Shown: positions 1-64,000 of the stretch, in pieces
Numbering within the stretch: the stretch's first letter is position 1
How the letters are laid out: the number at the start of each line of letters is the position of its first letter
Source: an uncultured Planctomycetales bacterium
GTDB taxonomy: Bacteria > Omnitrophota > Gorgyraeia > Zapsychrales > Fredricksoniimonadaceae
Length of the DNA stretch: 64,000 nucleotides
Assembly (NCBI GenBank): GCA_964572155.1
Contig: CAZNDZ010000001.1
Span: forward strand, 412,630 to 476,629
Direction: 5' to 3'
Program-made: the position numbers and the translations under genes
Notes under the pieces: model-generated
The model's input: only the letters and a program-made list of their open reading frames with translations
What the model was told of the DNA's origin: nothing
Databases searched by the model: none

Positions 1-425
1 AAGGGGCTTTGGAAGCTAAGGGCAAGTCGATTGGTTTAAATATTGATTTACCTTTTGAACAAAAATCGAATCCCTATATCAATCATTTGATTAATTTTCA
101 TTATTTCTTTTGCCGCAAGGTGTGTTTTGTTAAATACGCCAAGGCCTTCGTTATCTTCCCAGGCGGTTATGGGACATTGGATGAACTTTCAGAGAGCATC
201 ACCTTGATTCAAACGCAGCGCATGGATCGTTTTCCTGTAATTTTATTTGGTTCGAAATATTGGCAACCCCTGTTGGATTGGTTTGAAGGGCAAATGTTGC
301 ATGAAGGTTGCATCGACGCCAAAGATTTGGATTTGATCCAATTGGTCGATACACCCGAAGATGTTATCAAAATCATTCAGAAATTTTATCAAAAGAAAAA
401 GATAGGTCATGCCAAAAAAAGTTAA
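1..425 (+). CDS. LOG-family (TIGR00730) cytokinin riboside 5'-monophosphate phosphoribohydrolase-like protein, 5'-truncated by window edge
   Basis: PGGYGTLDE signature and Rossmann-like LOG fold in the translated ORF 9..425. The reading frame is open to the window start. Confidence 0.7.
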   Translation, partial: GALEAKGKSIGLNIDLPFEQKSNPYINHLINFHYFFCRKVCFVKYAKAFVIFPGGYGTLDELSESITLIQTQRMDRFPVILFGSKYWQPLLDWFEGQMLHEGCIDAKDLDLIQLVDTPEDVIKIIQKFYQKKKIGHAKKS

Positions 426-1200
426 TGTCATTGTGGTGCGTACTGCTGGAACCAACTGTAACGAGGAGACGGCGTATGCCTTCAAATATTTTGGTGCACA
501 TGTAAACCAAGTGCATATTGATGCGTTGTGCCGCGGCGACGTGAAACTTAATGATGCGCACATCTTGGCGCTTCCAGGTGGGTTTAGCTATGGCGATGAC
601 ATTGCCTCTGGCCGCATCTTAGCCAATGAATTACGTTTGAAATTAGCAGACCAAATCCGCTTTTTTTTAGAGCAGGGAAAATTGATCATTGGCATTTGCA
701 ATGGTTTTCAAATTTTAGTTAAGGCGGGGATTTTGCCTGGCATTCAAATGATGGGCGCTCAAGAGGCGACGCTGTATCACAATGATTCAGCAAAATTTGA
801 ATCCCGCTGGACGCATTTGACGGTCGAAGAAAGCAAGTGTGTGTGGACCAGAGGAGTACAACCTCAAATTTATTTACCTGTCGCGCATGGCGAAGGTAAG
901 TTCATGGTTGACGATCAAGGCATCATGGAACAAATGCAAAGCAATGGTCAAATTGTCTTTCGTTATTGCGGCAATGATGGCCAAGCCCCTCTGTATCCAG
1001 ATAACCCCAATGGTTCCATCGATCATATCGCTGGTATCTGTGATCCAACAGGCAGGGTCTTAGGGCTTATGCCACATCCAGAACGTCATTTATTATTTGA
1101 ACAACACCCATTTTGGACAAGGCTTGCGCGCAGCAGTGACGTCGGAGACGGTGCTGCCATCTTTGCCAACGGGGTTGATTATATCCGAAAGAATTTTTAA
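409..1200 (+). CDS. purQ: phosphoribosylformylglycinamidine synthase subunit PurQ (glutaminase)
   Basis: 263 aa with the GICNGFQIL catalytic Cys motif and a class I GATase fold. Immediately followed by purM and purD. Confidence 0.85.
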   Translation: MPKKVNVIVVRTAGTNCNEETAYAFKYFGAHVNQVHIDALCRGDVKLNDAHILALPGGFSYGDDIASGRILANELRLKLADQIRFFLEQGKLIIGICNGFQILVKAGILPGIQMMGAQEATLYHNDSAKFESRWTHLTVEESKCVWTRGVQPQIYLPVAHGEGKFMVDDQGIMEQMQSNGQIVFRYCGNDGQAPLYPDNPNGSIDHIAGICDPTGRVLGLMPHPERHLLFEQHPFWTRLARSSDVGDGAAIFANGVDYIRKNF

Positions 1201-1202
1201 TT

Positions 1203-2207
1203 ATGGCCAAACACTTAACCTATAAAAAAGCTGGTGTCGATATTGCCAAAGCCAATCGTTTTGTCAATGAGATCAAGGGCTTAACCCAAAAGACGTTGAC
1301 GAAAAATGTGCTCAATCGCCCTGGCTCATTTGGGGCTTTGTTTGGTTTGGATTTAAAAGGTATTAAAGATCCTGTCTTGGTCTCATCGACCGACGGGGTT
1401 GGGACAAAATTATTGGTGGCCAATTTGGTTGGCAAGCATGACACGATTGGTATAGATCTTGTGGCCATGAATGTTAATGACATCTTATGCACCGGTGCGC
1501 GACCATTGTTCTTTTTGGATTATATGGCAACGGGCAAGTTAAATACCACGACCATGAAAAATGTCATGAAGGGCATTGTTAGTGGTTGTCACATGTCGGG
1601 TTGTGCGTTGATCGGCGGAGAAACCGCTGAGATGCCTGATATGTATAAGGGCGAAGAATATGATTTGGCTGGTTTTGTCGTCGGTGTTGTTGATCGCTCA
1701 AAGATCATTGACGGCACCACATTAAAATCAGGCGACGTGCTCATTGGTTTGCCCTCATCGGGCTTACATTCCAACGGGTATTCCTTAGCACGCAAAGCAT
1801 TGTCAGCTAAAGAACAAAAAGACTATGCCACCATCTTGCTTAAACCAACAAGCATTTATGTAAAGCCTGTGTTGGATTTGATCTCAAAAGTTCCTGTCAA
1901 AGGCATGGCGCATATGACGGGCGGCGCATGGTATGAAAAATTAACCAAGATGTTACCCAGCGGCTGTGCGTTTGAAGTTAAAAAAGGCAGCTGGCCTATC
2001 CCACGCATTTTTACATTGATTGCTGACAAAGGCCGCGTGCCTGAGCATGACATGTATCGCACCTTTAATATGGGCGTTGGTTTTGCCATTGTCGTCGAGG
2101 AAGAACATGTGGCAGACGTGCATGCCCAATTGCTCAAACATCACGTGGACTCTTTTGTCATCGGCCGCGTGGTCAAAGATTCAAAAAATAAAGTCATTTT
2201 CGTTTAA
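1203..2207 (+). CDS. purM: phosphoribosylformylglycinamidine cyclo-ligase (AIR synthetase)
   Basis: 334 aa with the typical PurM N- and C-domains (GLDLKGIKDP..., HSNGYSLARK). Lies inside the purine operon context. Confidence 0.9.
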   Translation: MAKHLTYKKAGVDIAKANRFVNEIKGLTQKTLTKNVLNRPGSFGALFGLDLKGIKDPVLVSSTDGVGTKLLVANLVGKHDTIGIDLVAMNVNDILCTGARPLFFLDYMATGKLNTTTMKNVMKGIVSGCHMSGCALIGGETAEMPDMYKGEEYDLAGFVVGVVDRSKIIDGTTLKSGDVLIGLPSSGLHSNGYSLARKALSAKEQKDYATILLKPTSIYVKPVLDLISKVPVKGMAHMTGGAWYEKLTKMLPSGCAFEVKKGSWPIPRIFTLIADKGRVPEHDMYRTFNMGVGFAIVVEEEHVADVHAQLLKHHVDSFVIGRVVKDSKNKVIFV

Positions 2208-2215
2208 AGGAACAC

Positions 2216-3493
2216 ATGAATATTTTAGTTATTGGCGCCGGCGGACGTGAACATGCGATCTGTTGGAAGCTTAAACAATCACCTAAAGTAGAGCGCCTCT
2301 ATTGCGCTCCAGGCAATGCTGGCATTGATGCGATAGCCCAATGCGTGGCCATTGATGTTACCGATGTAGAGGCTTTGCTTAAGTTTGCTTTAGAAAAGAA
2401 AATTGATTTAACCGTCGTCGGACCAGAAGTGTCTTTGGTGGCGGGCGTTGTTGATGCGTTCTCCAAAAAAGGCTTAAAGATTTTTGGACCATCCCAAGAA
2501 GCTGCTCAATTGGAAGGCAGCAAGGTGTTTTGTAAGGATTTCATGCATCGCCGCAATATCCCAACCGCGGTGTATAAAGTCTTTGATAATCCTAAAGCTG
2601 CCATTGAATTTTTACATCAAGCCCAGTTTCCCATCGTGGTTAAAGCCGATGGTGTCGCAGCAGGCAAAGGTGTCTATGTCTGTAAGGATTTAAAAGAGGC
2701 AGAAATCGCGGTTGATGATATGATGGTAAAGAAGCTTTTTGGTGCTGCAGGTAACCGCATTGTCATTGAAGAATGTTTAGAAGGTCAAGAAGCATCGGTC
2801 TTAGCGATCTGTGATGGTAAGCATTTTTTAGTTTTGCCAACTGCTCAAGACCATAAGCGTATTTTTGACGATGATTTAGGGCCAAACACCGGCGGGATGG
2901 GAACATTTTCACCTAATCCATTGGTCACAGCCGCTGTTTTAGATCAGATCATTGCGCGCATCATTGAACCAGCGGTGCGGGGGATGTATCAAGAAGGTAT
3001 GCCGTTTAAAGGTGTGTTATACGCCGGCATCATGTTGACCAAGGATGGGCCTAAGACGTTAGAATATAACGTGCGTTTTGGTGATCCTGAAACGCAATGC
3101 ATTTTACCGCGACTAACATCGGACTTAGTCGATATACTCCTTGCTTCTTGTGAAGGAACATTGGATCAAATTAAAGTAAAGTGGGATGATCGTGCTTGTG
3201 TTTGTGTTGTCATTGCATCTGGCGGGTATCCTGGGAAATATCAAAATGGTTATGCCATTATAGGGCTAGATGCGGCAAACAGTGACGATACAGTGGTATT
3301 TCATGCAGGGACGAAAAATGAAGGTGGAAACATCGTTACCAATGGCGGTCGTGTTTTAGGGGTTGTTGGTTTAGGCAGGAGTTTAACCAAGGCGCGTGAT
3401 ATAGCCTATGGGGCTGTTGAGAAAATACAGTTTGAACATATATTTTTCCGTCGTGATATTGGGGTTAAAACGTTAAAGGCCGTTAAAGTATGA
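2216..3493 (+). CDS. purD: phosphoribosylamine--glycine ligase
   Basis: 425 aa, MNILVIGAGGREHAI N-terminus, ATP-grasp. Confidence 0.9.
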   Translation: MNILVIGAGGREHAICWKLKQSPKVERLYCAPGNAGIDAIAQCVAIDVTDVEALLKFALEKKIDLTVVGPEVSLVAGVVDAFSKKGLKIFGPSQEAAQLEGSKVFCKDFMHRRNIPTAVYKVFDNPKAAIEFLHQAQFPIVVKADGVAAGKGVYVCKDLKEAEIAVDDMMVKKLFGAAGNRIVIEECLEGQEASVLAICDGKHFLVLPTAQDHKRIFDDDLGPNTGGMGTFSPNPLVTAAVLDQIIARIIEPAVRGMYQEGMPFKGVLYAGIMLTKDGPKTLEYNVRFGDPETQCILPRLTSDLVDILLASCEGTLDQIKVKWDDRACVCVVIASGGYPGKYQNGYAIIGLDAANSDDTVVFHAGTKNEGGNIVTNGGRVLGVVGLGRSLTKARDIAYGAVEKIQFEHIFFRRDIGVKTLKAVKV

Positions 3494-4560
3494 GCTTTAA
3501 GACCAAGATCTTAACCATTAATTCCGCGGTGCCCGAAGCTGATCGTATTGCTGAGGCAGCACACGTCATCCGTCGTGGTGGTTTGGTGATTTTTCCGACG
3601 GAAACGGTCTATGGGATTGCCGCTGATGCCAATAATCCTAAAGCAATTGAGCGGCTTAACGCAGTTAAACAAAGATCGACAGAGAAAAGATATTCCGTCT
3701 TGGTTGCGCATCGCAGCGTTGTTGATAATTACAGCTGTTATACGGAGCCAAATTTATATAAGTTAATTGATAAGTATTGGCCAGGTCCTTTAACGGTCAT
3801 TGTTCCCTCACGAGATCCCATCGAGGAAACCATTGGAATTCGTATGCCGGATCATACGATTGCTTTGCGTCTTGTTGAAGAGTCAGGATGTACGATAGCC
3901 GCACCTTCAGCAAATATTGAAGGCAAGAAGCCGCCGACCAATGTGACGCAGGCCTTGGAAGATTTAGATGGTTTGGTTGATTTGGCCATTGATGGCGGAC
4001 CTGTTGATTTTGGCATCTCATCGACGATTGTTGATTTTACCAAGGCGTCCCCGACGGTTATCCGAGACGGGGTTATTTCTCAGCAAGATGTGGATCGCAC
4101 CGTTAATCGCAAATGCGTGTTATTTGTTTGCACGGGCAATAGCTGTCGATCGGTGATGGCAGAATATTTATTGAAGGCAAAGTTGATTGGTCGAGAAGAT
4201 GTGGAAGTTATCTCAGCAGGGACCAATGTGTATTTCAAATCACCCGCTAGCCATGAGACCATGACGGTGTTGCGTGAACAAGGTATTAATGCCAATATGC
4301 ATATGTCTAGGCAATTGGGGCGCGTGATGTTGCGCAAAGCAGATTTAATTTTTGCCATGACCCGCGGGCATCGCACCCAGATTTTAGATTTGGTGCCATC
4401 CGTCGAGAAACGGGTGTATTTGCTCAAAGAATTTTGTGAGAGCCGTGCGTATGAAACAGAGCCAGATGTTCCGGATCCAATTGGGCAAGGCCACGGCGAG
4501 TATCAAGATTGTTTGTTAACCATCAAAGAAGCGGTTGAAAAGATTGAAGGGTTATTGTAG
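3490..4560 (+). CDS. tsaC: bifunctional L-threonylcarbamoyladenylate synthase (YrdC/TsaC domain) fused to low-molecular-weight protein tyrosine/arginine phosphatase (YwlE-like)
   Basis: N-terminal YrdC fold (VIFPTETVYGIAADANNPKAIERL). C-terminal LMW-PTP P-loop (VLFVCTGNSCRSVMAEY, CX5R). Confidence 0.75.
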   Translation: MSFKTKILTINSAVPEADRIAEAAHVIRRGGLVIFPTETVYGIAADANNPKAIERLNAVKQRSTEKRYSVLVAHRSVVDNYSCYTEPNLYKLIDKYWPGPLTVIVPSRDPIEETIGIRMPDHTIALRLVEESGCTIAAPSANIEGKKPPTNVTQALEDLDGLVDLAIDGGPVDFGISSTIVDFTKASPTVIRDGVISQQDVDRTVNRKCVLFVCTGNSCRSVMAEYLLKAKLIGREDVEVISAGTNVYFKSPASHETMTVLREQGINANMHMSRQLGRVMLRKADLIFAMTRGHRTQILDLVPSVEKRVYLLKEFCESRAYETEPDVPDPIGQGHGEYQDCLLTIKEAVEKIEGLL

Positions 4561-4562
4561 TT

Positions 4563-5018
4563 ATGGACATTTATGTTGGCGCGGATCACCGCGGTTTTGA
4601 GTTAAAGAAAAAAGTCTTAGATTATATCAAGCAACTTGGGCATAACGCGCATGATGTGGGCACGTTCGTTGCGGATGTTGGTTGCGATTATCCGCTAATT
4701 TCAAAAGATGTGGCTAAGGCCGTTGTCAAAGCAGGCACCAACGCGCGGGGCATTTTATTGTGCAACACAGGCATTGGGCATTCAATTGCGGCTAATAAAA
4801 TCCCAGGTGCGTATGCCGCATTGGTATATAATAAGGAAGCTGCTGCTTTATCCCGTCAGCACAATGATTCCAACATTTTGGTGTTAGGCTCCAAATTTGT
4901 CAACGATGCATTGATGATGGATATCATCAGCACATGGCTATCAACGGATTTTGAAGGCGGACGACATTTGCGCAGAACAGAACAGATCAAAGCGATCGAA
5001 AAAGAATTTTCCAAATAA
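4563..5018 (+). CDS. rpiB: ribose-5-phosphate isomerase B
   Basis: 151 aa RpiB/LacAB fold with a CNTGIG motif. Follows the tsaC/ywlE-like gene as in Bacillus ywlC-ywlE-rpiB-glyA. Confidence 0.85.
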   Translation: MDIYVGADHRGFELKKKVLDYIKQLGHNAHDVGTFVADVGCDYPLISKDVAKAVVKAGTNARGILLCNTGIGHSIAANKIPGAYAALVYNKEAAALSRQHNDSNILVLGSKFVNDALMMDIISTWLSTDFEGGRHLRRTEQIKAIEKEFSK

Positions 5019-5035
5019 TAGACGAAAGGTAATCC

Positions 5036-6277
5036 ATGAAGCACTTACAACAATCAGATCCAGAAATTTTTGATGCGATACAACATGAGTTAAAACGCCA
5101 AAAGAATAACTTGGAGTTAATAGCGTCGGAAAATATTGTTTCTCAAAGCGTGCTCGAAGCTGCGGGCAGTGTCTTGACCAATAAATATGCTGAAGGTTAT
5201 CCAGCAGCCCGTTGGTACGGCGGTTGTGAATACGTCGACGTGGCAGAAAGCCTAGCCATCGCACGTGCAAAACAATTATTTGGCGCAGAGCATGTTAATG
5301 TGCAACCACATTCTGGTTCACAAGCAAATACGGCTGTCTATTTAGCAGTCTTAAAGCCTGGTGATGTTGTTATGGGTTTAGATCTTGCATGTGGTGGGCA
5401 TTTAACGCATGGGTTAAAGATTAATATCTCAGGGCGTTTGTATAATTTTGTTTCCTACAAGGTTAATGAGAAGACTGAATTGATCGAAATGGAGGAAGTA
5501 GAGCGCATTGCCTTGGAACATAAACCTAAGATGATCGTCGCTGGTTATTCAGCTTATTCAAGGGTTTTAGATTTTAAGCGTTTCCGTGCGATTGCCGATA
5601 AAGTAGGTGCTTACCTTTTTGTCGACATGGCCCATTTTGCTGGTCTTGTGGCCGCAGGTTTATATCCAAACCCTGTGCCAGACGCACATTTTGTAACGAC
5701 CACCACCCATAAAACATTACGTGGTCCTCGTGGCGGGATGATTTTATGTAAAGCGGAATTTGCTAAGAAAATTGATAGCGCGATTTTCCCAGGCATACAA
5801 GGCGGACCTTTGATGCACATCATCGCGGCTAAGGCAGTGGCATTCAAAGAAGCGTTAAGTCCATCATTTAAAAATTATCAAAGCCAAGTCATCACCAATG
5901 CCAAGACCTTAGCCGATGCCTTAACGGCAAAAGGGTTTCGCATCGTTGCTGGTGGTACAGATAATCATTTGTTCATGGTGGATTTGCGCCCTAAAAATAT
6001 TGCTGGTAAAGATGCATCGGAAGTCTTAGATAAAGTGCAGATCACGGTCAATAAGAACTTGATCCCGTTTGATACAGCAGCACCGACAGTGACGAGCGGT
6101 ATTCGCATTGGTACACCTGCTGTCACATCACGTGGCATGAAAGAAACAGAAATGCGTGAAATTGCTGGGTTAATCGATGAGGCCATTGTGCATCACAAAG
6201 ATGCTGCAAAATTAGAAGCAATCCGTGTGCAAGTGCAGCGTCTAGCAGATGCTTTTCCAATTTATAAAGAATTATAA
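5036..6277 (+). CDS. glyA: serine hydroxymethyltransferase
   Basis: 413 aa, canonical SHMT sequence including the [16 protein letters not shown]-lysine region. Confidence 0.95.
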
Positions 6278-6283
6278 GGTAAC

Positions 6284-6769
6284 ATGCGCTGTCCTTCCTG
6301 CGGATATAAAGACACCAGTGTGGTTGATTCAAGATTAAATAGCGACGGTGACTCTATTCGCCGCAGGCGCAAGTGTCCAAAGTGTGAAGAGCGTTTTACC
6401 ACCTATGAATACATTGATTTAGTGCCGTTGATGGTGGTTAAGCGTGATGGCCGACGACAAAATTTTGATCGTTCGCGCATCTTAAACGGGATTATGAAAG
6501 CATGCGAAAAACGTCCCGTTAGTGTTGAACGCATTGAAGCGGTGGTTGATTCCATCGAGCATGAAATCCGCAAACGATTTGATCAAGAGGTTGATTCAAA
6601 AGAGATTGGTGAATTGATCATGAAGCGCTTAAGCTCACTCGACGAGGTGGCTTATGTGCGCTTCGCATCGGTGTATCGGCAATTTCGTGATGTGAATCAG
6701 TTTATGAATGAATTGCAGATGATCTTAGGTAAGAATAAATTAAAAATTAAGAAGAAAAAGAAGGTATAG
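6284..6769 (+). CDS. nrdR: transcriptional repressor NrdR
   Basis: MRCPSCGYKDTSVVDSR...CPKCEERFTTYE zinc ribbon plus ATP-cone; 161 aa. Confidence 0.9.
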   Translation: MRCPSCGYKDTSVVDSRLNSDGDSIRRRRKCPKCEERFTTYEYIDLVPLMVVKRDGRRQNFDRSRILNGIMKACEKRPVSVERIEAVVDSIEHEIRKRFDQEVDSKEIGELIMKRLSSLDEVAYVRFASVYRQFRDVNQFMNELQMILGKNKLKIKKKKKV

Positions 6770-6771
6770 AT

Positions 6772-7176
6772 ATGATTAAGATGGAATTATCCCGCATTAT
6801 CATCGACGAGCGCAGGCAAGATCAGGTGATTGTGCTTAAAGAAAAACAAGGGGATCGTCAAATCCCCATTGTGATCGGTTTCATGGAAGCTTCCAGCATT
6901 AAGATCAAGGTTTCCGGCGTTGATGTGCCACGCCCCATGACCCATGATTTATTTTTACAGGTCATTGATGTTTTAGGTGGCCGTTTGGAAAAGGTTATCA
7001 TTGATAAGTTGGTGAACAATACCTTTTATGCCAAGCTGGAATTAAAAGACCATGCTGGTGAAATCAGGTATATTGACGCACGCCCGTCGGATAGCATTGC
7101 CTTGGCTGTCCGTTTTAAAGCACCTATTTATGTCAGCGAAGATGTCATTGAGCAGTCAGCTGCTGTCAATCCATAA
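6772..7176 (+). CDS. bifunctional nuclease (BFN/DUF151) family protein
   Basis: 134 aa with a DUF151-like pattern (IVIGFMEASSI...MTHDLFLQVI). Confidence 0.55.
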   Translation: MIKMELSRIIIDERRQDQVIVLKEKQGDRQIPIVIGFMEASSIKIKVSGVDVPRPMTHDLFLQVIDVLGGRLEKVIIDKLVNNTFYAKLELKDHAGEIRYIDARPSDSIALAVRFKAPIYVSEDVIEQSAAVNP

Positions 7177-7177
7177 T

Positions 7178-8581
7178 ATGTCGCCGTCCATGATGTTCCC
7201 GCACTTTAATACGCTATCAGCTTTATGCAAGAAACATAAAGCTGATGTGTATATTGTAGGCGGTTATCTACGCAATCTTCGATTAAATACCCCAAGCCAA
7301 GACGTTGATTTTGCCGTCGATAAAGGTTCGTTAACCCTTGCCAAAGCTTTTGCCAAAGCCATCAAAGGTGCTTTTGTTGTATTAGATGATGCCCACGGGA
7401 GCGCAAGGGTGGTTTCGCGCGTCGAGGGGATGATCTGGACCTATGATTTTACGGATTTTCGCGGCAAGAATATCGACGCTGATCTAAAACTACGAGATTT
7501 TACCGTCAACACCTTTTGCCAATCCTTATTAACAGGGAAAGATGTCTCTCCAAAGAGTGCTTTAACGGATTTAAAATCTAAAACCATTCGCATGGTGTCA
7601 TCAACCGCATTTAGCGACGATCCGTTAAGATTGCTTAGAGCATTTAGTTTATCAGCGCAAACAGGTTTTAAAATCGCGCCTGCAACAGCCGCAGCCATCA
7701 AGCGTCAAGCACGCTTGATCATGTCTCCAGCGATGGAGCGAACTCGAGAAGAATTGTTTAAAATTTTTGAATCATCCCGCGCGCATGACACAATGCTTCA
7801 GTTAGAGAAATCTGATGTGTTGCTGCGCATCATCCCTCAACTTGAGGTGATGTTCGGGGTCAAGCAAGGTGGATATCATCATTTAGATGTATGGCGTCAT
7901 TCCATGATGGTCATGGATCAATTAGAAAAATTGTTGCTTGAGGTAAACCAAGATCCTAAGGTCGCATGCTACTTAGAAGAAGATATTGGCGGCGGCCATT
8001 CACGTCAGGCCTTGCTTAAATTTGCCGCCATCTTGCATGATATTGGAAAGCCAGCGACGAAGAAGAAAGAAAAAGACCGCATGACTTTTCATGGTCATGA
8101 AAACGTTGGTGCGGGCATCACGCGGCTTGTGGCCAAACATTTAAAGTTATCTGTTAAAGAACGTTACTGGTTAGAAGATGCGGTGCGTTGGCATTTACGC
8201 CCAGGATACCTATCTAATTTTAAACAACCATCCGCTAAAGCGGTCTTTCGTTATTTACGCGACACAAAATCAGAGGCTGTTGCCATTGCTTTGCTTGCCA
8301 TTGCAGATCAACGCTCAACCTGTGGTCCCAAAACAACAAAAACCAAGACCCGTCATCATGAAAGCATTTGCCGCATGGTGATTGCGGAATATTTCAAAGA
8401 TAAATCAAAGCCTGTTGTGCCACGTTTATTGACGGGCAATGACTTGATAAAGAAATTAAAATTAAAACCTTCGCCGTTGTTTTCTGAAATTTTAACCAAG
8501 GTTCAAGAAGAGCATGCGATTGGGAAGATCAGCACGCTAAAAGAAGCATTAGATATTGCAAAGCGGATGGCGCTAAAATGA
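7178..8581 (+). CDS. cca: CCA tRNA nucleotidyltransferase / poly(A) polymerase family with HD domain
   Basis: PolyA_pol head domain (VYIVGGYLRNLRL...DVDFAV) and HD motif (HDIGKP). The start is chosen at ATG 7178 (MSPSMMFP...) rather than the overlapping upstream extension. Confidence 0.75.
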   Translation: MSPSMMFPHFNTLSALCKKHKADVYIVGGYLRNLRLNTPSQDVDFAVDKGSLTLAKAFAKAIKGAFVVLDDAHGSARVVSRVEGMIWTYDFTDFRGKNIDADLKLRDFTVNTFCQSLLTGKDVSPKSALTDLKSKTIRMVSSTAFSDDPLRLLRAFSLSAQTGFKIAPATAAAIKRQARLIMSPAMERTREELFKIFESSRAHDTMLQLEKSDVLLRIIPQLEVMFGVKQGGYHHLDVWRHSMMVMDQLEKLLLEVNQDPKVACYLEEDIGGGHSRQALLKFAAILHDIGKPATKKKEKDRMTFHGHENVGAGITRLVAKHLKLSVKERYWLEDAVRWHLRPGYLSNFKQPSAKAVFRYLRDTKSEAVAIALLAIADQRSTCGPKTTKTKTRHHESICRMVIAEYFKDKSKPVVPRLLTGNDLIKKLKLKPSPLFSEILTKVQEEHAIGKISTLKEALDIAKRMALK

Positions 8582-9210
8582 CATTGTATCCACTCGATAA
8601 AAAAGTCTTCGTCCTTAAGGGGAACCCTGTGCAGTTGTTAAGTGGGTTAACGTCAAATACCTTAGACGCCCCCAAGAATGCATTCCTCAATATGCATGGC
8701 AGGATCATTGCCACATTCGAGCAGCGGCGTTTATCGGACGATGAATTTTTATTGGTGATCGCAACCAAAGCTGTTGATGCAGTGAAAAGTCATACGGACC
8801 GATATTTAAAACTCAATCGCTCCACACTCACCGAAACCCCACGAAAAGTTTATTTTGATTTGGAATCCAATGATCATATCCTCATCACTGATAAAGATTA
8901 CCCTGCGGATATAAGTGAGCATGAATTTACCCTGTATCGTTTAGAGCACAATATTCCGTTGCATACGATTGATTATCACGATGAAATGCTTTTAAATGTC
9001 GATGAGCACGATTTTGTTTCTTTTACCAAGGGATGTTTCTTGGGGCAAGAGATGGTGGCTAAGGTGCACAATCGTTCTAAGCCTTCTTGGGTATTAAAAG
9101 TTAAATATCAAGATGAATTATCCCCCCAAGATCAATCCAAGATGACATCCACGGTTTTAGATCCTAGAACACAGCGCGTTTTAGGTTTTGTTTTCCTGCC
9201 CAACGCCTAA
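8578..9210 (+). CDS. YgfZ/GcvT-like folate-binding protein (short form)
   Basis: TKGCFLGQE motif resembles the KGCYxGQE signature of YgfZ/CAF17; 210 aa. Confidence 0.5.
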   Translation: MTLYPLDKKVFVLKGNPVQLLSGLTSNTLDAPKNAFLNMHGRIIATFEQRRLSDDEFLLVIATKAVDAVKSHTDRYLKLNRSTLTETPRKVYFDLESNDHILITDKDYPADISEHEFTLYRLEHNIPLHTIDYHDEMLLNVDEHDFVSFTKGCFLGQEMVAKVHNRSKPSWVLKVKYQDELSPQDQSKMTSTVLDPRTQRVLGFVFLPNA

Positions 9211-9252
9211 TTTGCATATATCTATATTATATGCTACATTTTCTTCATACCC

Positions 9253-11622
9253 ATGAAGACATTATCGCTTATCCTATGTATTTGTTTATTGCCATTTTCC
9301 CAAGTCCATGCAGAGCAGCTAGTCCTGCCTGCCGGTCAGGCAGGTTTGCCTGTGCCGGGAACCATGGTGCTTTTAAGTCCTGCTCAAAATCGCCCAACAC
9401 TCAAAGGCATTAAGGTTGATGCACAAAATCCTTTGAATCTAAATTTCATTGTGGATGTTGGGCAATCTGCGAGCGTTAGCCCAGAACAAGCGAACGAATT
9501 GGTCAAATATTTCCTTGCCGCATTAACCACACCAGAACAAGACCTTTGGGTTAATTTAAGTCCTTATGAAAAAGATCGCATTGTGCCAGAAAGTTTTGGA
9601 CAAACAGCCATGGGTCGTGATTTATTAGCACAAGATTACATCTTAAAGCAAGTCACCGCGTCTTTGGTCTATCCAGAAGGAGAGTCGGGAAAAGCGTTTT
9701 GGCGAAAGATTTATGAAAATGCCCGCACTAAAAACACGCCGATCAACACCTTTAATAAAGTTTGGATTGTTCCAGACAAAGTTGTGATTTACGAGAATTC
9801 AAGAGCAGGTACTGCCTACGTTGTTGAATCATCTTTAAAAGTGCTAACCGAGCAGGATTACCTTGCAGCGTCAAAGAATCATGCCATGGAAAGTAATGAT
9901 CACATTGTGCGTGATTTGGTGATCCCACAATTGACCAAAGAAGTTAATGAAGGCGCAAACTTTGCCCAATTGCGACAAGTTTATCAGGCCTTGATTTTAG
10001 CCACGTGGTATAAGAAAAAAATCAACGATAGCATTATTGCAAATGCCTATGCTGGAAAAAATAAGATCAAAGGCGTCGAATATAACGATACGCAAGACGC
10101 AAAAGCCATCTATGCACGATACCTCGAGGCATTTAAAAAAGGGGCTTACAATTATATTAAAGAGGAACAAGATCCACAAACACAGCAAATGATCCCACGC
10201 AAATATTTCTCAGGTGGTGTGCAATTAAGTAGTCTTGCAATGACCACGGTTTCAAATCGCCCAAGCGTTAATCCTGCAAAATTAGCAATGGTTGAAGCCA
10301 AGCTGATCCCCGACGCTGCCATGAACACAGATCAAGCAGCTGAGTCCAGTCGTATTTCAAATTTGCTCATTGACCTAGCTTCAACAGATTTAAATAAACG
10401 TAAAGCAGTGGCATTTACCTTGCCAAGTGATCGCGCCAATCCAACGCTGTTAACGCAGATGCTCATTAAAAATATTGTTGAACCTATTGGGATTGAAGAA
10501 GCGAGAGCAACGTATCAAGGGGATCAATTTGATTCAGTAAGGTCTAAGCGCAATGCACAAGCGGCAACTATTTTTGCGTTAGCAAATTATGTTAAAACCG
10601 TCGACTATAATGCAAGTGTATATAAAACATCTTTCGATATTGACAAAGCCAAAACAATTCGCGCGACGATCCAACAGGAACAGATGCAAGATGCGGGATT
10701 TCGCGCTGTTTTACAAGAGTTAAACAGATTTTATTTAGAAACCAATGATGCACAATTGAAGAAAGATTATACACGTTGGTTGAAAGCCTCTCTCGATAAG
10801 GTTTTATCAATAAAAGCCAATGATGCTGCCATGGCCATTAAGAAGAAAAGTTTTATGCAATATTGGGAATCGTTAAGAGAAGTGGTTAAGGGGGTGCCTG
10901 CAAAAGATATGCCGTGGGTTATTGTGCCATATACGGAGTATTTACCGACGAGCAAGCCCGAGATTCGTATCACGCAAAAGTTTGTTATGGGATTTTCAGT
11001 TAGAACGGTTGAAATATCATTTTCTGAAGATGAGATACTCGATTTACGGATTCGCGATAGTAATCTTTTGTACAATAACACTATTCAAGATAATTTCTTC
11101 ATGCAATCTGGTCGCAGCGAACAGCTGTTGGCCATCATCTTGACGTGGCTTGGGAATAAACAGGTGTTTCCTGAATTCAAAAACCTGAACATGGTTACGG
11201 TGAGTCCGCTTGCTAGAGCGTTTTTTAAGCGGATGGTTAGCAAATGGCGCAAAGAGGGCGTTATTAAATCTCAAGTCATAAAAACAAAGAGAGGTAAGCA
11301 TTCCGAAAGGTTTAGTATTCGTCTTGATTTGTTGGATCCAAATAAGATTAAAAAGTCTATCGGCAGACCCTATATTCGAAAACCAGTTGTGCATACCGAT
11401 CATGCGATGACAAACAACGGGGGTATTGATTTAAATCCTAAGGGCATGGATATGCAGGCAGCGACGGATTCTAAAACAATTCAGTTTAAGTTGGATGCCG
11501 CAATGCTTTCACAATTGGAGGGTATGCAAGGGTTTACGCCACAGGTTTTGCGTATTGTGCCCCTGCCTTCTGGTCAAGCGGGGAGTAAGGCATTGTGGGG
11601 TTTTCTTGAAAGTCAGCCATGA
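9253..11622 (+). CDS. large secreted protein of unknown function (paralog A)
   Basis: 789 aa with a signal peptide (MKTLSLILCICLLPFSQVHA|EQ). The N-terminal ~330 aa and the C-terminal GGIDL-containing ~60 aa are clearly homologous to ORF 34175..36523. No known domain recognised. Confidence 0.6.
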   Translation: MKTLSLILCICLLPFSQVHAEQLVLPAGQAGLPVPGTMVLLSPAQNRPTLKGIKVDAQNPLNLNFIVDVGQSASVSPEQANELVKYFLAALTTPEQDLWVNLSPYEKDRIVPESFGQTAMGRDLLAQDYILKQVTASLVYPEGESGKAFWRKIYENARTKNTPINTFNKVWIVPDKVVIYENSRAGTAYVVESSLKVLTEQDYLAASKNHAMESNDHIVRDLVIPQLTKEVNEGANFAQLRQVYQALILATWYKKKINDSIIANAYAGKNKIKGVEYNDTQDAKAIYARYLEAFKKGAYNYIKEEQDPQTQQMIPRKYFSGGVQLSSLAMTTVSNRPSVNPAKLAMVEAKLIPDAAMNTDQAAESSRISNLLIDLASTDLNKRKAVAFTLPSDRANPTLLTQMLIKNIVEPIGIEEARATYQGDQFDSVRSKRNAQAATIFALANYVKTVDYNASVYKTSFDIDKAKTIRATIQQEQMQDAGFRAVLQELNRFYLETNDAQLKKDYTRWLKASLDKVLSIKANDAAMAIKKKSFMQYWESLREVVKGVPAKDMPWVIVPYTEYLPTSKPEIRITQKFVMGFSVRTVEISFSEDEILDLRIRDSNLLYNNTIQDNFFMQSGRSEQLLAIILTWLGNKQVFPEFKNLNMVTVSPLARAFFKRMVSKWRKEGVIKSQVIKTKRGKHSERFSIRLDLLDPNKIKKSIGRPYIRKPVVHTDHAMTNNGGIDLNPKGMDMQAATDSKTIQFKLDAAMLSQLEGMQGFTPQVLRIVPLPSGQAGSKALWGFLESQP

Positions 11623-12437
11623 TCAAAGATGTTAGGATTTTGAATTTCGACGATAGCGTTGCCTATCAAAAAGATTTTGTAACAAAGTTTAGCCCTGCCA
11701 TTGTTGATTTAAAGCATTTAAATCAGCCCGCACGCATGTGGGCATCGGATCAAACGGTGCAAGATATCAGCGCCTGCTTGCAACCATCCAAACGCCACGC
11801 CTTAACATTTATCGGCAGCAGCGACTATCATCATGTTTCTAGCATTTTGCTTAAGCAATTCATTCATCCCATCACCTTGATTGTTTTTGATCACCGTCCA
11901 GACTGGAATGTTTTTTGGCCGAAGGTTGCGTGTAATTCTTGGATTAGTCGGGAAATTGAGACGGTCAATGTCATCAATGTGATTGCTTTTGGTGTTGGTA
12001 AAGATGCCATGCATCCACCGTGGCGGATTGTAGGTAATTTTCGTGCGGCTAAAGGCGGACGTTTAAAACTATATGGGCCATATCCTATGCCATTGTTACC
12101 AAAAATCATGAAGCAAATTTATACTGAGGACATTTATATCAGCTTGGATAAAAGCTGTTTGAGGGAAAGTGAATGTTTAAGTAATTGGGAATCGGGGCGC
12201 ATGAATTTAGCGACTGTGTTGCAGATCATCGATGCCATTGGTAAGGAAAAAAATATTATTGGGATGGATGTGACGGGTGAGTATTCAACGCCTGTTTACG
12301 AACATATATTAAAGAAGGTCTTTGCGGGCATTGCTCGTCCAAAGGACTATTCTGCACGCAACAAAAGTCTTCCAGAAATTGACGCTATTAATGAAGACGT
12401 CAATATCCGCATTGCAACAGCCTTGTTAGCAAAATAA
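11619..12437 (+). CDS. arginase/deacetylase-fold-like protein with degenerate metal-binding motifs (hypothetical)
   Basis: 272 aa. FDHRPDW and ISLDKSCL...GMDVTGEYSTP align loosely to the ureohydrolase DAHAD / SxDxDxxDP regions. The ATGA start-stop overlap indicates translational coupling to the upstream secreted protein. Confidence 0.3.
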   Translation: MIKDVRILNFDDSVAYQKDFVTKFSPAIVDLKHLNQPARMWASDQTVQDISACLQPSKRHALTFIGSSDYHHVSSILLKQFIHPITLIVFDHRPDWNVFWPKVACNSWISREIETVNVINVIAFGVGKDAMHPPWRIVGNFRAAKGGRLKLYGPYPMPLLPKIMKQIYTEDIYISLDKSCLRESECLSNWESGRMNLATVLQIIDAIGKEKNIIGMDVTGEYSTPVYEHILKKVFAGIARPKDYSARNKSLPEIDAINEDVNIRIATALLAK

Positions 12438-12502
12438 TTGGCTTTTTAGCCAGTTGTGCTAGAATTACTAACCAAATTAAAAAAAACGTTTTAGGAGTCA
12501 GC

Positions 12503-13645
12503 ATGAATATCCGTACTAAATCGGTGCATACCGGCGTCAACATTGATAAAACTTTTAATTCTGTCATCACGCCCATCTATCCAACATCGACCTTTTATTT
12601 CGATGAAATTGGCAAGAATAAGGGCTATGACTATACCCGCAGTGGTAACCCAACACGTGCGGCCTTAGAGGCGAATATTGCTGCCCTCGAAGGTGGGGTC
12701 AATTGTTCAGTTACAGCGACGGGAATGGCTGCGATCACCGCGACCATGTTCTTCTTAAAGCCTGGGGATCATATTGTTGCAGGCGACGATATTTATGGCG
12801 GCACCTACCGTTTATTTAATGCGGTCTTGCGCCCCATGGGTTTTAATTTTTCATTCGTCAATATGCGCGATTTAGGTTTAGTCAAGCGGTCCATCACGGC
12901 TAAAACAAAAATGATTTGGATTGAAACACCGTCGAATCCTTTGCTTAATATCATTGATATTGAGGCCATTGTGAGTTTGGCTAAGAAACGCAAGATTTTA
13001 ACGGTTGCGGATAATACCTTTTTGTCACCATACTTCCAAAAGCCATTTGAATTTGGTGTGGATATGGTCGTGCATTCAACAACCAAATATATCAATGGTC
13101 ATAGCGATGTTGTTGGTGGCGCCATCATTTATAGCAATAAAGAAACCCAAGAGCGTGGCCGTTATTTGGTCAATGCCTTAGGTGTTTCTCAATCACCTTT
13201 TGATTCATGGTTGGTATTACGAGGGGTCAAGACATTGGCACCGCGCATGGAAATTCATCAAAGCAATGCCATGAAGGTGGCGCGTTTTTTAGAGGGTCAT
13301 GGCAATGTGAAAAAAGTATATTACCCAGGACTTAAAAGCCATCCTCAACAAGACTTGATTCAAAAACAAATGAAAGGTTTTGGTGGCATGTTGGCCTTTG
13401 AACTAAATACCAAGCGCGTGCCATTAAATACATTCTTTAAAAAATTAAAATATTTTGCCTTGGCGGAATCATTGGGTGGGGTCGAATCATTGACGGAAGC
13501 CCCATGGTTTATGAGCCATGCCTCGATGGGCGAAGCGGGATTAAAGAAGTCAGGGATAACCAAAGAGACGGTGCGTGTTTCTTTAGGGATCGAAGATGCC
13601 GATGATTTAATTGCTGATTTAAGTGAAGCGTTAAAAGGAAAATGA
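12503..13645 (+). CDS. Cys/Met-metabolism PLP-dependent enzyme (cystathionine gamma-synthase/gamma-lyase family)
   Basis: 380 aa; TRSGNPTR and HSTTKYINGHSD (PLP-lysine) motifs. Confidence 0.8.
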   Translation: MNIRTKSVHTGVNIDKTFNSVITPIYPTSTFYFDEIGKNKGYDYTRSGNPTRAALEANIAALEGGVNCSVTATGMAAITATMFFLKPGDHIVAGDDIYGGTYRLFNAVLRPMGFNFSFVNMRDLGLVKRSITAKTKMIWIETPSNPLLNIIDIEAIVSLAKKRKILTVADNTFLSPYFQKPFEFGVDMVVHSTTKYINGHSDVVGGAIIYSNKETQERGRYLVNALGVSQSPFDSWLVLRGVKTLAPRMEIHQSNAMKVARFLEGHGNVKKVYYPGLKSHPQQDLIQKQMKGFGGMLAFELNTKRVPLNTFFKKLKYFALAESLGGVESLTEAPWFMSHASMGEAGLKKSGITKETVRVSLGIEDADDLIADLSEALKGK

Positions 13646-14394
13646 TGAGACTATTTGTAATTTTATTAATGCTGATTATGCCTATAAAAGCAAATGCGGA
13701 TATGATCGGTGATGTTGAAGCGGCTGTTTTAGATAAAAATTATGCACAAGGTCGTGACTTAGCTTCCAAGATTTTAAAAAGTACGGCTGATTCTAAAGCT
13801 CGCATCAATGCAGAATATTATTTGGGCTTATGTCAATTACGCTTGGGTCAATATGCGCAAGCTCGCAGCGCGTTTCAAATTGTCATGGGTGCAGCAACAG
13901 CTCAAGATCTTTATGAGAAAGCCGCCTTAGGTTTGATCGAAGGGTTGTATATGGGCAGCTTTTATAGTGATGCTCTTAAAGAAGGCAAGAAACTCCTGAG
14001 TCGATATCCGAATTCTCCCTCAAAGAGTTTGATTTATTTGAAAATAGCCCGCACAAATTTGAAGTTGATGAAATGGGAAGAAGCGAAGAGTTATTTAAAT
14101 AAAGTCATCAACGAATTCCCGCAAAGTTTTGAAGCGCCCATTGCTAGAAGTTTACTTGAAGAAAAAGAATTTTTTGCCGTACAGGTTGGTTCATTCTTAG
14201 ATAAAGACAAAGCCATGCATTTGGTGGAAGATTTGAAAGCTAAGAATCAATATGCTTACATTGTTGAAACCATCATGCCAGACGGCAAGAAATTCTATCG
14301 CGTGCGTGTTGGACAAATTTCAGCGCTTGATCAAGCTCAAAGCGTGCAAACTCAATTATCCCGTCAGGGATACCCGTCTCTCATTTATCCTTAA
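13642..14394 (+). CDS. periplasmic TPR-repeat protein with C-terminal SPOR (peptidoglycan-binding) domain
   Basis: Signal peptide, TPR-like helical repeats, and a C-terminal FFAVQVGSF...YRVRVGQ SPOR-type fold. Confidence 0.55.
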   Translation: MMRLFVILLMLIMPIKANADMIGDVEAAVLDKNYAQGRDLASKILKSTADSKARINAEYYLGLCQLRLGQYAQARSAFQIVMGAATAQDLYEKAALGLIEGLYMGSFYSDALKEGKKLLSRYPNSPSKSLIYLKIARTNLKLMKWEEAKSYLNKVINEFPQSFEAPIARSLLEEKEFFAVQVGSFLDKDKAMHLVEDLKAKNQYAYIVETIMPDGKKFYRVRVGQISALDQAQSVQTQLSRQGYPSLIYP

Positions 14395-15284
14395 TGTCAC
14401 AAAAAATTATTTTCATCGTTGGTCCAACGGGTGTGGGTAAGTCAGCCCTAAGTCTTGCCATGGCACAACAATGCCAAGGCGAAATTGTTTCATGTGATGC
14501 CATGCAGGTGTACCGTGAGGTTAACATTGCCTGTGACAAACCGACCCTTGAAGCGCGGGCGGCAATACCGCATCATATGATCGATGTTGCGTCCGTCGTT
14601 GATGAATACGATGTGGCCCAGTTTGCAAAGGCCGCTAATAAAGCCATCCTTGAAATTTTGTCTAGAAATAAAACGCCCTTGGTGGTGGGCGGCAGTGGCA
14701 TGTATGCGACAGTGCTGCTTGATGGGATCTTTGACGCGCAATATCGCGACGAAGATTTACGCAAGAAATTGTTTGAGAAAGAATCAAGTCAATTGCATGC
14801 AGAGCTTGTAACAAAAGACCCCGTTGCTGCGAGTAAGATTCATCCCAATGATGCTATGCGTTTAGTGCGTGCGTTAGAAGTGATATATTTATCAGGCCGC
14901 CCCATCTCAGAGCTGCAGCAAAAACGTGAGGGGTTGTGGGGTAAGTATGCTATAACCATGGTAGGGTTAGATCGTAAGCGGTCGTTGCTTTATGAAAAGG
15001 CGGAAGCCCGAATTGAGGAAATGTTTCATAAAGGATTAGTTGAAGAAATACGCGCCGTGTCCCCATTACCAATTAGCCGAACGGCTGCAACGTTAATTGG
15101 CATACCTGAGGTTCGGGGATATATCGATGGAACACATGATTTAGAGCGCGCGAAATATTTGATGAAGTTATATACCAGACGGTATATCAAGCGTCAGCTC
15201 ACATGGTTTAGACGAGACAAGCGCATTACTTGGTTTGATGTGGATCAATACAGCTCGCAAGAAATCATTAAAAGGGTGTTATGA
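14394..15284 (+). CDS. miaA: tRNA dimethylallyltransferase
   Basis: GPTGVGKS P-loop and an overall MiaA sequence; 296 aa. Confidence 0.9.
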   Translation: MSQKIIFIVGPTGVGKSALSLAMAQQCQGEIVSCDAMQVYREVNIACDKPTLEARAAIPHHMIDVASVVDEYDVAQFAKAANKAILEILSRNKTPLVVGGSGMYATVLLDGIFDAQYRDEDLRKKLFEKESSQLHAELVTKDPVAASKIHPNDAMRLVRALEVIYLSGRPISELQQKREGLWGKYAITMVGLDRKRSLLYEKAEARIEEMFHKGLVEEIRAVSPLPISRTAATLIGIPEVRGYIDGTHDLERAKYLMKLYTRRYIKRQLTWFRRDKRITWFDVDQYSSQEIIKRVL

Positions 15285-16552
15285 GAGAAAAAATTTTATT
15301 ATGTGTGGTGCAGTTAACCAATCGCAGTGCGTGGACACCAGAAGATGAAGACAATGAAATGCGTGAACTCATCCAGTCCTGCGGCGGGGAAGTCATTGAA
15401 ACAATTTTTTGCAAAGCATTGCCGCCAACCCCGTCACATTTATTGACCAAGGGTAAGGTTGAAGAAATTGCTGTGCGTTGTCGGGAAGGTGACATTGATG
15501 CAGTCGTTGTGACCGCGGATTTAAAAGGCAGTCAACAGCGCAACCTCGAGGAGGATTTTGGGGTCAAGACCTTAGACCGCACACAGGTCATCTTAGATAT
15601 TTTTGCCAAGAATGCCACGTCGCTCGAGGGTAAAATGCAAGTTGAACTAGCGCAATTGCAATATATGTTGCCAAGGCTCGTTGGTAGCAATGATCAATTG
15701 TCGCGTTTAGGTGGTGGTATTGGTACCTCAGGTCCTGGGGAAACAAAATTGGAAGTTGACCGCAGGCGTATCAGCATGCGTGTTGCAAAATTAAAAAAAG
15801 AACTCAAAGAAATCACCTTAAGCCGCGAGGTTAAACGTAAGAAACGTCACGAGCATGAAATACCGACGGTGGCACTCGTAGGTTATACCAATGCGGGTAA
15901 GAGCACCTTGCTCAATGCCTTGACAAATGCGGGCACCAAGACGCATGACGGTTTATTTACAACCTTAGATTCGCTCTCACGGCAATGTGATTTGCCTAAT
16001 CATCATAAAGTGGTATTCTCAGATACCGTCGGATTTATGCATGATTTGCCTCATGGGCTGATTGAAGCATTCAAAGCTACGCTCGAAGAAGTGTCGCATG
16101 CCGATTTGTTGCTCCATGTCATTGATATTAGCAATCCCAATTACCGTAATCTATACGCATCGGTAAATGCTGTCTTGGAAGAATTAAAAGTTTTAGATAA
16201 GCCAACCATCTTGGTTTTAAATAAAATTGACCTCTGCGAAGATCGTAGCCGATTCGACACCTTTGTGCCGACAAACAAAGCCGATCAACCGCGGGTTGAA
16301 CATATTGGCATTAGCGCAGCCAAAGGCGAAAACATTCATTCGTTGTTGTTGATGGTTGAAGAGCATTTAACGTCGGGTAGTGTGGCCGTTGATGTGGTGG
16401 TGCCGGCTGGCCGTATGGATTTAGTTAATCTGGCGCACTCCAATGGTCAAGTTGAAGATGTGAAGTTTTTAGCTAAGGGCATACGCATCAAGGCGCTATT
16501 GCCAGCTAAGACGGCAGCCATCATCAACCGCGGCGCACTTAAGTCCAGTTAG
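15281..16552 (+). CDS. hflX: GTPase HflX
   Basis: HflX N-domain (GTSGPGETKLEVDRR) plus G-domain; 423 aa. Confidence 0.9.
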   Translation: MREKILLCVVQLTNRSAWTPEDEDNEMRELIQSCGGEVIETIFCKALPPTPSHLLTKGKVEEIAVRCREGDIDAVVVTADLKGSQQRNLEEDFGVKTLDRTQVILDIFAKNATSLEGKMQVELAQLQYMLPRLVGSNDQLSRLGGGIGTSGPGETKLEVDRRRISMRVAKLKKELKEITLSREVKRKKRHEHEIPTVALVGYTNAGKSTLLNALTNAGTKTHDGLFTTLDSLSRQCDLPNHHKVVFSDTVGFMHDLPHGLIEAFKATLEEVSHADLLLHVIDISNPNYRNLYASVNAVLEELKVLDKPTILVLNKIDLCEDRSRFDTFVPTNKADQPRVEHIGISAAKGENIHSLLLMVEEHLTSGSVAVDVVVPAGRMDLVNLAHSNGQVEDVKFLAKGIRIKALLPAKTAAIINRGALKSS

Positions 16553-16558
16553 CGTCGA

Positions 16559-16587
16559 TTGACAATATATATAAACTGTGTTAAATT
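16559..16587 (+). promoter_or_regulatory. sigma70-like promoter (TTGACA-17-TAAATT with TGn extended -10) upstream of the BamD-like gene
   Basis: TTGACA at 16559-16564 and TAAATT at 16582-16587, with a 17-nt spacer. The -10 sits only ~6 nt before ATG 16594, so the mRNA is possibly leaderless. Confidence 0.35.
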
Positions 16588-16593
16588 GACCAA

Positions 16594-17553
16594 ATGAAAC
16601 GCACTTCAAAACTACTTGCCGCATTTGTATTCTTTGCATTTTTATTTCCCAATATAAGCCATGCCGTGTGGATTTGGACACCGCAAACGGGTAAGTTTGT
16701 TAACCCTAAGATGGCAGTTAAATCAACCCCTCGTGAGCAATTGGAATATGCCTTGGCGTTCATGGATGGTAAAAAGTACCCTCAGGCCATGTCCGAGTTA
16801 AAGAAGTTAGTTAAGAATTATCCGCGCGCCAAAGAAGCCCCTGAAGCTCAATATTACATTGGACAAATATTAGAGGACACCAATAAACCTTATGATGCGT
16901 ATAAAGCCTATCAAATTGTTATTGATAAGTATCCTTTCAGTGAACGTGCTGCAGAGATCGTAGGTTTGCAATTTAACATTGCAAATCAGTTATTGGTTGG
17001 TAAGGATAAAAAAGGCAAATGGGTGCAAGCCATCGTAGGTGGGGATGATCGTATTATTGAGATATATCGCTCGGTGATTAAAAATGCACCATACGGCAAA
17101 TATGCGGCTGAAGCGCAATATAAGATTGGCTTATATTTAAAAGAGCGTGAATTGTATCAAGAAGCCCGTGATGAATTTGAAAAGACCTTAGGAGATTATC
17201 CTAATACCGAATGGGCTAAGGCCGCTAAATTTCAGATTGCCATGGCAGACACTGATCGTTCAGGCAGCATTCAACATGAACAAAAGACCACCAGCATTGC
17301 CTTGGAAGAATTTAAAGAATTCGTTAAGTCTCATCCTGACAGTGACTTAACACCCGAAGCAAAAAAACAAATTGCTCTATTGCGTGATAAGGAAGCACAA
17401 AGCGCCTTTGTGGTTGCGCAATTTTATGAAAAACAAAAGAATTATAAGTCCGCCGCAGTTTATTATCAGAATATCGTTAGCTATCATGCCGATACCGCAT
17501 GGGGTGCCAAAGCCCTTAAACGGTTACGCGCCATTGGTGGGTTCCTCAAATGA
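16594..17553 (+). CDS. TPR-repeat BamD/YfiO-like outer-membrane assembly protein
   Basis: Signal peptide and TPR-like repeats similar to BamD/YbgF. Followed by LptE-like and HolA-like genes. Confidence 0.4.
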   Translation: MKRTSKLLAAFVFFAFLFPNISHAVWIWTPQTGKFVNPKMAVKSTPREQLEYALAFMDGKKYPQAMSELKKLVKNYPRAKEAPEAQYYIGQILEDTNKPYDAYKAYQIVIDKYPFSERAAEIVGLQFNIANQLLVGKDKKGKWVQAIVGGDDRIIEIYRSVIKNAPYGKYAAEAQYKIGLYLKERELYQEARDEFEKTLGDYPNTEWAKAAKFQIAMADTDRSGSIQHEQKTTSIALEEFKEFVKSHPDSDLTPEAKKQIALLRDKEAQSAFVVAQFYEKQKNYKSAAVYYQNIVSYHADTAWGAKALKRLRAIGGFLK

Positions 17554-18065
17554 GAAAGATCTTTTTGATGTTGGTCTTGGCCTTAAGCGGTTGTGGGTAT
17601 ACCACAGGGTCTTTATTGCCGAGCAATTATCACACCATTCATATCGACGCTTTTAAAAATAAAATCGGGTATTTAAATGAAAGCACACGTGAATTATATA
17701 TCCCGTTGCTTGAAAATAAGGTGCACGATGCAATTGTTCAACGTTTCCAAAATGATGGTCATATCAAGGTGGAACGTAATGGGCAAACAGATTTGCTCTT
17801 AAAGGGTGAATTGATCCGCTTTGAACGCGAAGAATTACGCGTGGATAATGATCAAAATGTAACGGAATATCGTTTACGTGTGACGGTCAATATTGCCTTG
17901 ATCGATGCCTCTGATGATAAAGAGATTTGGAAAGAAGATTCATTCGCAGGTGAGGCAACGTACTATCTTTCTGGTCCTCAATCCAAGTCCGAAAGCGAAG
18001 CGATAGAAGATGCTTTAACCGATTTATCCCGCCGTGTCGTGGAACGGACTTTGGAAAATTGGTAA
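17550..18065 (+). CDS. LptE-like lipoprotein (LPS-assembly)
   Basis: Lipobox LALSGCGY and a size of 171 aa. Conserved lptE-holA gene order. Confidence 0.4.
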   Translation: MRKIFLMLVLALSGCGYTTGSLLPSNYHTIHIDAFKNKIGYLNESTRELYIPLLENKVHDAIVQRFQNDGHIKVERNGQTDLLLKGELIRFEREELRVDNDQNVTEYRLRVTVNIALIDASDDKEIWKEDSFAGEATYYLSGPQSKSESEAIEDALTDLSRRVVERTLENW

Positions 18066-18071
18066 TTTTCT

Positions 18072-18731
18072 ATGGTTTATTTATTGCTTGGGGAAGATCT
18101 AAAAGCAAAAGATGCCAAGATCGCTTCGATCAAATCCGCTGCATTTAAAAATCCTGAAGCATTAGTCTTTGACTTTGAACTCCTCGACGCTAATGGCATA
18201 GCACCAGATGCCCTTAAAAAAGCACTCATCACCTTGCCTGTCATCAATCAAAAACGTTTGGTCATTGTGCATAATGTGCATAAGTTAAAAGCCAATGATG
18301 TGGCGGCATTAAGCCAATTCATGCAGAAATCGGCTATTGTCATTGATCTTATTTTAGAATCTAGTGAAGCATCTCTAAAAGCAGAATGGAAGGATATTAT
18401 CACGTTATGCCAGACGCAAACATTTGCTTTGCCGCCTAAACCAAATGTTTTCGACATGACCAAACTCATGACAGCTGGTCGCTCAAAAGAAGCGCTTAAT
18501 ATGTTAAGCGGATTTTATCAAGACGGCACGCATCCGTTACAGATCTTAGGTGGATTGGCTTGGTTTTGGGGTAAAGATGGACGCAGACTAGCGCCGGCAG
18601 GTTTTGAAATGGGACTTAAAGCATTAGAGGAGGCTGACGTTAATATTAAACGCAGCCGCCTCGATGCAAATTATGCTGTTGAAAAAGTTGTTGTGGAACT
18701 AAGCGGTTTTCTTGCTAGTAGTCGCCGATAA
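18072..18731 (+). CDS. DNA polymerase III delta subunit-like (short HolA)
   Basis: N-terminal MVYLLLGEDLKAK...LVIVHNVHKL resembles the HolA N-domain. Synteny with LptE supports the call. Confidence 0.4.
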   Translation: MVYLLLGEDLKAKDAKIASIKSAAFKNPEALVFDFELLDANGIAPDALKKALITLPVINQKRLVIVHNVHKLKANDVAALSQFMQKSAIVIDLILESSEASLKAEWKDIITLCQTQTFALPPKPNVFDMTKLMTAGRSKEALNMLSGFYQDGTHPLQILGGLAWFWGKDGRRLAPAGFEMGLKALEEADVNIKRSRLDANYAVEKVVVELSGFLASSRR

Positions 18732-18974
18732 CATCTTGGCGAAACGGGATTTGCGTCTTGCAGCAGTCTTTTTGTGCATGACTTTGCGCTTGGCAGCTTT
18801 ATCAAACTTCTTATAAAGTGTCTTTAACAAATCTTTAGAATCTTTTTGTTTGCCTTCAACAGCGACGACAAAAGATTTCAAAGTCTTTTTAAGGTCGGTC
18901 TTGATGTCCAGATTTTGCATGCGTCTGGTGTGAGCTTTACGTGTTTCTTTAATGGCATTACGACGTTGTGGCAT
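18699..18974 (-). CDS. rpsT: 30S ribosomal protein S20
   Basis: 91 aa, basic and helical, with an S20-like pattern (NAIKE..R.R.). Confidence 0.8.
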   Translation of the reverse strand: MPQRRNAIKETRKAHTRRMQNLDIKTDLKKTLKSFVVAVEGKQKDSKDLLKTLYKKFDKAAKRKVMHKKTAARRKSRFAKMLSATTSKKTA

Positions 18975-19037
18975 TTTTTAAATCTCCATGTTTCTTTAGT
19001 TGTTTTAAGTGCGATAATATAGCAAAGAGCTCATTTT

Positions 19038-20396
19038 ATGTCAACTGATAAATCCAACACCCCCCATTCGGGCAAAACCCTCCTAAAGCAAGGTAGTATC
19101 GTGTCTCTAGGGGTATTAAGTTCGCGCGCGTTGGGTTTTTTTCGTGATGTGTTGCTTGCTCATTTCCTAGGAACAGGGCTAGTTGCGGAAGCTTTTTTAG
19201 TGGCTCAGCGTATTCCCAATTTATTACGTGATTTGGTTGGGGAAGGGGCTGCTAATGCGGCGATTGTGCCGGTTGTGGCGCAATATCAGGAGAAACATTC
19301 CAAAGAAGAGCTGCTGAATTTGATCAATGTGATCATGGCATGGGGTATTATCATTTTGGGCGTGATCACGGTATTGGGTGTGTTGTTGGCAGGGCCTATT
19401 GTTCATCTCATGGCCCCTGGTTTTACCCATGATGCACAAAAATATGCCTTAACCGTAGAGCTCACCCGCATCATGTTCCCGTATTTAATTCTGATTGCCT
19501 TAACCGCGTTTCAAACTGGCATCTTATATGCCATGCGGTCTTTCTTTGCACCAGCCTTTGGGCCTTGTTTGCTTAATATTGCTATGATCTTAAGCGTATG
19601 GGTGGCCTGTATCTTTAATAAAGACATGGCTTATATTTTATCATTAGGTGTTTTGGTTGGTGGCGTTTTGCAATTTGGCGCACAGTGGTTGGCGCTAAAA
19701 CGTTTAGGGGTCAATTGGACATGGCCTAAGTTGCTTCATCACGATGGGGCTAAGAAAATTTTAACGTTATTGCTGCCCAGATTATGGGGCAGTGGGGTGT
19801 ATCAGGTTAATTTGATCGTCGACACTTTTTGCGCATCCTTGGCTATGATTGTAGGCGAGGGGGGCGTGGCGGCCTTGTATTATGCGAACCGCATCATTTT
19901 ATTTCCCTTAGGCGTGTTTGGTTATGCGGCAACCTCAGTTAGTTTGCCGTCGCTGTCTAAGATTGCTGCCAGTGGGGACATGGTTAAATTTAAGAATACG
20001 GTGTTATTTGCATTGCGTAATTTGACGATTGTGCTGGTCATTTTTGCAGCGATTTTTTTAATGTTTTCGCAATGGATCATCCATACGGTTTTTGAACGCG
20101 GCGTCTTTGATGCGTATTCTACACATATCACGGCGCAGGTTCTATTTTATAGCGCGATTGGTTTGCCGTTTTATGGCATGGCCCGCATTTTAGCCTCCGC
20201 GTTTTATGCCTTGCATGACACCAAGACCCCCGTGAAAGCTGCGGCGATATGTTTGGTGATTAATGTCACACTCAATGTCATCTTAATGTTTCCTCTAAAA
20301 GTTGGCGGCATCGCCTTGGCGAGCAGCATCGCCAGCATGGCCAATACATGGATATTATGGACACAATTAAACAAAAAGTTAAAAGTCTCCCCTTAA
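19038..20396 (+). CDS. murJ: lipid II flippase MurJ/MviN
   Basis: FFRDVLLAHFLGTG...AFLVAQRIPNLLR N-terminal signature; polytopic membrane protein, 452 aa. Confidence 0.85.
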   Translation: MSTDKSNTPHSGKTLLKQGSIVSLGVLSSRALGFFRDVLLAHFLGTGLVAEAFLVAQRIPNLLRDLVGEGAANAAIVPVVAQYQEKHSKEELLNLINVIMAWGIIILGVITVLGVLLAGPIVHLMAPGFTHDAQKYALTVELTRIMFPYLILIALTAFQTGILYAMRSFFAPAFGPCLLNIAMILSVWVACIFNKDMAYILSLGVLVGGVLQFGAQWLALKRLGVNWTWPKLLHHDGAKKILTLLLPRLWGSGVYQVNLIVDTFCASLAMIVGEGGVAALYYANRIILFPLGVFGYAATSVSLPSLSKIAASGDMVKFKNTVLFALRNLTIVLVIFAAIFLMFSQWIIHTVFERGVFDAYSTHITAQVLFYSAIGLPFYGMARILASAFYALHDTKTPVKAAAICLVINVTLNVILMFPLKVGGIALASSIASMANTWILWTQLNKKLKVSP

Positions 20397-21601
20397 CCAG
20401 CGGCGTTTATATTTACAAAGACAGCAACGGCCAGATCATTTATATTGGCAAGGCTGTTAATCTGCGTCGTCGGGTGGAATCGTATTTTCGCGGCAAAACC
20501 AAGTCGCTAAAGACGGATTTATTAGTTGAGCATATTGCTGACATTGAGATCATGGAAACATCCTCTGAAGCCGAGGCCTTGATCTTAGAAGCCAGCTTGG
20601 TTAAGAAGCATTTACCTAAATATAATATTGAACTCAAAGATGGTAAGACCTATCCGTATATTCAAATCACCAAGGAAGAATTTCCGCTTGTATCCGTTGT
20701 ACGCATCAATCATCGCAAATTCAAAGATATCCCAACAAATTTATATGGTCCTTATGTAAATCCATTCTTAATCCGTGAAGCCTTAGGGATTATCCGCAAA
20801 ATTTTCCCGTTTCGCAGTTGCGAGCCCTATGTCAATAAACTCTGTCTGGATTTTCATATTGGTTTATGTTCTGGACCATGCGAGGGAAAAATAAGTAAAG
20901 AGGATTACAATCGCAATATCCGCAACGTCCGCTTGATCTTAGAGGGCAATAAAGACGCGCTGTATCGCAATTTGCGTAGCGAAATGGAAAGCTTGGCCAA
21001 AGATAAACAATATGAAGCTGCCTCCGTCGTACGTGATCAAATCCGCGCGATCGGTGCGCTGTATTCAGGCACAAAAGACATCAATTATTTTAAAGAAGCC
21101 GAGCAATTGCAACGCGCGTTGGGTATTGATAAAGCCATTAACCGCATCGAATGTTTTGACATTTCAAACATCATGGGCAATCAGGCTGTGGGCTCGATGG
21201 TGTCATTTTTAAACGGCAAGCCTGATAAGAAAAATTACCGCAAGTTTCGCATCAAAACCGTGCAAGGCATCGATGACTTTTCCATGATGGCTGAAGTCGT
21301 TCGCCGACGTTATACAAGATTAAAAAACGAAGGCACTCTTTTCCCTGATTTAATTCTCATTGATGGCGGCAAAGGCCAATTAGGTGCCGCGACCGAAGAG
21401 CTAAAGAAATTAGGCATACACATCCCTATTGTGTCCTTAGCCAAGAGGGAAGAAGAGCTTTTTCTACCCAACAAACGCAACGCCATCGTCTTACCCAAAG
21501 AATCTCTAGGTCTTAAACTGGTCATGCGTGTCAGAGACGAAGCCCATCGTTTTGCGGTGAGTTATCATCGGTTGTTAAGGTCAAAGGCGGTTATAGGTTA
21601 G
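20357..21601 (+). CDS. uvrC: excinuclease ABC subunit C (short form lacking C-terminal HhH domain)
   Basis: GIY-YIG domain (GVYIYKD...IYIGKAVNLRRR), UVR motif, RNase H-like endonuclease domain ending DEAHRFAVSYHR. Start chosen at MDTIKQ. Overlaps the murJ 3' end. Confidence 0.8.
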   Translation: MDTIKQKVKSLPLTSGVYIYKDSNGQIIYIGKAVNLRRRVESYFRGKTKSLKTDLLVEHIADIEIMETSSEAEALILEASLVKKHLPKYNIELKDGKTYPYIQITKEEFPLVSVVRINHRKFKDIPTNLYGPYVNPFLIREALGIIRKIFPFRSCEPYVNKLCLDFHIGLCSGPCEGKISKEDYNRNIRNVRLILEGNKDALYRNLRSEMESLAKDKQYEAASVVRDQIRAIGALYSGTKDINYFKEAEQLQRALGIDKAINRIECFDISNIMGNQAVGSMVSFLNGKPDKKNYRKFRIKTVQGIDDFSMMAEVVRRRYTRLKNEGTLFPDLILIDGGKGQLGAATEELKKLGIHIPIVSLAKREEELFLPNKRNAIVLPKESLGLKLVMRVRDEAHRFAVSYHRLLRSKAVIG

Positions 21602-21605
21602 ATTT

Positions 21606-21642
21606 AAAAGGATGCGTACAATTTGTACATACCCTTTTAAAT
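21606..21642. terminator. hairpin (AAAAGG-atgc-GTACAAtTTGTAC-atac-CCTTTT) followed by a T/A run; probable uvrC terminator
   Basis: Inverted repeat read directly. Lies immediately after the uvrC stop. Confidence 0.4.
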
Positions 21643-21752
21643 AAAATTATGTCGATAAAGTTGTTATTTAAAGTGTCCGATAAAATCGGACGGTTGTCGA
21701 CATTGTTTCGACAATTGAAATTAATTTCGAATTTATAAAAGATTTGCGCATG

Positions 21753-21770
21753 TGTACGCATAATGGTACA
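21753..21770 (+). promoter_or_regulatory. palindromic candidate operator TGTAC-N8-GTACA upstream of phd/relE
   Basis: 18-bp dyad ~20 nt upstream of the antitoxin RBS (GGGAGG). Its half-site ATGCGTACA is repeated in inverted orientation at 21612-21620. Confidence 0.35.
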
Positions 21771-21790
21771 CTCTAAATGGGAGGAATAAT

Positions 21791-22063
21791 ATGGTAAATA
21801 CGATATCGGTTAGAGAATTACGGCCGCAGTTGGCGCATGTGATTAGCAATATTCATGATAAGTTTGATCGTTATGTGATCACGAAGCGGGGTAAGCCTGA
21901 GGTTGTTATGATGAGCATTGAAGATTATGAGGGGCTTTTAGAAACGTTGGATATTCAAAGTGATAAAGAATTGATCAAAAGATTAAAACAGGCCGAAAAA
22001 GACGTTAAAGCAGGCAAAGTTAAATCTTTAGAGGATATTAAAAGAGAGTTAAAGCTTGTATAA
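21791..22063 (+). CDS. type II antitoxin, Phd/YefM family
   Basis: 90 aa with a YefM-like N-terminus (VNTISVRELRPQLAHVI). Overlaps the toxin gene by 8 nt. Confidence 0.8.
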   Translation: MVNTISVRELRPQLAHVISNIHDKFDRYVITKRGKPEVVMMSIEDYEGLLETLDIQSDKELIKRLKQAEKDVKAGKVKSLEDIKRELKLV

Positions 22064-22325
22064 AATTGCGTTGGCAAAGAAAGCTGAATATTTTTATTTA
22101 AAACTATATTCTTCTGATCGGGAGCATTTCAAAAGGATTAGTGTTGCTTTAGAGGGTTTAAAAACGGATCCTTTTCAGGGAAAACCGCTTAAGTTTGAAT
22201 TAAAAGGGCACTATTCGCTTCGCGTTGGATTTTATAGAATCATTTATACAATTGAGCGTCAAGAAGTCATGATCATTGTTTTAGATATTGGACATCGGCG
22301 AGAAATATATAAAACAAGATCTTGA
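22056..22325 (+). CDS. type II toxin, RelE/ParE superfamily
   Basis: 89 aa RelE/StbE-like sequence (LKGHYSLRVGFYRIIYTIERQEVMIIVLDIGHR). Confidence 0.8.
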   Translation: MYKIALAKKAEYFYLKLYSSDREHFKRISVALEGLKTDPFQGKPLKFELKGHYSLRVGFYRIIYTIERQEVMIIVLDIGHRREIYKTRS

Positions 22326-22415
22326 TTCAAATAAATAGTCGACAATCCCATCATTTACGTCTAATATACACTCTTTATTACTGGATCATTTTGGCGTTAT
22401 TTTAGAAAGGTTTTC

Positions 22416-23489
22416 ATGGATATTGGAATTGTCGGTTTGCCTAATGTGGGTAAATCATCGTTATTTAATGCGTTAACTGGTGCGGCAGCAGCGGCGGAAA
22501 ATTTTCCTTTTACGACCATTGAACCCAATATTGGGGTTGTGCCCTTGCCTGATGAGCGCATGGAAGTTTTTGCTAAGGAATGGGGTTCTCAAAAGATCGT
22601 TCCTTCAGGTATTCGTTTTGTGGATATCGCAGGGATTGTTAAGGGCGCTTCGCAAGGGGAAGGGTTGGGTAATAAGTTCTTGGCCAATATTCGCAGCGTC
22701 GATGCCATTGCGCATGTCGTGCGTTGTTTTAAAGATGACAATGTGGTCAATGTCATGAGTGAACTTAATCCTCAAAGTGCCGCGGATATCATTGAAACAG
22801 AATTATTGCTCGCGGACATCCAACAAGCCCAAAAAGGCATTGAGAAGTGGACGAAGACAGCTAAGGGTGGGGATGCGGAAGCGAAAAAGCGTGTAGAAAT
22901 TTTAAATGTATTGATCCAAGGATTTAATGATGGTAAACCTGCCCGTAATCAAGGCTTACCGCTTGAAGATTATGCAGAGTATCAATTCTTAACCGGCAAG
23001 CCATTGCTCTATGTGGCCAATACCGACGAGGGTGAACCTGATCCTGTGTTGCTAAAGCCTTTGCAAGAACGCGCGGCTAAAGAGGGCGCATCATTAATCA
23101 CCTTATGTACAAAGATCGAAGCAGAAATTGTACAGCTGCCTAAAGAAGAGCGTGAAGAATATTATGCGTCGGCTGGCATTGAAACCCCAGGGTTGGCGCG
23201 TTTGGCTAAAGCAGGCAAAGATTTATTAGGCCTCATTTGTTTCTTTACCGCTGGGCCGCAAGAAGTGCATGCATGGCTAATCCCTAAAGGCACGCGTGCG
23301 ATTAAGGCGGCAGGAAAGATTCATAGTGATATCGAACGCGGGTTTATTCGCGCGGAAATTTATAAGTACGATGATTTAGTCAAGCATGGCACTTACAAAG
23401 CCTTACAAGAAAAGAATTTGGTTACCCTTGAAGGCAAGGATTATGAAATGAAAGACGGGGACGCGGCGTATTTTCGCTTTAGCGTGTAA
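22416..23489 (+). CDS. ychF: ribosome-binding ATPase YchF
   Basis: [10 protein letters not shown]-loop and a TGS C-domain; 357 aa. Confidence 0.9.
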
Positions 23490-23492
23490 TTT

Positions 23493-24627
23493 ATGAATGA
23501 AGTCATTAATAAACAATTACAAGATGTAGCCCAAAGGCTGGCTGGCCTAAGGGGGTATCTTTGACATTGCTAATAAAGAACGCTCCATCGTCGACATTCA
23601 AGCGCAGATGAATGAAGGTGACTTTTGGGATGATCAGACAAAAGCCAACCGTATCATGCAGGAATTAAAGTCGCTTAAAAGTGTTGTTGAGCCTTTCAAT
23701 GAATGTATCAAGCGCACGCAAGATGCGCAGGAACTCTTAGAAATTTCCAGCGACGATGCCTCCATGGTCGCCCAGATTGAAACAGAAATACAAGAACTAA
23801 ACGCGTTGATTGAGAAAACAGAATTGCAGGCCATGTTGGCAGGGCCGTATGATAATAGCAGTGCGCTGTTGGGTATTAACGCTGGCGCAGGCGGTACCGA
23901 ATCTTGTGATTGGGCCATTATGCTGTTTCGCATGTATAATCGCTGGGCGGAAAGCAAGGGTTACAAAATTGATGTGATTGATTATCTCGAGGGTGAAGGC
24001 GCGGGTATTAAGAATGCCATGTTGCGCATCCAAGGAGATAAAGCTTACGGATATTTGAAATCAGAAAAAGGGGTGCATCGGTTGGTGCGCATTTCACCGT
24101 TTGATGCCAATAAACGTCGACATACGTCATTTGCGTCTGTCGAAGTGATCCCTGAGATCGAAGATGATATTGTGATTGCGATCGACCCATCGGAACTACG
24201 TATCGATGTTTTTCGTGCCTCTGGCCCTGGCGGACAGAGTGTTAATACAACGGACTCCGCGGTGCGCATCACCCATTTACCGACGGGATTAGTCGCGCAG
24301 TCGCAAAAAGAACGTTCGCAGTTGCAGAATAAAGCACAGGCCATGAAAGTCTTGCGCGCACGTTTGCATGAGATTAAAATGCGTGAGCAAGAAGCAGTGC
24401 TTAATAAAGAAGTTGGGGACAAACAAAAGATTGAATGGGGCAGTCAGATCCGCTCCTATGTGTTGCAGCCATACATCATGGTCAAAGACCATCGCACCGG
24501 CGTAGAATCCGGCAATGCCCAAAAGGTGCTCGATGGTGAAATCGACCAGTTCATTGAAGGGTATTTGAAAACAAAGCCCGAAGATCGTGATAAGCGATTG
24601 AAAAATAAAGGAAACGACGATGTTTGA
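23493..24627 (+). CDS. prfB: peptide chain release factor 2, expressed via programmed +1 ribosomal frameshift
   Basis: ORF0 runs MNEVINKQLQDVAQRLAGLRGYL and ends at CTT TGA C (TGA at 23562-23564). It is preceded by the internal SD AGGGGG. The +1 frame continues from 23563 into the 339-aa ORF with the GGQ motif. Confidence 0.9.
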
Positions 24628-27583
24628 TTTTCTAATCCGTAACACGGTGGTGAAATCCGCTCAGAATCATATCAATCGATTAGCTCCAAAAGTTCAGGTG
24701 CATGTTCATCCAGAAGCGCCATTGCCATCGATTAGCTTGGTTAAGAAGCTCGCTAGCCGTGCTGCTGCCATCTGTGCCCTAGAATCAAAGATCAGCGCTT
24801 TATCTGACGAGCAATTAAAAGCAAAGACCGCTGAATTTAAAGCCAAGATTGCACAAGGCATATCGAAGTTAAAGGCAGAATATAATCAATTAGAAGAAAA
24901 TCATCGTCGTGCTCATAGCGCTCAAGAACGTGAAGATATTTCCGTTCAATTAAAACGCGTATCCAAAGAATTATTTGAAGCTAAGCAAGTGCAATTAGAT
25001 GAGATATTAAATGAAGCTTTTGCCGTCGTGCGTGAAGCAGGTAAACGCGTGCGTGGTATGCGCCATTTTGATGTGCAGTTGGTTGGTGGTATGGTTTTAC
25101 ATAATGGTGGTATTGCAGAAATGACGACAGGGGAAGGTAAGACTTTGGTGGCTACATTGCCAGCCTACACCAATGCCTTAACGGGGGACGGCGTGCATGT
25201 GGTAACTGTGAATGATTATTTAGCACATCGTGATCGCAATTGGATGGGGCCCATTTATGAATTTTTAGGATTGACCGTTGGCTGTATTCAGCATGATATG
25301 AATCCCCGCCAGCGTCAAGAAGCGTACAATTGTGATATCACCTACGGAACCAACAATGAATTTGGTTTTGATTATTTGCGCGACAACATGGTGTCGTTTA
25401 AGGAAGAAATGGTGCAACAGAAAGGCCATGCGTTTGCCATTGTCGACGAAGTTGATAGTATCTTGGTTGATGAAGCTAGAACTCCACTTATCATTTCTGG
25501 TCCTGCAGAAGAAAGTACTGATAAATATTACACCGCCTTTAAAATCGTTCGTGAACTCAAAGGTCGTCGTGTGACGGAAGCGCAAGAAATTGATGCCAAG
25601 CATAAGGGTGAAGATTTGTCTGTTGGTTTTGATTATGTAGCGGATGAAAAGAATAAATCTATCTCCATGACGGAGCAAGGCGAGAATAAAGCCGCGGCCA
25701 TTTTTGGGGTCAAGAACTTGCACGAGATTGATACCGTCGAATATCGCCATCATGTGATTTGTGCATTGCGTGCCAAAGAATTTTTCAAGGTGGATGTGGA
25801 TTATGTGGTTAAAGATGGCAAGGTCATCATTGTTGATGAGTTTACAGGGCGCATGATGGCAGGTCGACGCTGGTCAGATGGGTTGCATCAAGCGGTTGAA
25901 GCCAAAGAAGGCATTCGCATTGAACGCGAAAATCAAACCTTGGCCACGATTACTTTCCAGAATTATTTTCGCATGTACAACAAATTAGGCGGGATGACAG
26001 GTACAGCCTATACAGAAGCCAATGAGTTTAAACAAATTTATAATCTAGACGTGGTTGTTATTCCAACCAATCGTCCTTTGGTTCGCAAGAACTATCCTGA
26101 CTGCATTTATAAGACCGAAGCTGAGAAATACAATGCGGTTGTTGAAGAGATTGCGGCAGCGCATGCCAATGGTCAGCCAGTACTTGTTGGTACGATCTCG
26201 ATTGAAAGATCCGAAGTCATTTCTACCTTATTGCGCAAGAAGGGCGTGCAGCATCAAGTGCTTAATGCCAAATATCATGAAATGGAAGCGCATATTATCG
26301 CGCAAGCAGGGCGTTATAAGGCGGTCACCATTGCCACCAACATGGCAGGTCGTGGTACAGATATTATGCTCGGTGGTAACGCGGAATATTTAGCGCGCGC
26401 CATGGCTGAAGAAAAAGGCAAAAACGTCAACGACGAAGAACGCGCCGCCATGATCACCAAATTCATTGATCAATTCAAAGCTCAAGTGGCCAAAGAAAAA
26501 GAACAAGTGTTGGCCGCCGGTGGTTTGCTTGTTTTAGGGACAGAGCGTCATGAGAGCCGTCGTATAGACAATCAGTTGCGCGGTCGTTGCGGTCGTCAGG
26601 GTGACCCAGGTGGATCGCGTTTCTTTGTGTCCCTGCAAGATGATTTGATGCGTTTGTTTGCGTCGGACCGCATCATGTTTGTCATGGAAAAGATGGGTAT
26701 GGAAGAAGGTCAAGTCATTGAGTCGCGCATGGTATCTGGTGCGTTGGAAGTTGCCCAGAAACGTGTTGAAAATTATAACTTTGAAATCCGCAAACAATTG
26801 CTCGAGTATGACAATGTCATGAACAAACAACGTGAGGTCATTTATACTTTGCGCCGTTCTATCCTCGAGGGTGAAAATTTAAAAGATGTGGTCTTAGATG
26901 CGATAGCTTCCGCCTCGGATGAATTAGTCGCGCAATATGTTGAGTTAAGTGCGCAAGGCGAAGGGAACTTTGAAGGTTTGGCCGAACAAATTGTTAGCCG
27001 ATTTAATTGTGATATTCGCCCGACAATTGATCATTTAAAAGCGCTGCCTGTGTCGCAAGTCAAAGACGATATTTTAGACATGCTCTATAAGGCCTATGAA
27101 GCCAAAGAAGCGCAACTAACAACGGATTTGATGCGTCGTATGGAGCGCATGGTGTTATTACATGTCATCGACACCAAATGGAAAGATCATTTGCATACCA
27201 TGGATCATATCAAGGATGGTATCTCGCTACGTGCCTTGGGTCAAAAAGATCCATTGGTCGAATATAAAAAAGAAGGCTTTGCCATGTTTAAGAACATGTA
27301 TGCAACCATCCATCAAGAGGTTGCGTCACTCATGTTTAAGTTGGAACCGCCACCAGAAGCCGATCGCCCACGTTCAGTGTTTAGCGGCATCACCCAAAAA
27401 GCCATTCATCAAGAAGTTGGTCCAATGCCAACCATTAGGCCTCAAGCAGGAGAGCAACCTGCGCAACCTCAAGCGTCAGTTACTCCGACGGTCATGCCGG
27501 TACGCAGTGGAGAAAAAGTTGGACGTAATGATGATTGCCCTTGTGGTAGCGGAAAAAAATATAAAAAATGCTGCGGACGATAA
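24620..27583 (+). CDS. secA: preprotein translocase ATPase SecA
   Basis: 987 aa with DEAD motor, PPXD, HWD and a C-terminal zinc finger (CPCGSGKKYKKCCG). It has a ~50-aa insertion between KTAEF and EAFAVVREA relative to typical SecA. Confidence 0.95.
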   Translation: MFDFLIRNTVVKSAQNHINRLAPKVQVHVHPEAPLPSISLVKKLASRAAAICALESKISALSDEQLKAKTAEFKAKIAQGISKLKAEYNQLEENHRRAHSAQEREDISVQLKRVSKELFEAKQVQLDEILNEAFAVVREAGKRVRGMRHFDVQLVGGMVLHNGGIAEMTTGEGKTLVATLPAYTNALTGDGVHVVTVNDYLAHRDRNWMGPIYEFLGLTVGCIQHDMNPRQRQEAYNCDITYGTNNEFGFDYLRDNMVSFKEEMVQQKGHAFAIVDEVDSILVDEARTPLIISGPAEESTDKYYTAFKIVRELKGRRVTEAQEIDAKHKGEDLSVGFDYVADEKNKSISMTEQGENKAAAIFGVKNLHEIDTVEYRHHVICALRAKEFFKVDVDYVVKDGKVIIVDEFTGRMMAGRRWSDGLHQAVEAKEGIRIERENQTLATITFQNYFRMYNKLGGMTGTAYTEANEFKQIYNLDVVVIPTNRPLVRKNYPDCIYKTEAEKYNAVVEEIAAAHANGQPVLVGTISIERSEVISTLLRKKGVQHQVLNAKYHEMEAHIIAQAGRYKAVTIATNMAGRGTDIMLGGNAEYLARAMAEEKGKNVNDEERAAMITKFIDQFKAQVAKEKEQVLAAGGLLVLGTERHESRRIDNQLRGRCGRQGDPGGSRFFVSLQDDLMRLFASDRIMFVMEKMGMEEGQVIESRMVSGALEVAQKRVENYNFEIRKQLLEYDNVMNKQREVIYTLRRSILEGENLKDVVLDAIASASDELVAQYVELSAQGEGNFEGLAEQIVSRFNCDIRPTIDHLKALPVSQVKDDILDMLYKAYEAKEAQLTTDLMRRMERMVLLHVIDTKWKDHLHTMDHIKDGISLRALGQKDPLVEYKKEGFAMFKNMYATIHQEVASLMFKLEPPPEADRPRSVFSGITQKAIHQEVGPMPTIRPQAGEQPAQPQASVTPTVMPVRSGEKVGRNDDCPCGSGKKYKKCCGR

Positions 27584-29037
27584 TTAGCGTTTTAATTTCT
27601 GCCGTCTTATTGATTGTTGCTTTTCCTCAACTCCATTGGTCTATCCTTGCATGGTTCGGCCTTGTGCCGTGGCTCTTACTGCTTGAAACAAAAAGCCTGC
27701 GCGCCGCTTTTGGTTGGTCTTACCTTGTTGGTTTTCTTTTCTTTGCAGGAACTCTGGGCTGGTTTGTTTATGTGACCTATGCCGGCGCCATTGTTTTAAT
27801 CGCGTATTTATCGTTATATTTTGCTGTCTTTGGTTTAGCCTACCGTTACTTTAAAAATTATCCCACAGTATGGCGCATCCTTATTTTATCGTCGGTGTGG
27901 GTGGTGTTAGAATTTATCCGCGCACATCTTATTTCAGGTTTTAGTTGGGGATCATTGGCGCATAGTCAATATAACAATACCTTTCTCATTCAAATATCTG
28001 ACATCACAGGATTTTATGGCGTTTCATTTTTGATCGTGGCGGTTAATTTGCTCATTGTCTTTAGCATCAAACGCTCTCAAGCCATTGCACAAGCACAAGT
28101 CATCATCATGGCGTTGCTGTTCTTAACACTAGCCTATGGCCTTTGGCGGGTGTACACATTTCCCAAATACATCACTCAAGTTACCGTCGGTGTTGTTCAA
28201 CCCAATATTAATCAAGACATGAAATGGGATACACGGCTTCAACCATGGATTGTGCAAAAGACCATTAATTTAAGCGAGCCATTAGCTAAAGAGCGCTTAG
28301 ATCTGATTGTTTGGCCTGAAACATCTTTGCCGGGTGTGGTGAGTGAAGTGCCGCATTTGGTGGATGTGATCAGCCGCAGCGCTATTCAAATGAAGACGCC
28401 CATTTTAATGGGGGCAATCACCGACGATCATCGTCAATATTATAATTCAGCATATTTGTTAAATGAAGCAGGACAGATGCAAAGCCGATACGATAAAATT
28501 CATCTTGTGATGTTTGGGGAATATATCCCGTGGCGATTTATGTTGGGTTGGCTTGCCAACATTGTGGGCTTAGAAGATTTTACGGCGGGCAAGACATATA
28601 CATTAATGCACGTTGGTCAAACGCAGGTTCCGTTTGGGGTGTTGATTTGTTTTGAAGATTCGCTAGGGTATTTGTGGCGCAATTTTACCAATGCAGGCGC
28701 TCAATTTATGGTTAATATGACCAATGACGCATGGTTTAAAGACACCAAGGCGCCATTTATCCATATGTCCGCAAGCATTTTTGCCAGCGTCGAGAATAAA
28801 CGAGCTTTGGTGCGCGCCGCAAATACGGGGGTTAGTGTTTTTATTGACCCCTTCGGTCGTGTATTATCTGGCGTTGAAAATGCCGTTCATAAGCGCACCT
28901 TTATTGCGGGTAGCGCGTGGAACAGCATTCCTGCGGTGACGACGAAGACGATCTATACAAAATATGGAGATTTTTTTACATATGCCTGTTTCTTGGCTAT
29001 ACTAGTTGGGTTAGCTCAAAGGAGAAAATATGTCTAA
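27568..29037 (+). CDS. lnt: apolipoprotein N-acyltransferase
   Basis: N-terminal multi-TM region plus a CN-hydrolase domain (LICFEDS); 489 aa. Confidence 0.85.
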   Translation: MLRTIISVLISAVLLIVAFPQLHWSILAWFGLVPWLLLLETKSLRAAFGWSYLVGFLFFAGTLGWFVYVTYAGAIVLIAYLSLYFAVFGLAYRYFKNYPTVWRILILSSVWVVLEFIRAHLISGFSWGSLAHSQYNNTFLIQISDITGFYGVSFLIVAVNLLIVFSIKRSQAIAQAQVIIMALLFLTLAYGLWRVYTFPKYITQVTVGVVQPNINQDMKWDTRLQPWIVQKTINLSEPLAKERLDLIVWPETSLPGVVSEVPHLVDVISRSAIQMKTPILMGAITDDHRQYYNSAYLLNEAGQMQSRYDKIHLVMFGEYIPWRFMLGWLANIVGLEDFTAGKTYTLMHVGQTQVPFGVLICFEDSLGYLWRNFTNAGAQFMVNMTNDAWFKDTKAPFIHMSASIFASVENKRALVRAANTGVSVFIDPFGRVLSGVENAVHKRTFIAGSAWNSIPAVTTKTIYTKYGDFFTYACFLAILVGLAQRRKYV

Positions 29038-29398
29038 TAAAAAAGTGTTGATTATTGATGATGATGATACAGTTCACATGATTGTGACCAAAATCTTGTC
29101 GGAATCTGGCTATTTGGTTGTATCAGCCAAGAATGGCGAGCAAGGCTTTCAACTAGCTTTAAAAGAACGCCCCGATTTAATCATCTTAGATGTGATTATG
29201 CCAGGCATTAAAGGGCGTGATTTGTGTGTGAAGATTAAATCATATGATGTTATCAAAGAAATCCCTGTTATTTTCTTAACAGCCAAGAATTCACAAGATG
29301 ATGTGCAGGCGGAATTAGAGGCAGGCGCGGTATCGCATTTAACAAAGCCCATCGACGCTAAAGAAGTGCTCGCGACGGTTAAATCAATCATTGGATAG
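29030..29398 (+). CDS. single-domain response regulator (CheY-like receiver)
   Basis: 122 aa with DDDD...D...T...K receiver residues. No output domain. Confidence 0.8.
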   Translation: MSNKKVLIIDDDDTVHMIVTKILSESGYLVVSAKNGEQGFQLALKERPDLIILDVIMPGIKGRDLCVKIKSYDVIKEIPVIFLTAKNSQDDVQAELEAGAVSHLTKPIDAKEVLATVKSIIG

Positions 29399-29401
29399 GC
29401 G

Positions 29402-30322
29402 ATGAATAAGGAATTTATTAAAAAGTTTAAAAGGGCTATTGCTCGCTACGCGTATTACTTCTTCTTCTTTCTTTTTAAGTATTTGCCATATCCCGTTATA
29501 AAAGCGATTTCAGGATTTTTAATCCCGATAGCGTTTTTTATATTGAAGAAGCTACGAAAGAATGCGCTTGAAACATTGCGCATGGCTTTTGGTCATGAAA
29601 AATCAGCAGAAGAACTAGAGAAGATCTGTAAGGATTGTTTTTATAATGCCGGCAGGTCTGCCATTGAGGTGGGGGTATTTAATACACGGCCAAAACAACT
29701 TGTTGAACATTTTCATTTCGACGCTGATTCTCGTCGGAATCTAGATAATGCTTTAAAAGAAAATAAGGGCGTTGTGGCTGTTTCAGCTCATTTTGGAAAT
29801 TTTCCATTGATGTTGCTCTATTTCGCTCAAATTGGCTATCCAACTAATGCCATCATTCGTCCTAGTCGAGATGAGAAAATTGAAGTAAGTTTCCAAGAGG
29901 CGCGTCTTCGTCTTGGTCTTAAGACCATTCATAGTTATCCACGTGAATCATGTGTGCGTCAATCGCTTAAATGTTTGCGTCAGAAAGAATTGTTGATTGT
30001 TTTGATGGATCAAAATACGGGCAGCAAATCTGGCGTTTTTGTTAACTTTTTTGGTCAAAAAGCAGGAACCCCGACGGGGGCTGTTATCTTTGCCATGCGC
30101 ACCCAATCACCCATTGTGCCCATGTTTACGATCCGAGACGGATACGATACACACAAGGTTGTTGTCGAGCCACATTTCTATATTGAAACAAAAGATACCG
30201 ATGAAGAAACCGTGGCGCATAATGTCCAGCGCATCACCAGCATCATCGAGCGCTACATTCGCCAATACCCGTCGGAATGGGGTTGGATGCATAAACGCTT
30301 TAAGAGTAAGCCCAATGAATAA
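29402..30322 (+). CDS. lipid A biosynthesis acyltransferase (LpxL/HtrB family)
   Basis: N-terminal TM segment, SAHFGNF (HX4D/E-type) motif, 306 aa. Confidence 0.6.
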   Translation: MNKEFIKKFKRAIARYAYYFFFFLFKYLPYPVIKAISGFLIPIAFFILKKLRKNALETLRMAFGHEKSAEELEKICKDCFYNAGRSAIEVGVFNTRPKQLVEHFHFDADSRRNLDNALKENKGVVAVSAHFGNFPLMLLYFAQIGYPTNAIIRPSRDEKIEVSFQEARLRLGLKTIHSYPRESCVRQSLKCLRQKELLIVLMDQNTGSKSGVFVNFFGQKAGTPTGAVIFAMRTQSPIVPMFTIRDGYDTHKVVVEPHFYIETKDTDEETVAHNVQRITSIIERYIRQYPSEWGWMHKRFKSKPNE

Positions 30323-30482
30323 AACCGTATTATTTATCGTAGGTTTTTTGGTTGTCATCGTAGGCGTTGCTTTAGTGCTACGCTATTGGGATGATACGGT
30401 CATCGTCTTTCGAGGGACTGTTCCTGCGGCGATTGCCGTCTTGGGGCTTGTCCTCATGTTTGCTGCGAGTTTAAAAAAATGA
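30315..30482 (+). CDS. small membrane protein (two predicted TM helices), hypothetical
   Basis: 55 aa, MNKTVLFIVGFLVVIVGVALVLRYW..., overlapping the lpxL-like stop. Packed between two genes with 4-nt overlaps. Confidence 0.3.
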   Translation: MNKTVLFIVGFLVVIVGVALVLRYWDDTVIVFRGTVPAAIAVLGLVLMFAASLKK

Positions 30483-31132
30483 TCAAGCTTGTCATGTTTG
30501 ATTTAGATGGCACCTTGGTCAATGCCTACCACGCGGTTACCGCCAGTGTTAATTACACCTTAAAACAATTTGATTTGCCCAAACGCACTTACGCCGATGT
30601 CAAAGCCGCGGTGGGTATGGGTGATACACATTTGCTCGCGCATTATGTAGGGGAAGCGCGCAAAGAAAAAGCCGTGCGTTTTTATCGGGCGCATCATGCC
30701 AAAGCACTTGTGGCCAAAGGCGGCCTGCGATTTTTGCCACAGGTAAAAAGTTTGCTTAATTATTTGCAAAAGCAAGGGTATTGTTTAGCCATTGTCACCA
30801 ATCGCCCTCAAAAGTTTACAAAAGTCGTTTTAAAAAAGTTAGATATGGCCCATTATTTTGACATGGTGCTTTGTGCCGACACGACCAAGATGCCAAAACC
30901 CGATCCAGGGATGTTACGTTTGGCTTTAAAGCGGAAAAAACTAACCGCTAAACAAGCTATTTTTGTGGGGGATATGGATATTGATGTTCATACAGGAAAA
31001 AATGCAGGGATTTTGACCGTAGCCGTGGCCACTGGCTCTACTCCCTTTGCAAAATTAAAATTATTGCATCCTGACCGAATTATCTCTAGAATAGGCAAAC
31101 TAAAAAACATCATTAAGGAGTTAGAGTCATGA
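30479..31132 (+). CDS. HAD-superfamily hydrolase (phosphoglycolate phosphatase-like)
   Basis: MFDLDGTL motif I plus motifs II-IV; 217 aa. Confidence 0.75.
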   Translation: MIKLVMFDLDGTLVNAYHAVTASVNYTLKQFDLPKRTYADVKAAVGMGDTHLLAHYVGEARKEKAVRFYRAHHAKALVAKGGLRFLPQVKSLLNYLQKQGYCLAIVTNRPQKFTKVVLKKLDMAHYFDMVLCADTTKMPKPDPGMLRLALKRKKLTAKQAIFVGDMDIDVHTGKNAGILTVAVATGSTPFAKLKLLHPDRIISRIGKLKNIIKELES

Positions 31133-31209
31133 GTAAGCGTTTAAAGAAGGGTAGAATGCGTTGGCGTTCTAAGAAAGCAAATCACGGTACAAAACCCGGC
31201 AGAGGGTAA
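31129..31209 (+). CDS. 26-aa highly basic peptide (MSKRLKKGRMRWRSKKANHGTKPGRG); possible small ribosomal-type protein (bTHX-like?)
   Basis: Perfect AAGGAG RBS 8 nt upstream. ATGA overlap with the HAD stop. Sits below the ORF-track size threshold. Confidence 0.25.
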   Translation: MSKRLKKGRMRWRSKKANHGTKPGRG

Positions 31210-31212
31210 TAC

Positions 31213-31590
31213 ATGTTTAAATTGGTTTTGTCCTTGCTGTTGGTGGGTAGTTTAACCGGCTGCGTTGCCGCTCCAATCATTTTGGTTGGCGCTGGTGCCG
31301 TCGGTGGTTATGCTATTTCGCGTGACACATTTGAAGGCAATACCAATAAATCCCAAGATGAGCTTTGGGATAGTGCCAATAAAGTTTTGAGCATCATGGG
31401 TTCGATCGATCATAGTGATCGCAAACGCGATGAATTAGACGGCCATGTCAATGGCGCAACCGTATGGATCACCGTTATTCCTGTCAATGCATCGACGACC
31501 AAGTTACGTATCAAAGCCCGCAAGAACTTACTTCCTGCAATTGGCATAGCTCAAGATGTATATGCCAAGATCATTAACTTAACAGAATAA
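31213..31590 (+). CDS. small lipoprotein of unknown function
   Basis: Lipobox LTGCVAAP and a glycine-rich segment; 125 aa. Confidence 0.45.
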   Translation: MFKLVLSLLLVGSLTGCVAAPIILVGAGAVGGYAISRDTFEGNTNKSQDELWDSANKVLSIMGSIDHSDRKRDELDGHVNGATVWITVIPVNASTTKLRIKARKNLLPAIGIAQDVYAKIINLTE

Positions 31591-31626
31591 TGATATTGGG
31601 TTGTGGATCGAGGCTGTTGACATTTG

Positions 31627-31654
31627 TTCTTTTTTAAGTAGAATAAGCATCTCT
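31627..31654 (+). promoter_or_regulatory. sigma70-like promoter for tRNA-Phe (TTGACA-16-TAGAAT)
   Basis: Hexamers read ~5 nt upstream of the tRNA 5' end. Confidence 0.35.
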
Positions 31655-31659
31655 TTTAT

Positions 31660-31732
31660 GCCGAGATAGCTCAGGTAGTAGAGCGCGGGCCTGAAAAGCC
31701 CGGCGTCGACAGTGCAAGTCTGTCTCTCGGCA
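31660..31732 (+). tRNA. tRNA-Phe (anticodon GAA) with non-canonical T-loop UGCAAGU and D-loop A18
   Basis: Cloverleaf folded by hand: acceptor GCCGAGA/TCTCGGC, anticodon loop CTGAAAA, 73 nt, near-identical to E. coli tRNA-Phe apart from the elbow. No encoded CCA. Confidence 0.75.
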
Positions 31733-31830
31733 CTTTTTTCCTCCCATCACAAATTCTTCAAAAAATAGTGAAACTTTTAAGCGCCTGTCCTTGTCTAAAT
31801 GATTGAAACAATCAAACCAAGGAGATTAAC

Positions 31831-32325
31831 ATGGTGCCCCAAAAAGCTTTAGTTCTTACTACAATTGTTTTAGCTGGGATTGTCTTACTCCAACCCAATG
31901 TTTCTTATGCCCGCGATAGTCATCGCGATTACAGACATGATGATCGGTATGAAGATCGTCATGCGTATCGGTATCATGATGCCCCACGTAACGGTTTTTC
32001 GATATCTTTTGGTGGAACACGTTTTTGGTATAGCGAAGGGCGATATTATCGATTCGAAAAGCCCTGCGTTGTGTATCGACCTCCCGTGACGTATGTGCAA
32101 GTGCCAAGCCATGTGCTGGTTGCTGGACCGACGGTAATCCATGAATCGACACCGGTTGTACTTCAAGAAGATGGTTTTTATACGGTCAATATCCCTAATG
32201 AAAAAACAGGGGGCTATACCGAGGTTACATTGAAGCGTACGGATAAAGGATTTTTAGGACCACAAGGTGAGTTTTATCCAGACTTCCCCAAGGTGGCACA
32301 ATTAAAAGCCATGTATGTTAAATAG
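31831..32325 (+). CDS. secreted His/Arg/Asp/Tyr-rich protein, hypothetical (possible metal-binding)
   Basis: Signal peptide, then SHRDYRHDDRYEDRHAYRYHD repeats; 164 aa. Confidence 0.4.
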   Translation: MVPQKALVLTTIVLAGIVLLQPNVSYARDSHRDYRHDDRYEDRHAYRYHDAPRNGFSISFGGTRFWYSEGRYYRFEKPCVVYRPPVTYVQVPSHVLVAGPTVIHESTPVVLQEDGFYTVNIPNEKTGGYTEVTLKRTDKGFLGPQGEFYPDFPKVAQLKAMYVK

Positions 32326-32351
32326 AAAATATTCTAAAATAGGACTAAGAT

Positions 32352-32456
32352 ATGATTAAAATAATATTAACCGTGGTGGTGTTAGGAAGTTTTTTGTTAA
32401 TCCCAGCCATAGCAGCGCATATATTGCAAGATGGCAATGAGAATGAAACTATTTGA
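32352..32456 (+). CDS. 34-aa hydrophobic peptide upstream of the ECF sigma gene (possible small membrane protein)
   Basis: MIKIILTVVVLGSFLLIPAIAAHIL... has weak RBS support. Confidence 0.15.
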   Translation: MIKIILTVVVLGSFLLIPAIAAHILQDGNENETI

Positions 32457-32492
32457 TCGTTATATGTGTCTAAGTTAGTAGAAGAGGGTTTG

Positions 32493-33041
32493 ATGGATTT
32501 AGTCAGTGATGACATTTTGAAGAAAGCAGCGGCAGGGGATGTGGATGCCTTTGAGCAAATTTATCGTGCCTATGCCCCGTTTGTTTTTAATGTGGCGCTG
32601 CGGATGTTACAAAAACGTGAAGATGCTGAGGAAATTGTGCAGGAGGTTTTTGTGATGGTGCATGGTAAGCTCAATGGGTTTATGTTCCGTTCATCCTTAA
32701 AGACATGGGTGTATCGCATCACGGCTAATCAATGCTTAAACTATTTAGAAAAGCATAAACGTCACAACAAAGGTCGCGTTGATTTTGAAGATGTGAGCGG
32801 GTCCTTAAGCACAGCTAACGAAACACATGTTAGTATAGAGAAAGAAGATCAGGCGCACAGGGTAGAACAATTGTTGAGTTTGCTTAACCCCGATGAGAAA
32901 GCTTGCGTGGTGTTGCGTAGCATTGAGGGTTTAAGCTATGAAGAAATCTCCAAAAGTTTAAATGTCAATATCAATACGGTCAGAACCAGACTAAGAAGAG
33001 CACGTGAAAAAATGATGGACCAGCGTGTGGAGGTGATTTAA
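32493..33041 (+). CDS. ECF-type RNA polymerase sigma factor (sigma-70 family, group 4)
   Basis: Regions 2 and 4 are present (VALRMLQKREDAEEIVQEVFV...; C-terminal HTH). ATG 32493 with a GAAGAGGG RBS is preferred over GTG 32466. Confidence 0.8.
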   Translation: MDLVSDDILKKAAAGDVDAFEQIYRAYAPFVFNVALRMLQKREDAEEIVQEVFVMVHGKLNGFMFRSSLKTWVYRITANQCLNYLEKHKRHNKGRVDFEDVSGSLSTANETHVSIEKEDQAHRVEQLLSLLNPDEKACVVLRSIEGLSYEEISKSLNVNINTVRTRLRRAREKMMDQRVEVI

Positions 33042-33464
33042 ATGAACTGTGAACAATCCCAAGAAATGCTATTATCCGATTACCATGACGGACGTCTAAG
33101 TGCGCATCAGCGTCGAGAGATTGATCAACATCTAACCGTTTGCCCAGCGTGCAAGCTTTTATCCGAGCGTATTTATGATCAAACAATTAAGCCATTTAAT
33201 CAAACCGAACATGCCATGCCAGATGATTTTTGCTGGAGCCAGATCAAACGCCGCATTGCTCAAGTGCCAGCACCTGCTCCAAAGCCATTTTGGCTGTTGC
33301 GCCCAGCATTGGTTTTTTCTAGTTTGTGTGTGATGTTAATGATCGGGGGCGTTATCTTTAAGCAATATACAATCAGTCAAACACCGTCGATTGCGTATAT
33401 GCTAAGCAGTGACACGGACACCAATGATGAAGTCAGTGCAAGCATCGAAGAGTATTTTTTATAA
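33042..33464 (+). CDS. anti-sigma factor (zf-HC2 type) with a single TM segment
   Basis: H-x3-C-x2-C motif (HLTVCPACKL) and a TM segment (ALVFSSLCVMLMIGGVIF). Starts directly after the sigma gene stop. Confidence 0.65.
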   Translation: MNCEQSQEMLLSDYHDGRLSAHQRREIDQHLTVCPACKLLSERIYDQTIKPFNQTEHAMPDDFCWSQIKRRIAQVPAPAPKPFWLLRPALVFSSLCVMLMIGGVIFKQYTISQTPSIAYMLSSDTDTNDEVSASIEEYFL

Positions 33465-33483
33465 AAACAACAAGGAGTATTCT

Positions 33484-33933
33484 ATGAAAAGAGCATTAAC
33501 AGCCGTTTGTTTGAGCATGGTTTTAGCAGCACCCATGGCCCACGCCAAGATGGATGGGGGCATGTCCCACGAACGTGGCATGCGCATGGAAAAGCGCATC
33601 GATGAAATGTTTTCTCAATTAGATCTTACTGCAGAACAAAAGAAATTGATCGAGGCCAATAGAGCAAAAAATAAAGAATCACGACGAGCCATTATGCAAG
33701 AAATGAAAAATAGCATGAAGGCAACAGGTGATGAATTAAAAAAGACCGATTTAGATATGGCAAAAATCACGGCCTTGCATGAAGAACAAAAGAAATTATT
33801 TAACAAGATGTCCGACGATCGCTTCAAGTCAGTGTTGGAAGTGCGCAAGATTTTAACCAAAGAGCAATTCATTAAGTTCTTAGAAATGATGGAAAAACGG
33901 GTTAAGCATGACAATCCTTTTAAAGAGCAATAA
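33484..33933 (+). CDS. periplasmic Spy/CpxP/ZraP-like (LTXXQ) stress protein
   Basis: Signal peptide MKRALTAVCLSMVLAAPMAHA and repeated LTAEQKKL / LTKEQFIKF LTXXQ motifs; 149 aa. Confidence 0.55.
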   Translation: MKRALTAVCLSMVLAAPMAHAKMDGGMSHERGMRMEKRIDEMFSQLDLTAEQKKLIEANRAKNKESRRAIMQEMKNSMKATGDELKKTDLDMAKITALHEEQKKLFNKMSDDRFKSVLEVRKILTKEQFIKFLEMMEKRVKHDNPFKEQ

Positions 33934-33952
33934 TCGATAAATCCTAAAGCTT

Positions 33953-33968
33953 CCTGCCTGCCGGCAGG
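33953..33968. terminator. GC hairpin CCTGCC-tgcc-GGCAGG after the Spy-like gene
   Basis: Inverted repeat read directly. It has no strong T-run, so its terminator function is uncertain. Related in sequence to the palindrome at 43530-43568. Confidence 0.3.
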
Positions 33969-34027
33969 GACGCTTCTATATAAGCTTCTTGACCTCCGAT
34001 TGAAAATCAAGTATAAAAGACTCTCGT

Positions 34028-34100
34028 GCTGGCGTAGCTCAGTTAGTAGAGCAGGGCATTCGTAATGCTCAGGCCGGGGGTGCAATTCCTCTCGCCAGCT
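34028..34100 (+). tRNA. tRNA-Thr (anticodon CGU) with non-canonical T-loop UGCAAUU and D-loop A18
   Basis: Hand-folded cloverleaf: acceptor GCTGGCG/CGCCAGC, anticodon loop TTCGTAA, 73 nt. Preceded by TTGACC-17-TATAAA. Confidence 0.65.
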
Positions 34101-34174
34101 TTTCTAAGAAATCGCTTTCCCATAAACCACCTGCAGACCTTGTTTCTTCTCTATATATCACGCATACTTTAAGC

Positions 34175-36523
34175 GTGAAATCAATACGATGTACGATCCT
34201 TATCCTTGTTGCATTTGTGGTCAACACGTTTGGCCCTATGCCTGTTTTTGCCGGTGAAGTTGTTGTCCCCGTCATGCCAACACCTGGGACAATGGTTTCT
34301 TTAAGCCAAGCATTTACCCCAGCACATTTAAAAGGCATTGTCATTCATCCAGATAATGCGTTGCAATTTGATTTCTTAATTCACAAGGGCGACGGAAATC
34401 TAACAGTGGATCAGAAATCAGAAGAGTATAATAAGCTCATCAAATATTTCTTGGCCTCATTGACGGTTGCGGATAAAGACCAATGGGTGAACCTCTCCCC
34501 ATATGAAAAGAATCGCATTGTCGAAGACAATTTTGGTAAGACCGAAATGGGCCGTGACTTGCTCGCCCAAGATTACTTGCTTAAACAAATCACCTCGTCG
34601 CTCATGTATCCTGAAAGCGGACTGGGTAAATCATTTTGGGATAAAGTTTATGCAAAAGCATACCAAGAACTCGGTAATACAAATATTCCAGTCAACACCT
34701 TCAATAAAGTTTGGATCGTCCCAGATCAAGCCGTCATCCACGAGAGTGGCAACACCGCCTTGATCGTCAAGAGTCACTTAAAGGTCATGTTAGAAGAAGA
34801 TTATTTAGCCATCGAAAAAAATAAGGTAATCCCCACTGATTTGCATCAAAAAACAGATGCAAATCAAAGCGCGGGGACCGCTCAAGCTATTCGGCAAATT
34901 ATACTCCCAGAGCTTGAGCGTGAAGTCAACGAAGGCAAAAACTTTGCCCAATTACGTCAAGTCTTCTCAGGGATGATTTTAGCGACGTGGTATAAGCGCG
35001 CCTTAAAAGAATCACTATTAGGCAAAGTCTATGCCGATAAAGCCAAGGTCAAAGGCATTGATCAGAATCCTGAAAACAATGAAAAGATCTACCAACAATA
35101 CCTACAAGCCTTCAAGAAAGGCGTTTACAACTACATTAAAGAAGACAAAGACCGCTACACCAACCAACTAATCCCCAGAAAATATTTCGCGGGTGGGGTG
35201 CAAAATATTACTGACAAGATTATGGATAGAGCAATTGTTAGTAAAGAGATTATTCAACGTGATATTTTTAATAATAGCCCAACGTTAGATGCGGCAATGA
35301 CAAATGTTTCAGTTAGAACTGCTGTCTTAGGTGGATTTCAAGCAGCAAAAAAACAAGCGCAGAATGAAAAGCTAAATCAACCGGTGCAGGATCAGAATAA
35401 TCAATCGAGTAAGAATGAGGCGATGATGAGTCGTAACATGCCAAGGTTTGCCGCCGCAACGCTTGCGTTTGGACTTTTCTTTCAAGGTCGATTATATGAT
35501 CCTCAAGCCACAGTATCGAATCCCGTTGCAGGGATTTATAGTGTCATTTCGCCAAAGAGTTTCTCAAAGTTTGAGAATATGATCGACAAGATGCCAAATG
35601 ATTCAAGAAAAAAAAGATTTAGTATGTTTAAGGGTAAGTTCAGGCAAAAATCCATTATGAGTGTTATTGATAAGATCATCGACGAAGAAGATGGTCGTGG
35701 AAGAGGGGCCACAACCAAAGTAATATTTGAACGATTAAGAAATGATTATCTTGGTCCATTAGGATTTGATAGGTTTACTGACGAAGAAAGTAAACAAACT
35801 GAAATCAATGCTTTGGTTGATGCGTTGAGGCCGGATGTTGAAGCATATCTGACCATACGTAATCTTTTATTAAATAGATATGTAACATCAGATGCAGCCA
35901 TGAGTGGCAATAAAACATTAAATGCTATCATAGTAGCAGCCTTTGCTATGAGCATTGGCCTTGGTTATGCGATTTATGATATAAGAACAACTCCTGAGGA
36001 ACAAAATTCTGTAGCAACCATAAAGGGATTATTTGGTTCAAAATACATTTCTTCTAATATTTTAGAAACGGTCCAGATGGATGGGAGTTATATATATTCT
36101 GTCGAGAATAAAATGGCTAAAACAGAGCAAGAAAATAGGTTTATAAAGTTTATGGGAGATGTAAGGGATAATAAAATTAACCCTGCAGAAATAGATGAAT
36201 TTATTAAAGATAACAACATTGACATAAATGGTGATTTTGGGAAAGCTGTATTAAGATTAAGAAACAGCAATGCTCGTGGGGTGATCGTAGGGATTAATCC
36301 GGATGGTTCCATTAGCATCAAAGAAGATAAAGCAATGACTAAGGGTGGTATTGATTTGGATGGGGCTAATTTGGATTTGTTGATTAAGCGGGATGGGAAG
36401 GGTGTGCCGTTGCCGTTGGCTCAACAAGATATATCACAATTAAATGAGATTGAAGGGTTTGTGCCGCGGATTATTGAGATTCGTCCTGCCATGAATTTAT
36501 CTGTTTTTTCAAAGGGTAATTAA
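34175..36523 (+). CDS. large secreted protein of unknown function (paralog B)
   Basis: 782 aa with a signal peptide. The N-terminal ~330 aa (VNLSPYEKNRIV...FNKVWIVPD...NEGKNFAQLRQV...IPRKYFAGGVQ) and the C-terminal GGIDL region are homologous to 9253..11622. The middle is low-complexity and divergent. Confidence 0.6.
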   Translation: MKSIRCTILILVAFVVNTFGPMPVFAGEVVVPVMPTPGTMVSLSQAFTPAHLKGIVIHPDNALQFDFLIHKGDGNLTVDQKSEEYNKLIKYFLASLTVADKDQWVNLSPYEKNRIVEDNFGKTEMGRDLLAQDYLLKQITSSLMYPESGLGKSFWDKVYAKAYQELGNTNIPVNTFNKVWIVPDQAVIHESGNTALIVKSHLKVMLEEDYLAIEKNKVIPTDLHQKTDANQSAGTAQAIRQIILPELEREVNEGKNFAQLRQVFSGMILATWYKRALKESLLGKVYADKAKVKGIDQNPENNEKIYQQYLQAFKKGVYNYIKEDKDRYTNQLIPRKYFAGGVQNITDKIMDRAIVSKEIIQRDIFNNSPTLDAAMTNVSVRTAVLGGFQAAKKQAQNEKLNQPVQDQNNQSSKNEAMMSRNMPRFAAATLAFGLFFQGRLYDPQATVSNPVAGIYSVISPKSFSKFENMIDKMPNDSRKKRFSMFKGKFRQKSIMSVIDKIIDEEDGRGRGATTKVIFERLRNDYLGPLGFDRFTDEESKQTEINALVDALRPDVEAYLTIRNLLLNRYVTSDAAMSGNKTLNAIIVAAFAMSIGLGYAIYDIRTTPEEQNSVATIKGLFGSKYISSNILETVQMDGSYIYSVENKMAKTEQENRFIKFMGDVRDNKINPAEIDEFIKDNNIDINGDFGKAVLRLRNSNARGVIVGINPDGSISIKEDKAMTKGGIDLDGANLDLLIKRDGKGVPLPLAQQDISQLNEIEGFVPRIIEIRPAMNLSVFSKGN

Positions 36524-36557
36524 TTAAAAATTCTTATCATTCCTGGGCAATGGGCAT

Positions 36558-37514
36558 TTGCATATGTTATACTTTTCCAATATGAGAATGTTTTTGCTCC
36601 CCATGTTGCTTGTTTTAAGTCTGCCTGTTTATGCGGATACGTCCCGTTTGGATGCTGTTTCTAATGCGTTAGACGCATTTGACCGTAAATTAGATAAAGC
36701 CTTTGCTGCCTTTGATCGCGCTGACACAAATTCTAAACAAAATCTTGGATCCCGTAAGATTCAAACACTAGACATGGGTTTTGAAACCTACATGTATAAA
36801 TATTGGGAAGATATTCCAATCACCAATAAAGGTACGATGAATGGGTATTTTATCAATTATACGTATCGCCCGCCGGAAGATAATGTTTTAAACAATCCCA
36901 TTTTAAATGCCTATTTATTAGAATTTCGTTATGCCTCGGGTAGTTTGGATTACGAAGGTTCTGGCACCATTGACGGTAAGAAGAATAATAACTTAGAATT
37001 GCGCATGTTGTTTGGTAAGGAATATGGTTTGGATGTGAATGCCAATGCCATGCCTTATTTTGGGTTTGGCTATCGCACGTTGTTTGATGAAGGCAATGGC
37101 AAGTTATCAAGCACAAATGCCTATGGTTATGACCGACGCTCGACCTATTATTATTTACCCCTCGGTGCTCGATTTAATGTGGGCATGAATCATTGGAAAC
37201 ACACCATGGGGTTGGAGTATGATTTCTTATTGGAAGGTATTCAAATCAGCGATTTGAGTGCAGGGTTCCAATGGAATGCTATTCCAAATCCAAATGTGCA
37301 TAATCACCAACGTAAAGGCTATGGTGCGCGAGCCACATATCGTTTGGCGTATTCGACACCAAAAGTTGATTTCTTTGTAGAGCCATTTTTCCGTTATTGG
37401 AATATTGAAGCATCGAATGTGGTTAATGCGGATATTGATGGGAGTAACGTTGATCTGGTCGAACCTCACAATACGACTAAAGAATTTGGTTCTAAAATCG
37501 GTCTGCAGTTTTAA
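36558..37514 (+). CDS. outer-membrane beta-barrel protein (porin-like), hypothetical
   Basis: Signal peptide, alternating amphipathic beta-strand pattern rich in Y/G/N, C-terminal ...GLQF. Confidence 0.5.
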   Translation: MHMLYFSNMRMFLLPMLLVLSLPVYADTSRLDAVSNALDAFDRKLDKAFAAFDRADTNSKQNLGSRKIQTLDMGFETYMYKYWEDIPITNKGTMNGYFINYTYRPPEDNVLNNPILNAYLLEFRYASGSLDYEGSGTIDGKKNNNLELRMLFGKEYGLDVNANAMPYFGFGYRTLFDEGNGKLSSTNAYGYDRRSTYYYLPLGARFNVGMNHWKHTMGLEYDFLLEGIQISDLSAGFQWNAIPNPNVHNHQRKGYGARATYRLAYSTPKVDFFVEPFFRYWNIEASNVVNADIDGSNVDLVEPHNTTKEFGSKIGLQF

Positions 37515-37535
37515 ATCCTCTGTTATAATATCCGC

Positions 37536-38957
37536 ATGTTTCTTACGCGGGCACTCTTGCTGATAGTCCTAACCTTGTCGATTTATTCTGTCATGTTGTC
37601 TTCGTGGTTTAAAACCATGGATGACCAGTTCTCTATTGTCAGCAATGAGACCATCCAAGATAGTGCCCAGTGGCCTCAGTTATTTAAAGAAGGATATTTT
37701 CGCGACCATTCCTATTACCGCCCACTCGTTAACGTTAGTTATGCGTTGGAATATAAAACATTTGGTTTAAATCCTTTTTATTACAATTTAGATAATGTAT
37801 TGATTCATATTCTAAATGTATTCTTAGTATGGATGTTGGTCGCGATCCTCATAGATATCCAAGTAGGTTTTTGGGTTGCATTGTTGTTTGCGATTCATCC
37901 GGTGCAGTGGGAGGCGGTTGCGAATATCTCAGGCAGGGCGATTTTGCTTAGCGCCTTCTTCTCATTGCTCACGTTCATCTTTTATGCCAAACGCCGTTAT
38001 ATCCCGTCGCTATTATGTTTTTCAGTAGGGTTGTTGTGCAAGGAGTCAACGGCCATCATGCCAGGGATTATATTGCTTTATGCGGTTTCTTTTAAGAAGA
38101 AGATAAGCCCAATTTTTTGGTTTGTGCCGGTTGTGCTTGCGTATATTTATGTCAGGCATCATTTGGGGATCAATGAGTTCTTTGCGTGGCGCAACATGCA
38201 GGAAGGATTGCTTGGGTTTGTAACATTCTTGCGTTCCGTGATCATGTATATCAGGGTCATGGTCTTACCCGTCGATATGCATTTTGATCGATCGTTGAAA
38301 TTGTTTAGCAGTTTAACTCAGACGGGTGCGGTCATGACAGTTGTTTTTTGGGGCATTATCATTGGTGGACTTGCAGCATGCAAGAGGGCCTTAACACCGC
38401 TACATTGGTTGGCATTGGGTTGGTTTGTTTTAACATTGCTGCCTATTTCTCAGATTGTTACGACTATTGGCGTTCAGCCTGGGTATATATCATGCGCCGA
38501 GCATTTCTTATACATGACCTGCATTCCTGTGTTCATGGTCGCTGTGCTGCATTTATATAAAATTCATTCAACGCTCGTTCGGGTGTGTTTATTAGGTTTG
38601 TTATTCTTCTTTGGCGCAACAACAGTCGAGCAAAATATTTATGCTACAAGTGAATTGTCTATGATGACCCGTTCGTTATCGTATCAACCACATAATGCCC
38701 GACTTAATTCCAGCGTCGGATTAATCCATGCTATTAATGGACGCTTTACAAAAGCTGAAAATTATTTTCGTATGGCCGTTGCGGATGATCCAACTAATCC
38801 ACGCTATTTAATATCCTTAGGTAAGTCGGTGTGTGATCAAGGGCGGTATCAGGAATGCATACAAATTTATGATAGTATTCCAAATCCGGCGGGTTATGCT
38901 AAGATTCTAAATGAAAATAAGGCTGCTGCACAGAGGCTCATGAAAGAAAAATTATAA
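37536..38957 (+). CDS. polytopic membrane protein with C-terminal TPR repeats (PMT/TMTC/ArnT-like GT-C glycosyltransferase candidate)
   Basis: About 10 TM helices; YYRPLVNVSYALEY and HPVQWEAVANISGR motifs resemble DUF1736/TMTC; TPR-like C-terminus. Confidence 0.35.
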   Translation: MFLTRALLLIVLTLSIYSVMLSSWFKTMDDQFSIVSNETIQDSAQWPQLFKEGYFRDHSYYRPLVNVSYALEYKTFGLNPFYYNLDNVLIHILNVFLVWMLVAILIDIQVGFWVALLFAIHPVQWEAVANISGRAILLSAFFSLLTFIFYAKRRYIPSLLCFSVGLLCKESTAIMPGIILLYAVSFKKKISPIFWFVPVVLAYIYVRHHLGINEFFAWRNMQEGLLGFVTFLRSVIMYIRVMVLPVDMHFDRSLKLFSSLTQTGAVMTVVFWGIIIGGLAACKRALTPLHWLALGWFVLTLLPISQIVTTIGVQPGYISCAEHFLYMTCIPVFMVAVLHLYKIHSTLVRVCLLGLLFFFGATTVEQNIYATSELSMMTRSLSYQPHNARLNSSVGLIHAINGRFTKAENYFRMAVADDPTNPRYLISLGKSVCDQGRYQECIQIYDSIPNPAGYAKILNENKAAAQRLMKEKL

Positions 38958-40207
38958 TGTGGCGTTTTTTTACACGTAGAGAAAATTGGCCGTTTTTGCG
39001 TTTTGGATTAGCGCAACTGGTGTCCCAGTTTGGAGATCGGGTGCATCAAATGGCCTTGGTGGGATTAATTGCCCAGCGTTGTCCGGGGTCGTCCTTTGAG
39101 CTGGCAAAATTATTAGCATTTACCATCATCCCTGTTTTTATCATTGGCCCCATCGCCGGTGTTTATGTCGACCGATGGGATCGTAAGACCACACTTTTTG
39201 TTTGTGATATCTTAAGAGGCTGTGTTGTTTTATTGATTGCCTTCTTTTTAATGGATGCTAAATCCATCATTCCGCTATATGCCGCAGTTTTTGCCATCTT
39301 TGCTTTTAGTCGTTTTTATGTGCCAGCCAAAATGGCTTTTGTGCCCCAGATGGTGGCAAAAGGGGATTTGCACATAGCCAATTCTTTAGTGACGGTTACA
39401 GGTATGATTGCCTTGGTGTTGGGAGCATTGTTTGGTGGCATCATTGTGGAACAAAATGGACCCCGCGGCGGATTTTTCTTTGACGCTGTAACGTTCTTCG
39501 TCTCAGCAACGTTGGTTTTTACAGTTTCCAGATTGCGACAATGGCAGATTAGCAAACAGCAAATCGTTGCCGCTGGACGCAAGGCCGTGGCCGCGCACAA
39601 GGATGTCTGGCAAGAAATTAGCGACGGGATAAAATATATACAATCTCAGCAGCGCATCCGTTTTATCTTTCTGATGATGTCGGTGTTATTCTCAGCTGCA
39701 GGTGCTGTGTATGTAGTTATCATCGTGTTTATCCAGCAGGCTTTTGGTTCTGTCACCAAAGATTTAGGGTTTATGGCGGTGCCACTCGGCATTGGTTTGT
39801 TCTTAGGCAGCATGGTCTATGGCCGTTATGGCAAGCGTGTTTCGCGCTTTAAAACAATTTTCTGGTCGTTGATCTTGGGTGGACTCATGATTAGTGTCTT
39901 TGCTGCGGCAGTGAGCACAACGCATGATCGCACATTGGCTGCGTTACTAGCTGCCATATTGGGATTTGTCGTTGGGCCTATTATGATTGCAGCTAATACC
40001 GTCATTCATAGTGTGTGTTCGGAGGAGATGAGCGGTAAGGTTTTCGCGGCGCTTGAATTTGTCATGCACTTAGCGTTTTTAGCGGCGATGTTGCTAAGTT
40101 CCTATGTGGCTGAGTTTGTCGGACGTCAGTGGATTTTAATGGCTGTGGGTGTTATATTCTTAATCGTAGGCATTATCAGCCTCATTAAATTTAAAGAAAT
40201 CAAGTAA
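38957..40207 (+). CDS. MFS transporter
   Basis: 12-TM MFS architecture; 416 aa. Confidence 0.8.
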   Translation: MWRFFTRRENWPFLRFGLAQLVSQFGDRVHQMALVGLIAQRCPGSSFELAKLLAFTIIPVFIIGPIAGVYVDRWDRKTTLFVCDILRGCVVLLIAFFLMDAKSIIPLYAAVFAIFAFSRFYVPAKMAFVPQMVAKGDLHIANSLVTVTGMIALVLGALFGGIIVEQNGPRGGFFFDAVTFFVSATLVFTVSRLRQWQISKQQIVAAGRKAVAAHKDVWQEISDGIKYIQSQQRIRFIFLMMSVLFSAAGAVYVVIIVFIQQAFGSVTKDLGFMAVPLGIGLFLGSMVYGRYGKRVSRFKTIFWSLILGGLMISVFAAAVSTTHDRTLAALLAAILGFVVGPIMIAANTVIHSVCSEEMSGKVFAALEFVMHLAFLAAMLLSSYVAEFVGRQWILMAVGVIFLIVGIISLIKFKEIK

Positions 40208-40215
40208 AGGTCTTT

Positions 40216-40821
40216 ATGAAGAATTTCGCAGTATTTGCTTCCGGTCATGGCGGTAATCTCCAAGCCATCATTAATGCGTTAAAAGCCAAGAAAATCCATG
40301 CGTCTTTGAAGCTCGTGTTTTCTAACAAGCAAGAAGCATATGCTTTGGTGCGTGCGTATAAAGCGGGTATTCCGACGCTATTTATAAATCCACATGATTT
40401 TAAAACACGCGAAAGTTATGATCAGGCCATTTTAGTAGAACTCAAGAAACATAAAATTGATTTTATCGTCTTGGCAGGGTATATGCGTTTGATTTCCCCA
40501 GACTTGATTGACCATTATCCAAATAAGATCTTAAACATTCACCCATCATTGATCCCAGCGTTTAAAGGGGCTCATGGGATTCGTGACGCGTATGATTATG
40601 GCGCGAAGGTAACAGGCGTGACAGTTCATTTTGTCGTTGAAGAAATGGATGCGGGCGCCATCATTGCGCAAGTGCCGGTTAAGATCGACGATAAAGACAC
40701 GTTGCTCTCCCTTGAAGATAAGATCCATAAAGCAGAACACCGCATTTACCCGAAGGTCGTTGATCTATTTGCCAAAGGCAAATTAAAGATCAAAGGCCGT
40801 AAGGTCATTACTGCATATTAA
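40216..40821 (+). CDS. purN: phosphoribosylglycinamide formyltransferase
   Basis: FASGHGGNLQAI and NIHPSLIPAFKG motifs; 201 aa. Confidence 0.85.
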   Translation: MKNFAVFASGHGGNLQAIINALKAKKIHASLKLVFSNKQEAYALVRAYKAGIPTLFINPHDFKTRESYDQAILVELKKHKIDFIVLAGYMRLISPDLIDHYPNKILNIHPSLIPAFKGAHGIRDAYDYGAKVTGVTVHFVVEEMDAGAIIAQVPVKIDDKDTLLSLEDKIHKAEHRIYPKVVDLFAKGKLKIKGRKVITAY

Positions 40822-41806
40822 CTTTACCGTTATCGAATTGAATGTGAATCAATCGCCCAGCAGGGAAGGCGGGCTTTGTTGCATCTTCGCCAAAAGTGGC
40901 TAATTGGCCGCGGTCAAAGATGAATTTCTTGTTCTGTCTAAGGTTAGAGAGTTGCACTTGAGCAAAGTGTTCAAAATTATAATAGCGGGCGGTGTCAGCC
41001 ACAATCCCCACAATCGTATCATCATAATCTTCCGGCGGTGTAAAGTCGCTGCGTTCAAACTTAAAGCGGATGCGGTTGACCATTTGACGGCTTAAGAAAT
41101 CGGTCATGCTCACATCTTCATATTTGATGTGCGTCCCTGTTTCATCGCCGATAAAGTTTTGACCACCCTTGGTATCTGCGATAAAACGTTTCATATATTC
41201 TTCGTAAGGCAGATCCCCAGACATGTAGCGTTTAAAGTCGTCTAAATAAAAGGTGGCGCGGGTTTCAATGCCTTTTTTGATGTCGGTGACAACCATCACA
41301 AAGAATTTTGGTGAATTATCCGTGATCTCATTATTAAAAAACACGTCGCTGATGCAAACAAAGAGATTATTTTGAGCTTTGATGTAGCTGTCCGTATAAG
41401 AAGAATTGTAGCCGTAATCTTCCGATTTAACCTTGGTCCGTTTGATAATGTCGTATTCTAATGCAAAGCGATTTTCTTTAAAGATGCCTTCGGCAAATTG
41501 AACAGTGAAAGGGGAAGGTTTTTTATCTGTTTGTGCTCCGGCTGTTTCTTTTTGGGCTTCGTAATCAAAGATGGGCTCTTGCGTCGGTAAATAGATCCAG
41601 AATGTTTTACCAACCATCTTGGTTGTCACATGCAGGTCATAATTCTCGCGGGCTTTTTGTTCGAATTTCTTTTGTACGTCAGACAAGGGCACCTTAGGCG
41701 CAGGTTTTTGCGCACTTGTGCCACAACCGATCAGAGCCCCTAGGCAAAGCAATAAAACCCAAAAGGGTTTATGCAATGGATGGGCGAGCGGCTGGTTGTA
41801 AACCAT
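40808..41806 (-). CDS. lipoprotein of unknown function
   Basis: Lipobox LIGCG after a signal peptide. No recognisable domain. Its 5' end overlaps the ftsH-like 3' end. Confidence 0.4.
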   Translation of the reverse strand: MVYNQPLAHPLHKPFWVLLLCLGALIGCGTSAQKPAPKVPLSDVQKKFEQKARENYDLHVTTKMVGKTFWIYLPTQEPIFDYEAQKETAGAQTDKKPSPFTVQFAEGIFKENRFALEYDIIKRTKVKSEDYGYNSSYTDSYIKAQNNLFVCISDVFFNNEITDNSPKFFVMVVTDIKKGIETRATFYLDDFKRYMSGDLPYEEYMKRFIADTKGGQNFIGDETGTHIKYEDVSMTDFLSRQMVNRIRFKFERSDFTPPEDYDDTIVGIVADTARYYNFEHFAQVQLSNLRQNKKFIFDRGQLATFGEDATKPAFPAGRLIHIQFDNGKVNMQ

Positions 41807-43448
41807 ACTTTTGGAAAATGGCTTCAATTTCATCATAGTCTAACTCTTCTCTGGTATAGAGTTCTTCCGCAAAGAATTCAAATAGATCGCGGTGCTTCGT
41901 TAGAATTTCTTCAACTTCTTTGATGCATGTGTTTAAGATGTCTTGTATATCGCTGTCGATGATCTCTTTATATTTTTCAGAGATTTGGAAATTCCCGCCG
42001 TAATTTGCTTGGAAATAATTAAAGTCACCGAGTAATCCAGATTTACCCATACCTAAACTTTTGACCATGTAAGAACAAATGGACATGGCTTGATAAAAAT
42101 CTGAACCTGGTGCGCCACCGACGCCGGTTCCTGTTGTTCCAAACTTAAGGCGTTCGGCAACGAAGGCGGCGATGCTAACTTTAATATCTGCTAACAACTC
42201 AACTTTGGTTTTGCCATGTTGTTCTTCCGCAGGTCTTGAGAAGATCATCCCTAATGAACCTCGACGTGGGATGATGGATGCCTTGATGACGTCATCTGTC
42301 GGGTGAATCAAATACCCGATGATCGCATGGCCAGCTTCGTGATATGCCGTCCAGCGGCGTTGTTTATCGGTGACGATGATATTAGACTTCATCCCAAACA
42401 CGATGCGGTCATATGCTTCGGATAAATCTTTCATGATGATCTTATCACGGGTTGAGCGATTGGCGATTAAGCTTGCCTCACGGATCATATTCTCAATATC
42501 TGCCGGTGAGAAATGCAATGTTTTCTTGGCCAACACGGTGCTATCGAGTTCTTCGTGCTTGACCTTGCCGACATAATAATCAAAAAGCAACTTACGTTCT
42601 TTTAAGTTAGGACGGGTGACATAAATCTTACGATCAAAACGTCCTGAACGCATGACAGCAGAATCAAGTTCATCTTCACGCACATTGGTGGCAGCAAAGA
42701 CGACGATATTGTTTTCTTTTTGGCGTAAACCATCAAGCTCGGTTAAGAATTGATTGATGGTGGCATTATTACTCATGGTACCGCCAAAGCCCATATCTTG
42801 AGCGCGAGGGCGGGCAAACGAGTCGATTTCGTCGATAAAGATGATGCATCCGCCGTGCAATTCTGCTTGAGCGCGGGCTTGTTTAAACAAGGATTTCATT
42901 TGAGATACACCTTGTCCGACGAACATCCCAATAAAATCACTACCGACAGCGGGGATTAATGGAAAACCACATTCGGTGGCAATTGCTTTCGCTAAATATG
43001 TTTTACCGCATCCTGGAGGCCCCATCATCATGACGCCCTTAACGATTTTCCCTCCGATGGATTGAACCAAGTTGCGATCTTTGAGCAATTTCACAATTTC
43101 CCAAGCTTCTTTCTTAGCGCCTTCCATCCCAATGACTTCATCCCACTTGGTATTGACCTTGGCGGCTTTCATCTTGCTGTTGCCTAAGTTGAACATAGCG
43201 CCAGAATAGATGAAATAATACATCACAAACATCATGGGCATTTGAATAAACGCAGAGAAAATACCAATGAGCAAGAAATAACCCATTTGGGCAGATAATT
43301 GACGACGACTAAAGGATTCGAGTTGGGCAAAGTCGCTAAAAGCTGCAGTCATGAATACTGCCATCCATGTGAACATGGCAACAGCGGCAACAGCTAATAG
43401 AATTTTAATCCAATGAAGACGCAGGAAGATCCAGGCTTTTCTAAACAT
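41769..43448 (-). CDS. ftsH: FtsH-family ATP-dependent zinc metalloprotease (atypical short form)
   Basis: Walker A GPPGCGKT, SRH, and an M41 HEAGHAI zinc site. The N-terminal TM region is non-canonical; 559 aa. Confidence 0.8.
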   Translation of the reverse strand: MFRKAWIFLRLHWIKILLAVAAVAMFTWMAVFMTAAFSDFAQLESFSRRQLSAQMGYFLLIGIFSAFIQMPMMFVMYYFIYSGAMFNLGNSKMKAAKVNTKWDEVIGMEGAKKEAWEIVKLLKDRNLVQSIGGKIVKGVMMMGPPGCGKTYLAKAIATECGFPLIPAVGSDFIGMFVGQGVSQMKSLFKQARAQAELHGGCIIFIDEIDSFARPRAQDMGFGGTMSNNATINQFLTELDGLRQKENNIVVFAATNVREDELDSAVMRSGRFDRKIYVTRPNLKERKLLFDYYVGKVKHEELDSTVLAKKTLHFSPADIENMIREASLIANRSTRDKIIMKDLSEAYDRIVFGMKSNIIVTDKQRRWTAYHEAGHAIIGYLIHPTDDVIKASIIPRRGSLGMIFSRPAEEQHGKTKVELLADIKVSIAAFVAERLKFGTTGTGVGGAPGSDFYQAMSICSYMVKSLGMGKSGLLGDFNYFQANYGGNFQISEKYKEIIDSDIQDILNTCIKEVEEILTKHRDLFEFFAEELYTREELDYDEIEAIFQKYGLQPAARPSIA

Positions 43449-43529
43449 CTTAAATCCTTGACTTTTAATAGTTTAAGTAAAATGACATTATAAAAGAGTA
43501 ACATATAAAATGGCCATAGTCAATCAGTA

Positions 43530-43568
43530 GGGAATGGTTCCTGCCTGCGGCAGGCAGGAACCATTCCC
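43530..43568. repeat. 39-bp perfect palindrome (19-bp arms GGGAATGGTTCCTGCCTGC / GCAGGCAGGAACCATTCCC) in the ftsH-eno divergent intergenic region
   Basis: Read directly. Ends 10 nt upstream of the eno -35. Shares a CCTGCCTGC core with the hairpin at 33953. Confidence 0.55.
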
Positions 43569-43578
43569 TAGGAACATC

Positions 43579-43607
43579 TTGACGGCAAAATTAAACTGTG
43601 TTATTTT
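43579..43607 (+). promoter_or_regulatory. sigma70-like promoter for eno (TTGACG-17-TATTTT, TGn extended -10)
   Basis: Hexamers plus an AAACTGTGTTA block identical to the one in the promoter at 16559. Confidence 0.4.
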
Positions 43608-43648
43608 TATCAACTATTGCAAGCAAAGGCATTTACAAGATTCTTTAA

Positions 43649-44943
<1,295 letters not shown>

Positions 44944-44944
<1 letters not shown>

Positions 44945-45261
44945 TGCTTAAAAACGCCATCTGGCTGTTTGGTTTTGCCGTTGTCATGTTGTTGGCATTC
45001 CTGCCTTCGTATACGAAGATGCAGGATTTGAAACTCAAGAATTACGAATATGCTGGGCGGATTTCCGAATTAACCAAACGCAATGCCCAGCTGGAACAAG
45101 AAATGCGTTTGTTGACAACGGATCCAGATTATCTGGAAAAAGTGGCAAGGCAGAAAATGGGCCTGATCCGTGCCGGTGAAAAAGTATACCGCATGGTGCC
45201 ACAACAGCAGAAGGCAGCGACGCCAACAAATACTGCGGCTAAGAAGACTTCGAAGCCGTAA
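44944..45261 (+). CDS. ftsB: septum formation initiator FtsB/DivIC family
   Basis: N-terminal TM segment plus coiled coil; 105 aa; follows eno. Confidence 0.6.
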
Positions 45262-45333
45262 AGATTTTTAGGTTGTGTTTTTAAAAAGTTGTGTCATACT
45301 ACGTGAACATTTTTGAAGTCACCGGAAGAATAT

Positions 45334-45653
45334 CGCGGGGTGGAGCAGCCCGGTAGCTCGCCAGGCTCAGCACGTAACATGGGCGTCTAGTTGAGAAATC
45401 AATTAGAAGATTATCTGTCAAAGTCGGTGAAGCCTGAAAATGGTAATACCGAGCCAAGTTCCGATTACCTCAGAAATATTTAGGAAATCGGAAAAGGTGT
45501 AGAGACTAGATGGCAGACGTCCTCCTCGAAAGAGAGGATGAAGGTATAGTCCAGACCACAAACCGTGAACCCAACGTGGTTCATGGGCGGCGAAAGTCGT
45601 AGATGGTACGCATAACCTGGAGGTCATAGGTTCAAATCCTGTCCCCGCAACCA
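45334..45653 (+). tRNA. initiator tRNA-fMet (anticodon CAU) interrupted by a group I intron; exons 45334..45367 and 45611..45653, CCA encoded
   Basis: Exons join to CGCGGGGTGGAGCAGCCCGGTAGCTCGCCAGGCT|CATAACCTGGAGGTCATAGGTTCAAATCCTGTCCCCGCAACCA. This is almost identical to E. coli tRNA-fMet and has the C1xA72 initiator hallmark. Confidence 0.8.
45368..45610 (+). ncRNA. group I self-splicing intron (243 nt) in the anticodon loop of tRNA-fMet
   Basis: R-like element GTGTAGAGACTAGA (45497-45510). S-like element AAGGTATAGTCC (45541-45552) forming P7 (GACTA/TAGTC). P8-like hairpin CCTCCTC-GAAA-GAGAGG. The 5' exon ends in U and the intron ends in G (45610). No ORF inside. Confidence 0.65.
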
Positions 45654-45697
45654 ATAAAAACAGACAGTTCCTTTTGGGGCTGTCTGTTTTTATTTTG
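45654..45697 (+). terminator. rho-independent terminator after tRNA-fMet
   Basis: AAAAACAGACAG-ttccttttgggg-CTGTCTGTTTTTATTTTG stem-loop plus T-run. Confidence 0.7.
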
Positions 45698-45803
45698 TTA
45701 TGTAAGCAGGATTTGAGTGAGCCCTGTTTAGAACTCCGACGAATAGGAGGAGTTCTAGGGCGAGTGGCTGACCCGCAGAGAGCCGGAGGCGAACGAAGGG
45801 CAC

Positions 45804-45864
45804 CAAATCCTGTTCCCGCAACCAATAAAACAGCAGTCCCTTTTGGGGCTGCTGTTTTATTTTG
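45804..45864 (+). repeat. near-identical direct repeat of the tRNA-fMet 3' end plus its terminator (copy of 45633..45697)
   Basis: CAAATCCTGTTCCCGCAACCAATAAAACAGCAGTCCCTTTTGGGGCTGCTGTTTTATTTTG versus the first copy, with only a few mismatches. Confidence 0.6.
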
Positions 45865-45914
45865 TTTCTAAGAAAGATCTTTTCAAATGACTCAAACGAT
45901 ATCAAAATACATTT

Positions 45915-46334
45915 ATGGATACAAAATTAAAAGCTGATATTGCTGAATCTGCTGTAGTGACAGAGCTGTTATCAAGAGGGTTTGTTGTGTTGCGTCCTGT
46001 TGGTGATAGGTTGGCGTATGATTTGGCGGTTGAAGTTAATAAGAAATTGATTCGCATTCAGGTAAAACATGCATGGTTTAATGTAAAAGATAATGTTTAT
46101 GTTACTGATGCGCGTAGGACAAAAACAAATCGTAGGGTAATGTTACGAAAGAAATATTCCGACGATGATTTTGATTTCGCCATTGTATATTTAGGGGATA
46201 AAAAAGTTTTTTACGTGATTCCAAGTAAGGTATTTAATGGTTTTGCTAGTTCAATAAGTTTTGTAGAAGATGAAAAAAGGCAACGTGCTCCCAAGACAGC
46301 GATCTATAGAGAATGTTGGAAATTATTGAAATAA
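45915..46334 (+). CDS. PD-(D/E)XK nuclease-fold protein, Hjc/restriction-endonuclease-like (hypothetical)
   Basis: ESAVVTELLSRGFVVLRPVGDRLAYDLAVEVNKKLIRIQVKH matches the Hjc-type E...GF.V.R...D(L)...(I)(Q/E)VK catalytic pattern; 139 aa. Confidence 0.45.
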   Translation: MDTKLKADIAESAVVTELLSRGFVVLRPVGDRLAYDLAVEVNKKLIRIQVKHAWFNVKDNVYVTDARRTKTNRRVMLRKKYSDDDFDFAIVYLGDKKVFYVIPSKVFNGFASSISFVEDEKRQRAPKTAIYRECWKLLK

Positions 46335-46363
46335 TGTAAGGTTACGATAGAAAAAGGATTTAG

Positions 46364-46651
46364 ATGAATAACATATTTGTAAAAAATCTTAATTTTAAAA
46401 CGACCAATGAGGAATTGGCTAATCATTTTGCGCCTTTTGGTGTCGTCGCTAGCGCGTCGATTGTTATGAATAAGGGTAAGTCCTTGGGATATGGTTTTGT
46501 GGATATGCCCAATCTTGAGGAGAAAGATAAAGCTATTTTGGAATTAGATGGCAAAGAATTAATGGGGCGTGCTTTAGTGGTTACTGTCGTGGTTGAGAGG
46601 ATAAAGCATAAGAAAAAGGCTAAGAATAGAAAACCTATAGGAAAAAAATAA
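46364..46651 (+). CDS. RNA-binding protein with RRM domain
   Basis: RNP-2 IFVKNL and RNP-1 LGYGFVDM motifs; 95 aa with a basic C-terminal tail. Confidence 0.75.
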   Translation: MNNIFVKNLNFKTTNEELANHFAPFGVVASASIVMNKGKSLGYGFVDMPNLEEKDKAILELDGKELMGRALVVTVVVERIKHKKKAKNRKPIGKK

Positions 46652-46653
46652 GC

Positions 46654-49137
46654 ATGAATCGCAATTCTTTGCGTGTTAGTTGTGTGGTGGTGTTTTGGAT
46701 TTCGTTGTTGTGCATCAGCCTCGAACTGTTTCAAACCCGCATCTTGAATCTTAAAGCATGGAACCATGTCGTCTATACCATTATCCCTTTTGCCATGTTG
46801 GGTTATGGGATTGGGGCGAACTTGGTTTTTATTTTTAGCGCGCAATTAAAGAAGATTAATTTTGAGAAGTTATTGGCGTTGTTGTTATTAGCAACAGCGT
46901 TTTCAAGTTTAGCGACGGCATATTGGATCAAAGATCTGCCACTCAACGTCGAATACATCACCACCATCTTTAGCAATGTTAAGTCTGTGGGCATGTTGTT
47001 GCTAGCCTACAGTGTTTTTATGATCCCCTTTATCATCATCGGCTTTATGATTGTGCATATTTTTATGCATAGCCCAGCACATACGCACCGCCTGTATTTC
47101 TGGGATTTGTTGGGCGCGGGGGCGGGGGCATTTTTATTTTTTATTTTGATCAATCATTTAGCTGTTTTTCATTCGTTGATGCTTTTAGCATGCATTAGCG
47201 TGTTAACGGCGTTGTGGATTTGGCGGCCTAAGTTTCATTTGGTGTTATCAGCGGCGAGTATTTTGATTTTCTTAGGAGCGTTGACGTTCCTGCCAGAACC
47301 AAGTCATTATGCCATTGATCCAAATAAAGGATGGAAGTTGATCCCTGGGACATATGATTCAAAAGACTGCGAACAATTGGTGTCTCGTTGGCATCCATTG
47401 GGACGGACAGATATTTTTTGGGTTAAGAGCGACGCTGCACGTGAGCGCATGTTTGCCTCAAACCGAGGCACCTTTGAAATCAATGTTGATCCAGCACCGG
47501 ATGTTGCATATATCTCGACTAATTTCTTAGCGGGTAGTCCCATTTATGATTTATCGCCCTCAGGAATTGCCAAACGCAATTCAACCTTAAAGCTTTTTAG
47601 TCAAGACATGGAAGTGGCCTATACTTTGGTCAAAGATCCTAAGGTGGTGATCATTGGCGCTGGTGGTGGTCGTGATATTTTCATGGCACGCTCTCATGGG
47701 GCAACCAATATTTTAGGCGCTGAGATTAATCCTGGGATTTATAACGAGATGATGCCAGGCGGCAAGATGTATGATTTTTCCGGCCGCGTTTACACAAGCC
47801 CAAATTCAAAGATTTATAACATAGACGGAAGAAATTTAATTAAGAGTTTGCCCTCAGCCAGTCAAGACATTGTGATTTTAAACGGGGTAGATACATTTTC
47901 AGGATTGTCGTCAGGGGCTTATGCATATGCCGAAAGTTATTTATATACCCAAGAAGCAGTGGAAGATTATTTGCGGGTGTTAAATGACAAAGGCATCTTA
48001 AATGTGTATCGCTGGACTTTTGATGACATGCCACGGGAAGAATTGCGATTGCATGCGATCGTGATTGCTGCCTTAGACAAGATGGGTATTAAGAATCCAG
48101 AAGATCACATTATGATTGGGTTAGCAGGCTGGTCGATCTTTTTAGTTAGAAAAGAGCCTTTCACGCTGCAAGAGCGCAACATGGTTTTCGATTATTTTAA
48201 ACATCATCGGGTGGTGCCTGCATTTCCTGCGGAGGAGTGGCTTAAAAAAAGTGGCTCATTGGGCCTTGTGTTTGATGACTATGCGCAATTGTTTAAACAG
48301 CATCGGCAACACTTGCTGGAAGAAGCTTATAAGTATGACATCAGCGTCGTCAATGATGATAAGCCCTTTTTTTATAAGTATTACAAACTCAATTTGTTTA
48401 ATCCCTTTAAACCAGTAGCATATCATTACACAGGCACGGTGATTTTCTTTACCCAAGGGATGATTTTCCTTGAGGCATTGATTTTTATCACCCTCTTTGT
48501 CTTTTTGCCGTTGGTGGTATTTAAAAAAGATGGCGTCGCGGCATTGCCTAAAAACCGTCTAAAGCCTTTTATTACCTATTTTGCTTGTTTAGGCATTGGG
48601 TATATGTTTATTGAAATTGCCTTGATGCAGCGCTTCACCATTTTATTAGGAAGTCCAATTTATTCGATTAGCTTGGTGCTTGCAGTCTTGCTTGTGGCCA
48701 GTGGTTTAGGTAGTTTTGCTATACCATGGTTTGATAAAATTTCTAAAAACGATCATCAACAACTGATTCAATGGGTCACAGGGGTGATGGTTGTTTATGT
48801 ATTAGGCTTGGTGATTTTAGGAACAAGGGTTTTTGATATGTTCATGCCGTTAAATGTTGCATGGCGCATGTTTATCGTCGCTGTTCTAACATTTCCTCTG
48901 GGATTCTTGTTGGGTGTTTATTTCCCCTATGGGTTACGCGCTTCAAGCGCGCATCATGCAGGAACAATCCCTTGGGGCTGGGGCATTAATTGTGGGTTTA
49001 GTGTTTTGGGATCGATTGCCGTTATCATGATCGCGCAATTCCAAGGATTTAATAATGTATTGATTTTATCATGTGTGATCTATTTGATAGCCGCCTTGGC
49101 CTTTAAAAGGCTCGCACAGTCAGGAGCAGGTTCATGA
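46654..49137 (+). CDS. membrane-anchored spermidine synthase-like (polyamine aminopropyltransferase fold) protein
   Basis: N- and C-terminal multi-TM blocks flank a VVIIGAGGGRDI...ILNGVDTF SpeE-like methyltransferase-fold core; 827 aa. Confidence 0.55.
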   Translation: MNRNSLRVSCVVVFWISLLCISLELFQTRILNLKAWNHVVYTIIPFAMLGYGIGANLVFIFSAQLKKINFEKLLALLLLATAFSSLATAYWIKDLPLNVEYITTIFSNVKSVGMLLLAYSVFMIPFIIIGFMIVHIFMHSPAHTHRLYFWDLLGAGAGAFLFFILINHLAVFHSLMLLACISVLTALWIWRPKFHLVLSAASILIFLGALTFLPEPSHYAIDPNKGWKLIPGTYDSKDCEQLVSRWHPLGRTDIFWVKSDAARERMFASNRGTFEINVDPAPDVAYISTNFLAGSPIYDLSPSGIAKRNSTLKLFSQDMEVAYTLVKDPKVVIIGAGGGRDIFMARSHGATNILGAEINPGIYNEMMPGGKMYDFSGRVYTSPNSKIYNIDGRNLIKSLPSASQDIVILNGVDTFSGLSSGAYAYAESYLYTQEAVEDYLRVLNDKGILNVYRWTFDDMPREELRLHAIVIAALDKMGIKNPEDHIMIGLAGWSIFLVRKEPFTLQERNMVFDYFKHHRVVPAFPAEEWLKKSGSLGLVFDDYAQLFKQHRQHLLEEAYKYDISVVNDDKPFFYKYYKLNLFNPFKPVAYHYTGTVIFFTQGMIFLEALIFITLFVFLPLVVFKKDGVAALPKNRLKPFITYFACLGIGYMFIEIALMQRFTILLGSPIYSISLVLAVLLVASGLGSFAIPWFDKISKNDHQQLIQWVTGVMVVYVLGLVILGTRVFDMFMPLNVAWRMFIVAVLTFPLGFLLGVYFPYGLRASSAHHAGTIPWGWGINCGFSVLGSIAVIMIAQFQGFNNVLILSCVIYLIAALAFKRLAQSGAGS

Positions 49138-49604
49138 AACATCAATTTGTTTTAGAGCAAACACAGGATTTGCCCATCACCTTGGCGCAAGCATGGGAAT
49201 TTTTCTCAAGCCCTAAGAATTTATCAAAGATCACGCCACCATCGCTTGGATTTGTGATCAAGTCCAATCCACCGGAAGATATGGTTGAAGGCTTGCAAAT
49301 CACATACACCGTAAAACCGTTGATGGGTATTCCTATGAAATGGGTGTCTTTGATCAAGGAAATCGAAAAACCATATCAGTTTGTTGACCAACAGCTTGTT
49401 GGCCCTTATGCCTATTGGCATCATTTGCACCGCTTTAAGGAAATCCCAGGGGGCGTGCGTTGTGATGATATTGTCACCTATGCCTTGCCCATGGGCTCGG
49501 TGGGTGCCATGATGCAGCCTTTCTTAGTTGCGCCCCGCTTAAAGGAAATCTTTGATTTCCGTCGTAAAGTCTTGATTGAACGTTTTGGGGTCATTACCAC
49601 ATAA
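49134..49604 (+). CDS. SRPBCC (Bet v1/START-like) ligand-binding domain protein
   Basis: 156 aa. The fold-level resemblance is weak. Confidence 0.35.
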   Translation: MKHQFVLEQTQDLPITLAQAWEFFSSPKNLSKITPPSLGFVIKSNPPEDMVEGLQITYTVKPLMGIPMKWVSLIKEIEKPYQFVDQQLVGPYAYWHHLHRFKEIPGGVRCDDIVTYALPMGSVGAMMQPFLVAPRLKEIFDFRRKVLIERFGVITT

Positions 49605-49625
49605 AGCCCGCTAGAAACTCAGCGT

Positions 49626-49674
49626 TTGACAAATTCCACGCCGTCAGGTATACTTTGAAAGTTGCATATGCAAC
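49626..49674 (+). promoter_or_regulatory. consensus sigma70 promoter (TTGACA-17-TATACT) followed by a 14-bp perfect palindrome GTTGCATATGCAAC (candidate MarR operator)
   Basis: Hexamers at 49626-49631 and 49649-49654; palindrome at 49661-49674 between the -10 and the marR start. Confidence 0.5.
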
Positions 49675-49683
49675 CAAAAATTT

Positions 49684-50127
49684 ATGCCAAACAGACCATG
49701 TATCATTGAAGAGTCGTTAGGGTATGCCATGGGCCGTGCCACGAGGGCACTTGGGGCTTTGGTGAACCATAATTTTGCGGCTGCTGGGTATGATGTGACC
49801 TGTGAGCAATGGTCTGTGATTGTTAATTTGGGTAAGAAAAATGGCTTAAGCCAACAAGAGTTGGCAGGGTTAACCTGTAAAGATAAAACCAGCATGACCC
49901 GTTTGATTGATAATATGGAAAAGCACAGCTTGGTTGTGCGCATCCCAGATAAAAGTGATAAACGCCAGAAATTGATTTATCTGACGAAGAAAGGCCAAGA
50001 TTTACAGGCAAAATTGGTCGTGGTGATCAAAGATACATTAGAAGAAGCTCAAAAAGGCATTAAAATCAAGGACTTAGAAACATGTAAACAAGTCCTGCAT
50101 CACATTTATGAAAACACAAAACTATAA
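49684..50127 (+). CDS. MarR-family transcriptional regulator
   Basis: Winged HTH (GLSQQELAGLTCKDKTSMTRLIDNMEKHSLVVRIPDKSDKRQKLIYLT); 147 aa. Confidence 0.8.
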   Translation: MPNRPCIIEESLGYAMGRATRALGALVNHNFAAAGYDVTCEQWSVIVNLGKKNGLSQQELAGLTCKDKTSMTRLIDNMEKHSLVVRIPDKSDKRQKLIYLTKKGQDLQAKLVVVIKDTLEEAQKGIKIKDLETCKQVLHHIYENTKL

Positions 50128-50145
50128 CCCTAGAACAAGAAATGG

Positions 50146-51327
50146 TTGAATATGCAACTTCCTAAGTCTCTGAAATTCATGATGTTACCAGTGTTGGTCG
50201 CAAGCTTTATTGGTTGCGAGCAAAAACATACCGCGCAGCCTTTTGCCATGCCACCCGCCGAGGTTGGGGTTGTTACGGTTACAGCACAAACGTTACCTGT
50301 CACAACAGAATTTCCAGGACGCTTGGATGCTGTTCGTACAGCTCAAGTTAGAGCTCGGGCAACAGGGATATTATTAAAGCAGTCATTTAAAGAAGGTGCA
50401 GATATTAAAGCAGGGGATGTGTTATTTGAAATTGACCCAGCCCCTCTAAAAGCAAACGTGTCGAGTGCTAAGGCTAATTTAGCAAAGGCAGAAGCATCGC
50501 TGGCCCAAGTGCAAGCGCGTGCTGATCGTTATAAAGCATTGGTTGATATCAATGCGGTGAGCAAACAAGAATATGATGATGCAACATCTGCAGTATTACA
50601 AGCCAAGGCGACCATTGAAGCAGCAAAAGCAGCGATGGAAACGGCTGAGCTTAATTTAGGTTATGCCACCGTTTCAGCGCCCATCGATGGTCGCATTGGA
50701 CAAGCGAAGGTTACCGAAGGAACGTTGGTTAGTCAAGCGGAAGCGACACAATTGGCGGTGATTCAACAATTGGATCCTATCTATTTCGATTTTACCCAAT
50801 CAACGACGGAAATGTTGCGTTTAAGACGCTTGCTTGATTCAGGGAAATTGCAAAGTTTAGATGCAGGTACAGCGAAGGTAACATTGATTTTAGAAGACGG
50901 CACAACTTACCAATACCCAGGTAAGTTGTTATTCTCTGATGTGACGGTAAATCCTAGTACTGGCATGATCACGTTGCGCAGTGAATTTCCTAATCCAGAT
51001 CATTTATTATTACCCGGCATGTTTGCGCGCGGTCAACTTCAAGAAGCAGTTAATAATGATGCCATCACTGTCTTGCAACGCGGAGTTGCATTAGGTGCTA
51101 ATGGAACAGCAATAGCCATGATTGTAGGTAAAGATAATAAGGTAGAAGCTAGAACAGTGAAGTTATCAACAGCGGTTGAAGACAAGTGGATTGTTAGTGA
51201 AGGATTAAAGCAAGGTGATCGTGTCATTGTTGAAGGATTGCAAAAGATTCGTCCTGGGGCTGAGGTAAAGCCAGTGCCATTTAAATCAACAGAGCCTGCG
51301 ACAGCAGCTGCGCCACAGGGGAAATAA
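50146..51327 (+). CDS. RND efflux periplasmic adaptor (membrane fusion protein, AcrA/MexA family)
   Basis: Lipoprotein signal, with coiled-coil, lipoyl and beta-barrel adaptor domains; 393 aa. Confidence 0.85.
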   Translation: MNMQLPKSLKFMMLPVLVASFIGCEQKHTAQPFAMPPAEVGVVTVTAQTLPVTTEFPGRLDAVRTAQVRARATGILLKQSFKEGADIKAGDVLFEIDPAPLKANVSSAKANLAKAEASLAQVQARADRYKALVDINAVSKQEYDDATSAVLQAKATIEAAKAAMETAELNLGYATVSAPIDGRIGQAKVTEGTLVSQAEATQLAVIQQLDPIYFDFTQSTTEMLRLRRLLDSGKLQSLDAGTAKVTLILEDGTTYQYPGKLLFSDVTVNPSTGMITLRSEFPNPDHLLLPGMFARGQLQEAVNNDAITVLQRGVALGANGTAIAMIVGKDNKVEARTVKLSTAVEDKWIVSEGLKQGDRVIVEGLQKIRPGAEVKPVPFKSTEPATAAAPQGK

Positions 51328-51333
51328 TTAGCC

Positions 51334-54300
51334 ATGCCAAAATTCTTTATAGATCGTCCAATTTTTGCGTGGGTTGTTTCAATATTGATCGTCTTGATTG
51401 GTATTGTATCAATCACTCAACTACCCGTAGCTCAGTATCCAAGTGTTGCACCTCCTTCTATTTCAGTTAACGCGTCTTACGCGGGTGCATCTGCAGAAAC
51501 ATTACAAAATACCGTCACGTCTATCATCGAGCAGCAATTAAATGGGATTGATAATTTACTGTATGTGTCGTCAAGCAGTAATTCAAGTGGTCAAGCCACC
51601 ATTTCTTTGTATTTCTTACCTGGGACAAATGCCGACGTGGCTCAAGTGCAGGTGCAAAATAAATTACAGTTAGCCATTCCGTCGTTGCCGCAAGTTGTTC
51701 AGCAATCTGGGGTCACGGTTACAAAGTCCACGCGTAATTATTTGATGTTCTTTACCTTATCGTCAACCGACGGTAGCATGGACGAAATTGAGTTGGGTAA
51801 TTACATTTCCTCAAGTGTTTTAGATCCTATTCGTCGTGTGACAGGTGTTGGGGAAGCCTTGCAGTTTGGTACTGAAAACGCCATGCGCATTTGGCTTAAT
51901 CCTCAGAAACTTTTTAGCTATAACATGACATCCAATGATGTTATTACGGCGATCCAAGCTCAAAATGTGCAAGTGCCCATTGGTCAATTGGGTGGACGTC
52001 CATCCATTGAAGGGCAGCAGTTAAATGTTACGATGCAAGGGCGATCGACGCTGCATAATACAGATGAATTTGGGAAAATTATATTGCGTGTTAATAACGA
52101 TGGCTCTCGTGTGTTTTTACGTGATGTTGCCACGATTAGTTTAGGCGGCGCGGATTACACCACCCAGGCACGTATTAATGGTAAGCCTGCATCAGCAGTA
52201 GCGATCAAGCTTTCTCCAACGGGTAATGCGATTAAAACCGTTGATGCGGTCAAAGCAAAGATCGAAGAGTTGTCGAAGTTCTTCCCACCAAATACACGGG
52301 TGGATTATCCTTTAGATCAAAGTGCGTTTGTGCGCATCTCGATCGAAGAAGTTGTTAAGACCTTGTTGATTGCCATCTTCTTGGTGTTCTTGGTCATGTA
52401 TTTATTTTTACAGAATATTCGCACCACCTTAATTCCAACTATCGTTGTGCCGGTGGCTTTAATGGGTACATTTGCTGTCATGAAAGCCTTTGGTTTTTCA
52501 ATCAATGTGCTCACCATGTTTGGGATGGTTTTAGCCATTGGTATTTTAATTGACGATGCCATCGTCGTCGTTGAAAACGTCGAACGGATCATGCGGGAAG
52601 AAGGTTTGTCGCCTAAAGAAGCAAGTCATAAGGCGATGCAGCAAATTACCGGCGCTTTGATTGGCATCACCTTGGTGCTGACGGCGGTGTTTATCCCCAT
52701 GGCCTTTTTTGGGGGTTCTGTTGGGGCGATTTATCGTCAGTTTTCCATGTCGCTTGTAGCCTCGATGATATTTTCAATCTTCTTAGCCATGACCTTAACA
52801 CCAGCGCTGTGTGCGTCGATGTTAAAGCCAATTACCAAAGGCCATCATGATGAGAAGAAAGGTTTCTTTGGTTGGTTTAATCGCAGTTTTGCAACTGGCA
52901 CAACACAATATCAAAACATCGTTGCGCGCATGCTTAAGACGCCATTACGTTATTTGGTGATTTATGCAGCCATCATTGTTGGGGTTGGTTTCTTATACAC
53001 GCGTTTACCGTCGTCGTTCTTGCCCGAAGAAGATCAAGGGTACTTTATCACCAACATTCAACTTCCGGTTGGCGCAACGCAAGCAAGAACGCTCGAAGTT
53101 TTAAAGCAAGTGGAAGGTTTCTTTCTAGCTCAGCCTGAAACAGATAAAGTTATTACCGTTGCAGGTTTTAGTTTTAATGGCCGTGGGCAAAACTCTGCGT
53201 TGTCATTTATTCGTTTAAAAGATTGGAATGAACGTAAAGGCAAAGAGCATAGCGTGCAGAATATCATTGGTCGTGCATGGGGAGCATTTTCTGGCATCAA
53301 GGATGCCATCATTTTCCCCATCAATTTGCCGCCGATCCCTGAACTTGGGACATCGTCGGGTTTTGACTTACAATTGGAAGATCAATTGGGCTTAGGGCAT
53401 GAGAAGTTGATGGAGGCAAGCAAACAGTTATTAGCGTTAGCCGCAAAAAATCCTAATGTCGTTGGTGTGCGCATGCAAGGTCTCGAAGATGCCGCGCAAT
53501 TGAAGGTTGATATTGACGAGGATAAAGCGAGTGCCATGGGCGTGTCCTTGGCAGATATCAATAGCGCGCTACAAGCAAACTTCGGTTCTTATTATGTGAA
53601 CAATTTTGTTAACGGCAACCGTGTGCAGCGGGTCATTGTGCAATTAGATGCGCCATATCGCATGTTACCCGACGACATTGGTAAGGTTTATTTAAGGAAC
53701 AATCAAGGTCAAATGGTTGCCTTATCAGGGTTGTTAAAGTTAAATTGGACTTTTGGTTCGCCGCAAGTGCAGCGCTATAATGGTTTCCCATCCGTTGACA
53801 TCGTCGGTAGTACAGCTCCTGGAAAAAGTACAGGCGATGCCATGAAGGCGATGGAAGCAATGATTAAAGAATTACCAGCAGGCATTGGCTATGAGTGGAC
53901 AGGGCAATCTTATGAAGAACGTTTATCAGGTGCACAAGCGCCCATGCTCTATGGTTTATCACTCATTGTTGTTTTCTTAGCATTGGCAGCCTTATATGAA
54001 AGTTGGTCCATTCCATTTGCAGTTATGCTGGTCGTTCCGCTTGGTATCTTAGGTTCTTTGCTTGCAGCCACATGGCGCGGCATGCCGAACGACGTATATT
54101 TTAAAGTTGGTTTGCTTGCCATCATTGGTTTGTCGACGAAAAATGCGATCTTGATTGTAGAATTTGCAAAAGATTTGCAGGCCCAGGGCAAGGGATTGAT
54201 CGAAGCTGTATTAGAGGCAGTGCATTTGCGGTTACGCCCAATCCTCATGACATCTTTCGCTTTTATTCTAGGTGTGCTGCCTTTAGCGATGGCAACAGGT

Positions 54301-54444
54301 GCAGGTTCCGCTAGCCAACACGCCATTGGTACTGGGGTTGCCGGCGGTATGTTTACCGCAACCGTGTTAGCTATTTTCCTTGTGCCAATATTCTTTGTGG
54401 TTGTGCAACGCATATTTACTAAACAGAAGGATAAAAAGCAATGA
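51334..54444 (+). CDS. RND multidrug efflux permease (AcrB/MexB family)
   Basis: 1036 aa with 12 TM helices plus large periplasmic loops; [15 protein letters not shown]-terminus. Confidence 0.95.
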
Positions 54445-55835
54445 GGCAAATATTATGCTTGATGTTGTGTGTGTTACTATCTGGCTGTTCGATGATACCA
54501 CGTTATGATCGTCCATCGTCGCCTGTATCTAAAGTATGGCCCACACAAGGTGATGATCCATCGCTTGTTATTTCTGGCTTAAAGAGCCGTAAATTTTTTA
54601 ATGATCCAAGATTACGCAAGATCATTGAAATTGCTTTAACAAATAATCGTGATTTACGTTTAGCGGCATTAAATGTCGACTTGTTACGCGCCCAATATAA
54701 TGTTGGTCTGTCTCGCGGCATCCCAAATTTAGATGGTATCGGCAGTGGTCAACGACAAAAAGATGTGACCGGTGATGGCGGTGAAGGTGAAACAACAGGT
54801 AAATATAGTTTAAAGGTTGGCGTCACATCGTATGAGCTCGATTTGTTTGGCCGTGTCCGTAGTTTACGCGCACAAGCGTTACAAACATATTTGGCCTCAC
54901 AAGAGACAAAGCGCAGTGTGCAATTGTCATTGATCGCTCAAGTCGCCATCTCCTATTTAACCCAACGCGCGCTTGAAGAACAATTAATCCAGACGCAAGA
55001 TACGTTAAAGTCTGTCGAAGCATACGCTCAATTGATCAAGCGTAGTTATGATATTGGTAATACAACGGAATTGGATTTACGCTCTGCACAGGCACAGGTG
55101 GAAACTGCAAAAGCGAATGTGGCCATCTTTGAGCGACAGTTATCTCAGGCGGAAAATGCATTGGTATTTTTAATCGGTGAACCCATGCCGAAAGATTTAC
55201 CAGACGCTGAACCATTTAATACACAACGCGTATTGTCAGATATCCCAGCTGGTTTACCGTCGGATATCATCGCACACCGTCCTGATATTTTAGCCGCAGA
55301 GCATCAATTAAAAGGTGCCAATGCCAACATCGGCGCTGCACGTGCTGCATTCTTCCCTAAGATTTCATTAACCGCGGCAGGGGGTATTGCTAGTGTTAAA
55401 TTAACCGATTTGTTTTCAGGGGTAGGTGTATGGAATTTTGCACCACAAATCACAATGCCTATTTTTGATGGTGGAGCTAATAAAGCTGCTTTAAATATGT
55501 CGAAGATATCTAAGTCGATTGAAATCGCACAATATGAAAAGACCATACAAAATGCTTTTCGCGAAGTTGCCGATGCTTTAACGGCACGCACGCCGCTGGA
55601 AGATCAAATCCAAGCACAAACAGATTTGGTAAAGGCTCAGCAACAACGTTACGATTTAGCCGATGTGCGCTATCGCAATGGGGTTGACAGTTATTTGACG
55701 GTCTTAGTAGCACAACAAGAGTTGTACAGTGCTCGACAAGCGTTGATTCAGTCGCAATTGCTTCGCTTTTCTAACCTGATCACCCTCTATAAAGCCTTGG
55801 GTGGTGGTTGGGATGAATACGCCCTAAGCCCCTAA
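54441..55835 (+). CDS. efflux outer-membrane factor (OprM/NodT/TolC family) lipoprotein
   Basis: Lipobox LLSGCS and duplicated OEP repeats; 464 aa. Confidence 0.85.
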
Positions 55836-56746
55836 TGAAGATTAATTTTAAAACCATCGTCGCTTTTTTTGGCATTTATGTCATTTGGGGATCGACATAT
55901 TTGGCGATTCGTTTCACCATTGAGACATTGCCACCATTAATTAGCGGCGGCCTACGCTTTCTCGTTGCAGGGATCATCCTGTATCTTTTTATCCGTCTAA
56001 AAACTAAAACACCACATCCAACAAAAGTTCAATGGCGATCCGCTGCTATCATTGGTGGATTTTTAATCTTAGGCGGTAACGGCAATGTTGTGTTGGCAGA
56101 ACAAAGTGTTCCGTCAGGTGTTGCCGCGCTTATCATTGCCACCATCCCTGTTTGGATGGTCATCCTAGAATGGTTATGGTTAAAACAACGACGACCATCC
56201 GTGACCACTTGGGTGGGGATTGGTTTAGGTTTTCTTGGTGTATCATTATTGATCGTTCCTGATTTAACATCCAAGGCCTATCATTTGCCCCCGATTGGTG
56301 TTCTGGGATTATTGTTAGGGGCATTGTTATGGTCGATTGGTTCGTTGTATGCCAAGCGGCTGGATTTACCAAGCTCGGCCATTTTAGCAACGAGCATGGA
56401 AATGATGTTGGGTGGGATATTTCTGATCATGGCAGGTTTCATGCGAGGGGAATGGGCCTCAATTCATCCGGAAAACTTTAGCACGAAATCTATCTTGGCT
56501 TTGGTTTATTTAACATTATGCGGATCGTTGTGGGGATTTACAGCGTATATTTGGTTACTTAAAAATGTGGGCGCTGTGCGCGTATCTTCCTATGCCTTTG
56601 TTAATCCTGTTGTGGCCATTTTCCTTGGATGTTTACTTGCCGGTGAACGTTTAAATGCGCAAATATTAACTGCGGCCATGATGGTGGTGGCGGCTGTTTG
56701 CATCATTACATTTTATAAAGATAAAACTAAAACAGCGATAAGGTGA
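55835..56746 (+). CDS. EamA/DMT-family transporter
   Basis: 10-TM protein with duplicated EamA domains; 303 aa. Confidence 0.8.
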   Translation: MKINFKTIVAFFGIYVIWGSTYLAIRFTIETLPPLISGGLRFLVAGIILYLFIRLKTKTPHPTKVQWRSAAIIGGFLILGGNGNVVLAEQSVPSGVAALIIATIPVWMVILEWLWLKQRRPSVTTWVGIGLGFLGVSLLIVPDLTSKAYHLPPIGVLGLLLGALLWSIGSLYAKRLDLPSSAILATSMEMMLGGIFLIMAGFMRGEWASIHPENFSTKSILALVYLTLCGSLWGFTAYIWLLKNVGAVRVSSYAFVNPVVAIFLGCLLAGERLNAQILTAAMMVVAAVCIITFYKDKTKTAIR

Positions 56747-57359
56747 GCGTTACATCTAGCGGTGCTTGACCTGTTTGCAGGGCATAGGCAGTGGCTTTGA
56801 TCGCCAATTGATTTTTTGCCAAACTTTCTTCAACATGCTGTTGCATGTTAAAGGCTAAGCCCTTAGCCTTACGCATCAAATCCCCACAAATCTTCGACGA
56901 CATAATGCTTTGAATGTTGAGGCGCATATCTGTGGCAGCCGCTTCTTTAAAAAAGCCTAAGGCCTTAGTGTAATCTTTTTGTCGGTAGTAAATCACCCCA
57001 AGGTTATAGGCGTAAGACCAAGCGTAAGGGTTGATGCTCTGTGCTTTCAAGAAGGCGCGAATGGCTGTGGCATCATTTCCGAGTGTGGCTTGATAAAATC
57101 CTTCTAAACCATGTGCGTCTGCAAGGTTAGGGGCATAGGCGATGATGCTCGTCGCATATTTATGCCATTGCGTAAGCCAATACGTTGAACATGGGGTTTG
57201 GTTGCCACGTTCAAGGCTAAACAGGTCTTGAGATTGTAAGAAGTTTGAACGTTCATTAAGTGTGTTGATGGCATAATGTCGACGACGATCCATGAAGCTA
57301 AGAATGATGATGGCACATAAAAGGATATTGAGGCATATGAGGGCTATTTTCTTTACCAT
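56727..57359 (-). CDS. membrane-anchored TPR-repeat protein
   Basis: N-terminal TM segment plus TPR repeats. Start chosen at the internal Met to limit overlap with the upstream gene. Confidence 0.45.
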   Translation of the reverse strand: MVKKIALICLNILLCAIIILSFMDRRRHYAINTLNERSNFLQSQDLFSLERGNQTPCSTYWLTQWHKYATSIIAYAPNLADAHGLEGFYQATLGNDATAIRAFLKAQSINPYAWSYAYNLGVIYYRQKDYTKALGFFKEAAATDMRLNIQSIMSSKICGDLMRKAKGLAFNMQQHVEESLAKNQLAIKATAYALQTGQAPLDVTLTLSLF

Positions 57360-58417
57360 AGGCGTTGCAGCACAACCAAGGTGCGCCAACCTCCCATCAT
57401 CAACACAAAAACGAGAACTTGATACAAAGCGATTTTGCTCCACACTTCTTTAGATGCGTTGAACAGTTGTTGCCAGATAACATTAAAGAAGATGATGCCC
57501 GTGGGCATTAAAAATAATAAATAGCGTGCGGATAGTTCAAAGCCAGCATTGTTTGTCGTGTGTTGCAAATATACAGAGAGTATTAATAAGCCGGAAAATC
57601 CCAAGAGAACGGAAATCCATAAAGTTAGCGGCAATACCCGACGCATAATGAATGTGCCCACTCCCAAGAACAAGATATTTTCGATTGAAACATTAGTTAG
57701 AATTAATCCAAGCCATTGATCTGGCAGTCGAAATGGGTATCTGGGTGCGTGCATGGCATAAAAAATGCCAATGACGATTGGCAAAATAAACGGGATGAAG
57801 AACTTTTTTCGAATAAACACCAATGTGAGTAACGTTTGAATCAAACCAAAACCTGAACATAAGCATAGTAGCCAGTGGGTTAAGGTAAGTTTCAGCCAAA
57901 AGCTTTTACTGTGATTTTTGAAGATAAAATATTCTAATAAGAGTAGGGTTTGCGCGCAGGTTAATAAGATCCATAAACTATACGGCCTATCTTGAGTCCA
58001 ATAGATCCACGTCGGAGTTGATGTTAAAAAGAGGCACAAGCTAAGTAAAGCGGCATAGATGTTGAAACGTTTCAGGAAATAATAAAAGCATAGGGTTAGG
58101 CTAAGCGCCATAAACACGACAGGCAGCAAGCGCATCCATATTTGGCTGTATGTTTCACATACATATTGTTCTTGCACCCACGCCGTTTTAAATTGAAAAC
58201 TTGTGATTTGACCTAAGGCTTTTTGCAACGTGTAAAACAGTGGAGCATTATTACCTTCATTGACTTTGCCACGGAGAATATCTATGTAGGAAATGTTTTG
58301 GACGCTTTGATGTTGACTGTAACTCTCGTCGTTTTCTATTGGGTTCTTGATGCTTAAAGTAAGCCCAAGCGCGCAAGACAAGACGAAGACGAAAAACGAC
58401 AGTAGGTAATGACGCAT
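57353..58417 (-). CDS. polytopic membrane protein, hypothetical (possible GT-C / polymerase-like)
   Basis: 354 aa, about 10 TM helices, no clear motif. Confidence 0.35.
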   Translation of the reverse strand: MRHYLLSFFVFVLSCALGLTLSIKNPIENDESYSQHQSVQNISYIDILRGKVNEGNNAPLFYTLQKALGQITSFQFKTAWVQEQYVCETYSQIWMRLLPVVFMALSLTLCFYYFLKRFNIYAALLSLCLFLTSTPTWIYWTQDRPYSLWILLTCAQTLLLLEYFIFKNHSKSFWLKLTLTHWLLCLCSGFGLIQTLLTLVFIRKKFFIPFILPIVIGIFYAMHAPRYPFRLPDQWLGLILTNVSIENILFLGVGTFIMRRVLPLTLWISVLLGFSGLLILSVYLQHTTNNAGFELSARYLLFLMPTGIIFFNVIWQQLFNASKEVWSKIALYQVLVFVLMMGGWRTLVVLQRLW

Positions 58418-59101
58418 TTATAAAGCCCTTATGTGAAGCGTAAGTTCCTGTAATGAAATATTGGGATTGCTTTCTAGACGTTTTAAAGTTTCTGCCAGTG
58501 CGGCGTAGTCTTGCTGTAAGCTTGCGATGACATTATACGACGGGTTAGCGCCTAAAATGTCTTGGTAAATCTTTGATGTGGCGATGAATTGAAGGGTTTG
58601 CTTAGGATCTTCGGCTAAAGTAATTTGCATGAGCTTGACCGCTTGGGTGATCTGATGTGCTTCCAAATACATGAGGCTAAGGCTGACATTGTTATAAAAA
58701 TACGTCGGGTTTAAATAAAATGACTTTTGAAAACTATCAAAGGCTTTTGCCCGATCGCCCTGTTTGTAATAACAAAATCCAAGCAGCGTATAACTTTCTG
58801 CCATCCAAGGCATGGCTTCGCTTAATTGTTGGTAATAATCGACGAGCTCGGGTGATTGAAAAGGGGTTTGTGCGTTTATGTTTGCATCCATAAATGTTTG
58901 ATACATTGCGGTTGTTGGCAAACTCATGTTGAGTTTTTTAATGGCGGTGTCATTCTTTTTTTCCATCAATTTGCGCGTTACTAACGAGGATGAGGTGGCG
59001 TTTGGCGCAGGCAGGGGGCGTTTTAACCAAAAAACAGCGATCACACATAAGCAGATCCAGACGAGGGGCAGCGCAATATATTTTTTACTTGGGATTTGCA
59101 T
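58418..59101 (-). CDS. membrane-anchored TPR-repeat protein
   Basis: N-terminal TM segment plus TPR repeats; 227 aa. Confidence 0.45.
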   Translation of the reverse strand: MQIPSKKYIALPLVWICLCVIAVFWLKRPLPAPNATSSSLVTRKLMEKKNDTAIKKLNMSLPTTAMYQTFMDANINAQTPFQSPELVDYYQQLSEAMPWMAESYTLLGFCYYKQGDRAKAFDSFQKSFYLNPTYFYNNVSLSLMYLEAHQITQAVKLMQITLAEDPKQTLQFIATSKIYQDILGANPSYNVIASLQQDYAALAETLKRLESNPNISLQELTLHIRAL

Positions 59102-59124
59102 ATTTCTTTTTATAATACCACCAT

Positions 59125-60498
59125 ATGAAACGACCGTGGGTTTGGACAGTGCTGTGTTTAAGTGCCGTGTGGGTTTTTTACAACGCTGTTTTTTCTGGCA
59201 CTATCCTTTATTTTGATGCGTTTAGTTATGATAGCTTGGGGCATTTAATAACTCAAGGAAAGTTTGCCGACTATTTGAGGCATGGGCCAACCCGCGAGCC
59301 ACTTTATCCCATCTTTGTAGCTCTTAACATGTCCTTGGCACAGTTCCTTCATCTGCCCTACACACAAATTTTGTTATTAACCCAAGGTTTGATTTTATTG
59401 ATCACGCAACTGATGTTGGCTCGCATTTTTGAGCGCATCAAACTTGCCGATGCGGCAGCGGCATTGTTGCTTGCCTATTTTGTGATATCTCCGACGGTGA
59501 TAAGATCATCGCTAATCGTTTATTCTGAAATCATCACCTACCCGTTGATGGTCTTGGTCTGTTGGGTATCGATCAACGCATGGCAAAGTAAGATCAACAT
59601 ACAAGCAAAGCACGCAGCATATCTGGGCTTTAGTTTCTTGCCGTTGGTTTTTACAAAAGGTATCTTTGAAATCATCGCCCCACTGTATATTGTTCTATTT
59701 TTCTTATGTCTAAGCCGTCGTTGTTCTCCAAAACGCACGATGATCTTTGCTATCATTGCGCTCGGATGTTTTTTAATCCCTGTAAATGCCTATAAGCTCC
59801 TAAATAAAATGTCACATGGTCATTTTACCTTTACCAGCCGCGGCAGTGCTGCCCTATACGGATCTGCATCCCGACGAGTTTTACCGACTAGTCCCCAAGA
59901 AGATTTAGCTCAAAAGCTTTATGTCTTCCCAGATAAATTATTTTGCCAAGCACGCGTTGGTCAGGCCGCGTGTGATCATTGGTTTTATGCATTGTCAGAT
60001 CAGCTAGGCGGTGTCAAAGAGGTGGCTTTGCGACAAATCTATACCTCGACGGCAGCGGTAGATAAGGCATTAACACATCAAGCTCTTCATTTAATGTTGC
60101 AGCATCCTATTAAAACGATCAATGGCATGTTCTGGGAGGGAGCTAAATTATTATTCTGGGAATATCCGTCGTGGGGTATGGTGATCTTGCCGCGCGATGT
60201 TAGGCAATTTTATGACCAGCCAATCTTATACCCAATGTTCCTTTATGGTGTAAATGGTATGAGCGTATTGTTTTTCTTGAGCGCTTTTATTTGTGTTGTT
60301 TTTAATTGGCGTAAATTTTTGAGTGCCAAAACAGAGGCTTTAAATTTTTTAGTATTGTCATTTGGTTTGAGCTTTATTTATATCGTGATGCATTCGCTTT
60401 TCTTTTTAAACGAACGCAATGCCTTACCCCTTGTACCTGTCTTCCTATTAATGTATGGCGCTTTCATAAAAAGTGCATTTCAAGCAAGGTCCACATGA
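59125..60498 (+). CDS. GT-C-fold glycosyltransferase (ArnT/PMT family 39/83-like) membrane protein
   Basis: About 12 TM helices; the first periplasmic loop with FDAFSYDSLGH...REPLYPIFVAL resembles the PMT/ArnT signature region. Confidence 0.45.
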   Translation: MKRPWVWTVLCLSAVWVFYNAVFSGTILYFDAFSYDSLGHLITQGKFADYLRHGPTREPLYPIFVALNMSLAQFLHLPYTQILLLTQGLILLITQLMLARIFERIKLADAAAALLLAYFVISPTVIRSSLIVYSEIITYPLMVLVCWVSINAWQSKINIQAKHAAYLGFSFLPLVFTKGIFEIIAPLYIVLFFLCLSRRCSPKRTMIFAIIALGCFLIPVNAYKLLNKMSHGHFTFTSRGSAALYGSASRRVLPTSPQEDLAQKLYVFPDKLFCQARVGQAACDHWFYALSDQLGGVKEVALRQIYTSTAAVDKALTHQALHLMLQHPIKTINGMFWEGAKLLFWEYPSWGMVILPRDVRQFYDQPILYPMFLYGVNGMSVLFFLSAFICVVFNWRKFLSAKTEALNFLVLSFGLSFIYIVMHSLFFLNERNALPLVPVFLLMYGAFIKSAFQARST

Positions 60499-60770
60499 AC
60501 CCTTTAAAAGCGTATGAAGCGTGGCAGCAAAAACAGCATGAACAATGGGAAGCCAAGTGCGGTCGCTGTGGTGCTTGTTGTGGAGCATTCGACGGCGACC
60601 CTTGTGAACACTTGCGCAAAGGGGATCAAGGCTATTTTTGTCAAATATACGACACCCGTTTTGGCTTACACAAGACCGTGAGTGGGAAAGACATCAACTG
60701 TGTGCCTATTCGAAAGATTTTACATTCAAAATGGCCTGGGGACGAGTGTTGTAGATATAAAAAGACATGA
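60495..60770 (+). CDS. small Cys-rich protein, CxxCxxCC (YkgJ/UPF0153-like) putative Fe/Zn-binding
   Basis: CGRCGACCG...C...C pattern; 91 aa; translationally coupled to the GT-C gene. Confidence 0.45.
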   Translation: MNPLKAYEAWQQKQHEQWEAKCGRCGACCGAFDGDPCEHLRKGDQGYFCQIYDTRFGLHKTVSGKDINCVPIRKILHSKWPGDECCRYKKT

Positions 60771-60780
60771 TCATAACGTA

Positions 60781-60830
60781 CCGGGGATTGTGTTGTGTAA
60801 TGGGGTTCTTCGTAAAGGAAGGTTTAATCA
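60781..60830 (+). pseudogene. orphan fragment homologous to the 3' end of the LamG gene (copy of 61739..61789)
   Basis: CCGGGGATTGTGTTGTGTAATGGGGTTCTTCGTAAAGGAAGGTTTAATCA versus CCGGGGATTGTGCTACGTAATGGGGTGGTTCGGAATGGGAGGATTAATCA. In frame it encodes PGIVLCNGVLRKGRFNQ. Confidence 0.4.
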
Positions 60831-60928
60831 ATTATTCCGTCAATTAATATGAACGATTCATCAACCGTAGCATTGACAATGGGCATACAATGTAGGAAGC
60901 TTGCGAAGATTTATTTAGGATGTGAGCA

Positions 60929-61792
60929 ATGAAAAAATCTATGCCTAACCAACCAACCAATGTAGATTTTGTAATACAAAAAACCATCTGTAGAGACGCG
61001 ATTTCCGCCGGAGAAGGATCAGCCTTTCGCTGGTATCGTGTCTTTCTTATGGTGGCCCTTTTGGTGAATATTATTTTTTGTCGTATTCCCAATGCCCATG
61101 CAGATTTGCGTAACGGTTTGGTTGGGTGGTGGAAGTTTGACGAGGTAAGCGGAAATGCCATTGATTCTAGTGGGCAGAGTAATACGGGGACACCGAATGG
61201 AACAACAATAGCTTCTAATTGCAAAAAGAGGGGATGTCGTCAGTTTAATGGGACTAGTGATTATATCAACTTGGGCACAATACTCCCGTCTACGCAATCA
61301 ACGATGTCAATTTCTGCTTGGATAAAATGGGATGGTGGTGGCAGCGGGTTAATGCGCGTGATAGGTCGAAAGAACAATGCCCAAATCAATTGGGCGTATG
61401 GTTTAGTCGTAAACACTGCAGGAAGCATTACTTTTGAGCGAGCTAGAAATACCTTAGCTGTTGGGGATAATTCTATAACCAGCTCAGAAACTCTTGTTGC
61501 TAATCAGTGGTTTCACATCGTATGTGTACAGCAAAGCGACACTGCTTTAAGTATTTTTGTGAATGGTACGCGTACGGATAAAGTGGTAACAACTGGAACA
61601 TGGACACCAGATGCAGGTGAATCGCTTTATATAGGAAGATTTAGTTCGTCAATAACACAATATTTCTCTGGATTTATGGACGATGTCCGAATTTACAACC
61701 GCGCGTTGACCGCTCAAGAGGTGTATGATCTTTATATCCCGGGGATTGTGCTACGTAATGGGGTGGTTCGGAATGGGAGGATTAATCAGTAA
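60929..61792 (+). CDS. LamG-like (concanavalin A-like lectin/glucanase) domain protein
   Basis: LVGWWKFDEVSGNAIDSSG...WFHIV...DDVRIYNRAL matches the Laminin_G_3 pattern; N-terminal TM/signal. Confidence 0.65.
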   Translation: MKKSMPNQPTNVDFVIQKTICRDAISAGEGSAFRWYRVFLMVALLVNIIFCRIPNAHADLRNGLVGWWKFDEVSGNAIDSSGQSNTGTPNGTTIASNCKKRGCRQFNGTSDYINLGTILPSTQSTMSISAWIKWDGGGSGLMRVIGRKNNAQINWAYGLVVNTAGSITFERARNTLAVGDNSITSSETLVANQWFHIVCVQQSDTALSIFVNGTRTDKVVTTGTWTPDAGESLYIGRFSSSITQYFSGFMDDVRIYNRALTAQEVYDLYIPGIVLRNGVVRNGRINQ

Positions 61793-61884
61793 AAGAATAC
61801 AGTTTTTAGATAGCGCTACCTTGAAAAGTGCTAAAAATAGGATATACTTCAAGAGTAGTCAGAAAACGCTCTTTTTAGCAGTTA

Positions 61885-61975
61885 AACGATAAAGGCAAAC
61901 CCAGAGTAATCTGGGGACGCAAAGCCATGGATCCTTATAAGTCTCAAGGACAGCCAGGTTACCGAAACCGCAAGC
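61885..61975 (+). promoter_or_regulatory. c-di-GMP-I (GEMM) riboswitch aptamer
   Basis: GGCAAACC-[CCCAGA GTAA TCTGGG hairpin with GNRA loop]-GACGCAAAGCC-[P3 hairpin TCCTT...AAGGA]-GCCAGGTTACCGA. Matches the GEMM consensus blocks GGCAAACC / GGACGCAAAGCC / CC.GGUUACCG. About 70 nt of expression platform precedes ATG 62043. Confidence 0.75.
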
Positions 61976-62042
61976 TTTTTATGCCCCTTGGGTTTGTAAG
62001 GTAATCCCTGCTGTCTATGAATGGACCTGGCAGGAGAGGGAT

Positions 62043-63560
62043 ATGAAAAGTTTCGTTGCAGGTTTAATTGTTATCACAGTGCTGATTGTTGACATCTTTC
62101 CATTACGCGCTCAAGTTCAACCTGGATTTAACGTTGACCCCGCGGTCATCAAATGGTTGGATCACAACGTAAGTCCTGTTACCAAACTTCCTTATAGTTT
62201 CTATATCCCCAAACAACATCAGCATCAAATCTTTCAACAAATGGATGATGGTGGTCTCGTCAATGGCATCATCGAACGCATGATCACCCATAAAGGCCTC
62301 GATATTTACGACGGGGCTGTTTATCAAATTGTTCAAACCATGCTTGCAGGTGTTAACAATATTAAGCAAGCACAACTACCTTTAGAATATTATTGGGATG
62401 GCGCTGTTGGTGAGATGTGGAATGTGCGCGCCGGTTATCCAATTAGCAATTACATTTATGATGCTGCCAATCCAAGCCGCGTGAGCTCAAATATTAATGC
62501 ATTGGGACAACGTGGTTTCATCTTTCGTATTATTAATGCGGATGGTGAGTATTTAGTTACCGACCCCAAGAATGGTCAAAAGACATTTGCTGGTTTCCCC
62601 CAAGAAGATCGTTTGCACTGGGTTGATTGGAAGCCCGTTGCCGGTGAAAATGCGTGGGTCGCCATTGCTGCCATGCAGTTATATCACCAAAAATATTTTG
62701 ATAAGGAAAAAGGTGTTTATGTTTCTAATCCCCAGAGCGTTGAACTGAAACTAGCCAAAGAAATAGCCCGTGCAGCCATGATCTTGCAAGCTGATTGCGG
62801 CGGCATCCGTATGGCGCCATTGGGAACATTTCGTAATTTAGACGCAAGCGAGGCAAGAGATTTTACAACCACCAATTGGTGGTTTAATCATATCTCAACA
62901 GAAAACAACATTTCATGGTACGCTGCCTTTCGCATGTTGTATCAGGTGACAGGTGATGAGGTATATAAGAAAGCCATGCAAGGCATTGAAAAATATATGC
63001 TTTTTGTCTGGGATAAAGATAAAGGATACTTTCATCAAGGTGCGTATCAAGTTTCAGGGTGGTGGAAGAAAAGCACAGAGCAATTTGCTTTAGATGTGCA
63101 AACATGGGCGATTTGCGCGTTTGGACCTGGGCAAATTGATGCGTGGTTGGGTGAAGGAGCAGCAATGCGTTTGTGGCAAATCTCGAAAGAGCGCTCAGGA
63201 GTTTTTAATGCACAAGGCCAAATTCAAGGAGTTGGTTTTACCGATGAACATGATCGTTTATCTGTGGAGTGGACCGCAGGTGCAATGACAGCGTTGGATG
63301 CGATGAGCAAGTATTATCAAGAAAGCAGCCCTGAATTATCGCAACTTGCTCAAAATGATCGATTAAGCATGCGCCGTAGCATTGAAGCACTACGTGCAAC
63401 GCTGCCAGAGGGTCAAGCGGCGTATAGCTATTCCTCAAAACGCGGATGGATTCCATTTGGCTGGAATTCACACGTTCCCGAAGTCATGAGCCTTGCATCA
63501 ACGGGCTGGATGGTCTTTGTTGATGCGGGGGTCAATCCATTCTGGTTATTAAAAAATTGA
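62043..63560 (+). CDS. secreted protein of unknown function (possibly alpha/alpha-toroid glycoside-hydrolase-like)
   Basis: Signal peptide; 505 aa; aromatic-rich helical repeats (ENAWVAIAAMQLY, NNISWYAAFRML, QTWAICAFG). The functional call is speculative. Confidence 0.45.
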   Translation: MKSFVAGLIVITVLIVDIFPLRAQVQPGFNVDPAVIKWLDHNVSPVTKLPYSFYIPKQHQHQIFQQMDDGGLVNGIIERMITHKGLDIYDGAVYQIVQTMLAGVNNIKQAQLPLEYYWDGAVGEMWNVRAGYPISNYIYDAANPSRVSSNINALGQRGFIFRIINADGEYLVTDPKNGQKTFAGFPQEDRLHWVDWKPVAGENAWVAIAAMQLYHQKYFDKEKGVYVSNPQSVELKLAKEIARAAMILQADCGGIRMAPLGTFRNLDASEARDFTTTNWWFNHISTENNISWYAAFRMLYQVTGDEVYKKAMQGIEKYMLFVWDKDKGYFHQGAYQVSGWWKKSTEQFALDVQTWAICAFGPGQIDAWLGEGAAMRLWQISKERSGVFNAQGQIQGVGFTDEHDRLSVEWTAGAMTALDAMSKYYQESSPELSQLAQNDRLSMRRSIEALRATLPEGQAAYSYSSKRGWIPFGWNSHVPEVMSLASTGWMVFVDAGVNPFWLLKN

Positions 63561-63610
63561 TCAAAATATTGACACCTATTAAATTATTTGTATAATCACA
63601 TGCGAATATC

Positions 63611-64000
63611 ATGTTAAGCAAAACAAGTACCCAAGTCATTAATGCGTTGGTTGAATTAGCTAAGTTGCCGGAAGGTGAGTGGGCTGGGGCAAAGAGCATT
63701 GCTCAAAAAATTCATGCCCCGCAAAATTATTTAGGAAAAGTTTTACAAAGCTTATGTGTGCATGATATTGTTATTTCACAAAGAGGTATGGGTGGCGGGT
63801 TTAGGTTAGGTCGTCCACCAGAAGAAATATCGCTCTATGATATTGTCGAACCCCTTGATAATGTGACGCTTTGGTCAGATTGTGCGATGGGTTTAAAAAA
63901 ATGTTCAGATGCATCACCATGTATGGTGCACGATGGCTGGAAACAAGTGCGCAATGCCTACTATAAGTTTTTAAAGACGACGAGCATTGCGGATTTAGTA
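63611..64000 (+). CDS. Rrf2-family transcriptional regulator (IscR/NsrR-like), 3'-truncated by window edge
   Basis: N-terminal wHTH (AQNYLGKVLQSLCVHDIVISQRGMGGGFRL) and a three-Cys cluster (CAMGLKKCSDASPC). Confidence 0.75.
   Translation, partial: MLSKTSTQVINALVELAKLPEGEWAGAKSIAQKIHAPQNYLGKVLQSLCVHDIVISQRGMGGGFRLGRPPEEISLYDIVEPLDNVTLWSDCAMGLKKCSDASPCMVHDGWKQVRNAYYKFLKTTSIADLV

Follow-up and report, generated by a model that had tools for sequence, protein, structure and literature searches.

Riboswitches of the GEMM class have two adjacent hairpins with an AAA linker between them, a hallmark of the class, and the first hairpin has a conserved internal loop and a GNRA cap; they are known upstream of chitinase and carbohydrate-binding genes (PMC1950547). 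In the Vc2 aptamer, G20 contacts one ligand guanine and C92 pairs with the other in Watson-Crick fashion (PMC5888326). Rare c-di-GMP-I variants sense c-AMP-GMP (PMC7266159). The locus described here has the GEMM layout, with a GGCAAAC/GGACGC loop, a GUAA tetraloop and AAA at 61921-61923, and precedes a gene for a 505-aa protein in an Omnitrophota bacterium. Omnitrophota are an uncultivated phylum in which second-messenger outputs are almost entirely obscure. All positions refer to the window, the whole 64-kb stretch of DNA that was analysed (Table 1).

The window RNA is a new example within a well-known riboswitch class and, judged from its sequence, is in all likelihood a c-di-GMP-class riboswitch. 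It scores 69.0 bits against Rfam RF03167 (gathering score 59), with E-values of 3.1e-14 in a cmscan of the whole 64-kb window and 1.6e-16 in a local scan, and reaches 92 bits with our own covariance model R1. The original prediction of a GEMM-I/c-di-GMP-I aptamer is borne out by this score and by covariation, and its conserved blocks, hairpins, ribosome-binding site and ATG were all found where it had placed them; the aptamer also lies above an Rfam gathering score as expected, although the top model is RF03167 (c-di-GMP-I-GGC), which scores above the family that had been named, RF01051. Compensatory changes occur at 11 of 18 pairs among 18 aptamer sequences. They occur at 13 of 18 pairs among 48 related aptamers, where standard pairing is found in 96% of cells, a level matched by none of 500 shuffles (slid-partner controls are 26-51% paired), in an alignment (A3) that was itself fitted to the model. 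All six pairs of the first-hairpin stem covary in relatives (e.g., AUCGCC/GGCGAU in L004). The conserved core nucleotides of the window aptamer are all intact, and its ligand-contact triplet is the canonical GAC at positions 20, 47 and 92. Across the relatives, position 20 is G in 39 of 48, position 92 is C in 45 of 47 and position 47 is A in 48 of 48, with the AAA linker invariant across the same 48.

In the 5' regulatory layout, a promoter is followed by the aptamer, which lies 76 nt before the ATG. Transcription is inferred to start near 61855, downstream of the -10 hexamer (61843-61848), and the promoter block GCGCTACCTTGAAA...TATACTT is kept in relatives L004, L081, L082 and L083. The next gene encodes an Rrf2 regulator (Pfam) that starts at 63611; because its own consensus promoter precedes it, the 505-aa gene appears to be a monocistronic unit. 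The locus likely produces a monocistronic mRNA from a conserved sigma-70-type promoter, with a canonical c-di-GMP-I aptamer and a translational platform, encoding a Sec-exported (alpha/alpha)6 protein that most likely acts on glycans.

Table 1. Features of the riboswitch locus and its surroundings (window coordinates)
Feature	Position	Strand	Basis or remark
TPR protein	58418-59101	-	upstream context
GT-C-fold membrane glycosyltransferase	59125-60498		polytopic GT-C membrane fold
Cys-rich protein, 91 aa	60495-60770		upstream context
LamG/Laminin_G_3 protein	60929-61792		upstream context
Sigma-70-type promoter, TTGAAA, 16-nt spacer, TATACT	61821-61848	+	promoter scan, 10/12 matches
Possible extended P1	61878-61883 pairing with 61965-61970	+	at the aptamer
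c-di-GMP-I (GEMM-I) aptamer	61885-61967	+	Rfam RF03167, model R1, covariation in 18 and 48 relatives
Conserved block GGCAAACC	61894-61901	+	sequence
G equivalent to Vc2 G20	61894	+	structure line of cmscan alignment
First hairpin CCCAGA-GUAA-UCUGGG	61900-61915	+	sequence; GNRA (GYRA-type) tetraloop GUAA 61906-61909
Conserved block GGACGCAAAGCC	61915-61926	+	sequence
AAA linker	61921-61923	+	cmscan alignment; 61921 equivalent to Vc2 A47
Conserved block CCAGGTTACCGA	61954-61965	+	sequence
C equivalent to Vc2 C92	61962	+	cmscan alignment
Sequestor segment, with anti-SD CCCCUU 61984-61989	61967-61990	+	complementary to SD, AUG and first codons
Anti-aptamer segment AGGUAAUCCCUGCUGUC	61999-62015	+	complementary to aptamer 3' half, 61941-61964
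Hairpin CCUGC (62007-62011)...GCAGG (62030-62034)	62007-62034	+	sequence; predicted in aptamer-folded state
Shine-Dalgarno (SD) GGAGAGGG	62033-62040	+	sequence; ATG at 62043
ORF, 505 aa	62043-63560	+	ORF call; signal peptide residues 1-23 = 62043-62111
Promoter of next gene, TTGACA, 16-nt spacer, TATAAT	63569-63596	+	12/12 matches

A 75-nt platform follows the aptamer. A terminator scan of the window leader found no terminator, and control at the level of translation is quite probable. The translational platform proposed originally agrees with this result and with the conserved hairpin next to the SD, which is present as described; the platform is more elaborate, however, than the one hairpin that had been noticed. 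Two complementarities in the platform, anti-aptamer pairing and sequestor pairing, are mutually exclusive. The sequestor pairs with 62031-62064 at -23.0 kcal/mol (RNAduplex), with 9 of 300 shuffles as good (1-5 of 300 in four close relatives), and its helix is the minimum free energy structure whenever the aptamer is folded in five of five sequences (the window and four close relatives). The anti-aptamer duplex has -24.1 kcal/mol (RNAduplex; 2 of 300 shuffles as good) and ranges from -25 to -31 kcal/mol in relatives, where none of 300 shuffles is as good. Nested in the sequestor helix is the SD-adjacent hairpin, whose 5' arm overlaps the anti-aptamer and whose 3' arm abuts the SD, and L004, L081, L082 and L083 share an identical GGAGAGGGA[A/U]AUG segment.

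These pairings suggest how the leader may switch. Without c-di-GMP, the anti-aptamer would pair with the 3' half of the aptamer and the sequestor with its anti-SD would be enclosed in a local hairpin loop, which would leave the SD and AUG accessible. In the presence of c-di-GMP, the aptamer would retain its 3' half and the anti-aptamer segment would form the 62007-62034 hairpin instead; the sequestor would thereby be placed over the SD, the AUG and the first codons, turning translation off. On this model, repression by c-di-GMP is the somewhat favoured direction, and the cell would produce the enzyme when c-di-GMP is low and repress it in the matrix-building state, when c-di-GMP is high. The same riboswitch could work by the opposite logic, with c-di-GMP turning translation on and the exported enzyme co-produced with matrix polysaccharide, on the model of BcsZ and PssZ, which are co-produced with their synthases; this is possible, if rather unlikely. 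One orthologue that lies directly after pgaB-like, GT2 and PgaD genes fits such activation. Thermodynamic modelling did not cleanly separate the two constrained states by SD accessibility: in partition functions, the unpaired probability of the window SD is 0.28 versus 0.38, and the difference is reversed in L081, where the SD and AUG are more open when the aptamer is folded. The case for repression therefore rests on topology and on relatives with minimal leaders. Against activation, when the platform is folded by itself with the aptamer closed, the SD and AUG are sequestered in five of five close relatives. Minimal-leader orthologues place the AUG within an extended P1 whose pairings covary (CAUU:AAUG, CAUA:UAUG, CGUU:AAUG), so that repression is predicted independently; in at least nine of them P1, the helix that the ligand stabilises, includes the AUG. 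The terminator 5' arm of group-2 leaders can also pair with the aptamer, which would give OFF switches, a weak point that comes from manual inspection and truncated folds.

The mature part of the 505-aa product is an (alpha/alpha)6 barrel with the six-hairpin superfamily fold, and it belongs to an unannotated family. The signal peptide claimed for it originally is supported: the N-terminus reads as a Sec-type signal peptide, MKSFVAGLIVITVLIVDIFPLRA followed by Q (predicted cleavage LRA/Q, 12-mer hydropathy 3.2), and the same layout, typically VWA/Q or xxA/Q, is seen in 27 of 29 family members by heuristic calls (basic n-region, hydrophobic h-region of 10-15, small residues at -3/-1, no lipobox Cys). 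More than 800 relatives of the family can be detected in Omnitrophota. Pfam searches at E up to 10 gave no match for the 29 family members, NCBIfam gave none for the family and a PDB profile search returned nothing relevant. Established GH, CAZy and Pfam families (GH8, GH76, GH15, AGE and others) were considered and set aside, with no significant sequence-profile match. Invariant acidic residues include D90, D195, E202, E240, E287, D351, E402, E409 and D494. Larger relatives carry the domain in fusions with a GT2 synthase, dockerin, FN3 or FG-GAP; a further Pfam scan for multi-domain relatives added little.

From these features the product is probably a glycan-active exported enzyme, a hydrolase or related. 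It may, as proposed originally, serve in biofilm or matrix remodelling. Barrels of the (alpha/alpha)6 type also cover epimerases, lyases and terpene cyclases, and the protein could be of another such type, whether an enzyme (polysaccharide lyase, transglycosylase, cyclase or epimerase) or a glycan-binding or scaffold protein without catalytic function. We regard this as unlikely. It is consistent with the lack of a sequence-family match for the 505-aa protein and with the GT2 fusion P0134, which resembles architectures that combine a synthase with a processing domain. The predicted export argues against it, since AGE epimerases and terpene cyclases are cytoplasmic or membrane enzymes. So do the numerous Asp, Glu and Trp residues that are invariant, as is typical of sites acting on glycans, and the dockerin and FN3 fusions typical of extracellular carbohydrate-active enzymes.

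The TPR, GT-C and LamG neighbours reported upstream are confirmed, and genes at 58418-61792 are context outside the riboswitch unit. The GT-C neighbourhood is common to the close clade only; other orthologues adjoin pgaBCD-like genes or rRNA operons. A motif search found no GGDEF, EAL or HD-GYP gene within the 64-kb window.

It is improbable that the aptamer belongs to a specificity variant for a GGC-class ligand or, as in GEMM-Ib, for 3'3'-cGAMP. We know of no ligand assigned to the GGC variant. In favour of such a variant, RF03167 is the best Rfam model and is above its gathering threshold, and ligand contacts vary in some orthologue leaders, with A20 (L043, L060, L036), C20 or U92, so specificity drift occurs in this lineage. 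In the window, though, G20 and C92 are canonical and A47 stands where the GGC consensus has G, so that the aptamer looks like an ordinary sensor of c-di-GMP. The best model among the 48 aptamers splits between RF03167 and RF01051 and follows overall architecture (short second hairpin), yet A47 is constant; the choice of model is therefore independent of the binding site. Clan competition displays only the top member of clan CL00126, here RF03167, and one further family of the clan scores above its own gathering score at the window aptamer. The window aptamer very probably reaches the RF01051 membership threshold of 35 bits, and leader L048, with an architecture similar to that of the window, scores 64 bits on RF01051, which also speaks against a specificity variant. 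Clan competition thus puts the 'GGC' label on canonical aptamers, which would mislead automated annotation of riboswitches and their ligands.

A decayed relic or chance resemblance in front of a constitutive gene, for which an 83-nt core insertion in a strain with 100% identical flanks might be read as tolerance to disruption, is barely credible and appears effectively refuted by comparative data, given the E-value of 3e-14, the intact core nucleotides, an aptamer kept with compensatory changes upstream of essentially every orthologue, and the nature of the insertion, a conserved, covarying two-hairpin module in many orthologues, unlike random damage.

The aptamer is widely retained among orthologues, and the RNA-gene pair recurs across the phylum in close relatives of the gene. 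Of 71 homologue loci, 42 have the aptamer just upstream and in the same orientation, including every locus with at least 49% identity except one, and almost none below 47%. Among 48 orthologous leaders, three platform designs occur: an AUG inside P1, a long sequestor of the SD and AUG, and an intrinsic terminator. Together with an optional insertion, these designs amount to a natural experiment in rewiring one aptamer.

Many orthologue leaders carry this two-hairpin insertion inside the aptamer core. The leader L001, with flanks 100% identical to those of the window, holds an 83-nt insertion there. The insertion lies between C44 and G45, at 61918|61919 of the window, so that the first hairpin becomes a multi-helix junction; it can be present or absent even between strains otherwise 100% identical (the window and L001). 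No further copies of the L001 insertion were found in the window or the homologue loci, and an Rfam scan found no recognised family in it. Should the insertion form a functional structural subclass so far undescribed, or provide a second input, it would add a variant to this classic class of riboswitch.

A literature search found no publication that links Omnitrophota, c-di-GMP riboswitches and the 505-aa protein family. The present analysis gives a conserved 'hypothetical protein' family a signal (c-di-GMP), a likely location and an activity class (exported glycan-active enzyme). More speculatively, the riboswitch-gene pair could be ancestral and the main RNA-level cyclic-dinucleotide output in a large Omnitrophota clade, controlling the founder of an undescribed glycoside-hydrolase-like family, while the GEMM-I scaffold appears to be diversifying, within this one orthologous leader, by insertion and by changes of contact nucleotides.

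Several described systems resemble parts of this locus. Compared with the six-hairpin (alpha/alpha)6 glycosidases, namely MmpH (PDB 7qsj), GH76 alpha-1,6-mannanases and GH8-type proteins (CPF_2247, 3ren; PssZ, 6r2m), the 505-aa product has only 9-15% identity and about 150 extra residues, and sequence searches of Pfam, NCBIfam and PDB gave no match. GEMM-Ib c-AMP-GMP riboswitches of Geobacter share the scaffold of the window RNA. They carry A at position 20, where the window has G (61894), and assignment to GEMM-Ib was rejected. The c-di-GMP-I-GGC family (RF03167) shares the compact architecture of the window RNA and is its best-scoring model. The window RNA differs from it by A rather than G at positions 47 and 91, the two sites that set the GGC consensus apart from its parent class; with GACGC-A-AAGCC against the consensus GACGC-G-AAgCc, it lacks the G47 of the variant and was not assigned to it. 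We take 'GGC' to denote positions 20, 47 and 92, a reading that follows the model consensus and is reportedly that of Weinberg et al. 2017. Vc2-type c-di-GMP-I riboswitches (RF01051) have the same two hairpins, GGCAAAC...GGACGC internal loop, GNRA tetraloop and AAA linker, the same G20, A47 and C92, and the same placement in the 5'-UTR before a gene of extracellular function. The window RNA differs from them by its GYRA (GUAA) loop and short second hairpin without the 11-nt tetraloop receptor; a receptor-less GEMM type with such a loop has already been described (PMC1950547). Compared with the known c-di-GMP-I regulon, the host phylum is Omnitrophota and the regulated gene family is new.

A single riboswitch is found by Rfam cmscan in the whole window, at 61885–61967 on the forward strand (69.0 bits, gathering score 59; E = 3.1e-14, or 1.6e-16 when the search is limited to the UTR), and this match is beyond chance. 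Re-reading of the sequence recovers, each at its expected position, the conserved GEMM blocks, hairpins, ribosome-binding site and ATG of the original prediction.

Positions of sequence features in the window and of insertion-bearing leaders at loci encoding relatives of the 505-aa protein
Feature	Position	Strand	Basis
Promoter-like site TTGAAA-16-TATACT	61821-61848	+	promoter scan
GGCAAACC	61894-61901	+	sequence
CCCAGA-GUAA-UCUGGG hairpin	61900-61915	+	sequence
GGACGCAAAGCC	61915-61926	+	sequence
CCAGGTTACCGA	61954-61965	+	sequence
CCTGC/GCAGG hairpin, adjoining GGAGAGGG	62007-62011 / 62030-62034	+	sequence
GGAGAGGG	62033-62040	+	sequence
ORF, 505 codons	ATG 62043, end 63560	+	sequence
Perfect consensus sigma-70 promoter TTGACA, 16-nt spacer, TATAAT	63569-63596	+	promoter scan
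Insertion-bearing leaders	L005:3863-3998, L006:3784-3918, L007:3803-3924, L008:3743-3873		
Insertion-bearing leaders	L010:3757-3888, L013:3879-3998, L014:3860-3989, L009:3751-3913		
Insertion-bearing leaders	L026:3620-3832, L029:3770-3909, L062:3605-3771		

The 505-aa protein has >200 close homologues, all ‘hypothetical proteins’ from Candidatus Omnitrophota MAGs, and a contig of 1.34 Mb encodes an identical copy. We searched 77 genomic loci encoding relatives with a covariance model built on 18 aptamers; the aptamer occurs on the coding strand, ~0–375 nt before the start, in 42 of the 71 loci with enough upstream DNA. All loci but one with a protein ≥49% identical to the query have it and it is nearly absent where identity is <47%, from which it follows that RNA and gene are inherited together, as a unit, within one orthologous group. 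The predicted aptamer helices covary strongly. Compensatory changes affect 11 of 18 pairs in a MAFFT alignment of 18 sequences, and double changes 13 of 18 pairs in a 48-sequence alignment fitted to the covariance model, in which 96.2% of cells are paired compared to 79.5% in shuffles (0/500 as high) and 26–51% in slid-partner controls. The first-hairpin stem of the closest relative, L004, is AUCGCC/GGCGAU, which is wholly different yet complementary.

An assignment to RF01051 had been expected. The clan match stands (69.0 bits), but the best model is RF03167 ‘c-di-GMP-I-GGC’, ahead of its parent RF01051; one further model of the clan, of which cmscan displays the best member, also exceeds its own gathering score for the window aptamer and is presumably RF01051 (gathering score 35). 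Model choice follows overall architecture rather than the binding site; RF03167 is the top model for related leaders whose second hairpin is short (62–73 bits), and RF01051 for leaders in which it is longer and of the receptor type (58–69 bits). In the structure-annotated cmscan alignment, the pairs G21–C46 and C22–G45 of the Vibrio cholerae riboswitch Vc2 are placed at 61895–61896 with 61919–61920, and therefore G20 is 61894, A47 is 61921, and C92 is 61962. G20 and C92 are base contacts to the two ligand guanines and A47 lies at the ligand (PMC5888326). The RF03167 consensus has G at 47 (GACGC-G-AA) and at 91. Both are A in the window, whose triplet is therefore the canonical G/A/C and which lacks the feature that defines the GGC variant. 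From this consensus, we take ‘GGC’ to denote positions 20, 47 and 92; with A47, which is present in 48/48 related aptamers, the window aptamer is not a GGC variant. A20 marks the cGAMP-type variant, which the window aptamer, with G at 20, is not either. By every feature examined, the window RNA is, as read from its sequence, a c-di-GMP-I riboswitch. Among orthologue leaders, position 20 is A in L043:3714–3804, L060:1597–1687 and L036:3699–3783 and C in L034:3666–3754 and L037:3709–3799, and position 92 is U in L064:3813–3904 and L020:3600–3694; with A47 invariant, these changes suggest shifted cyclic-dinucleotide specificity in some Omnitrophota.

Two complementarities are kept in the 64–87-nt platforms of the window and four close relatives (L004, L081, L082 and L083). 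Nucleotides 61999–62015 can pair with the aptamer 3′ half (−24.1 kcal/mol, 2/300 shuffles as good; −25 to −31 kcal/mol in relatives, 0/300), and 61967–61990, with the anti-SD CCCCUU, can pair with the SD, AUG and first codons at 62031–62064 (−23.0 kcal/mol, 9/300 shuffles as good; 1–5/300 in relatives). The latter pairing co-varies with the N-terminal codons, from CUUUUUAU:AUGAAAAG in the window to ACAAACUUUUG:CAAAAGUUUGU in L004. A translational platform with a hairpin next to the RBS, as originally proposed, agrees with these predictions: a terminator scan finds no intrinsic terminator downstream of the window aptamer and, with the aptamer folded, 5/5 sequences give the same sequestor helix over SD and AUG, with the CCTGC/GCAGG hairpin nested within it. 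With the anti-aptamer pairing formed, the sequestor segment is closed in a local hairpin (ACAAAC/GUUUGU in relatives); this structure is the unconstrained MFE in L004. Because the aptamer-folded state sequesters SD and AUG in all five sequences, we infer an OFF switch, in which aptamer folding would block translation and anti-aptamer pairing with the aptamer 3′ half would enclose the sequestor locally. With constrained partition functions, the SD is not clearly more accessible in one state than in the other, and for this reason confidence in the OFF direction is only somewhat better than even. Minimal leaders in at least nine orthologues offer independent support; their start codon lies 4 nt past the aptamer and pairs with the 5′ flank, extending P1 with covariation (CAUU:AAUG, CAUA:UAUG, CGUU:AAUG), and on this predicted pairing a ligand-stabilised P1 must occlude the AUG. 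A third orthologue group, downstream of 23S–5S rRNA, has an intrinsic terminator whose 5′ arm could pair with the aptamer, which is only suggestive of switch direction.

Contig L001 matches the window with 100% identity along 2.1 kb but has 83 nt inserted exactly at the 61918/61919 junction (L001:30–112). This insertion consists of two hairpins and separates C44 from G45 (Vc2 numbering) in the aptamer core, where it would create a multi-helix junction; the element has no copy in the rest of the window. At least 11 other orthologue leaders have homologous two-hairpin insertions of 45–110 nt at this site, with covariation in both hairpins, and Rfam models largely miss these aptamers. Leaders of this form may make up a structural subclass of GEMM-I not described so far, the insertion being present or absent within a species.

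The 505-aa gene is predicted to be a monocistronic unit. The block containing the upstream promoter-like site is kept in the four closest relatives, and the predicted consensus promoter, 9 nt past the ORF stop codon, would drive the next gene, an Rrf2-family regulator (Pfam); in relatives, COX2 and COX1 genes come after the Rrf2 gene. Pfam bears out the ‘TPR/GT-C/LamG’ description of the upstream genes for TPR and Laminin_G_3. Synteny of TPR, GT-C and small Cys-rich ORFs is common to the window, L004, L082 and L083, the last three without the LamG gene, and distant orthologues have pgaB-like, GT2 and PgaD genes (L002/L005) or rRNA operons (group 2, with terminator leaders) as neighbours. Since neighbours differ among orthologues, the riboswitch is the gene’s only constant partner.

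Several neighbourhoods have features of their own. The 457-aa neighbour within 59125–60770 has a GT-C glycosyltransferase fold without a sequence-family match and overlaps a conserved 91-aa Cys-rich ORF (CGRCGACC motif) by 4 nt; an adjacent 354-aa polytopic membrane protein (57353–58417, reverse strand) is also unannotated. In one MAG (L002:1–2248, the same region as L005), the riboswitch–gene unit directly follows PgaB-like deacetylase/GHL13, GT2 synthase and PgaD genes, a PNAG-type exopolysaccharide system, and is followed by BacA. In a whole orthologue subgroup (L028, L033, L045 and L060; e.g., L033:232–3615), riboswitch and gene lie directly after 23S–5S rRNA genes and before a tRNA, and leaders have intrinsic terminators in place of SD sequestration. 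L082 has another aptamer of this class (L082:5189–5229), truncated by the contig end, ~1.2 kb past the orthologue and after a DUF481 gene.

The product had been claimed to be secreted, which is supported by an N-terminus (MKSFVAGLIVITVLIVDIFPLRA/Q) with the n-, h- and c-regions of a predicted Sec signal peptide, without a lipobox, and by the same layout in 27/29 homologues. Its proposed identity as a glycoside-hydrolase-like toroid holds in part. The modelled (alpha/alpha)6 fold is established; assignment to any defined GH family is not, because no sequence family is matched by Pfam (E up to 10, all 29 members), NCBIfam or PDB profile search. Identity to structurally similar proteins is only 9–15%, with no one family ahead of the others. 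Profile search of the full library gives 809 relatives, many within very large proteins, and the fusion partners in those sampled include a processive GT2 synthase domain, dockerin, FN3 and FG-GAP; an extracytoplasmic glycan-active role would fit.

Elsewhere in the window, an initiator-type tRNA (45335–45650; CGCGGGG...CCCCGCAACCA) carries a group I intron in its anticodon loop (45358–45569; Rfam RF00028, 74.9 bits) and has a normal T-loop (UUCAAAU); ARAGORN makes no call for it. U55 is near-universal in tRNA T-loops; tRNA-Phe(GAA) (31660–31733, T-loop UGCAAGU) and tRNA-Thr(CGU) (34028–34100, T-loop UGCAAUU) both have G55.

A literature search found no reports of such riboswitches in Omnitrophota or preceding this protein family. 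GEMM RNAs upstream of chitinases and carbohydrate-binding proteins are already known, and an AAA linker typifies the class (PMC1950547). With its GUAA (GYRA) loop and no tetraloop receptor, the window aptamer is of the previously described receptor-less GEMM type (PMC1950547).
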